Positions 1 to 33,276 of a stretch of 33,276 nt of DNA are shown piece by piece. The stretch comes from Candidatus Latescibacterota bacterium. GTDB taxonomy: Bacteria > Latescibacterota > UBA2968 > GCA-2709665. The stretch's first letter is position 1, and the number at the start of each line of letters is the position of its first letter. The notes below the pieces were generated by a model. The model ran no database searches, was not told the origin of the DNA, and saw only the letters and a program-made list of their open reading frames with translations. Made by a program: the position numbers and the translations under genes. The stretch is from NCBI GenBank assembly GCA_963662665.2, contig CAXXJS010000045.1, positions 1-33,276 on the forward strand, given 5' to 3'.

Positions 1-74
1 ATTTCACTCACAAACCTGCCGCGAAAGGAAACGCGACGCTGGGCGAGCCCGTAAAGAAAATCCGGATCAGGAGA

Positions 75-485
75 GTGGACACTTCGCTCCCGCTACCGCG
101 CCATCAGACGCCGGGCTCGGTTGGATTCGATCTGCTTTGTCGAAAGGACGTTCTCGTTCCGCCGGGTGAAATTCGTCTTGTTCCAGTCAATCTCATCGTT
201 GCGGTTCCCCCCGGGTATATGCTCCTGCTCGCCGCCCGCAGCAGCCTGCCGTCCAAGAAGGGTCTGATGGTACCGAATGGCGTGGGGATCGTCGATCAGG
301 ATTACCGTGGCCCCAATGATGAGATCCACGTCCAGGTCTACAACTTCACGGGCCGTCCGGTGAGCGTACGGCGCAGCGAGCGGCTCGCACAGGGCATTTT
401 CGTCAGTATCGTCCAGGCCGAATGGGAGGAAACAGGCTGCCTGGACGCACCGGACCGGGGCGGATTCGGCAGCACCGGAGAATAG
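75..485 (+). CDS. dut: dUTP diphosphatase (trimeric dUTPase); true start probably upstream (CTG at 39 or beyond the window edge)
   Basis: All five dUTPase motifs are present: GSVGFDL, ARSS, GIVDQDYRG, RLAQ and the C-terminal RGGFGSTG. The frame is open upstream and encodes KKIRIRRVD. Confidence 0.93.
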   Translation: MDTSLPLPRHQTPGSVGFDLLCRKDVLVPPGEIRLVPVNLIVAVPPGYMLLLAARSSLPSKKGLMVPNGVGIVDQDYRGPNDEIHVQVYNFTGRPVSVRRSERLAQGIFVSIVQAEWEETGCLDAPDRGGFGSTGE

Positions 486-513
486 CGTTCCCCGTGCGGG
501 AGCTCCGGTTCCT

Positions 514-665
514 CTAGTGTACTGTCCCAGAAATAAGTTGCCTGAATTCGGCCGTCGAGTCGCCCGTCTCGCAAGGCGCCTCCGACCTGGGCAGGTCGGC
601 CTAACGTAGCAAGACGGGATGAATCGGCGTCCAAATGGTGATGTATTTGGGGGACAGGACACCAG
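514..665. mobile_element. MITE-like element, family A, full-length copy (152 bp)
   Basis: 22-bp terminal inverted repeats CTAGTGTACTGTCCCAGAAATA (514-535) and TATTTGGGGGACAGGACACCAG (644-665), 18/22 match. Related copies lie at 24801-24875 and about 16298-16423. Confidence 0.7.
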
Positions 666-703
666 ATCCGGATTTGTCAGTAATCACCCACGAGAGTCGA
701 ATA

Positions 704-1927
704 ATGGCACGTCAATTCAACATACCTGATTTCTACAAGAGCCCCGTAATTTCACGTGTGAAGGCATTCAGGCAGATGCAGGACATGCGAAAACGGGATC
801 TCTCGCCTTCAGTGCTCGACTTCGGCCCGGTCAGGTTTCTGCTGGCGAGGCACTTCGGGTTCTGCTTCGGCGTGGAAAACGCCATCGAAATCGCTTACAA
901 GACCCTGGAGGAGCACCCGGATCAACGCATCTTCTTCCTCAACGAAATGATCCACAACCCCAACGTAAACAACGACCTGAAGGACCGGGGCGTTCAGTTC
1001 ATATTTGACCCGTACGGAATACAACTCATCCCATGGGATCACCTTGAACCGGAAGATATCGTCGTGGTGCCTGCTTTTGGCACCACACTGGAAATTCAGG
1101 AAGCCCTTGCCGCCCGTGGCATCGACGCTTATACCTACAACACGACCTGTCCGTTTGTGGAGCGAGTCTGGAATCGGAGCGCCAAACTGGGTGATACCGG
1201 ATTCTCCGTGGTCGTACACGGAAACGATTCCCACCAGGAGACCCGCGCCACCTTCTCCCACAGCGTACGAAACGCACCCACGGTTGTGGTCATGGACCTG
1301 GAAGAGTCCCACATTCTTGCCGACGTCATCCGTGGCACGGCAGACCGCGACGTTTTCTTCGAGCGCTTTGGACACAAGTGCTCGGCAGGCTTCGACCCGG
1401 ACCGCCACCTTTTGCGCATCGGCATCGTCAATCAAACCACCATGCTGGCCACCGAAACACGACACATCGCGAAAATCCTGCGCGACGCCCTGGCGGACCG
1501 TTACGGTGAGGATAACTTACGGAACCACTTCGCCGACACCTCGGATACCCTCTGCTACGCGACAAATGAGAACCAGAACGCAACGTACGTCCTCGTCGAG
1601 CAGGACGCCGACGTGGCGCTCGTCGTGGGCGGCTACAACTCCTCCAACACGTCACACATCGTGGAACTCTGCATTGAACAGATGCCCACTTACTTTATCA
1701 AGGACGCGGAAGAGATCCGCTCGGAATCCGAAATCCGCCATTTCGACCTGGCAACAAAAAAAACCGCCGTTGCAACGGACTGGCTGCCTGACAATCGCCC
1801 GCTTACGGTGGCATTGACGTCCGGCGCCTCTTGCCCCGACGCCATTGTAGACGCTGTACTGCTGCGCGTACTCTCCTTTTTCGACCCCGCCCGAACCCTC
1901 GACGAAGTTCTCGCCGGGTACGCGTGA
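704..1927 (+). CDS. ispH: 4-hydroxy-3-methylbut-2-enyl diphosphate reductase (IspH/LytB), long form
   Basis: Three Fe-S cysteines in FGFCFGV, TTCPFV and TLCYAT, plus NQTT, VVGGYNSSNT and TSGASCPD. ATG 704 is preferred because the ORF-track start at 635 lies inside the MITE. Confidence 0.93.
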   Translation: MARQFNIPDFYKSPVISRVKAFRQMQDMRKRDLSPSVLDFGPVRFLLARHFGFCFGVENAIEIAYKTLEEHPDQRIFFLNEMIHNPNVNNDLKDRGVQFIFDPYGIQLIPWDHLEPEDIVVVPAFGTTLEIQEALAARGIDAYTYNTTCPFVERVWNRSAKLGDTGFSVVVHGNDSHQETRATFSHSVRNAPTVVVMDLEESHILADVIRGTADRDVFFERFGHKCSAGFDPDRHLLRIGIVNQTTMLATETRHIAKILRDALADRYGEDNLRNHFADTSDTLCYATNENQNATYVLVEQDADVALVVGGYNSSNTSHIVELCIEQMPTYFIKDAEEIRSESEIRHFDLATKKTAVATDWLPDNRPLTVALTSGASCPDAIVDAVLLRVLSFFDPARTLDEVLAGYA

Positions 1928-1948
1928 ACGGCCCGTTCGGTAAACGGC

Positions 1949-3181
1949 TCAAATGGACGTTAACGGGCCGAGCGCAACCATCGCCGGTTCACCGTCGAGA
2001 GGAAACCGCTCCAGATATTCGGCGATCCGTTCCGGCGTAACCGCGTCGATTTCCGCCAGTTCCTCTTCCAGTGTTTTCAGCGGCGTACCGGTACTCAGAC
2101 TTCCCACGATCTGCGAGAAGCGCCTGAGCCCGTGCTCCCCGCCGGTGACGAGCGCCGTTGCCTGCTTCGTTCGCGAGCGCGCGAGGGCGTCTGCGTCCAC
2201 TCCCCGCTTCAATTCGTCCATTTCCCGCCTTAAGATCTCCAGAACCTGCGGGACGTTTTCCGGATCGACAGAGATGTAAACGTAGAACAGCCCAGTATCG
2301 CTGAATCCGCAAAAATCCGCGGAAGCCTCGTCAGCCAGTCCCCTTTGAACAACCGACCAGAACAGCCGGCTGTTGCTGGCCGAGCCCAGATAATGGGCAA
2401 GCAGATCGGCTGTCGTCGCCCAATCATCCGAGTCGCAGGGAGCGGGATACGCCATGGCGATGTGCTCCCGGATCACGTTAGGACGCTCCAGCACGCGCCT
2501 GGATGACCGGAACGTTGGCGCCGCCTGCTCCCGGATCGCCTCGACGGGTTCCCAGTCGCCGCAATGCGTTTCAGCCACGCGAATCATCTCATCGCGATCG
2601 AATCTTCCGGTAATCACCATCGTCATATTATCCGGTGCATATCGCTTTCGGAAATAGGCCGCCATCTGCTCCCGCGAGACTGACCCGACGGTGTCTTCCG
2701 TTCCCAGTACGCTCTGCCCGAGCGGATGCCCCGCGAACGCTTCCTGGATCAATTCGTCGATAATCAGCGCATCGGGGCGGTCACGATACATTGCGATTTC
2801 TTCCAGGATGACTTTCTTCTCCATATCGAACTGGTCTTCCGGGAGCGTCGACCGCATCATGTCGGCCAGAATCTCAGCTGAATTCGCCGCCCGTTCGCTC
2901 TGTATCCAATGAAAATAGGCGGTACCCTCCCACCATGTATACGCATTCCACATCGCGCCAAGATCGTCAACGTCCAGGCTCAGCTGGCGCCAATCCCGTT
3001 TGGCCGTGCCCTTGAAACACATGTGTTCCAGGAAATGCGACACACCGGCCAGTTCGGCGGGCTCGTCGCGCGAACCGGTATGTACAAAGAATCCGAGGGC
3101 CGCCGAGTTGATTCTGGGAATCGATTCAAATACGAGTTTGAGACCGTTACCGAGCGTATGAGTGGAGAAAGGTGACTGCAT
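1949..3181 (-). CDS. M16B zinc peptidase, catalytic subunit
   Basis: GSRDE...GVSHFLEHMCFKGT (inverted HXXEH), NAYT, VILEE distal Glu and SRLF..V..RGL. Confidence 0.9.
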   Translation of the reverse strand: MQSPFSTHTLGNGLKLVFESIPRINSAALGFFVHTGSRDEPAELAGVSHFLEHMCFKGTAKRDWRQLSLDVDDLGAMWNAYTWWEGTAYFHWIQSERAANSAEILADMMRSTLPEDQFDMEKKVILEEIAMYRDRPDALIIDELIQEAFAGHPLGQSVLGTEDTVGSVSREQMAAYFRKRYAPDNMTMVITGRFDRDEMIRVAETHCGDWEPVEAIREQAAPTFRSSRRVLERPNVIREHIAMAYPAPCDSDDWATTADLLAHYLGSASNSRLFWSVVQRGLADEASADFCGFSDTGLFYVYISVDPENVPQVLEILRREMDELKRGVDADALARSRTKQATALVTGGEHGLRRFSQIVGSLSTGTPLKTLEEELAEIDAVTPERIAEYLERFPLDGEPAMVALGPLTSI

Positions 3182-3211
3182 GGAAATCTCCCGGGAATAT
3201 GCCTGTCGCTG

Positions 3212-4450
3212 CTATACGTCCAGGGCCCTGGGCCCCAGGGTCACGAGCGTCGCCGGCGACGGTGGGAACGCCTCGAGACAGGCTGGCACCTGCTCCAGTT
3301 TCACACTGTCGATTCCTCCGGCAATCTGCCGAATCGAACGCGGGCGCCCATCCAGAAAAAGGCCATCCATCATACTGCCCACGCGACCTTCCGGCAAATC
3401 GCCCGTTGTGAACAACTGGCCCTTCAGAACGGTCTTTGCCCGGTCGAGTTCGTCCTGCGTCAGGTCTTCCGCAATTCGCCGTACCTCCCGCCTGCACACC
3501 TGAAGGGTCTCGTCCGCTCTGTCGGCGGTCGTGCCGGCATACAGTGCAATCAGACCGCCGCCTCGACGCGCCCGATAGAAGGCCGAGACGCTGTATGCCA
3601 ACCCGCGCTTCTCCCGCACCTCGGTAAAGAGGCGGCTGGATCCGCTGCCGGAGAGTACAGCCACCGCGAGTTGGGCGGGATAGTAGAGTGCGTGGCCACG
3701 CGGCGCCGCTTCGAAAAGAAGCCCGATGTGGGCCTGTTCGGACCGTTTGGAATGGTGTACCGCCCTGTCTGCCACCGAAATCGGGTGCGGATCCTCCCGC
3801 GGGGGTCCGGTTTTTTGCCAGTTGCCGAACGCCTCGTCCACTGCCCGGAACATCTCATCCGCCTCCAAACCGCCGGCCACCGAGACCAGAAGACGTTGCG
3901 GGCCACAGAACCGCCGCCAGAAATCGCGCACGCTCGCCGGGACGATCTTTGCGACTGTCGCTGCCTCTCCCAACGGATTGCGTCCCATCGGATCGCCTAA
4001 CCCGACCCGATAGGTCATATTCAGAACCTGATGTGTCGGATTGTCGTCCAGACGCTTCAGTTCCTCGAGCGCGAGCATTTTCGCCACTTCAACGTGATCG
4101 TCGGGAAAGGATGCGCTCCGAAACACCTCGGCGTAAAGTTTCAAACCGTCCACGAAATATCTCGGCAAGAGTTGCACCTGGAACTCCGTGAACTCGACCG
4201 CCGTGGCCGAGCCGCGCCGCGCACCCAGGAAATCGAAGGCATCGTAGATCGAACGCGCATCGCGCGTGGGCGTGCCCTTCAAGAGCGTTTCTTCGGCAAC
4301 CCAGGCCATTCCCAGGCGGTCGACCGGGTCGTCCTTGGCCCCGAAACCGAACCTGAACGCAACCACAACCGATTGGGCGCCGGGCATGGATTCGGCGACA
4401 ACTTCAATCCCATTCTTCAGGGTACGTCGCTTCGGTTCAATTGAATGCAT
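3212..4450 (-). CDS. M16 family peptidase homolog lacking HXXEH (non-catalytic partner subunit)
   Basis: M16 fold signatures (LKNG, GAKDDP, KGT, SSRLFTEVREKRGLAYSV) are present, but the zinc motif reads WVAEE. It lies 30 bp upstream of the active paralog. Confidence 0.87.
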   Translation of the reverse strand: MHSIEPKRRTLKNGIEVVAESMPGAQSVVVAFRFGFGAKDDPVDRLGMAWVAEETLLKGTPTRDARSIYDAFDFLGARRGSATAVEFTEFQVQLLPRYFVDGLKLYAEVFRSASFPDDHVEVAKMLALEELKRLDDNPTHQVLNMTYRVGLGDPMGRNPLGEAATVAKIVPASVRDFWRRFCGPQRLLVSVAGGLEADEMFRAVDEAFGNWQKTGPPREDPHPISVADRAVHHSKRSEQAHIGLLFEAAPRGHALYYPAQLAVAVLSGSGSSRLFTEVREKRGLAYSVSAFYRARRGGGLIALYAGTTADRADETLQVCRREVRRIAEDLTQDELDRAKTVLKGQLFTTGDLPEGRVGSMMDGLFLDGRPRSIRQIAGGIDSVKLEQVPACLEAFPPSPATLVTLGPRALDV

Positions 4451-4648
4451 AGCCACTCTTCCATTGGAAAGGTCAGGCGAGAACCCGGCTCCGTCTGACA
4501 GATCGGTAAAAAAACAGAAGACTGAATATAGGTTACTGAGTGCGTAAGCGAAAGCGAAACATTGCGCAAAAATGCAAATTCACCCGGTTCAAGAGCTCCT
4601 CGTCCCCCACGGCCTGCCGTGGCGGGACCCCTCGTTCTATCTTTCCAC

Positions 4649-4677
4649 TTGACACAGGCCAACCCATTGGCTAATTT
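4649..4677 (+). promoter_or_regulatory. sigma70-type promoter of the lysine-riboswitch operon
   Basis: TTGACA (4649-4654), 17-nt spacer, TAATTT (4672-4677), directly upstream of the riboswitch. Confidence 0.7.
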
Positions 4678-4692
4678 GTTCCTTTCCGAAAG

Positions 4693-4869
4693 GCAAGGGT
4701 AGAGGCGCAGATTTTCAAGAGTACCCGGTGAATACGAGGCGTAACCATCGCACCGGCGAAAGGGAAAATCTGCCGAAGTCCCGAATCTGCTCCGCCGCAG
4801 ACAGGGGCTGGTCCAGAAGGATAAAATCCGCTGGACTGTCACGGAATTCTCCGTGGAGTGCTCTCTTGC
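4693..4869 (+). promoter_or_regulatory. Lysine riboswitch (L-box) aptamer
   Basis: Conserved L-box segments in the right order: AGAGGCGC, AAGAGTA, GAAAGG, GCCGAA, GCTGG, ACTGTC, GGAGTGCT. P1 pairs GCAAGGG with CTCTTGC. It sits directly upstream of dapA. Confidence 0.9.
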
Positions 4870-4890
4870 GCCCTCCATGCTGGAACTTGC

Positions 4891-4936
4891 ACGGCCGGCC
4901 TTGCCTCCATCCCCTCGGGAACCGGCTGTTTTTTTT
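4891..4936 (+). terminator. Intrinsic terminator in the riboswitch expression platform
   Basis: Stem ACGGCCGG (4891-4898) with CCGGCTGT (4922-4929), ending in an 8-T run (4929-4936), between the aptamer and the dapA RBS. Confidence 0.75.
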
Positions 4937-4990
4937 GCTTAACCCTGACGGGTGATCCGGTTCCCCCCATTTTAATCTGGAGGTGAACCC

Positions 4991-6028
4991 ATGTTATTCA
5001 GCGGATGTTACACGGCCCTCATTACACCCCTGGACCCGGACAAGGGCGTGGACGAACCCGGGCTGGAAAAACTGGTCGATTTCCAGGTCTCACAGGGCGT
5101 AAGCGGCGTCCTCGCCGTGGGCACGACCGGTGAGAGTCCCACCCTGAACGGCAAAGAACACAATAGCGTGACGGAACGGGTCTGCGCCCTGGCCAGAGGG
5201 AATTGCCGCGCTATTGCCGGCACCGGCGGGAATTCAACCGAGGAAACCCTGCGCGCTACCGAACACGCCGCGCACGCGGGAGCCGATACCGCCCTTCTTG
5301 TGGACCCCTACTACAACGGCCCCAGTTCACTTGAGATTCGACGCGAATACGTCGCGCCCGTTGCCGAGGCCTTTCCGGAACTCGAAATGGTCTCCTACGT
5401 GATTCCGGGCCGCTCGGGAACGAAACTGCTCCCCGAAGATCTGGCCATTCTGCACCGGGACTACGGGAACGTCAACGCCGTCAAAGAAGCCACGGGCGAC
5501 CTGGACAATATGGCCCGGACGCGTGAAGTCTGCGGGGACGATTTCTACGTCCTTTCCGGTGACGACGACGTCACCTACGACATGATGACAGACCCCCGAA
5601 TCAGGGCGACCGGCGTTATCTCAGTAATGTCCAACGTGGTCCCCGGCCCCATTCAGGGTTTCACGCAAGCGATCCTCGATAACGATATGGTTGAGGCAGA
5701 TCGCCTGGCCGAAGCGCTCAAGCCGCTTTTTGGAATGGTCACCATTCTGTCCGAAGAACACACTCCCTTCGGAACGACACAGGTCAAGGCCCGCAATCCC
5801 GTGCCAATCAAGACATTGATGAATATTCTCGGCATGCCGGCCGGTCCGCGCCGACGGCCGCTGGGAAGGATGAATCAGAGCGGCCTGAAACAGGTCCTTG
5901 AAATCGCACGAACCGTGCAGAATGACAACCCGGAACTCTTTGCTCCAATCGAGCAATTCTTCAACGTCGACATAACAAACCGTGTCACCGGCGCCTCAAT
6001 TCCGGAGGGCCTGGCGTACGTAGACTGA
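4991..6028 (+). CDS. dapA: 4-hydroxy-tetrahydrodipicolinate synthase
   Basis: TALITP, GTTGESPTL, PYY, Y..PGRSG, Schiff-base Lys in AVKEATG, SGDD, ISV and NPVPIK. RBS GGAGG; lysine riboswitch upstream. Confidence 0.92.
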   Translation: MLFSGCYTALITPLDPDKGVDEPGLEKLVDFQVSQGVSGVLAVGTTGESPTLNGKEHNSVTERVCALARGNCRAIAGTGGNSTEETLRATEHAAHAGADTALLVDPYYNGPSSLEIRREYVAPVAEAFPELEMVSYVIPGRSGTKLLPEDLAILHRDYGNVNAVKEATGDLDNMARTREVCGDDFYVLSGDDDVTYDMMTDPRIRATGVISVMSNVVPGPIQGFTQAILDNDMVEADRLAEALKPLFGMVTILSEEHTPFGTTQVKARNPVPIKTLMNILGMPAGPRRRPLGRMNQSGLKQVLEIARTVQNDNPELFAPIEQFFNVDITNRVTGASIPEGLAYVD

Positions 6029-6080
6029 CAGCCCGTTGAAAAAGACCATCCGGTCTGCAAAGCAGCTTTTCAACGGACTG
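6029..6080. repeat. Short inverted-repeat element (MITE-like family B, mini copy)
   Basis: CAGCCCGTTGAAAAAG (6029-6044) and CTTTTCAACGGACTG (6066-6080); same termini as the element at 23233-23384. Confidence 0.55.
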
Positions 6081-6108
6081 CTAACCCCTGAATCCTGGAA
6101 GGAGTAGA

Positions 6109-7902
6109 ATGGGAACGACAAGAACCACGAATCGCAAACTGTTGAACTGGGTCAACGAAGCCTCGAAACTCTGTCAACCCGATAACGTCCACTGGAGCGA
6201 CGGTACCGCGGAAGAGTACGATCGGCTTGCCGAATTGCTCTGTCGTGCCGGCACCTTTGTGCGACTGGACCCGGAAAGGCGTCCTAACAGTTTTCTTGCC
6301 CGGTCGGATGCCGGCGACGTTGCCCGCGTGGAAGACCGCACATACATATGCACAACGGATGAAGGGGACGTGGGACCCACCAACAACTGGCGAGAGCCCG
6401 TTGAGATGAAAGGCGTTCTCGAGGGACTGTTCGCAGGTTCGATGCGCGGCCGGACGATGTACGTCATCCCGTTTTCCATGGGCCCCATCGGTTCGTCGAA
6501 TTCCAAGATCGGCGTGGAGATCTCGGACTCGCCGTACGTGGTGTGCAGTATGTACATCATGACCCGAACGGGCGACGCCGTGCTGGACGCCCTGGGCGAC
6601 GGCGACTTCCTTCCCTGCATGCATTCCGTAGGCGCCCCGCTCGAGCCGGGGCAGAAAGACGTCTCCTGGCCTTGCGACGCGGATCGGAAATATATCGTAC
6701 ACTTTCCCGATGAGCCCTCCATCTGGTCCTACGGCTCCGGGTACGGCGGAAACGCCCTTCTTGGCAAAAAATGTTTCGCCCTCCGCATCGCGTCGACCAT
6801 GGCGCGTGACGAGGGCTGGATGGCCGAGCACATGCTCATTCTGGGCCTCACGTCACCCGGGAACAGAAAACATTACGTTGGCGCCGCCTTTCCGTCCGCG
6901 TGCGGCAAGACGAACCTGGCCATGCTGCAGCCAACGGTTCCCGGCTGGAAAGCCAATTGCGTTGGCGACGATATCGCGTGGATGCGCCAGGGGCCCGACG
7001 GCAGGCTCCACGCGATCAACCCGGAAGCCGGATTCTTCGGCGTCGCCCCCGGCACCAGCCTGAAATCCAATGGTCACGCCATGGCCGCCCTTGAAAAGAA
7101 CGCCATCTTCACGAACACGGCGCTAACCCCTGAAGGCGACGTCTGGTGGGAAGAGATGACAGACGATCCACCGCCTCAGCTGGAAGATTGGCTCAAGCGT
7201 GTCTGGACCCCGGCGGCGGAAGGCACGGCCTCCAATCCAAACGCCAGATACACGGCCCCCGCCGCTCAGTGCCCCGTGATCGACCCCGAGTGGGAAAATC
7301 CCGATGGCGTCCCCATGTCCGCTTTTATTTTTGGCGGCCGCCGTTCATCGGTCGTCCCACTGGTTTTCGAAGCGACAGACTGGCGACACGGCGTCTTCCT
7401 GGGTTCCATCATGGCCTCCGAAACCACGGCCGCCGCCGCCGGCGCCGTGGGAAAACTTCGACGAGATCCCTTTGCGATGCTTCCATTTTGCGGCTATAAT
7501 ATGGGCGACTATTTCAAACACTGGTTCGAAATGGGCGCCAGGCTGGGCGACAACGCGCCCAGAATCTTCTACGTGAACTGGTTCCGCAAAGACGCGGAGG
7601 GGAATTGGCTCTGGCCCGGTTTCGGCGAGAACAGCCGTGTGCTCAAGTGGATCTGTGAACGTATAGACGGTACGGCGGACGCCGTGGAAACCCCGATTGG
7701 CTACGTACCCACGCCGGAAGCCCTGGACCTCAGCGGCCTGGACGTCCCGAAAGCCGACGTTGAGGAACTGCTTTGCGTGGATTCGGATGCCTGGCGCGCC
7801 GAACTGCCCGAAATCCGCGAGTTCTACGCCGGCTTCGGAGACCGGCTGCCTGCGGTCCTGTCGACCGAACTCAACGCCCTCGAGGAACGGCTGAGCGCTT
7901 GA
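6109..7902 (+). CDS. pckG: Phosphoenolpyruvate carboxykinase (GTP)
   Basis: [40 protein letters not shown]-loop [37 protein letters not shown] and NWFRK. Confidence 0.96.
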
Positions 7903-7992
7903 CGGCACGTTGAAAATGTCCATCCGGACCGGTGGCGGACGTCCCTGCCCGGTGCGTCTTTCCCGCTCGGGCAATTCTACCGGAGAAACACC

Positions 7993-8799
7993 ATGACAAA
8001 GCTTGTAATCTGCGGCATCGCGGGCAAGATGTGCGGCCGTATCGCGCACCTGGCTATGGAAACCGACGATTTGAAGATCGCGGGCGGCGTGGAAGCGCCT
8101 GGTAATCCGTGCATCGGCCGGGATATCGGCGACGTTGTGGGGACCGCGCGGGCCGGTTTTGCAGTTGTCGACAACCTGGAATCCGTCATAGAAAACGCCG
8201 ACGTGGTCGTTGCCTTCACCGCGCCCCCCGACGGAACGCTCGACGCCGCACGGACCGCCGGCGAAGCCGGAAGGCCAATGGTAGTTGGCACCACAGGCAT
8301 GTCCGCCAGCCAGCTTGCGGATTTTCAGAATGCGCTCAGGGACGTCGCCTGCGTCTTTGCGCCCAGCTTCAGCATAGGCGTGACCGTACTCACCAAACTG
8401 GTCGAAGACGCCGCGCGCATGATGGGTAGCGGTTACGACGTGGAAATTGTGGAGGCACACCACCATTTCAAAACCGACGCGCCCAGCGGCACCGCCCTGG
8501 CGCTGGCCAATGCCGCTGCAACGGGCCTGGATCGAAACCTGGAGGATGTAGCGCTATTCGGCCGACAGGGAGAAACAGGCGCCCGCACCAGCGAGGAAAT
8601 CGGCATCCACGCCATCCGCGCGGGAGACCTCGCGGGAGAACATACGGTCATCTTTGGCGGCACCGGCGAACTCTTCCAGCTCGTCCACCGTGCGCAGTCC
8701 CGGGATTCCTACGGCGTGGGCGTGCTGCAGGCCATCCGTTACGTAGTAAACGCGCCCCCCGGACTATTCAACATGAGGGACGTGCTTGGCATTGAATGA
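7993..8799 (+). CDS. dapB: 4-hydroxy-tetrahydrodipicolinate reductase
   Basis: G.AGKM Rossmann start, VGTTG, substrate loop EAHHHFKTDAPSGTA and GEHTVIF. Confidence 0.94.
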   Translation: MTKLVICGIAGKMCGRIAHLAMETDDLKIAGGVEAPGNPCIGRDIGDVVGTARAGFAVVDNLESVIENADVVVAFTAPPDGTLDAARTAGEAGRPMVVGTTGMSASQLADFQNALRDVACVFAPSFSIGVTVLTKLVEDAARMMGSGYDVEIVEAHHHFKTDAPSGTALALANAAATGLDRNLEDVALFGRQGETGARTSEEIGIHAIRAGDLAGEHTVIFGGTGELFQLVHRAQSRDSYGVGVLQAIRYVVNAPPGLFNMRDVLGIE

Positions 8800-8902
8800 T
8801 GTTTCTCCGGCATACGGTGGACAACAGACCGCCCATCCGTCCGGCGGCGGGTCGTAAGCAGCGCCGTCTCACGTCCAGTGCGATGAAAAGGGAGGCCCCA
8901 GA

Positions 8903-10843
8903 ATGGCAATCGACATCTCCGCAGCAGTGGAAGCGATCGGAAACGGGCAGACGCTCGCCGCGGCGGACCAGGTACTTATCGACCCGCAGCCCGGTACGCT
9001 GACCACCCGCGTAGACGAACTCCTGTCCGCTATCCTGAATAACGATTGCTCCGCCGCCGACGTCTGCAGCACCCTGATTCGCCTGGGCATGAACTTCGTG
9101 GGTAGAGACGCCGAAATCGTCGGATACAGCGCGGAAGAAGCCGGCTGCGCGCTCGGTCAGGTCCTGGCCGCGATCGATGATCTCGAGGGGGCCGTAATGG
9201 CGGGCGTCGTGGCCGACTTCCTTGAGGACATGAAGTCCGTGAACATGAGCGACAGCCTTTCCGGCCTTCTCGCCGAACGCATCGAATCGGACCTGAACCA
9301 GGCAGAACCGGGCCGTTCTTTTCTAACGCTGCTCAAACGGGAGATGCGCAGCGGCGTCTACTGGAAAATGATCGGCGAAGACTACTGCAAGTTCGGTAAC
9401 GATTTCGCCCGCGGCCTGGAATACCTTCGCCATTACGGGTACTGCCAGGTGTCAACCAACCCCGTATTGGCGGCCAAGGCATTTGACGAAGACGATTCGC
9501 TCGCCGAGCAACTCAAGCGTGAAATCGGGAAACACGACAATTGGAAGCGGGATCCGGAGGCGCACGCCGACGAAATCGCCATGGCGGCCACCCTCATCGC
9601 CCTTTGGCCGAACCTGTCCATTTTCCGGCCGCTCGCGGTGCATACGGATCTCAAAGACTATATGGTCAGCTTCCAGCTCAATCCCAACATTGCCGACCGG
9701 GCCGATGCGAGCATCGAAGATGCGCGAAATGCATACGGTCTGGCCGCCGACTTCCTTAAAGAATACGACCGGCTGCTGGGCCTGGGTGACCGTTCCGGCC
9801 GGGTCAACCCGAACATCGTCTTCAAGGTCGCCGCCAGTCACGAGGCCGCCCGCAAGATTACCACAACGCTCAACAGCAGTGCCATTGGCTCCAACAATAC
9901 GGTGGTGTACACCGTGGCCCAGGAGGTTCAGCTGATACTGGATGCGTTCGAGGGTAAGGCCCGGGCCGCGAACGCCGGCGGACAGGTCGTACGCACCTAC
10001 GAAACCAACATGGGCGGCCGGTTCGTGAGTCACCTTCGGGAGGTCGAAGCCGAGAAGATCTTCCTGGACGCTGCGGCAAAGGCCGGCGACGGCAAGGCGA
10101 ACGAACTCATCGACGCGCTGGCCGTCGATCTGGGTGCGGGGGATGCGGCCAAGGGAACTCTTGCCGACAGGGCCCGGGCGGTCTGCGCCTACAAGAACCT
10201 CAAAACCCTGGATCACCCGATCGTCCTCGAGGCCGCCGAAGCCGCCGGGCAGTCCGTGGATGCCATCCTGCTTCTTGAGGAAGACTTGAAAAAGGCGGGC
10301 ACCCTGGTCGCCCGCCGCGTCTACTGGGTTTTCTTCAGCCCCCATAACCGGCCCAGGTGGGTCGCCCATCTTCGGAAGACCTATGGCGTTACGGACGCCC
10401 AGGCACGCTGGATCGTGGACTCAATGGACGTACTTCCCGCCTCCAAACGGATTCCGGAAGACTCCTTCCACACGCTGGGCGCGTCCAACATGTGCAATAC
10501 CGAGTTTCCGAACCATGCGCGCGCCGTCCAGACCGCCTCCGAAGCGGACGGCTTTAACCTCGAAGACTTCAGGGACGCGGTCCTGGATGCCTACGAACCC
10601 GGCGTGGACCAGCGCCTGCGCGAACTGCCCGATTTCTGCCGTGGATACGACCTGACACCCTCCCTGAAAGACTTCCTGCAGAACGTCGTCGGCATCGACG
10701 TCGCCGGCTGGCAGACCCGGGGCATGGAACCCTGCGAGTGGCCCGGCTTCGGATCCGTGCAGAAAACCAGCGCCGAATTCCAGGAAGCCTACGACACCTT
10801 TGCCGCCAACTGCGTCGCCATCGCCAAAGAGGTTGCGGGTTAA
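8903..10843 (+). CDS. Large transaldolase/FSA-superfamily (class I aldolase fold) protein with an N-terminal extension; function uncertain
   Basis: GND (D167), STNP, Schiff-base Lys in NIVFKVAAS (K308) and NNTVVYT..Q match transaldolase-family signatures. At 646 aa it is about twice the usual length. RBS GGGAGG. Confidence 0.7.
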   Translation: MAIDISAAVEAIGNGQTLAAADQVLIDPQPGTLTTRVDELLSAILNNDCSAADVCSTLIRLGMNFVGRDAEIVGYSAEEAGCALGQVLAAIDDLEGAVMAGVVADFLEDMKSVNMSDSLSGLLAERIESDLNQAEPGRSFLTLLKREMRSGVYWKMIGEDYCKFGNDFARGLEYLRHYGYCQVSTNPVLAAKAFDEDDSLAEQLKREIGKHDNWKRDPEAHADEIAMAATLIALWPNLSIFRPLAVHTDLKDYMVSFQLNPNIADRADASIEDARNAYGLAADFLKEYDRLLGLGDRSGRVNPNIVFKVAASHEAARKITTTLNSSAIGSNNTVVYTVAQEVQLILDAFEGKARAANAGGQVVRTYETNMGGRFVSHLREVEAEKIFLDAAAKAGDGKANELIDALAVDLGAGDAAKGTLADRARAVCAYKNLKTLDHPIVLEAAEAAGQSVDAILLLEEDLKKAGTLVARRVYWVFFSPHNRPRWVAHLRKTYGVTDAQARWIVDSMDVLPASKRIPEDSFHTLGASNMCNTEFPNHARAVQTASEADGFNLEDFRDAVLDAYEPGVDQRLRELPDFCRGYDLTPSLKDFLQNVVGIDVAGWQTRGMEPCEWPGFGSVQKTSAEFQEAYDTFAANCVAIAKEVAG

Positions 10844-11050
10844 GATCCACGGAGACGTTGGAACCGGACGTCTTCGTCGACATTTCGGCGTTCCATCCAG
10901 ACTTACTCTGCCAATCCGTTCGATCGGCCGGGGCGCACCAACGCGACCGATTCGCAACACGAAGGGGTCCTCCCGTTCCGGTGGGTTTCGTTCCCGCCAA
11001 GTTCGCCAGGGTCGCCAGGGCTCAATCTGCATCTCTGGTCCACTCTCCGT

Positions 11051-12295
11051 ATGAAAACGCCGTCAATGCCAGATCTGAATGAATGGATCCGGGAACTCGA
11101 CCGGACCGTTGATGGGTTTCAGGACCGCATGGTGCAGACCAGGCGGCATCTCCATACCCATCCCGAAGTGAGCGGCGAGGAAACGGAAACCACCCGGTAT
11201 TTGCGGGAACAACTACTGACCGACGGTTTCCGGGTCCGCACCGGCCCCACCGGCCGCGGGGTGATCGCGGAATCCGCCGCGAACGGATCCGGCCCCAGAA
11301 TCGCCATCAGGGCCGATCTGGACGCGCTACCCATCCAGGATGCCAAATCCGTGGATTATCGCAGCAACGTGCCGGGGGTGATGCACGCGTGCGGCCACGA
11401 CGCCCATACCGCCACGGTGCTGGGCGCCGCTCTGGCGCTGGCTTCCGCCGGAAAATCCGGAATATTGCCCTGGCCCGTTTCCTGGCGGGCTGTTTTTCAG
11501 CCCGCGGAAGAGACCAACCAGGGCGCGCTGGAGATGATTGAAGCCGGGGCGCTTGAAGGCGTTGGCGCAATGTTGGCCCTTCACGTGGATCCGTCGCGCC
11601 CTGCCGGATGCGTTGGGCATCGATCCGGTGTACTGACCGCACATTGCGACGAAATGCACGTACTCGTCCGCGGCAGCGGCGGTCATGCGGCTCGACCCTA
11701 CGAATCCCGGGACCCCATTGCCGCGGCGGCCCAGTTGATCAACGCTTTCTACGTGACGTTGCCGCGGGCTCTCGATCCGCAGCATACCGTGGTCCTTACC
11801 ATCGGTTCCGTGGCTGCCGGAAAGCGATATAACGCCATTCCGGATCGCGCGGTACTCAAGGGCACCGTACGCAGCCTGAACGCCGATGCCCGCCGCCTGG
11901 CCCTTGACCGCGTTCGGGAAATCGCTCAGGGTATTGCGCGGACGTCACGCACGGAAATCGAAGTGACGTTCAATTCGGGACCCCCTTCTGTCCTGAACGA
12001 CCCGGAACTGAACGAACTGATCCGGCAGTGCGCGACCGACCTGCTCGGGACCGACCATGTACAGTACATCGGGAAGCCCAGCATGGGCGGCGATGACTTC
12101 GCCCATTATCTGCAGCACGTTCCAGGCAGTCTGTTTCGCCTTGGATGCTCGGCTCCCGGGTCGACCGGCCCAGGCCTGCATTCGCCGGATTTCGACATCG
12201 ACGAACGCGCGCTGGGCATCGGCGCAAAAATCCTGGCGCGAGCCGTCGTACGCTGGTCGGAACCGAAAACACACGAACATGAGGCCAATCAATGA
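11051..12295 (+). CDS. M20D family amidohydrolase (HipO/YxeP-like)
   Basis: RRHLH.HPE.S.EE, RADLDALPI, MHACGHDAH, FQPAEE, GGHAARP and LHSPDFDIDE. Confidence 0.9.
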   Translation: MKTPSMPDLNEWIRELDRTVDGFQDRMVQTRRHLHTHPEVSGEETETTRYLREQLLTDGFRVRTGPTGRGVIAESAANGSGPRIAIRADLDALPIQDAKSVDYRSNVPGVMHACGHDAHTATVLGAALALASAGKSGILPWPVSWRAVFQPAEETNQGALEMIEAGALEGVGAMLALHVDPSRPAGCVGHRSGVLTAHCDEMHVLVRGSGGHAARPYESRDPIAAAAQLINAFYVTLPRALDPQHTVVLTIGSVAAGKRYNAIPDRAVLKGTVRSLNADARRLALDRVREIAQGIARTSRTEIEVTFNSGPPSVLNDPELNELIRQCATDLLGTDHVQYIGKPSMGGDDFAHYLQHVPGSLFRLGCSAPGSTGPGLHSPDFDIDERALGIGAKILARAVVRWSEPKTHEHEANQ

Positions 12296-13419
12296 GCCAG
12301 ATGGTGTTCAACCCCAGCCGAAGACCCACGGTGGGGGTGGAAGTCGAACTGGCGCTGGTGGATAGTAAGACCATGGGCCTGTGCAGCGCCAGCCAGAGGC
12401 TTCTTACCCGAGTGCCTCCACAGCTGGAGGGGACGATCAAGCCGGAACTGATGCAGTGTTACGTGGAAATCAACTCAGGTGTCTGCACGACGCTGCAGGA
12501 AGTGGAAGCGGACCTCAAGGTAAAGCTGTGCGCGCTGGAAGCGCTTGCGGATCGGGAGGGCGTGCGGCTCTATTGGTCGGCAACCCATCCGTTTTCCACC
12601 TGGCGAGACCAGGAAATCACCCCGAACAAACGCTACGCCGGCCTGGTGGACCTGCTTCAGGACACGGCCCGCCAACTGGTCACCTTCGGCCTGCACGTGC
12701 ACGTAGGCGTGGACAGCGGCGATAAAGCGGTGATGATTTGCGAGTTTATCCTGCGACACATACCGCTCCTGCTGGCGTTAAGCTGCAACAGTCCGTTCTG
12801 GGAAGGCCGGAACACGGGTGTCTGCTCCTGGCGGTCCAAGATCATGGACGGCCTGCCCACCGCCGGTCTGCCGCCGCTGATGCGGAACTGGAGTGAATAC
12901 GTCTGGCTGGTGAATCACCTCGTGGAGACGGGCTACATCGAGACCATACGGGAAATCTGGTGGGACGTTCGCCCCCACAACAAATTCGGCACGGTCGAGA
13001 TCCGTGTCTGCGATATTCCCGGGAATTTTCACGATACTCTGGGCCTTGTCGCGCTGATGCAGTCCCTCGTCAAATACCTTTCCGACCATATCGACCGCGG
13101 TATCTACCAGCACGACTGCCACCCGATGCTCATACGCCAGAACAAGTGGCGCGCGGCCCGTTACGGCCTCGATGCCCAGCTTGTCGACGCCGACACCTAC
13201 CAGCTTCGGCCGGCACGTGAACTCGTAAGGCGCCTTGTCGATCAATTAAAGCCAACCGCACACGACCTGGACTGCGTTCCCTACCTGGAGAGGAATCTGG
13301 ACCTGGCGTCCAGGCCGACCTGGGCGCAGCGTCAGGTGGACATCCTCAACAAAACGGGAGATGCCCCGTCTGTCGTTCGGGAGTTGACCTCCGCCTCCCG
13401 CTTCACGCCGCCAGCCTGA
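12292..13419 (+). CDS. ybdK: YbdK-family carboxylate-amine ligase (glutamate--cysteine ligase family 2)
   Basis: TVGVEVE, PEL...VEI, ATHPF, FGLHVHVG, ALS.NSPFW.G, WWDVRP..GTVEIRVCD and NKWRAARYG. ATGA overlap with the amidohydrolase stop codon. Confidence 0.88.
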   Translation: MSQMVFNPSRRPTVGVEVELALVDSKTMGLCSASQRLLTRVPPQLEGTIKPELMQCYVEINSGVCTTLQEVEADLKVKLCALEALADREGVRLYWSATHPFSTWRDQEITPNKRYAGLVDLLQDTARQLVTFGLHVHVGVDSGDKAVMICEFILRHIPLLLALSCNSPFWEGRNTGVCSWRSKIMDGLPTAGLPPLMRNWSEYVWLVNHLVETGYIETIREIWWDVRPHNKFGTVEIRVCDIPGNFHDTLGLVALMQSLVKYLSDHIDRGIYQHDCHPMLIRQNKWRAARYGLDAQLVDADTYQLRPARELVRRLVDQLKPTAHDLDCVPYLERNLDLASRPTWAQRQVDILNKTGDAPSVVRELTSASRFTPPA

Positions 13420-13449
13420 CGCAAATCCTGCCGATCCCCATCAATAATC

Positions 13450-13479
13450 AAAAGGCGCATACCTCACGGCATGCGCCTT
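13450..13479 (-). terminator. Probable terminator between convergent ybdK and purE
   Basis: Hairpin AAGGCGCATACC with GGCATGCGCCTT; the A-run on the left gives a T-run on the minus strand. Confidence 0.5.
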
Positions 13480-13506
13480 GAACACACGTTCACCACCCAC
13501 CCCGCA

Positions 13507-13986
13507 CTATCCCTCCGCGAGCGCTTGTTTGTAGGCCTCCAGTTTTGCTTTGACGTCCGAGTCGGTTTGTGCGATGATCTGTGCGGCCAGGACAGCCGCA
13601 TTTCGTGCGTTGTCGATCCCCACGCAGGCCACCGGCACTCCGGGCGGCATTTGCACAATTGCGTACAGCGAGTCGATGCCGTTCAGCGCGCCGGAGGCAA
13701 TTGGCACCCCGATCACGGGCAACGTGGTATGGGCCGCCATCACCCCCGGCAGCGCCGCCGCCAACCCCGCCCCAGCGATGATGACTTTCAGACCGCGCGC
13801 CTTTGCCGTGCGCGCATACTCGCCCGTCCTATCGGGATTCCGGTGTGCGGACGATACGGTCATTTCGTAGGCGACGCCCAGTTCATCCAGAACGGGCGTG
13901 GCTTTCTGCATGATCGATTCATCGGACTTGCTACCCATGATTATGCCAACCACTGTCCTATTCCTCCTTTGTGATGATTCAGCCAT
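13507..13986 (-). CDS. purE: N5-carboxyaminoimidazole ribonucleotide mutase (alternative start GTG at 13953 behind AAGGAGG)
   Basis: [32 protein letters not shown] and [15 protein letters not shown]. Confidence 0.95.
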
Positions 13987-14037
13987 CCGGAAACGGCAAT
14001 GTCTCCGAATCGCCGCGTGCGCCTTCCCAGAGCGCTC

Positions 14038-15318
14038 TCAAATTTCCAGGCGTTCCAGCGCCCGGTATCCGATGTCCTTCCGGTAATACACGTTTTCGAA
14101 TTGAATCATCCCGGCCGCCTCGTAGGCCCGGTTAACCGAAGCCTGAATATCCCTACCGATGGCCGTGACACCCAGAACCCGCCCGCCACCGGTCACCGTT
14201 GCCCCTTCATCGCGCGACGTGCCCGCGTGAAACACCAGTACGTCGTCCAGGGCTTCCGCCTCGTCCAGCCCCGAAATCGCAAATCCCGTTTCGTGCTCGC
14301 CAGGATATCCTCCGGAAGCCAGTACCACGCATGTCGCGGCCCGGCTGTCCAGTTCAATTTCCAGGTCGTTGAGGGTGCCTTCGCATACGGCCTCCATAAT
14401 ATCCACCAGATCGGTTTTCAGCAGAGGGAGCACCACCTGCGCCTCCGGGTCGCCCAGGCGGCAGTTGTATTCGATGACCCTGGGACCGCTCTCGGTAATA
14501 ATCAAACCGCCGTACAGAATTCCCTTATAGGGACGGCCTTCCGCGGCGAGCGCCTTCACGGTGGGAAGCATCACGCGTTCCAGAATGGCCATTTGCATTT
14601 CCGGCGTCACCACGGGCGCCGGCGCATAGGCGCCCATACCCCCCGTATTGGGACCGGTATCGCCTTCTCCAATGGTCTTATGGTCCTGCGACGGCACGAT
14701 GCACACGACGTGCTTCCCATCGGTAAACCCGGTTATCGACGCTTCCTCCCCCTCCAGATATTCCATCAGTACCAGCTTGTCTCCCGCGGCGCCGAACTCC
14801 CGGTCCACCAGCACCCGGTCGACGGCACAGAGCGCCTCATCCACGGAATGGCACACCAGTGCACCCTTTCCGGCAGCCAGTCCCGCGGCCTTCAACACCA
14901 CCGGCGCTCCCCAGTCTTTCACGAACCCTCGCGCGGTGTCCGGGTCGGTGAACGTCCGATACTGTCCGGTGGGAATGCCATACTTGTGCATGATTCGCAG
15001 CGCGAAGTCCTTATCGGCCTCGATCCCGGCCGCCTTCCGCGACGGTCCGAACACCCGCAGACCCAACGCGTCGAACCGGTCCACAAGCCCGTTTGCAAGC
15101 GGGTCCTCGGGCCCCACCACCGTCAAATCGATATGCTCCCGTTGTGCAAATTCCGCCAGACCGTCCAGGTCGTCGACACCGATATCCACACACGTGGCAT
15201 GTCCGGTCATACCGGGGTTACCGGGAGCCGCATAGATCCGACTCACCCTCGGACTCAGGGAGATCTTCCACGCAAACGCGTGCTCGCGGCCTCCTTTTCC
15301 CACAATCAATACTCTCAT
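14038..15318 (-). CDS. purD: Phosphoribosylamine--glycine ligase
   Basis: G.GGREHA, APGNPG, VVGPE, KA.GLAAGKG, QDHK...GDTGPNTGGMGAY, EYNCRLGDPEAQ and FHAGT. Confidence 0.96.
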   Translation of the reverse strand: MRVLIVGKGGREHAFAWKISLSPRVSRIYAAPGNPGMTGHATCVDIGVDDLDGLAEFAQREHIDLTVVGPEDPLANGLVDRFDALGLRVFGPSRKAAGIEADKDFALRIMHKYGIPTGQYRTFTDPDTARGFVKDWGAPVVLKAAGLAAGKGALVCHSVDEALCAVDRVLVDREFGAAGDKLVLMEYLEGEEASITGFTDGKHVVCIVPSQDHKTIGEGDTGPNTGGMGAYAPAPVVTPEMQMAILERVMLPTVKALAAEGRPYKGILYGGLIITESGPRVIEYNCRLGDPEAQVVLPLLKTDLVDIMEAVCEGTLNDLEIELDSRAATCVVLASGGYPGEHETGFAISGLDEAEALDDVLVFHAGTSRDEGATVTGGGRVLGVTAIGRDIQASVNRAYEAAGMIQFENVYYRKDIGYRALERLEI

Positions 15319-15464
15319 CTGTACGGAATCCCCGGTTTATGGAAGTGTGGACGTTCAATTGCAGAATACGGCGCCGTCGGGTCGCTTCCGTTGAATTTGG
15401 CATTCCCGTTGATCGGCGCCAATCCCGGCATCGCCGTGTGTCTCATCAAGCCCCCTGAATGCCG

Positions 15465-16199
15465 CTATTCCAGTTCGTCTTCCGAACCGTGTGCGATCAG
15501 TGTGCCCAGATCCTCGCCCTCCAGAATCCGGCGCATGGTGCCGCTTGTGTCAAAATCGAAAACATGGATGGGAAGCCGGTTGTCCCGGGCAAGAATCACC
15601 GCGGACTGGTCCAGCGCACCCAGATTTCTACGAACGACGGTATCGTATCCGACGCTGCGATACAGTTGCGCGCCGGGACTCCTGTTGGGGTCGTCGGTAT
15701 AGACGCCGGCCGTCTTGTGCTTCGCAAAGAGAATGGCATCGGCCCGGATCTCGAGGGCCCGCTGCACCCCCGGATAGTCCGTTGTGACGTAGGGATTGCC
15801 GATGCCCCCTGCGAAGATCACGATATAGCCCTTTTCGATATGGTGGATGGCGCGCAGCCGGATAAAGGGTTCCGCGACCGCGTTGATGGGAATCGCCGTC
15901 ATCACGCGCACTTCGGCATCGCTTCTCGCGGTCATCACGCCGCGTAACATCAGGCTGTTTACAATGGTACCCAGCATTCCGATGTTGTGGGCTTCAGACT
16001 CCTCGATGCCCCACTGTGCGCCGAGCATCCCTCTGAAAATGTTACCGCCTCCGATCACGACGCCAACGCCGACGCCGAGTCTGTGAACGGCCAGGATCTC
16101 GTCAGCTATGTATTCCAGCGCAACCGGATCAAATCCGAATTCTCTGTCACCCGCAACGGCCGCGCCGCTCAACTTAAGGACAATTCGCCTGTATCTCAT
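15465..16199 (-). CDS. pyrH: UMP kinase family protein (probably a secondary paralog)
   Basis: LKLSG, VIGGGNIFRG, GMLGT..N, GIGNPYVTTD, GVYTDDP and LDQSA. It is not flanked by tsf/frr. Confidence 0.82.
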   Translation of the reverse strand: MRYRRIVLKLSGAAVAGDREFGFDPVALEYIADEILAVHRLGVGVGVVIGGGNIFRGMLGAQWGIEESEAHNIGMLGTIVNSLMLRGVMTARSDAEVRVMTAIPINAVAEPFIRLRAIHHIEKGYIVIFAGGIGNPYVTTDYPGVQRALEIRADAILFAKHKTAGVYTDDPNRSPGAQLYRSVGYDTVVRRNLGALDQSAVILARDNRLPIHVFDFDTSGTMRRILEGEDLGTLIAHGSEDELE

Positions 16200-16297
16200 G
16201 ATTCGCTTATACTCCGGGGTACGGAAAGAAAAGAGGATGGATATCGGGGAGAAGGAGAGTGAGGTCCGGCTCCAAAAAAGGCAGGACGCATTCAGGT

Positions 16298-16423
16298 CCG
16301 GCCCGGGGAAGGTCGGCGAGCGAAGGCAGCGCGGTGAGATCTGCCTGCCGCGCGGAGCCTGGCACAGGCAGGCGGGATGAATCGGCGGGAGAATGGTAAG
16401 ATATTTTCGGGACAGAACATTAG
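16298..16423. mobile_element. Partial, degenerate MITE family A copy in the pyrH leader
   Basis: 16371-16423 matches 613-665 at 40/53 nt ungapped. 16298-16318 resembles the internal CCGACCTGGGCAGGTCGGC of the copy at 514-665. Confidence 0.6.
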
Positions 16424-16426
16424 TTT

Positions 16427-16454
16427 AATATAGATTCGTTACGGCGCGTGTCAA
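16427..16454 (-). promoter_or_regulatory. sigma70-type promoter for pyrH-purD-purE
   Basis: Minus-strand TTGACA (16454-16449), 16-nt spacer, TATATT (16432-16427). Confidence 0.6.
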
Positions 16455-16800
16455 CGAAATTCAATTCCTCCCTGGATGCGCGTCCCGAAGTACGCTTCTG
16501 ACCACACCGGTGCCGGGTCCACCGGCCGGCGCCCGGCGGACGCAAAGACTCGAAAACGGGGAATTTCCACTGGTGCCGTCCGCCCGGGCTTTGAGGCCGG
16601 CAGTTGTGTTTTTTCTTTCGTTATTGACATCTTTACGTTAACTTGATTCGGGAATCGACGCGGAACCCATCCGACGGCCGGGGCCGTTCCGTAAATTCGA
16701 TTAATATGTGCAAATTGTTGAAATATGGCGATTTCCAATACGAAGCTGATAATTATCCCGAACGAATTGTCTTAGAAACACATCCTTTGCCGGAGGTGAC

Positions 16801-17610
16801 ATGCTCCCCCGAAAGGTTCTCGTCACCGGCGTCTACGGCCTCATACCGGGCGCCATTTACGAACATCTGATCCAGTCGCCTGACAGATACGAGACGTCCG
16901 CCCTCGCGCGCAGGCGCTATCCGTCCGACAGGTCACCCGACGGCCGGGTTTTGAACATCCCCGACGACAAATTTCACCTTGCCGATCTTTCCGATATGCA
17001 GGCGGTGCAAGACGCCGTCAACGGCATGGACACCGTCGTCCAGATGGCCGCCGACCCCCGTCCCGAAGCGAGTTGGGACGACATTCTGAACAGCAACGTA
17101 ATCGGCGCATACAACGTCTTCGAAGCCTGCCGCGTCGCGGGGGTCAGGCGCATCGTATACGCCAGTTCCATCATGACCAACTGGGGCTATCAGACCGACG
17201 AACCCTACAAGGCCATTAAGGAATGTAGATTCAACGACGTTCCCGACACCATACCCATCGTTACGCATGAACAACCGACCCGGCCCACCGAGCCCTATTC
17301 CGCCAGCAAGGTCTGGGGTGAGGCCCTGGCTCGAATCTACTCGGACGTTCATGGGCTTTCTTGCATTTCACTGCGTATCGGGGCCGTCAACGCCGAAGAC
17401 AGGCCGGCCAGCCCCGAACTTTCCGCAGTCTGGTGCAGCCAGCGCGACGTCGTCCGGATCACCGAAGACTGTATCAATGCGCCGGACGATCTGCGGTTTG
17501 ACATCTTTTACAGCATCTCAAACAACAGGTACTGCTGGATCGACATGGACCACGCCAGGGAAATTCTCGGCTTTGTTCCGCAGGACAGCGCGGAGGATCA
17601 CGCCTGTTAA
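16801..17610 (+). CDS. NAD-dependent epimerase/dehydratase (extended SDR, uronate dehydrogenase-like)
   Basis: VLVTG..G, N..GAYNVFEA, VYASS, catalytic YSASK and LRIG. RBS GGAGG. Confidence 0.85.
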   Translation: MLPRKVLVTGVYGLIPGAIYEHLIQSPDRYETSALARRRYPSDRSPDGRVLNIPDDKFHLADLSDMQAVQDAVNGMDTVVQMAADPRPEASWDDILNSNVIGAYNVFEACRVAGVRRIVYASSIMTNWGYQTDEPYKAIKECRFNDVPDTIPIVTHEQPTRPTEPYSASKVWGEALARIYSDVHGLSCISLRIGAVNAEDRPASPELSAVWCSQRDVVRITEDCINAPDDLRFDIFYSISNNRYCWIDMDHAREILGFVPQDSAEDHAC

Positions 17611-17626
17611 CAGTGTGGAATGCTGC

Positions 17627-17655
17627 GCCGGCGTGTTCCGTCGCAACACGCCGGC
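17627..17655. repeat. Intergenic palindrome with a perfect 11-bp stem (REP-like or RNA stem)
   Basis: GCCGGCGTGTT, 7-nt loop, AACACGCCGGC. Confidence 0.45.
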
Positions 17656-17756
17656 CCGTTTGCCATTCTCGATCCGCAGCAACTCCCGTATCCCGGCGTC
17701 AGGTTGAATGCCGCCGGTTGGCCCTGAATCGCAGGTAACCCCCGGAAACTCTCCAA

Positions 17757-18956
17757 TTGTCCACGCTGCGCATGGCCGTTGCAGGTGTCGGCGCCCAGGA
17801 AAGCTCACGCGCCAGAGGCTACCTGTCCACCATCCGGAAACTCGCGCATCTATACGACCTGTGCGCCGTCTGCGACGCCGGCGAAGACGCGCTGAACGCG
17901 GCGGGCGAGCTGTTTGACGTCCCGGCACGTTATTCATGTATCGAAGCGCTGCTCGAGGAACAGAAGCCGGACGTCTTTTTTGTCCTACTCCCTACGGACG
18001 GCCAGACGGTGGCCGCCCTTGCCGGCATCGACTACGGCTGCCATATCATCACCGAAATCCCCTATGCGCTCACCCTGGATATTGGGGACGCGATTGAGGG
18101 TGAGGCAAGCGCGAAGGGCCTGAAATGGGAAGTCGCTGAAAACGTCTGGCTCTGGCCCAACGAGCGGCTCAAACAAGAAATCGCGCTGTCCGGCGTCCTG
18201 GGCAAGCTCACCCACGCCCGTCTCCGGTATCCCGCGGGCAGTTACCACGGCCTGAACGCCGTCCGCATGATTCTGGGTAGCAATCCCCGGCGCGCGATGG
18301 GTTACGCGCAGGCCGTGGAGGTGCCGCCCTACAAGAACTACGGCGGGGGGGATGAAACAACCCGCTGGTGGGAAAGCGGCGTTATCGAATTCGAAAACGA
18401 CGTGGCGTGCATTTACGAAATGCCTTCTACCCCAGGCGCGAGTCACGGTATGAATTGGGACATAGAAGGCACAGGCGGCTACCTCTCCGGCGAAGAACTG
18501 ACGCTCTACGAATCCGGCGACCGGACCTATCCCATCCGCGAAATATACGAGGAAGTGGATGGAGAACGGGTCCTCGCAAGGGTTCAGGTGGATACGGACC
18601 CTCCCATCTACTGGGAAAATCCCTACAAACGTTACAGGATTTCCGGCCAGGACGACGTGGCCAAAGCCGCGATCATGGAAAGTCTTCACACAGCCGTCAC
18701 CCGTAACACATGTCCACAATACGGTGCGGCCGGCGGTCGGCTGGACTTTGAAACGTGGGTGGCGCTGCGCGAGAGCGCCGACACAGGGGGCGGGTGGGTT
18801 GACCTGCCGGTATCAGGCGCCACGAGCCTGGAAGAACGCATCCGCGCCGAATTCAATCGCTACTACGGCGGCGACCCCGTGGCCGACGCCCGAAGGCTTG
18901 TCAACGCACCCTTCGGCCGGCTGAGCGCCATGTGGACGATTGCGGGCTGGCTGTAA
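17757..18956 (+). CDS. Gfo/Idh/MocA family oxidoreductase (TTG start)
   Basis: N-terminal MAVAGVG Rossmann motif, LCAVCD, KPD.., an E.P motif (here EIP) and VAEN. Confidence 0.75.
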   Translation: MSTLRMAVAGVGAQESSRARGYLSTIRKLAHLYDLCAVCDAGEDALNAAGELFDVPARYSCIEALLEEQKPDVFFVLLPTDGQTVAALAGIDYGCHIITEIPYALTLDIGDAIEGEASAKGLKWEVAENVWLWPNERLKQEIALSGVLGKLTHARLRYPAGSYHGLNAVRMILGSNPRRAMGYAQAVEVPPYKNYGGGDETTRWWESGVIEFENDVACIYEMPSTPGASHGMNWDIEGTGGYLSGEELTLYESGDRTYPIREIYEEVDGERVLARVQVDTDPPIYWENPYKRYRISGQDDVAKAAIMESLHTAVTRNTCPQYGAAGGRLDFETWVALRESADTGGGWVDLPVSGATSLEERIRAEFNRYYGGDPVADARRLVNAPFGRLSAMWTIAGWL

Positions 18957-19051
18957 CGCAGCGATCAGCGACGCGGTCGGATATCCTGGAAATTCGACGT
19001 GCTGACGATCCCGCGTTCCGGAGTCGTTCGTCAATCGAAGGCGACAGTCTC

Positions 19052-19819
19052 ATGAATCGACCTGGCAGGCTGGGTCTCGTCACCGGCGCCGCCAGCGGTA
19101 TTGGTAAAGCCATTGCGGAACGGTTTACCGCCGAAGGCCTCCGCGTGATCGCCCTCGACCGTTCGGAAAGCGCCCTTCAGAAACTGGTCGAATGTAATTC
19201 CAACACGATCCCGTGCGTCTTCGACCTGAACAACCTGGAGTCCATCCCCGAACTGGTGGCGGGGCTCGCGAATGAGCACGGAACCATCGATGTCCTTGTC
19301 AACAATGCCGGCGCCTGGTGCTACGAACCCCTGGTGAACATCCCGCTTGACCGATGGGAGGAAATCTACCGGATCAATACCACCGCTCCGTTCATCCTTA
19401 CCCGTGAGGCCGCACCGGGAATGATCGAACGCGGCGACGGCGTGATTGTCAACATCGCCTCCCGCAACGCCATGGTGTCCAGCAAGGGCTCCGCCGCCTA
19501 CGACTCATCCAAAGCGGCGCTTGTCGCCCTCACCCGGACCGCTGCAGGAGAATTCGCACCGCACAACGTGCGCGTGAACGCCATATGCCCGGGCGTCATC
19601 AACACGCCGGCGAACGACGACCTGCTGGACGACAGGGAAACCCTGGACAACTACCTCAAGCTCATACCTCAGGGCCGGTACGGCGAACCCGGGGAAATTG
19701 CGGGCATTGCGCACTTTCTCACCACCCCGGACGCCCGGTTCATAACCGGACAGACCCTCGTTGCGGACGGCGGACAGATGGCCTTCTCGGACTGGAAGAA
19801 GCTTTTTGACAAGCAGTGA
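19052..19819 (+). CDS. Short-chain dehydrogenase/reductase
   Basis: TGAASGIG, DVLVNNAG, NIAS, YDSSK, VNAICPG and FITGQ..DGG. The ATG at 19052 is preferred over 18932. Confidence 0.9.
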   Translation: MNRPGRLGLVTGAASGIGKAIAERFTAEGLRVIALDRSESALQKLVECNSNTIPCVFDLNNLESIPELVAGLANEHGTIDVLVNNAGAWCYEPLVNIPLDRWEEIYRINTTAPFILTREAAPGMIERGDGVIVNIASRNAMVSSKGSAAYDSSKAALVALTRTAAGEFAPHNVRVNAICPGVINTPANDDLLDDRETLDNYLKLIPQGRYGEPGEIAGIAHFLTTPDARFITGQTLVADGGQMAFSDWKKLFDKQ

Positions 19820-19890
19820 GACGATCACTGTGACGGCAACTGTGGATACAACGGAGACGTAACGTCTTTCGACGTGGAGAGAGAACTGAT

Positions 19891-20658
19891 ATGAGCCAGC
19901 GGCAATTTACAGGGAAAGTCGCAATCGTGACCGGCGCCAGCAGCGGCATCGGCAGGGTCGTCGCGCTCGCCCTGGCGAACGAAGGCGCGTCTGTCGTGGC
20001 CACCTACAACAGCAACAAGGCGGGCGCGAGGGCGCTCGAAGAAGACGCCTCCACGTCGGCAAGCCGCATCGAAACGGTTCGCACGGACGTCTGCAGCGCG
20101 ATGGAGGTCCAGCACATGGTGGACCATACCCTCGAGATCTTTGGCGGACGGTTGGATGTACTTATAAATAACGCCGGCCAGTGGATGGACAAGGCGCCCA
20201 TTGCCCAGTGCCCGGACGAACTGTGGGACCGCATGATCAACGTCAACCTGAAGAGCGTTTTCCTATGCTGCCGCGCGGCCATTCCCGCCCTGCGTAAACA
20301 CGACGGCGGGGCCATTGTCAATATCTCGTCGGTGGCGGGCCATACCGGCGGCGGCGGCGGCACTCTGCCGTACGGCACGGCGAAGGGCGGGGTCAACACC
20401 TTCACCCGGGGCCTCGCGAAAGAGCTCGCGCCGGACGGTATCCGGGTCAACGCCCTCGCGCCCGGTGTTATCGACACCCCGATGCAGCACCGGCACTCCA
20501 CACCCGAACAGCTCGATTCGTTCGGGAGGGCCGCGCCTCTGAAACGCGTGGGCAGACCCGAGGAAATGGTCGGGGCCGTACTGCTCCTCGCCTCCGACCA
20601 GGGCAGCTTCATTACCGGTGAAATTATCGACGCCAACGGCGGGATCTTCATCCGCTGA
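19891..20658 (+). CDS. Short-chain dehydrogenase/reductase
   Basis: TGASSGIG, LINNAG, NISS, YGTAK, VNALAPG and FITGE..NGG. Confidence 0.9.
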   Translation: MSQRQFTGKVAIVTGASSGIGRVVALALANEGASVVATYNSNKAGARALEEDASTSASRIETVRTDVCSAMEVQHMVDHTLEIFGGRLDVLINNAGQWMDKAPIAQCPDELWDRMINVNLKSVFLCCRAAIPALRKHDGGAIVNISSVAGHTGGGGGTLPYGTAKGGVNTFTRGLAKELAPDGIRVNALAPGVIDTPMQHRHSTPEQLDSFGRAAPLKRVGRPEEMVGAVLLLASDQGSFITGEIIDANGGIFIR

Positions 20659-20784
20659 ACGTGAACGGCGTTCGCCACCGGTCTTCGATGCCGGAAGGCG
20701 GGTTTCAGGCTGGATCGAGACGCATTTCAATTCAACTGCGCCTTGAACCGGCCACAAATTCACCCGATCAGACAGGAGACCTCA

Positions 20785-21705
20785 ATGAGAATCGGCTGGA
20801 CATTGATTGTATCGCTGCTTCTTTTCGCCTGTGAAGCCGAAAAGAAGGAACTGGCAACCGAAAACGAGAGATCCAGTTACAGCCTGGGATTCACCATTGG
20901 TGAGGAAGTCGCGAAAGGGTTGGAAAAAACGCAGATAGCCCTCGACGCCGATGCATACGGAAAAGGCGTCAGGGAAGCGGCGGCGGGCGGGGGTACACTC
21001 TACACCCGCGATGAAATCGAGCAGACACTGGTGGCCTTTCGCCAGGAGAAAGACGTACCGGACAAACAGAAACTCAACTATGCTCTGGGTTACGCCGTGG
21101 GGAGGGATATCGTAAACGGCCTGCGCCAGAATGCCGGAATTGAAGTCGATCCCGATGCGTTCTCTCTCGGTATACAGGACCGCGTTTTAAAGACAGAAGC
21201 ACGGATGACCAAAGAGAAGATCGACGCGGCTATGGCATCATTAAAACAAAAAATGATCGAAAAACAACAGGCCCAGAGGAAGGCGCGAGGCGCAAGACCA
21301 AACATTGGAGAACTGGCAATGAAAAACAAAGAGGAAGGACGGCAGTTCCTGGCGAACAACCTAACGAACGAGGGCGTCGTGGAACAACCCAGCGGCCTGC
21401 AGTACAAGATGACCAGAGAGGGTTCCGGAAAGTCACCTTCGGCGACCGACAAGGTGACGGTACACTACCGCGGCACGCTCCTTGACGGCAACGAATTCGA
21501 CAGTTCCATCAAACGCGGAGAACCGGCTACGTTCCCGCTCAATCGGGTTATAAGGGGCTGGACGGAAGGATTGCAATTGATGAAGGAAGGCGCCAAATGC
21601 GTCTTTTACATACCGTCCCACCTCGCCTACGGCGACCGTGGAAATCCCAGCATCCCCCCCGGCGCGACCCTCATCTTCGAGGTTGAGTTACTGAAGGTCA
21701 ATTGA
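20785..21705 (+). CDS. FKBP-type peptidyl-prolyl isomerase (FkpA/Mip-like lipoprotein) with a duplicated N-terminal domain
   Basis: Lipobox LLLFAC after a hydrophobic signal; SGLQY, VTVHYRGTL, FDSS, VIRGWTEGL and IPPGATLIFEVELL. RBS AGGAG precedes ATG 20785. Confidence 0.88.
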   Translation: MRIGWTLIVSLLLFACEAEKKELATENERSSYSLGFTIGEEVAKGLEKTQIALDADAYGKGVREAAAGGGTLYTRDEIEQTLVAFRQEKDVPDKQKLNYALGYAVGRDIVNGLRQNAGIEVDPDAFSLGIQDRVLKTEARMTKEKIDAAMASLKQKMIEKQQAQRKARGARPNIGELAMKNKEEGRQFLANNLTNEGVVEQPSGLQYKMTREGSGKSPSATDKVTVHYRGTLLDGNEFDSSIKRGEPATFPLNRVIRGWTEGLQLMKEGAKCVFYIPSHLAYGDRGNPSIPPGATLIFEVELLKVN

Positions 21706-21816
21706 CGACGTGGCCTTGGTGCAGAAACGTCGAGGCATCGCCACCTGTCACGACGAGTAAAACACGAAGGCGTGGTGCTACAGAACAACCCGTTTGTTCT
21801 ATTTTCAATAAATCTG

Positions 21817-21845
21817 TTGTGAAAAGTCGGCTTTCTTGTTAGATT
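21817..21845 (+). promoter_or_regulatory. Putative rpsT promoter (extended -10)
   Basis: TTGTGA, 17-nt spacer, TAGATT preceded by TGn. Confidence 0.45.
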
Positions 21846-21915
21846 CTTGAACTTCGGTGTTTTCCGTAATTTGAAAAGCCCGCTCCGGTTTGCGGGAGCA
21901 ATAAGGAGGTACTCG

Positions 21916-22167
21916 TTGCCCACACTCAAATCGTCCTATAAGCGGCTCCGGCAGAACCGCCGAGCCCGACTGCGTAATAGAAGCGCACGTTCGGCTCTGA
22001 GAACCGTCCTCAAGAAGGCGACAAATACGAGTGACAGAGGGGAAATGGAATCATTGATGCCGCAGGCGGTATCGATTATAGACAGGAGTGTAAAAAAGGG
22101 TGTCCTGCATCGAAACACCGCTGCCCGTTATAAATCCGACCTGGCCCTACGTGCAAATACCCTGTAG
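21916..22167 (+). CDS. rpsT: 30S ribosomal protein S20 (TTG start)
   Basis: KSS.KRLRQ...RLRNRS.RS.LRT and ID....KG.LH.N.AAR.KS. A perfect AAGGAGGT RBS lies 5 nt before TTG 21916. Confidence 0.93.
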   Translation: MPTLKSSYKRLRQNRRARLRNRSARSALRTVLKKATNTSDRGEMESLMPQAVSIIDRSVKKGVLHRNTAARYKSDLALRANTL

Positions 22168-22184
22168 ACGATCCGTCCACCCCG

Positions 22185-22225
22185 AAAAACACGCCCGGTG
22201 TCAAAAATGACATCGGGCGTGTTTT
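22185..22225. terminator. Bidirectional intrinsic terminator between rpsT and cysK
   Basis: AAAAACACGCCCGGTGTCA, loop, TGACATCGGGCGTGTTTT. Confidence 0.75.
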
Positions 22226-22298
22226 CTTGTTTGTCGGCAGGTGGCGCCTGGTCCCGGAATTTTTCCACCATCTGACAATGTGTTCCGGGACAGAAATC

Positions 22299-23225
22299 TC
22301 ATGAAAAGAGAAACGAGTCCATGTAACGTTCGCCCGTATCTGGCAATACGACCGCCACCCGCTCCTGAGGCGACATGGCCGCGGCAATCGTTGTCGCCGC
22401 ATGTGCCGCCGCCCCTGAGGAAATGCCCGCCAGGATACCCTCTTCCCTCGCCAGTCGGCGTGCCATCCGACGGGCTTGTGAATTGGAAACCTGAACGACA
22501 CGGTCCAGGATATCCACATTGAGCACGTCCGGGATCATCCCGGCGCCCAGCCCGTCGATCTCCGTTGGCCCGGGTTGTTTGCCGGACAACACCGCTGAAT
22601 CCTCGGGCTCGACGCCGACAATGCAGGTCTCCGGAAACTTCGCCTTCAGGACCTCTCCAACGCCGGTAACCGTCCCTCCCGTCCCCACGCCCGCAACGAA
22701 GACGTCGGGCGCTCCCTCCATCTGCCGCAGGATCTCCCGCGCGGTCGTGCGGCGGTGAACATCCGGATTGGCCGGGTTTTCAAACTGTTGCGGAATATAA
22801 CTTTCCTCGCCGTCCTCCACCAGTTCCAGCGCCTTTTCGATGGTGCCCTGCATCCCGTCAAGGGCCGACGTCAATACGACCTCCGCGCCCAGCGCCCTGA
22901 GCAACTTACGACGCTCGTCGCTGACGCCTTCCGGCATGGTAATTGTCAGCCGGTACCCCTTCACGGCTGCCACCATTGCCAGGCCGATGCCCGTGTTCCC
23001 GCTGGTGGGCTCTATAATCCTCATTCCGGGCTTCAGGTCGCCGCGCGCTTCGGCCGCTTCGATCATGGCCAGCGCCGTACGGTCCTTTACGCTGCCGGCC
23101 GGATTGAACGCCTCCAGTTTGGCCCACACGACGGCCCCGTCCGGAACGGCCACCCTGTTCAGACGCACCATCGGCGTTGCACCGATGAGGTCCAGGATAT
23201 TCTCGCCCTTTCTGAGGGAGTCCAT
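22299..23225 (-). CDS. cysK: Cysteine synthase A (O-acetylserine sulfhydrylase)
   Basis: IGATPMVRL, PLP Lys in NPAGSVKDR, EPTSGNTGIG, QQFENPAN, GVGTGGT, GISSGA and PDTGERY. Confidence 0.9.
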   Translation of the reverse strand: MDSLRKGENILDLIGATPMVRLNRVAVPDGAVVWAKLEAFNPAGSVKDRTALAMIEAAEARGDLKPGMRIIEPTSGNTGIGLAMVAAVKGYRLTITMPEGVSDERRKLLRALGAEVVLTSALDGMQGTIEKALELVEDGEESYIPQQFENPANPDVHRRTTAREILRQMEGAPDVFVAGVGTGGTVTGVGEVLKAKFPETCIVGVEPEDSAVLSGKQPGPTEIDGLGAGMIPDVLNVDILDRVVQVSNSQARRMARRLAREEGILAGISSGAAAHAATTIAAAMSPQERVAVVLPDTGERYMDSFLFS

Positions 23226-23232
23226 GCAGCAT

Positions 23233-23384
23233 CAGTCCGTTGGAATAGTTGCTCTGTTGGCGAGGTATCGTGTCCCGTTCCGGAAATACGCCACCATCCT
23301 TCCGCCGATTCGGGGAGGGAGCGCAACGCAGTATCTCGTTTACAAGAGCCGGCCGCAGCCCGGATGAACTTTTACAACGGACTG
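23233..23384. mobile_element. MITE-like element, family B (152 bp)
   Basis: Termini CAGTCCGTTGGAATAG and CTTTTACAACGGACTG (10-bp perfect inverted core). It fills most of the rrf2-cysK gap and shares ends with 6029-6080. Confidence 0.6.
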
Positions 23385-23419
23385 GCAGGCCGCAGGGGCG
23401 GGATGGATCGGCTGAACGT

Positions 23420-23848
23420 CTATATCCTGAAGACGATTCGCCCGCTTTGGGTCCGGTAATTCGTACAAAGGTCGTCTAAGGTGACTGACGTGAGAACTTC
23501 CTCCACCGCCGCCTCCAACCGTTCATAGACTTCCCGCAAAACGTCCTGTGCCCCGTACTCGCTTTCGGACGGTTCTCCGGTGAGCCGGATCGGGCCCTCC
23601 AGGACCTCGAGAACCGCCCCAACTGTAATTTCCTCGGGCCGCCGGATCAGTTCGTGGCCGCCCCGGGGACCTCTGACGCTCCGCACCAGCCCGGCTTTGC
23701 GCAGCAGATTCAGCAATTGTACAAGATAGGATTCCGGAATATCCTGCCGGGACGCTATGTCCGCACTCTGTACAACTCCCTCGCCGTAATGCAGCGCCAG
23801 ATCAAATACGGCCCGCAATCCGTAATTTCCCTTCGAGGAGATTTGCAT
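23420..23848 (-). CDS. Rrf2 family transcriptional regulator, CymR-like (no Fe-S cysteine triad)
   Basis: MQISSKGNYGLRA, IA..Q.IP..YL.Q, LVRSVRGPRGG and LEG. It has a single Cys and ends in ..VFRI. Confidence 0.88.
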   Translation of the reverse strand: MQISSKGNYGLRAVFDLALHYGEGVVQSADIASRQDIPESYLVQLLNLLRKAGLVRSVRGPRGGHELIRRPEEITVGAVLEVLEGPIRLTGEPSESEYGAQDVLREVYERLEAAVEEVLTSVTLDDLCTNYRTQSGRIVFRI

Positions 23849-23906
23849 AGGAGGCCTCCCAACGGACAAACGGCTTTCACGTCACACCCGTTACGCGGTT
23901 TACGGC

Positions 23907-24191
23907 TCAACGTCGCCCTCCGGCGATGGCCGGAACAATCGTCACGCTGTCTCCGTCCCTCAGCGGCGTCTCCGTTCCCTCCAGAAAACGAACGTCCTCG
24001 TCGTTGACGTATACGTTTACGAACCGTCGCAAGCCGCCGGTTCCGGCGTCGACCAGATTCTCCTTGATACCCGGGTGCTTCGATTCCAGATCGTCGAGCA
24101 ACTCGCCCAGCGTTGCGCCGCTTGCTTCAACGTCTGCCCTGTCGCCCGTGAATTTTCGCAATGGCGTCGGAATCCGTACAGTCAAGCCCAT
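23907..24191 (-). CDS. Ubiquitin-like sulfur carrier (MoaD/ThiS/CysO family) with a GG-RR C-terminus
   Basis: VRIPTPLR, LRRFVNVYVNDEDVRF and V.IVPAIAGG followed by RR. RBS AGGAGG. Confidence 0.9.
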   Translation of the reverse strand: MGLTVRIPTPLRKFTGDRADVEASGATLGELLDDLESKHPGIKENLVDAGTGGLRRFVNVYVNDEDVRFLEGTETPLRDGDSVTIVPAIAGGRR

Positions 24192-24320
24192 TGTGTGAAC
24201 CTCCTGAATGATGATTGTATTGCGTTGCAGTCCTGCAATTTCGATGCGTCGTATGTTCGCGTAATTCCCAACGCGCGCCCGATACTCCTCCTGTATCCCC
24301 GAACACTTGCGACCCGATTT

Positions 24321-24794
24321 CTATTGGATTGCCGGATCGTAACCCTCCAGCGCCGTCTCCGCGAATGTCTTCAGGCTTTCGTCCCATCCGAACCCGGCCG
24401 CGCCCCGAACAGAGCCTCCGAACACGGAGACCACGATGTACTCCACATTCGGAAAGGCCGGCTCGTCGATGAACATGGCGGCTTGACGGTCTTCCTCGGA
24501 GAAATACGCGCCGCAGTCGATGTGCGAATGATAAAACGCCACCACGCTGCCGCCCGCACTTTCTGTTTCGGCAAAAATCCGGTGGACCTCCAGATCGTCC
24601 ATCCGGTATGCATTCCTGGAGGTGCGGGGGTGTTCCTCCGGATTCCGTGCGTGCAGCCGGTCCTGTATGTTCTCACACGGATGCACACGATGTGCGCCCT
24701 TCGCACCTTCAACGACGATCCCGCAGCATTCGGCCGGATAGTCCTTTCGTGCGTGTTCGTAAATCTGCCTCCAGACCGCCCGATCCAAATCCAC
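24321..24794 (-). CDS. mec: JAB/JAMM (M67) metalloprotease, Mec-like (likely start TTG at 24788)
   Basis: YP.ECCG catalytic Glu and YHSH...FSEED JAMM motif; lies between cysM and the sulfur carrier. Confidence 0.87.
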   Translation of the reverse strand: MDLDRAVWRQIYEHARKDYPAECCGIVVEGAKGAHRVHPCENIQDRLHARNPEEHPRTSRNAYRMDDLEVHRIFAETESAGGSVVAFYHSHIDCGAYFSEEDRQAAMFIDEPAFPNVEYIVVSVFGGSVRGAAGFGWDESLKTFAETALEGYDPAIQ

Positions 24795-24800
24795 CCTCCT

Positions 24801-24875
24801 CTAGTGTCCCGTCCCAAAAATACCTCACCATTCAACCGCCGATTCAGGCAACTTATTTCCGGGACAGAACACTGC
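24801..24875. mobile_element. Internally deleted MITE family A copy (75 bp) supplying the cysM stop codon
   Basis: CTAGTGTCCCGTCCCAAAAATA ... TATTTCCGGGACAGAACACTG; collinear with the reverse complement of 514-665 minus its interior. Confidence 0.7.
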
Positions 24876-25818
24876 CCGGCTCGTCGAGGCGCCACAAAGG
24901 CGTGCTCATATATTTCTCGCCGCTGTCCGGAAACAGGGTGACCACAACCCCTTCGCCCGCCTCCTCGGCCACGCTCAACGCCCCGGCGAAGGCCGCACCA
25001 CAGGACTGCCCGGCAGGTATGCCGAGCTCACGCGTCAGTCGCCTGGCGGCCTCGTAGGCGGCTTCGGTCTCCACGCGGATCTTCCGGTCCCATACTGAAG
25101 GGTCGTAAATCCCCGGAACGATGGATACGTCCATATTCTTGAGTCCTTCGATTCCGTGAAACTCGTGCGGTTCCACGGCCACGATTTGTATATCGGGGTT
25201 GTATTCCTTCAGCCGCCGGCCGGTACCGATCAACGTGCCGCTGGTACCAAGCGTCGCCACGAAATGGGTCACGCGCCCTCGCGTCTGCCGCCAGATCTCC
25301 GGCGCGGTCTGAAGGTAGTGCGCCCTGGGATTCGAAGGGTTATTGTACTGGTCCGGCTTGTAGTACCGCTCCGGATTGGCCGCCAGAATCTCCCTGCATT
25401 TGAGAATGGCGCCATCGGATCCCTCCAGCGGATCGCTCAGCACAAGGCTGGCGCCATAGGCCTGTATCACGTGCCGGCGTTCCACGCTGACGCTGCCCGG
25501 CATCACCAGTTCCACCCGATACCCCAGCGCCGCACCGATCATCGCGTAGGCGATACCCGTATTGCCGGACGTGGAATCGATAATCACCCTGTCTGGCGTC
25601 AATTCCCCGGATACAATGGCATCACGGATCATCTGCAACGCCGGCCGGTCCTTTACCGATCCGCCCGGGTTGAACATCTCCATTTTGGCGTAGATCTCAA
25701 CGCCGTCCAGGTGATCCGCAAACTTGCGTACGCGCAACAGCGGCGTCCTGCCGATGGCTTCGACAACCGTCGGCTGAATTCCGGAACCGGCGTCCGTACT
25801 CCGAACCTGATGCCCCAA
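24853..25818 (-). CDS. cysM: Cysteine synthase B/CysM-type PLP enzyme (probable start TTG at 25818)
   Basis: IGRTPL, NPGGSVKDRPA, STSGNTGIA, DQYNNPSN, LGTSGTL, IEGLKNM and PDSGEKY. AAGGGA precedes the TTG. Confidence 0.85.
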   Translation of the reverse strand: MGHQVRSTDAGSGIQPTVVEAIGRTPLLRVRKFADHLDGVEIYAKMEMFNPGGSVKDRPALQMIRDAIVSGELTPDRVIIDSTSGNTGIAYAMIGAALGYRVELVMPGSVSVERRHVIQAYGASLVLSDPLEGSDGAILKCREILAANPERYYKPDQYNNPSNPRAHYLQTAPEIWRQTRGRVTHFVATLGTSGTLIGTGRRLKEYNPDIQIVAVEPHEFHGIEGLKNMDVSIVPGIYDPSVWDRKIRVETEAAYEAARRLTRELGIPAGQSCGAAFAGALSVAEEAGEGVVVTLFPDSGEKYMSTPLWRLDEPGSVLSRK

Positions 25819-25917
25819 GGGAAATCCCTTCGCAGCATGCGGGCGGGGAGGGTCTGCACTCCCACCCACGCGTCCTTGAAGCCGACCGACGCCGCTACAT
25901 TGAGGGCGCAATTTCGA

Positions 25918-26300
25918 CTACGCGATCAACTTCAACATATCTCGATGGATGTTGCGCCAATCATGAGCAAGATCGATGCTCCGAGCGCGAATTGCAAAAC
26001 CCTCCAAACAGACATCCACCGCCACCGGATGGCCAACTGTCGGGTAAAGTAGAATTCCTTCGTGTCTCGGGCCTGGCATTTCGGCCACTTCGCGATTTCG
26101 GAGATAGGCCAGCAGTTGGTAGAGATTCTGAGAATGGAGTTTTCCGCCGTAGCGACCGCCAAACGCCTCACGGTAGTACTTCGCATCAATGATGATTCGT
26201 CGATCCGGCGCATCCAGGATGACATCGGCTTCCATTCGCGGGAGCCTTAAGCGATGGTGATCCGGCGTACCTTCGTCGGCCCACGCGATGGCACGCCGCC
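25918..26300 (-). pseudogene. mcrC: C-terminal fragment of an McrC-family (5mC restriction) PD-(D/E)XK nuclease
   Basis: P.M.AD...IIIDAKYY, NLYQLLAYL and GILLYP. Only about 125 aa remain, and there is no mcrB in the window. Confidence 0.7.
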
Positions 26301-26407
26301 GTCTGCGTGACGTTCCAGCCATCTTCTACCATGCTCTCTCGGATCAGTTCGCCAAGGTGCGGAGGGTTCAGCATGGGGCCGACGCGATTGCTTCCAATGT
26401 CGCCCAT
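26293..26407 (-). pseudogene. Truncated HigA-type antitoxin (N-terminal ~38 aa) abutting the mcrC fragment
   Basis: MLNPPHLGELIRESM...WNVTQTAA is a typical HigA start, but the HTH breaks off into mcrC sequence. Confidence 0.6.
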
Positions 26408-26455
26408 GGTCAACTCTTCTTTCCGGTCAGTCGCAGGCAATTGGCCATCACATTC

Positions 26456-26761
26456 CTACTGCACCGCTTGACGGGGGGCTACGCGTGCAGCGATCTCGCG
26501 GCCCGCCTCGATCTCCGCCCTGCGAAGCTCCCATGTCGTTTGCAGGTTGAGCCAAAGCTGAGGAGTCGTCCCGAAGTAGCGCGCCAGCCTTAATGCCGAG
26601 TCCGCGCTCACCCCACGTCGACCGTTCAGAATCATCGAGATGCGATTCACCGACACTCCCAGTGCCTTCGCCAGGGCGTTGGCCGACAGCCCGAGCGCGT
26701 CGAGTTCCTCGCGGAGTATCTCACCCGGATGAACCGGTCTCATCCCATTCTTCGCGTTCAT
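26456..26761 (-). CDS. higA: HigA family antitoxin (Xre HTH)
   Basis: MRPVHPGEILREE, LAKALGV..NRIS.ILNG and ALRLARYFGTTPQLWLNLQ. Confidence 0.92.
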   Translation of the reverse strand: MNAKNGMRPVHPGEILREELDALGLSANALAKALGVSVNRISMILNGRRGVSADSALRLARYFGTTPQLWLNLQTTWELRRAEIEAGREIAARVAPRQAVQ

Positions 26762-26772
26762 GTTCGCGCCTC

Positions 26773-27051
26773 TCAGTGGTAGTCCTCGATCTCCACGTCG
26801 CACGCACCATCGTCCGTCCAGCGGAAACAGATGCGCCATTGCGCGTTGATCCGAATGCTGTGTTGTCCTGCCCGGTCGCCTCGTAACGCTTCAAGCCGAT
26901 TGCTCGGCAATGCGGCGAGATCCCGGAGGGTCTCCGCGTTGGCCAGAAGGGTCAGTCGGCGGGCCGCCTGATTCGAGAAACCGTGAAACGCCGGGACTCG
27001 CTGCCCCTCGAAGAAACGTCGTGTATCCCGATCTTTGAAGCTTCGTATCAT
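26773..27051 (-). CDS. higB: HigB family toxin (RelE fold)
   Basis: MIRSFKD..T, P.NRLEALRGDRAGQHSIRINAQWRICF and the DYH C-terminus. The toxin lies upstream of the antitoxin. Confidence 0.92.
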   Translation of the reverse strand: MIRSFKDRDTRRFFEGQRVPAFHGFSNQAARRLTLLANAETLRDLAALPSNRLEALRGDRAGQHSIRINAQWRICFRWTDDGACDVEIEDYH

Positions 27052-27322
27052 GGGCGACGAACGTAGCCTCTGTTACGGCCTCCTTCAATGCATCTCACCG
27101 TCTTGCCAAAGGCGTTGATCCCGCCAGTGTCACTGCCGACCCACGTGGACTGGTACGACGATGCTGCGCTGCTCGCGTTAATTTCGGTATGCATGTACGG
27201 ATTTCATCCGTAGATCAATTGAGCGATCCAAAAGCGCGATACAGTCTCCCTTCGGCGTTTGGAATACACCCAGTTCACTTACAAAAATGGCCCCGTGTTG
27301 CCCGGGACCAAGCAGCAAAAAC

Positions 27323-27350
27323 AATATATACAGACGACCGGCTTTGTCAA
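27323..27350 (-). promoter_or_regulatory. sigma70-type promoter upstream of higBA-cysM
   Basis: Minus-strand TTGACA (27350-27345), 16-nt spacer, TATATT (27328-27323). Confidence 0.55.
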
Positions 27351-27463
27351 GCGCAAACGGTGGAAGTCGGCAAAACCAGCGTGCGGCCGTCAGTTTACAG
27401 CTGTCAGCTAACACCGGTTAGCGATATGGCTACGCGGTGTCCATGCACGGATGCCTGGTTTTT

Positions 27464-27491
27464 GTACGGGCGACCGGCTGGTCGCCCGTAC
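27464..27491. repeat. REP-like palindrome
   Basis: GTACGGGCGACC-GGCT-GGTCGCCCGTAC, a perfect 12-bp stem resembling GTAG-class REPs. Confidence 0.55.
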
Positions 27492-27594
27492 GCATACAGT
27501 GATTCCGTCGAGAAAGAGCGGTCAACTGACGGTCGACATCGTTGTCAATTGCCGCTGTCAACGCCGCGAGGGCTGGAAGCCCACGGGTGCGGGG

Positions 27595-27713
27595 ACCTCT
27601 CCCCCCGGCCCCCTCTCCTAAAGGAAAGCGGGAGGAAAGCCAAGAGTCGCCTCGCCGAGACATTGACCAATCACAGTTCCCCCTTCCTTCAGGAAGGGGG
27701 TAAGGGGGTAGGT
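27595..27713. repeat. Inverted pair of C-rich/G-rich repeat units with an internal palindrome
   Basis: ACCTCTCCCCCCGGCCCCCTCTCCT (27595-27619) against AGGAAGGGGGTAAGGGGGTAGGT (27691-27713); palindrome CCCCCTTCCT-TC-AGGAAGGGGG. Confidence 0.45.
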
Positions 27714-27880
27714 CCGGCCCCGCGGTAATACGCGGCCAAACACAAGGGTTGTCTACCTCTCTGCTACGCCAAAGTCAAGTATCAAAGGGCTTTCCGTACA
27801 AAAGATATCGGCGGAAGCCGATAGCGCTTCCGCCGATACAGATTCGGTCTGATTCAGGACTACTGCCATTTCGGCCCGGT

Positions 27881-28630
27881 TTATCCCGCCGCCAATTGAC
27901 CCTCCGCTTCCGGTATCTCCACCTCTAACAATGGAACGTGCATACCGCATTCCGATTTGGACGTGCCCGCCCAGCGGCCCGCGCGTTCTTCGGCGCCGGG
28001 CGCCGCCGGCTGGGTGCAGGGCCGGCAGCCGATGCTGGAATAACCCTTGTCCATGAGCGAATTGTACGGCAGATCATTCTCTGCGATGTAGTCCCACACC
28101 TGTTTCCGCGTCCAGGCGGCAAGCGGATTGACCTTGACGACGGTCCGTCCACCGCTGGTACGGTAGCCTTCCACGACGCTTACACCCGCCCGCGTTCCCG
28201 ATTGATCTCTCCGCAGACTGGCGATCCAGCCGTTCAGCCCTGCCAATTTGCGCTGCAGCGGTTCCACCTTGCGCATCCGGCAGCATCGGTCCGGGTTCCT
28301 GCTGTACAGTTCAGCCCCGCAGGCGCGATCCTGCTCGGGTACGCTCAAGCGAGGGCGCAGGGACTCGATCTGAATTCCATAACGCGCCTCGATACGCTTT
28401 TTCAGCTCCAGTGTTTCAGGAAACAGGTATCCGGTGTCAATCGTAAAGACAGGCAGTTGCGGGACCTTCCTTTGCGCCATATCCACTAGAACCAGGCCGC
28501 CAGGCCCGAATGCCGTGCTCATCGCGACCGTGGGGCCGATATCCCTCCACGCCCACTCGAGCACCTCCTCGGGTCTCATTCCATCCAGTGAATCGGCCAT
28601 TCGGCCGAATGCCTCGTGATCCTGATCCAT
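27881..28630 (-). CDS. cysH: APS/PAPS reductase (CysH), [4Fe-4S]-type
   Basis: STAFG, IDTGYLFPET, CC...KVEPL, LRRDQS..R, KVNPL..W, YSSIGCRPCT, ERAGRW and ECGMH. ATG 28630 follows AGAGG. Confidence 0.92.
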   Translation of the reverse strand: MDQDHEAFGRMADSLDGMRPEEVLEWAWRDIGPTVAMSTAFGPGGLVLVDMAQRKVPQLPVFTIDTGYLFPETLELKKRIEARYGIQIESLRPRLSVPEQDRACGAELYSRNPDRCCRMRKVEPLQRKLAGLNGWIASLRRDQSGTRAGVSVVEGYRTSGGRTVVKVNPLAAWTRKQVWDYIAENDLPYNSLMDKGYSSIGCRPCTQPAAPGAEERAGRWAGTSKSECGMHVPLLEVEIPEAEGQLAAG

Positions 28631-28660
28631 GGCGCAACCTCTACCGATTCTATTTATTAT

Positions 28661-28685
28661 ATTGTTGATCGAATTAGTCAAGAAT
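28661..28685. promoter_or_regulatory. Candidate Rrf2-family operator (IscR type-1-like palindrome)
   Basis: ATTGTTGATCGAATTAGTCAAGAAT, an imperfect inverted repeat overlapping the cysH -10 and predicted start site. Confidence 0.5.
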
Positions 28686-28709
28686 AATTGATCCATCTCG
28701 AGTTGTCAA
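28681..28709 (-). promoter_or_regulatory. sigma70 promoter of cysH
   Basis: Minus-strand TTGACA (28709-28704), 17-nt spacer, TATTCT (28686-28681). Confidence 0.65.
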
Positions 28710-28797
28710 GTTAAAAATTCAAATTAACGACTGTCCGGAGAGCCGGCCGACCGGACCGGGACGGCCGAAAACCACGTTACCGGTTAGCGAAATCGCC

Positions 28798-28826
28798 TTG
28801 ACATGTAAAATGGGATATGATAACTT
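28798..28826 (+). promoter_or_regulatory. Orphan sigma70 promoter with extended -10
   Basis: TTGACA (28798-28803), 17-nt spacer ending TGA, TAACTT (28821-28826). Confidence 0.55.
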
Positions 28827-28885
28827 AGAAGACTCCGAAACAGCCGGGATTTCACGTCATCGTGAAACCATTCACTGTAATAAAC

Positions 28886-28920
28886 AAAAAAGCCCGATCT
28901 GTTTCGATCCGGGCCGTTTT
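28886..28920. terminator. Terminator downstream of tRNA-Lys, possibly bidirectional
   Basis: AAAAAAGCCCGATC, loop, GATCCGGGC-CGTTTT. Confidence 0.6.
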
Positions 28921-28953
28921 ATAATGCAAGTATTTTATTTTGAGAAAGTTAAA

Positions 28954-29025
28954 TGAGCCCGGAAGGATTTGAACCTTCGACCAACGGCTTAAAAGGCCGC
29001 TGCTCTACCCCTGAGCTACGGGCCC
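28954..29025 (-). tRNA. tRNA-Lys (anticodon UUU), CCA not encoded
   Basis: GGGCCCG TA GCTC AGGGGTA GAGC A GCGGC CTTTTAA GCCGT TGGTC GAAGG TTCAAAT CCTTC CGGGCTC A folds into a full cloverleaf. Confidence 0.95.
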
Positions 29026-29079
29026 ATTCCATACCCGGATCAAACCTCGAAAACCGGTGCGCGATCGGGCAAAGTGATG

Positions 29080-29108
29080 AATATAGACAAGCCGTTCTCC
29101 CCTGTCAA
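29080..29108 (-). promoter_or_regulatory. sigma70 promoter of tRNA-Lys
   Basis: Minus-strand TTGACA (29108-29103), 17-nt spacer, TATATT (29085-29080). Confidence 0.65.
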
Positions 29109-29125
29109 GGAAAAGGGATTCCGTA

Positions 29126-30361
29126 ATGATGCGCAGGCGACGCAGGCACCGCGTCCTTAAGTGGGTGCTGTGGATTGCGGGTGTGCTGGCGGCTGTAATA
29201 CTTACCCTGGCTCTTATCGAAATCGACGACGTGGTCATGGCCCAGGGCATTGTCGAGCCCGGGGAAAAAATCTATATCGACTCCCCGCTCAAGCGGGTCA
29301 TCGAAGCCATTCACTGTGAGGCCGGAACGCAGGTCAAAGCCGGTCAGGCACTTGTCCAACTCTACGGCGGCGACCTCCTTTCTGCCGTCGAAGAGGCCGA
29401 AAAGGAGGTCCAGCGCAGCGAAGCCAACCTCGAACACGCGCGGGCGAATCTGGCGCTGCTGAAAGAAAAACCCACCTCGGAAGCGCTGAAAATCGCGGAA
29501 TCCAGAGTCGAGCATGCACGAATTGCGTTGAAGGCTCGAAAGCAGGAAATGCAGAGGGCCGAACACCTCTACCTGGGCGAGCGCCTCTGGAGCGTCGAGG
29601 AACTCGAACACGCAAAGACCAACTATCAACTGGCGGAAACCAATCTGAAAGTCGTAACCGAGGTTCTCAGCCTCACGCGGCGTGGAGCGTCGCCCGCGGA
29701 ACTCAGACAGGCGGCGGCCGAAGTTCGCCGCGCCGGCGCAGCGCTGGATAAAGCACGAAACGGATTGAAAGCGACGCGGGAGAGCCTGGAGCTGACCACC
29801 CTTCGGTCACCCGTAAACGGCATTGTTGCCAGGCGGGACCTGCATCCCGGCATGCTGGCCGAACAGGGTCAGATCGTCCTCATTATCGCCGGCGATGGCG
29901 GGGACGATACAATCGATGCGTGGGTCCAGGAAACCAACGCCTGGAAAATCCGGCTGGGCCACCCGGTCGAAATCCTGAGCAATCTCTTTACAGACCGCGA
30001 GGAATTCGTCGGCGCCGGCGAAATCTCCAGGTTTTACGGGTATGCGGTGCACGGCGGCGGCACACGCACCTTTGAGTTGGAAATTCGCATTGTAAAGACC
30101 CCGCTGCCACTTAAATACGGCTCTACGGCGGATCTGCGTATTATTGTGGGCAGGCGAAGCATCCTTAAAACTCTCCTGAATATCGAAGACCGGGACGTGG
30201 TCCAGGCCAGTCGCCAGGAACTCTCTGACACGCGCGGGCAAGACGAAACACAACCCCCTCCGTCCCGTCAGACCGCACTCGATACAGTGATCACGACGTC
30301 GTCCGGGAGTACCACAACGGCTGATTCAGGAAGGGGAACGACAGCAAAGCGGAATCCCTGA
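29126..30361 (+). CDS. HlyD-family membrane fusion/periplasmic adaptor protein
   Basis: Basic N-terminus plus a single TM helix, AQGIVEP, lipoyl half-motifs (G.QVKAGQ.L and LRSPVNGIV), a long coiled-coil and LKYGSTAD..I.VG.RSIL. Confidence 0.8.
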   Translation: MMRRRRRHRVLKWVLWIAGVLAAVILTLALIEIDDVVMAQGIVEPGEKIYIDSPLKRVIEAIHCEAGTQVKAGQALVQLYGGDLLSAVEEAEKEVQRSEANLEHARANLALLKEKPTSEALKIAESRVEHARIALKARKQEMQRAEHLYLGERLWSVEELEHAKTNYQLAETNLKVVTEVLSLTRRGASPAELRQAAAEVRRAGAALDKARNGLKATRESLELTTLRSPVNGIVARRDLHPGMLAEQGQIVLIIAGDGGDDTIDAWVQETNAWKIRLGHPVEILSNLFTDREEFVGAGEISRFYGYAVHGGGTRTFELEIRIVKTPLPLKYGSTADLRIIVGRRSILKTLLNIEDRDVVQASRQELSDTRGQDETQPPPSRQTALDTVITTSSGSTTTADSGRGTTAKRNP

Positions 30362-30454
30362 CGGTCAGTTGATTAGGTTGCTCTGCAGGCGAGGCAGGCC
30401 GCAGACCGGATGGACTCTTCCAACGGGCTGCTAACATACACGACGAGGAGGAAC

Positions 30455-33109
30455 ATGCCGACCCGGATTTCGAAATCTGAAAAATACGTATACTTCTTCG
30501 GCAATGGCACGGCCGACGGGGACGGTGACCAGCGCAATCTGCTCGGTGGCAAGGGCGCCAACCTGGCAGAAATGTCCCGGATCGGCATTCCGGTTCCCGC
30601 AGGGTATACCATTACCACGGAAGTTTGCGACTACTACTACGGCCACGAGAAAAAACACCCTCCGGAACTGGACAGCCAGGTTGTTTCGAACCTGAAAAAA
30701 GTTGAGAACGCCATGGGCGGACGTTTCGGCAACGCCGGCAATCCGCTTCTCTTGTCGGTCCGGTCGGGCGCGCGGGTCTCCATGCCCGGAATGATGGAGA
30801 CCGTACTCAATCTGGGCCTCAACGACGAGATTGCCGGGGGGCTGATTGAAAAAACCAGAAATGAGCGCTTTGTATGGGACGTGTACCGCCGCTTCATTCA
30901 GACATACGGCGACGTTGTGATGGGTGTGCAGCCGGAAGAGCGGGAACACGATCCCTTCGAAGCCGCAATCGACAGCGTCAAGGCCAGGCGAGGCATCTCG
31001 CTGGATACCGACCTCACGTCGAATGAACTCCGTGAACTCGTGGCCATATTCAAGGATATCGTCCGAAGTCGCGCGGGCCGGTCTTTTCCCGAAGACCCGA
31101 TGGAACAGTTGTGGGGAAGCGTGAACGCCGTTTTCAACTCCTGGAACGGCAACCGGGCTGTCGTCTACCGGAACATCAACGACATTCCGCACAGCTGGGG
31201 AACCGCCGTCAACGTCCAGGCCATGGTCTACGGAAACATGGGAGATGGCTCCGCCACGGGGGTTGCGTTCACCCGCGACCCCTCCACGGGCGCGAGGAAG
31301 TTCTACGGCGAGTACCTCATCAACGCCCAGGGCGAGGACGTTGTGGCAGGAGTCCGTACGCCCGAGCCGGTAGCGAAAATGAGGCGGCAACTGCCCGGTG
31401 CCTACGCGACCCTTGAGCAGATCTACAAGAAGCTGGAACAGCATTATCGGGAAATGCAGGACATCGAATTCACGGTTCAGGAAGGCCGGCTTTGGATGTT
31501 GCAGACCCGGACCGGCAAGCGCACTGCCGCCTCGGCGCTCAAGATAGCCGTAGATATGGTGAAAGAGGGGCTAATCACCAGAGAAGAAGCGATCGCGCGT
31601 ATCGACCCCGCCCAGCTCGACCATCTCCTGCACCCCACGTTCGACCCCGGCGCAACCCGCGAGGTCCTTGCGACAGGGCTTCCCGCCTCGCCTGGCGCGG
31701 CCTCAGGCAGAGCGGTCTTCACGGCCGACGATGCTGAAACAATGGCCGAAGACGGCGAAGAGGTCATCCTCGTGCGCCTCGAAACTTCGCCCGAAGACAT
31801 CGGCGGGATGAACGCCGCCAGAGGTATTCTGACAGCCCGCGGAGGACAGACCAGCCACGCCGCCGTGGTGGCGCGCGGGATGGGCAAATGTTGCGTGGCC
31901 GGCTGCGGCGCACTTTCAATCGACTACAACAACGACCTGTTCAGGGTCAATGGCACAACTGTCAATGCGGGCGACTGGATCTCGCTGGACGGCGCGAAGG
32001 GCGAAGTGATGCTCGGCCGCGTTCCCACACGGAATCCGAAGCTGTCCCGCGATTTTTCGACCGTCATGAAATGGGCGGACGAGATGCGGAAGCTGAACGT
32101 ACGGACCAATGCCGATACACCGGAGGATACGGAAATATCCCGGAAATTCGGCGCGGAGGGCATCGGCCTTTGCCGCACCGAGCACATGTTCTTTGAAGGG
32201 GACCGCATCTTGGCCGTTCGGGAGATGATCCTTGCCGCCGACGAATCGGGAAGAAGAAACGCCCTGGAGAAGCTCCTTCCGATTCAGCGCGAGGACTTCG
32301 AAGGCATTTTCAAGGCCATGAAAGGGTTTCCCGTTACCATCCGCCTGTTGGACCCGCCTCTGCACGAGTTCTTGCCCCACGAGCGCGAACAGCAGCGGGA
32401 AATGGCGCGGCAGATGGGGGTCCCGCTCGGAACGATCCGCAAGAAAGTTGACAGCCTGCATGAGTTCAACCCCATGCTGGGGCATCGGGGCTGCCGCCTG
32501 GGTGTTACCTATCCTGAAATATACGAAATGCAGGCGCGCGCCATTTTTGAAGCGGCCGTCAACGCGCGCAGGCGGCGGATAAAGGTTATTCCCGAGATCA
32601 TGATTCCCCTGGTGGGGACCGTTAAGGAGTTCACCGAACTCCGGAAGATCGTCGACCGTGTCGCTGGCGAGGTTATGGGAGGGGGCAGAATCAAAATCGA
32701 CTATCTCGTCGGCACCATGATCGAGATTCCCCGCGCGGCTCTGGTGGCAGGCGCCATTGCGGAATCCGCCGATTTCTTCAGCTTCGGTACGAACGACCTC
32801 ACCCAGATGACCTTCGGTTATTCGCGCGATGACGCCGGCAAATTCCTTCCCGCATACGTCGAACAGGGCATCCTGGAACACGACCCCTTCCTGAGTCTGG
32901 ACCAGCAAGGCGTGGGGCAACTGGTGGCTATCGGAACGGAACACGGGCGTTCGGCGCGCAAATCGCTGAAAGTGGGCATCTGCGGGGAACACGGCGGCGA
33001 TCCGGAATCCGTTAAATTCTGCCACCGAATCGGCCTGGACTACGTCTCCTGCTCCCCATACCGGTTACCCATCGCCCGCCTGGCCGCCGCACAGGCAGCC
33101 ATCGAATAG
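30455..33109 (+). CDS. ppdK: Pyruvate, phosphate dikinase
   Basis: KYVYFFG, LLGGKGANLAEM, SVRSGARVSMPGMM, phospho-His in GG.TSHAAVVARG, GIGLCRTEHMFF, NPMLGHRGCR and GICGEHGG. RBS GAGGAGG precedes ATG 30455. Confidence 0.97.
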   Translation: MPTRISKSEKYVYFFGNGTADGDGDQRNLLGGKGANLAEMSRIGIPVPAGYTITTEVCDYYYGHEKKHPPELDSQVVSNLKKVENAMGGRFGNAGNPLLLSVRSGARVSMPGMMETVLNLGLNDEIAGGLIEKTRNERFVWDVYRRFIQTYGDVVMGVQPEEREHDPFEAAIDSVKARRGISLDTDLTSNELRELVAIFKDIVRSRAGRSFPEDPMEQLWGSVNAVFNSWNGNRAVVYRNINDIPHSWGTAVNVQAMVYGNMGDGSATGVAFTRDPSTGARKFYGEYLINAQGEDVVAGVRTPEPVAKMRRQLPGAYATLEQIYKKLEQHYREMQDIEFTVQEGRLWMLQTRTGKRTAASALKIAVDMVKEGLITREEAIARIDPAQLDHLLHPTFDPGATREVLATGLPASPGAASGRAVFTADDAETMAEDGEEVILVRLETSPEDIGGMNAARGILTARGGQTSHAAVVARGMGKCCVAGCGALSIDYNNDLFRVNGTTVNAGDWISLDGAKGEVMLGRVPTRNPKLSRDFSTVMKWADEMRKLNVRTNADTPEDTEISRKFGAEGIGLCRTEHMFFEGDRILAVREMILAADESGRRNALEKLLPIQREDFEGIFKAMKGFPVTIRLLDPPLHEFLPHEREQQREMARQMGVPLGTIRKKVDSLHEFNPMLGHRGCRLGVTYPEIYEMQARAIFEAAVNARRRRIKVIPEIMIPLVGTVKEFTELRKIVDRVAGEVMGGGRIKIDYLVGTMIEIPRAALVAGAIAESADFFSFGTNDLTQMTFGYSRDDAGKFLPAYVEQGILEHDPFLSLDQQGVGQLVAIGTEHGRSARKSLKVGICGEHGGDPESVKFCHRIGLDYVSCSPYRLPIARLAAAQAAIE

Positions 33110-33276
33110 CCTAGCCCTGGCGCGTGGGCACCGTCGCGTCAGGCCCGAATGGAACGTCTACGGGGTTTCCTTCCGGCTGCGGTTTCCCCCGAAAATCCTG
33201 TTACGGCATTTTTCATCTGCGACGATTTACCGGCGCGGTCGAGATGGCTTTCCGGCCCCGTCAGGCTTGATTTCCC

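Follow-up and report, generated by a model that had tools for sequence, protein, structure and literature searches.

A transaldolase-fold protein family with glutamine and methionine at the acid/base sites and a possible role in the cleavage of six-carbon keto sugar acids

The T gene and its surroundings

The window, a stretch of 33,276 nucleotides from Candidatus Latescibacterota bacterium (contig CAXXJS010000045.1), carries a gene for a 646-aa protein which is referred to as T in the following (Table 1). Its open reading frame starts with ATG, and it is preceded by AAAGGGAGG. The genes dapA, pckG (PEP carboxykinase), dapB and T are co-directional, and the 103-base gap ahead of T is free of any called terminator-like site. 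Scanning for promoters and terminators around T gave no usable signal, the number of terminator-like sites being that of chance (8 vs 8.3 expected).

TAL_FSA (PF00923) was the sole Pfam family identified in T, with 40.3 bits (cut-off 27) and thus above the gathering score; the match spans only residues 173-344, equivalent to profile positions 13-148 of 285. The best matches among the NCBIfam models, PRK03343 and tal_mycobact, all stayed below cut-off, and T scored 27.6, 21 and 15.1 bits on transaldolase models that demand 367, 233.75 and 344 bits, respectively. A single-sequence search against the PDB returned nothing relevant, the sole match being RecN (E 0.95), and the matches in the ESM Atlas were exclusively uncharacterised TAL_FSA clusters.

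Table 1. Features of the T gene, its encoded domains and active-site codons, and the neighbouring genes within the window
Feature	Position	Strand	Basis
dapA	4991..6028	+	Pfam DHDPS; TIGR00674, 215.8 vs cut-off 206.15
GTP-dependent PEP carboxykinase	6109..7902	+	Pfam PEPCK_N and PEPCK_GTP
dapB	7993..8799	+	Pfam DapB_N and DapB_C
T gene (transaldolase-fold protein, 646 aa)	8903..10843	+	ORF list, Pfam PF00923, AF2, VIA
N-terminal all-helical domain, about residues 1-150	8903..9355	+	DSSP helices 5-149 in model
Barrel strands 1-6 and active-site motifs, residues about 152-373	9356..10021	+	model, TalB/NgTAL alignments
Helical insert of ~130 residues (about 374-505) between strands 6 and 7	10022..10417	+	model helices 371-506
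Strands 7-8 and C-terminal barrel helices, about residues 506-646	10418..10843	+	model strands 508-512 and 530-534
D167 codon (TalB Asp17, D17)	9401..9403	+	permissive hhalign
Q258 codon (catalytic Glu site: TalB E96, NgTAL E93, FSA Q59)	9674..9676	+	profile alignment, hhalign
K308 codon (Schiff-base lysine, TalB K132)	9824..9826	+	profile alignment, hhalign
M370 codon (TalB F178 / FSA Y131 site)	10010..10012	+	permissive hhalign, motif comparison
R373 codon (TalB R181, anion-binding Arg)	10019..10021	+	permissive hhalign

Predicted fold and domain structure

The AF2 model of T (pLDDT 94.9, pTM 0.93) predicts a complete eight-stranded transaldolase barrel that can be superposed on solved transaldolases. 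VIA aligned 332 of the 350 residues of the Neisseria gonorrhoeae transaldolase (NgTAL) chain 7oey_A across model residues 151-638 with an rmsd of 2.6 Å, and Foldseek matched the model to the transaldolase fold with E 6e-9 and a TM score of 0.70 (normalised by target length). In the VIA comparison, Z was 34.4 for NgTAL and 17.4 for Escherichia coli FsaA; superposition on the latter was one of the checks proposed in the first-pass annotation, which had been made from the sequence alone.

The first six strands are formed by model residues 163-166, 182-185, 254-258, 305-310, 329-335 and 365-369. An N-terminal extension of ~160 aa and extra sequence in the C-terminal half had already been noticed; in the model, the former appears as an all-helical domain (about 150 residues) and the latter as a helical segment inserted after strand 6 and before strand 7 (about residues 374-505). 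The VIA alignments to solved transaldolases start at model residues 146-151, and the N-terminal domain has no counterpart there. Most of the insert is missing in one family member (P0115). The region of strands 7 and 8 carries LPAS514-K515-R516 and T533-E534-F-P, which by eye resemble ASFR/ASFK and TIAP/TLP of TalB and FsaA.

The best structural matches were transaldolases of the subfamily 2 type (N. gonorrhoeae 3clm/7oey, Corynebacterium glutamicum 3r5e), which align over nearly the whole chain (332-339 residues, Z 33-34.4, rmsd 2.5-2.6 Å) and share the motifs VSxxxxP, (I/F)KVxA and NxT on strands 3-5 with T. However, identity is only 18-20%, Glu and Phe are substituted by Gln and Met in T, and T possesses the additional 150-aa N-terminal domain and 130-aa insert. 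The top-ranked match was the chain of an E93Q variant of the N. gonorrhoeae enzyme.

Active-site residues

The residues read off in the first-pass annotation were all recovered at their positions: D167 (FGND), S184-T-N186-P, Q258 (VSFQL), K308 (FKV), N331/T333 and M370 (TNMGGR). Aligning the family profile with the PDB placed 'VSfQLnP' on 'VSLEVSP' of the N. gonorrhoeae enzyme, which equates Q258 with Glu93, and hhalign against E. coli TalB paired Q258 with E96, K308 with K132, N186 with N35, and N331/T333 with N154/T156. With default settings the TalB alignment ended ahead of strand 6. Under permissive settings (probability 87%) D167 was paired with D17, T368 with S176, M370 with F178 and R373 with R181, at low per-column confidence near strand 6 and with strands 7-8 unaligned across the insert. 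S514 and R516 were assigned to TalB S226 and R228 by motif comparison alone (ASKR vs ASFR).

T has kept the Schiff-base Lys on strand 4, the Asp on strand 1, the Asn on strand 2 and the Asn/Thr pair on strand 5. In transaldolases, the Asp/Asn/Asn/Thr set (D167, N186, N331 and T333 in T) positions the dihydroxyacetone moiety, and the putative equivalents of R373, S514 and R516 bind phosphate. The Glu of classical transaldolases on strand 3 is replaced by Q258, and the Phe after strand 6 by M370, which is still hydrophobic. Of the two FSA residues, the strand-3 Gln is present in T (Q258; this strand reads FAQV in E. coli FsaA), whereas the catalytic Tyr (Y131) is absent and M370 occupies its site, where the motif reads TNMGGR in T, APYVNR in FsaA and ISPFLGR in the short transaldolase of the window's genome. 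The alignments thus bear out the earlier reading by eye that T, with Gln plus Met, carries neither the transaldolase (Glu plus Phe) nor the FSA (Gln plus Tyr) signature, and they indicate that T lacks both acid/base residues known for the transaldolase fold.

Conservation and distribution of the family

Of 22 diverse members of the family, at least 90% keep each of the residues Q258, M370, D167 and K308. Among 10 divergent members, the Gln equivalent to Q258 is invariant and the Met is kept in at least 90%, indicating that both replacements are a family trait rather than chance substitutions. A513, S514 and E534, the latter at the C-terminal end of strand 8, are invariant in 22/22 sequences; Y366 on strand 6 is nearly so, and the invariant residues specific to the family are E534, H377, R379, E380 and K163. 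The sole exception for K308 among the 22 members is P0139, a degenerate-looking sequence. That this divergent member has lost the lysine as well, together with the missing acid/base residues, would fit a transaldolase remnant that has lost catalysis and serves structure or regulation instead. Such a role is, however, extremely improbable: in phyla of both Bacteria and Archaea, at least 90% of members keep the active-site Lys, Asp, Asn, Thr and Arg, and T is found in operons with metabolic enzymes.

Word sharing identified 929 relatives of T at E <= 0.001, and 469 relatives were confirmed among metagenome stretches; overall identity was 59-90% among the 120 best matches. A search of 185,579 species genomes found T in only 255 stretches. 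The archaeal records are labelled Bathyarchaeia, Thermoproteota and Hadarchaeota, and the bacterial ones include Acidobacteriota, Chloroflexota and Latescibacterota. The family is uncharacterised and occurs in many bacterial and archaeal phyla, and its members are currently annotated across the board as 'transaldolase' or 'hypothetical protein'. A literature search found no description of the family, of a fructuronate aldolase or transaldolase, or of a non-phosphorylative 2-deoxy-5-keto-gluconate aldolase.

Gene neighbourhoods

For the analysis of gene neighbourhoods, 160 loci were taken from genome and metagenome collections, and the T open reading frame was called in 154 of these. Neighbours were counted as blastp clusters, in which each label rests on one annotated representative. 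dapA/dapB were neighbours of T in 37/154 loci, which all belong to a single clade of the family tree, and were absent from the remaining 117, including all archaeal loci. This bears on the substrate suggested in the first-pass annotation, an amino-aldehyde such as aspartate semialdehyde, on which T would act in connection with dapA/dapB and in a similar fashion to archaeal ADH synthase. The co-directional dapA-(pckG)-dapB-T order with its 103-base gap, an arrangement kept in the 37 loci, speaks for such a link. In contrast, the tree of homologues including archaea, which had been proposed as a check, confines the dap linkage to one clade. dapB matched only once in a tblastn search of the window's genome, indicating that this single copy is a housekeeping gene, and T, present in so few species genomes, is distributed far too unevenly to be a step of amino-acid biosynthesis. 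An amino-aldehyde substrate is therefore very improbable, and the other 117 loci point to inositol/hexuronate catabolism instead.

UxaE was encoded near T in 22 of these 117 loci and immediately next to it in 17; in L047 and L069 the two reading frames share 4 bases where start meets stop (gap -3), and in L075 and L121 they abut (gap +1). IolB (5-deoxy-glucuronate isomerase; TIGR04378, 234 vs 205 bits) occurred in 10/117 loci, 8 times directly downstream, so that UxaE or IolB directly adjoins T in 25/117. Further neighbours were AP_endonuc_2 proteins (29/117, among them IolO above cut-off), a glyoxylate/hydroxypyruvate reductase (NF009714, 613 vs 455 bits; 13/117) and IolG-like (12), IolM-like (11) and IolN-like (7) proteins. 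In L109 an entire co-directional operon, IolM-IolG-IolN-MFS-IolO-T, was found in which all four Iol genes score above the equivalog cut-offs. At least one of all these marker genes was present in 55/117 loci and, after dereplication at 90%, in 48/98 clusters; the 62 marker-free loci have shorter flanks (median of 6 vs 9 neighbouring open reading frames). No sugar kinase was found among the annotated recurrent neighbour clusters. The UxaE-linked loci are scattered across the whole tree, and the nearest outgroups of the window's clade, the Acidobacteriota loci L046 and L047 (~60% identity), are both UxaE-linked. Each of UxaE, IolO and IolB produces 5-keto-hexonates or converts one into another.

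The linkage to enzymes making 5-keto-hexonates holds for the family but fails in the window's own clade, where UxaE/IolB were found in 0/37 dap-linked loci. Searching the genomes of the window's order, several of them single-contig assemblies, gave UxaE in 0/41 and KduI/IolB in 0/41, and UxaE, UxaC and KduI/IolB were not found in the window's genome (92% complete), in which the IolN-like (87 vs 245 bits) and IolO-like (118 vs 300 bits) proteins score far under cut-off. tblastn with E. coli Hyi, GlxK, DhaK, DhaL, GntP and IdnK also gave no match in this genome, which does encode a homologue of tartronate semialdehyde reductase (46% identical). As a candidate for substrate supply, an island at C10:186-206 kb with genes for mannitol-dehydrogenase-family, DegT aminotransferase, PhyH dioxygenase and creatininase-family proteins was considered but rejected; these genes are surrounded by housekeeping genes, and nothing ties them clearly to T.

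Proposed reaction and alternative explanations

The window's genome also encodes a normal Glu-plus-Phe transaldolase, so that T is a second paralogue and not the housekeeping transaldolase; a role as a stand-in for a missing transaldolase is ruled out. As a second paralogue that matches neither known signature, T likely has a different substrate or chemistry, as the first-pass annotation had proposed. In many other microbes, relatives of T adjoin genes for the final enzymes in the catabolism of inositol and uronic acids, so T may well split six-carbon keto sugar acids. We consider it possible, if somewhat short of probable, that T is a class I (Schiff-base) aldolase/transaldolase of the transaldolase/FSA fold whose preferred donor would probably be an unphosphorylated six-carbon 5-keto acid. 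Candidate donors (2-keto-hexuronates) are D-fructuronate, possibly D-tagaturonate or 5-keto-gluconate, or 2-deoxy-5-keto-D-gluconate.

In the proposed reaction, K308 would form an imine at the keto carbon with D167 assisting at the C4 hydroxyl, and the substrate carboxylate would be held by R373, S514 and R516. Cleavage between C3 and C4 would leave a dihydroxyacetone unit on K308 and release a three-carbon acid-aldehyde, i.e., tartronate semialdehyde or malonate semialdehyde. Both dihydroxyacetone and tartronate semialdehyde can be used by E. coli. The dihydroxyacetone unit may then be handed to an acceptor aldehyde as in transaldolases rather than released, as a non-protic Met at the Phe/Tyr site makes transfer likelier than release.

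A concrete form of this proposal, which we regard as unlikely, is that T stands for a branch new to the transaldolase family: a 'uronate transaldolase' of the non-phosphorylative type, which transfers dihydroxyacetone from D-fructuronate or 2-deoxy-5-keto-gluconate to glyceraldehyde 3-phosphate. The products would be fructose 6-phosphate and tartronate or malonate semialdehyde, and either the carboxylate of the substrate (substrate-assisted catalysis) or the invariant, family-specific E534 might make up for the lost Glu. Within the order to which the window belongs, this activity would have turned into a core, constitutively needed one.

T is near-universal and single-copy in this order (39/41 genomes, the two exceptions being of genus g3), where it is located among housekeeping genes. 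Such a pattern is closer to central metabolism than to an accessory sugar-acid pathway, which argues against a keto acid as the substrate. T might be a sugar-phosphate transaldolase/aldolase paralogue of central carbon metabolism (acting on fructose-6-P, sedoheptulose-7-P, tagatose-6-P or similar) in which the acid/base function has moved, e.g., to E534 or Y366. The complete predicted fold with its putative phosphate-type anion triad R373/S514/R516, the invariance of E534 at the end of strand 8, and the position of T beside PEPCK, dapA and dapB in the window and beside FBPase in four loci (L063-L065, L068) are consistent with this explanation, as is the finding that T is the sole TAL_FSA match in 3/5 genomes checked. 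It nevertheless appears rather unlikely, given the normal transaldolase in the window's genome, the scores of T far under every NCBIfam transaldolase cut-off (27.6 vs 367 bits), and recurrent neighbours that are enzymes of unphosphorylated inositol and uronate conversion with no recurring sugar kinase.

Within the same inositol and uronate pathways, the Schiff-base Lys could also serve another type of keto-acid chemistry (isomerisation, epimerisation, dehydration or retro-Claisen-type cleavage), which would account for the family-wide loss of both classical acid/base residues. The keto-acid epimerases and isomerases in the neighbourhood and the additional family-specific invariants (E534, H377, R379, E380 and K163) would also fit. 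Yet all residues positioning dihydroxyacetone are kept and such chemistry is without precedent in this fold among the structure matches listed, and we regard a non-aldol reaction as distinctly unlikely.

If cleavage of keto sugar acids by T is correct, its active site would work without either known acid/base solution of transaldolases. Transaldolases and FSAs have been engineered widely as biocatalysts for C-C bond formation, and a natural variant accepting carboxylated substrates would therefore be of practical interest. The current blanket annotation of the family would also be corrected.

Relation to known enzymes and pathways

E. coli FsaA (1l6w) shares the fold, the strand-3 Gln, the Schiff-base Lys and an ASFK-type anion site with T, but it has Tyr131 at the site of Met370 and consists of 220 aa with no extra domains. 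The E96Q (4rz5) and E96Q/F178Y (4rz6) variants of E. coli TalB were both among the structure matches of T, which carries the Glu-to-Gln change naturally and, unlike the double variant, has no compensating Tyr. TalB E96Q reportedly suffers a loss of activity. The sulfofructose transaldolase BmSF-TAL (8bc3; Z 18.8) is, according to its entry title, a transaldolase-fold enzyme whose donor carries a non-phosphate anion, and by analogy it may serve as a precedent for swapping the anionic group within this fold. In contrast to T, BmSF-TAL has a short decameric form, and its anion is a sulfonate instead of the carboxylate proposed here.

The pathway place proposed for T is the C-C cleavage step that follows IolB, or that follows fructuronate made by UxaE. 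In known systems it is occupied by IolJ (5-dehydro-2-deoxyphosphogluconate aldolase), which is a class II aldolase that depends on metal and takes a phosphorylated substrate, and by the UxuB/UxuA/KdgK/KdgA route. No kinase recurs among the annotated neighbours of T, and the Pfam scan of T gave TAL_FSA only. The enzyme names of these routes follow NCBIfam models and an excerpt of PMC3750489. Among five genomes with a UxaE-T pair, UxuA was present in 0/5 and altronate dehydratase was missing from 4/5. If the proposed activity is correct, T would supply the final step that is missing from the breakdown of inositol and uronic acids in many uncultured archaea and bacteria, and it would define a short route by which six-carbon sugar acids yield C3 units with no need for a kinase; as a 'uronate transaldolase', T would do in one step what takes four or five in the classical inositol/hexuronate routes. 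In L046, a KDPG/KHG aldolase gene adjoins T, indicating that the classical route can coexist with T.

Fold and active site of T

Existing sequence models recognized the 646-aa protein (T) only partially: Pfam TAL_FSA scored 40.3 bits (cut-off 27) but matched residues 173-344 with just the first half of its profile, the NCBIfam transaldolase models remained far under their cut-offs (best 27.6 vs 367 bits), and a search of the single sequence against solved structures matched no structure. The structure prediction and superposition proposed in the first-pass annotation were carried out on an AlphaFold2 model based on a 22-sequence alignment (pLDDT 94.9, pTM 0.93). Transaldolases topped the Foldseek ranking (N. 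gonorrhoeae, E 6e-9), and VIA-align superposed model residues 151-638 on chain 7oey_A with a Z score of 34.4 and an rmsd of 2.6 Å (332 of 350 residues aligned), followed by C. glutamicum (Z 33), TalB (about 29), and short transaldolases and FSA (17-19). From these matches, T has a full transaldolase barrel of the long, subfamily-2-like type. The extra sequence noted earlier at the N-terminus and in the C-terminal half proved helical in the model: residues from about 1 to 150 form an N-terminal domain, and some 130 residues (about 374-505) are inserted between strands 6 and 7.

In the family profile, VSfQLnP was placed opposite VSLEVSP of N. gonorrhoeae, so that Q258 corresponds to Glu93 of that transaldolase, and hhalign with E. 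coli TalB paired Q258 with E96, K308 with K132, N186 with N35, and N331/T333 with N154/T156. A permissive hhalign run (probability 87%, per-column confidence low) additionally paired D167 with D17, T368 with S176, M370 with F178 and R373 with R181, in agreement with the strand-6 motif, which reads ETNMGGR in T, ISPFVGR in TalB, APYVNR in FsaA and ISPFLGR in the short transaldolase of the same genome. By motif comparison only, LPAS514-K-R516 resembles the anion-binding ASFR/ASFK and T533-E534-F-P the strand-8 TIAP/TLP. Gln at the transaldolase Glu site and Met at the Phe/Tyr site, previously read by eye, were thus confirmed and represent a trait of the whole family: of 22 diverse members compared, at least 90% kept Q258 and M370, and among the 10 most divergent ones the Gln was invariant and the Met again kept in at least 90%. 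By signature T is, as had been claimed, neither a transaldolase nor an FSA, and within the transaldolase/FSA fold it is best treated as a new variant. Candidate acid/base suppliers could be the family-specific conserved residues E534 (invariant, the last residue of strand 8), Y366 (strand 6, two residues before T368) and H377. In one divergent member of the alignment, P0139 (626 aa), AFGFA stands for VFKVA, removing the Schiff-base Lys, the Gln is replaced by Arg and the TNMGGR motif is gone; judging by these residues, it is probably an inactive relic.

Extent of the family

A word-indexed search with T returned 929 relatives, the best 120 of which (553-694 aa, 59-90% identity) were labelled 'hypothetical protein', 'transaldolase' or 'transaldolase family protein'. 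An exhaustive search of 50%-identity representatives gave 105 matches, many of them fragments, and some of which, at 37-43% identity, were about 720 aa long. Among one-genome-per-species contigs, 255 stretches encoded a relative; the MAG labels of the best 80 comprised Latescibacterota, Gemmatimonadota, Poribacteria, Armatimonadota, Acidobacteriota, Methylomirabilota, Chloroflexota, Aerophobetes, Syntrophaceae, Clostridia, Bathyarchaeia, Nitrososphaerota, Thermofilaceae, Brockarchaeota and Hadarchaeota. With the divergent members as seeds, a scan of metagenomes confirmed at least 469 relatives among at least 596 stretches. No specific NCBIfam model and no paper describing the family were found.

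A less common sister family, with proteins of about 355-475 aa (P0191, P0201, P0211, P0212, P0216, P0220, P0224), served as outgroup of the T tree; it has the same Gln and Met (SFQLNP/SLQLSP and T(N/Q/E)M(D/N)GR), but differs from T in having V or I at the E534 position and often Asp or Asn directly after the Met. Some of its members are labelled 'transaldolase' in the sources. In addition, the giant proteins P0205 (2953 aa) and P0210 (4369 aa) matched the strand 1-3 region (query residues about 162-289) around their positions 2360-2540 (E 1.6e-6 and 1.6e-5), which looks like a transaldolase-like segment within very large proteins.

Linkage to dapA and dapB

Genes in the window around T
Feature	Position	Strand	Remarks
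dapA	4991-6028	+	Upstream of T
GTP-dependent PEP carboxykinase	6109-7902	+	Between dapA and dapB
dapB	7993-8799	+	Directly upstream of T
T	8903-10843	+	Intact ORF, 646 codons, ATG start, AAAGGGAGG just 5' of it
M20 amidohydrolase	11051-12295	+	Downstream of T; TIGR01891, 350.6 bits
YbdK-type carboxylate-amine ligase	12292-13419	+	After the M20 amidohydrolase

At 160 fetched loci, ORFs were called and clustered by blastp, and one representative of each recurrent cluster was annotated. A T ORF was called in 154 loci (L018, L041, L042, L050, L104 and L140 were dropped); all counts exclude the window, L001 and L002. dapA and/or dapB occurred near T in 37 of the 154, exclusively under the MAG labels Latescibacterota, Gemmatimonadota/-etes or 'uncultured bacterium', and none of these 37 carried sugar-acid marker genes. 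A FastTree tree was built from 86 T sequences and four sister-family outgroups (dereplicated at 80% identity, ORFs below 560 aa removed); in it, the dap-linked rows and the window formed a single clade of seven rows (support 92) inside a 13-row clade (support 99) with Acidobacteriota, Armatimonadota and Poribacteria sequences. As the window's dapB is the sole copy in the genome and its dapA scored above the equivalog cut-off, both are housekeeping lysine genes. The dapAB link to T is local. The lysine connection suggested in the first-pass annotation was wrong, and a role of T tied to the dap genes or aspartate semialdehyde is very improbable.

A comparison with the related loci L003-L049 showed that the PEP carboxykinase gene separates dapA from dapB in the window and in roughly a dozen of its close relatives, and that the two dap genes are adjacent in most of the others, usually preceded by an Ldh_2-family dehydrogenase. 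The M20 amidohydrolase and ligase genes overlap by 4 bases, suggesting translational coupling, and the M20 cluster was present in just 10 related loci.

Neighbours of T outside the dap clade

Recurrent neighbours of T in the 117 loci without dap genes
Family	Loci	Directly adjacent	Remarks
UxaE	22	17	Pfam PF16257, up to 569 bits
IolB / 5-deoxy-glucuronate isomerase	10	8 (all downstream, co-directional)	KduI/IolB family; TIGR04378, 234 vs 205 bits
AP_endonuc_2 barrels	29	12	Some above the IolO (5-keto-L-gluconate epimerase) cut-off, 375 vs 300
Glyoxylate/hydroxypyruvate reductase	13	0	NF009714, 613 vs 455 bits
IolG-like	12	3
IolM-like	11	1	Up to 587 vs 450 bits
IolN-like	7	3	Up to 520 vs 245 bits

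Any of seven marker families was found in 55 of the 117 loci, and UxaE or IolB lay directly beside T in 25. After dereplication of T at 90% identity, 98 clusters remained (UxaE in 21, IolB in 9, any marker in 48). The median number of neighbour ORFs per locus was 6 without and 9 with markers. UxaE-T pairs occurred in both gene orders; start and stop overlap by 4 bases (gap -3) in L047 and L069, and the genes abut (gap +1) in L075 and L121. UxaE linkage was scattered over the whole tree and required 17 changes for 18 rows, clustering no more than shuffled labels; L046 and L047, which branch closest outside the window's clade, are UxaE-linked and about 60% identical to the window protein. L109 contains the co-directional operon IolM-IolG-IolN-MFS-IolO-T, and in L166 and L162 T is surrounded by IolM, IolG, UxaE, IolO-like barrels, GDPD and glyoxylate reductase, with an IolN-like gene also in L166. 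LarA-like racemases, aldehyde:ferredoxin oxidoreductase and GDPD were less common neighbours. No sugar kinase was found among the annotated recurrent clusters. Of five genomes carrying a UxaE-T pair, none had UxuA and four had no altronate dehydratase (genome completeness not stated).

In eight archaeal-type loci (L152, L153, L163, L168, L172, L174, L175, L180) a co-directional alpha/beta hydrolase gene (Pfam families including dienelactone-hydrolase, S9 and S33) directly precedes T, in L174 (7195-7995) overlapping its start at 7992; this could be a sugar-acid lactonase. In L172, L174, L175 and L180 IolB lies directly downstream of T. Upstream of T, L160, L161 and L165 carry a LarA-family nickel-pincer racemase/epimerase homologue (406 bits, under the lactate racemase cut-off of 460) and an AP_endonuc_2 barrel; in L160, UxaE lies on the downstream side. 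In the Bathyarchaeia loci L051, L052 and L054, myo-inositol-1-phosphate synthase directly precedes T, cyclophilin-like and DUF4432 proteins follow, and an MttB-family methyltransferase lies upstream.

Proposed chemistry

According to the NCBIfam model names, IolG, IolM (scyllo-inosose 3-dehydrogenase), IolN (3-dehydro-scyllo-inosose hydrolase) and IolO (5-keto-L-gluconate epimerase) belong to the Thermotoga-type inositol route. IolO produces D-tagaturonate, and UxaE converts this to D-fructuronate by epimerisation; in the Bacillus-type pathway, the 2-deoxy-5-keto-D-gluconate formed by IolB is phosphorylated by IolC and then cleaved by IolJ, a class II aldolase. Thus, all three partners of T make or interconvert six-carbon 5-keto acids. 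By stereochemical reasoning, D-fructuronate, 5-keto-D-gluconate and 2-deoxy-5-keto-D-gluconate are D-threo at C3/C4 like fructose 6-phosphate, the configuration cleaved by transaldolases and FSA, and their carboxylate sits where fructose 6-phosphate has its phosphate.

A transaldolase mechanism would be simplest: after imine formation at K308, the keto acid would be cleaved between C3 and C4, so that fructuronate would give off tartronate semialdehyde and the 2-deoxy acid malonate semialdehyde, and the bound dihydroxyacetone unit would then be released or handed to an aldehyde. Glyoxylate/hydroxypyruvate reductases, IolO/hydroxypyruvate-isomerase-like barrels and aldehyde oxidoreductases, all encoded near T, are consistent with processing of such C3 acid-aldehydes. 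Met at the Phe/Tyr site cannot protonate the carbanion, and the window's genome gave no DhaK/DhaL match but a tartronate-semialdehyde-reductase homologue (46% identity); both points lean towards transfer rather than free dihydroxyacetone. Speculatively, the lost Glu may be compensated by the substrate carboxylate or by E534. For the window's T this keto-acid (trans)aldolase reading is tentative, falling somewhat short of an even chance; for the family overall it is more probable. The proposed function is testable and, as far as our searches show, undescribed in the literature. Schiff-base chemistry of some other kind appears rather improbable.

T in the order and genome of the window

Against the keto-acid reading for the window's T, neither UxaE nor KduI/IolB was found in any of the 41 genomes of its order. 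In its own genome, UxaC was not found, IolN and IolO paralogues were sub-threshold only, and a search for a coherent route to a 5-keto-hexonate found none. Catalytic motifs and branch lengths of T in the window's clade showed nothing unusual. Either the clade obtains its substrate from an unrecognised route, or it uses a related donor, possibly a sugar phosphate, because its putative anion triad (R373, S514, R516) appears to be that of transaldolases. T as a sugar-phosphate enzyme with relocated acid/base, which this triad would favour, is unlikely, yet a more serious alternative than other Schiff-base chemistry. A dead enzyme is most improbable.

A second TAL_FSA gene in the genome (92% complete, 66 contigs), at C41:24070-24699 (207 bits), carries SAEV and SPFLGR, i.e., Glu and Phe; this ruled out T as the housekeeping transaldolase. 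Paralogues of sugar and inositol oxidoreductase families abound in this genome, with 54 tblastn matches to an IolG-type GFO/IDH/MocA protein, nine creatininase-family matches to the IolN model (all under cut-off), ten Ldh_2-family and six DapA-family matches. It also has UxuA-like genes, at 38% identity, and at C58:18646-19881 a homologue of LarA. T was present in 39 of the 41 genomes of the order and missing from G016 and G020, the two genomes of genus g3, each about 97% complete; compared with their T-bearing relatives, these two offer a natural contrast for co-lost genes.
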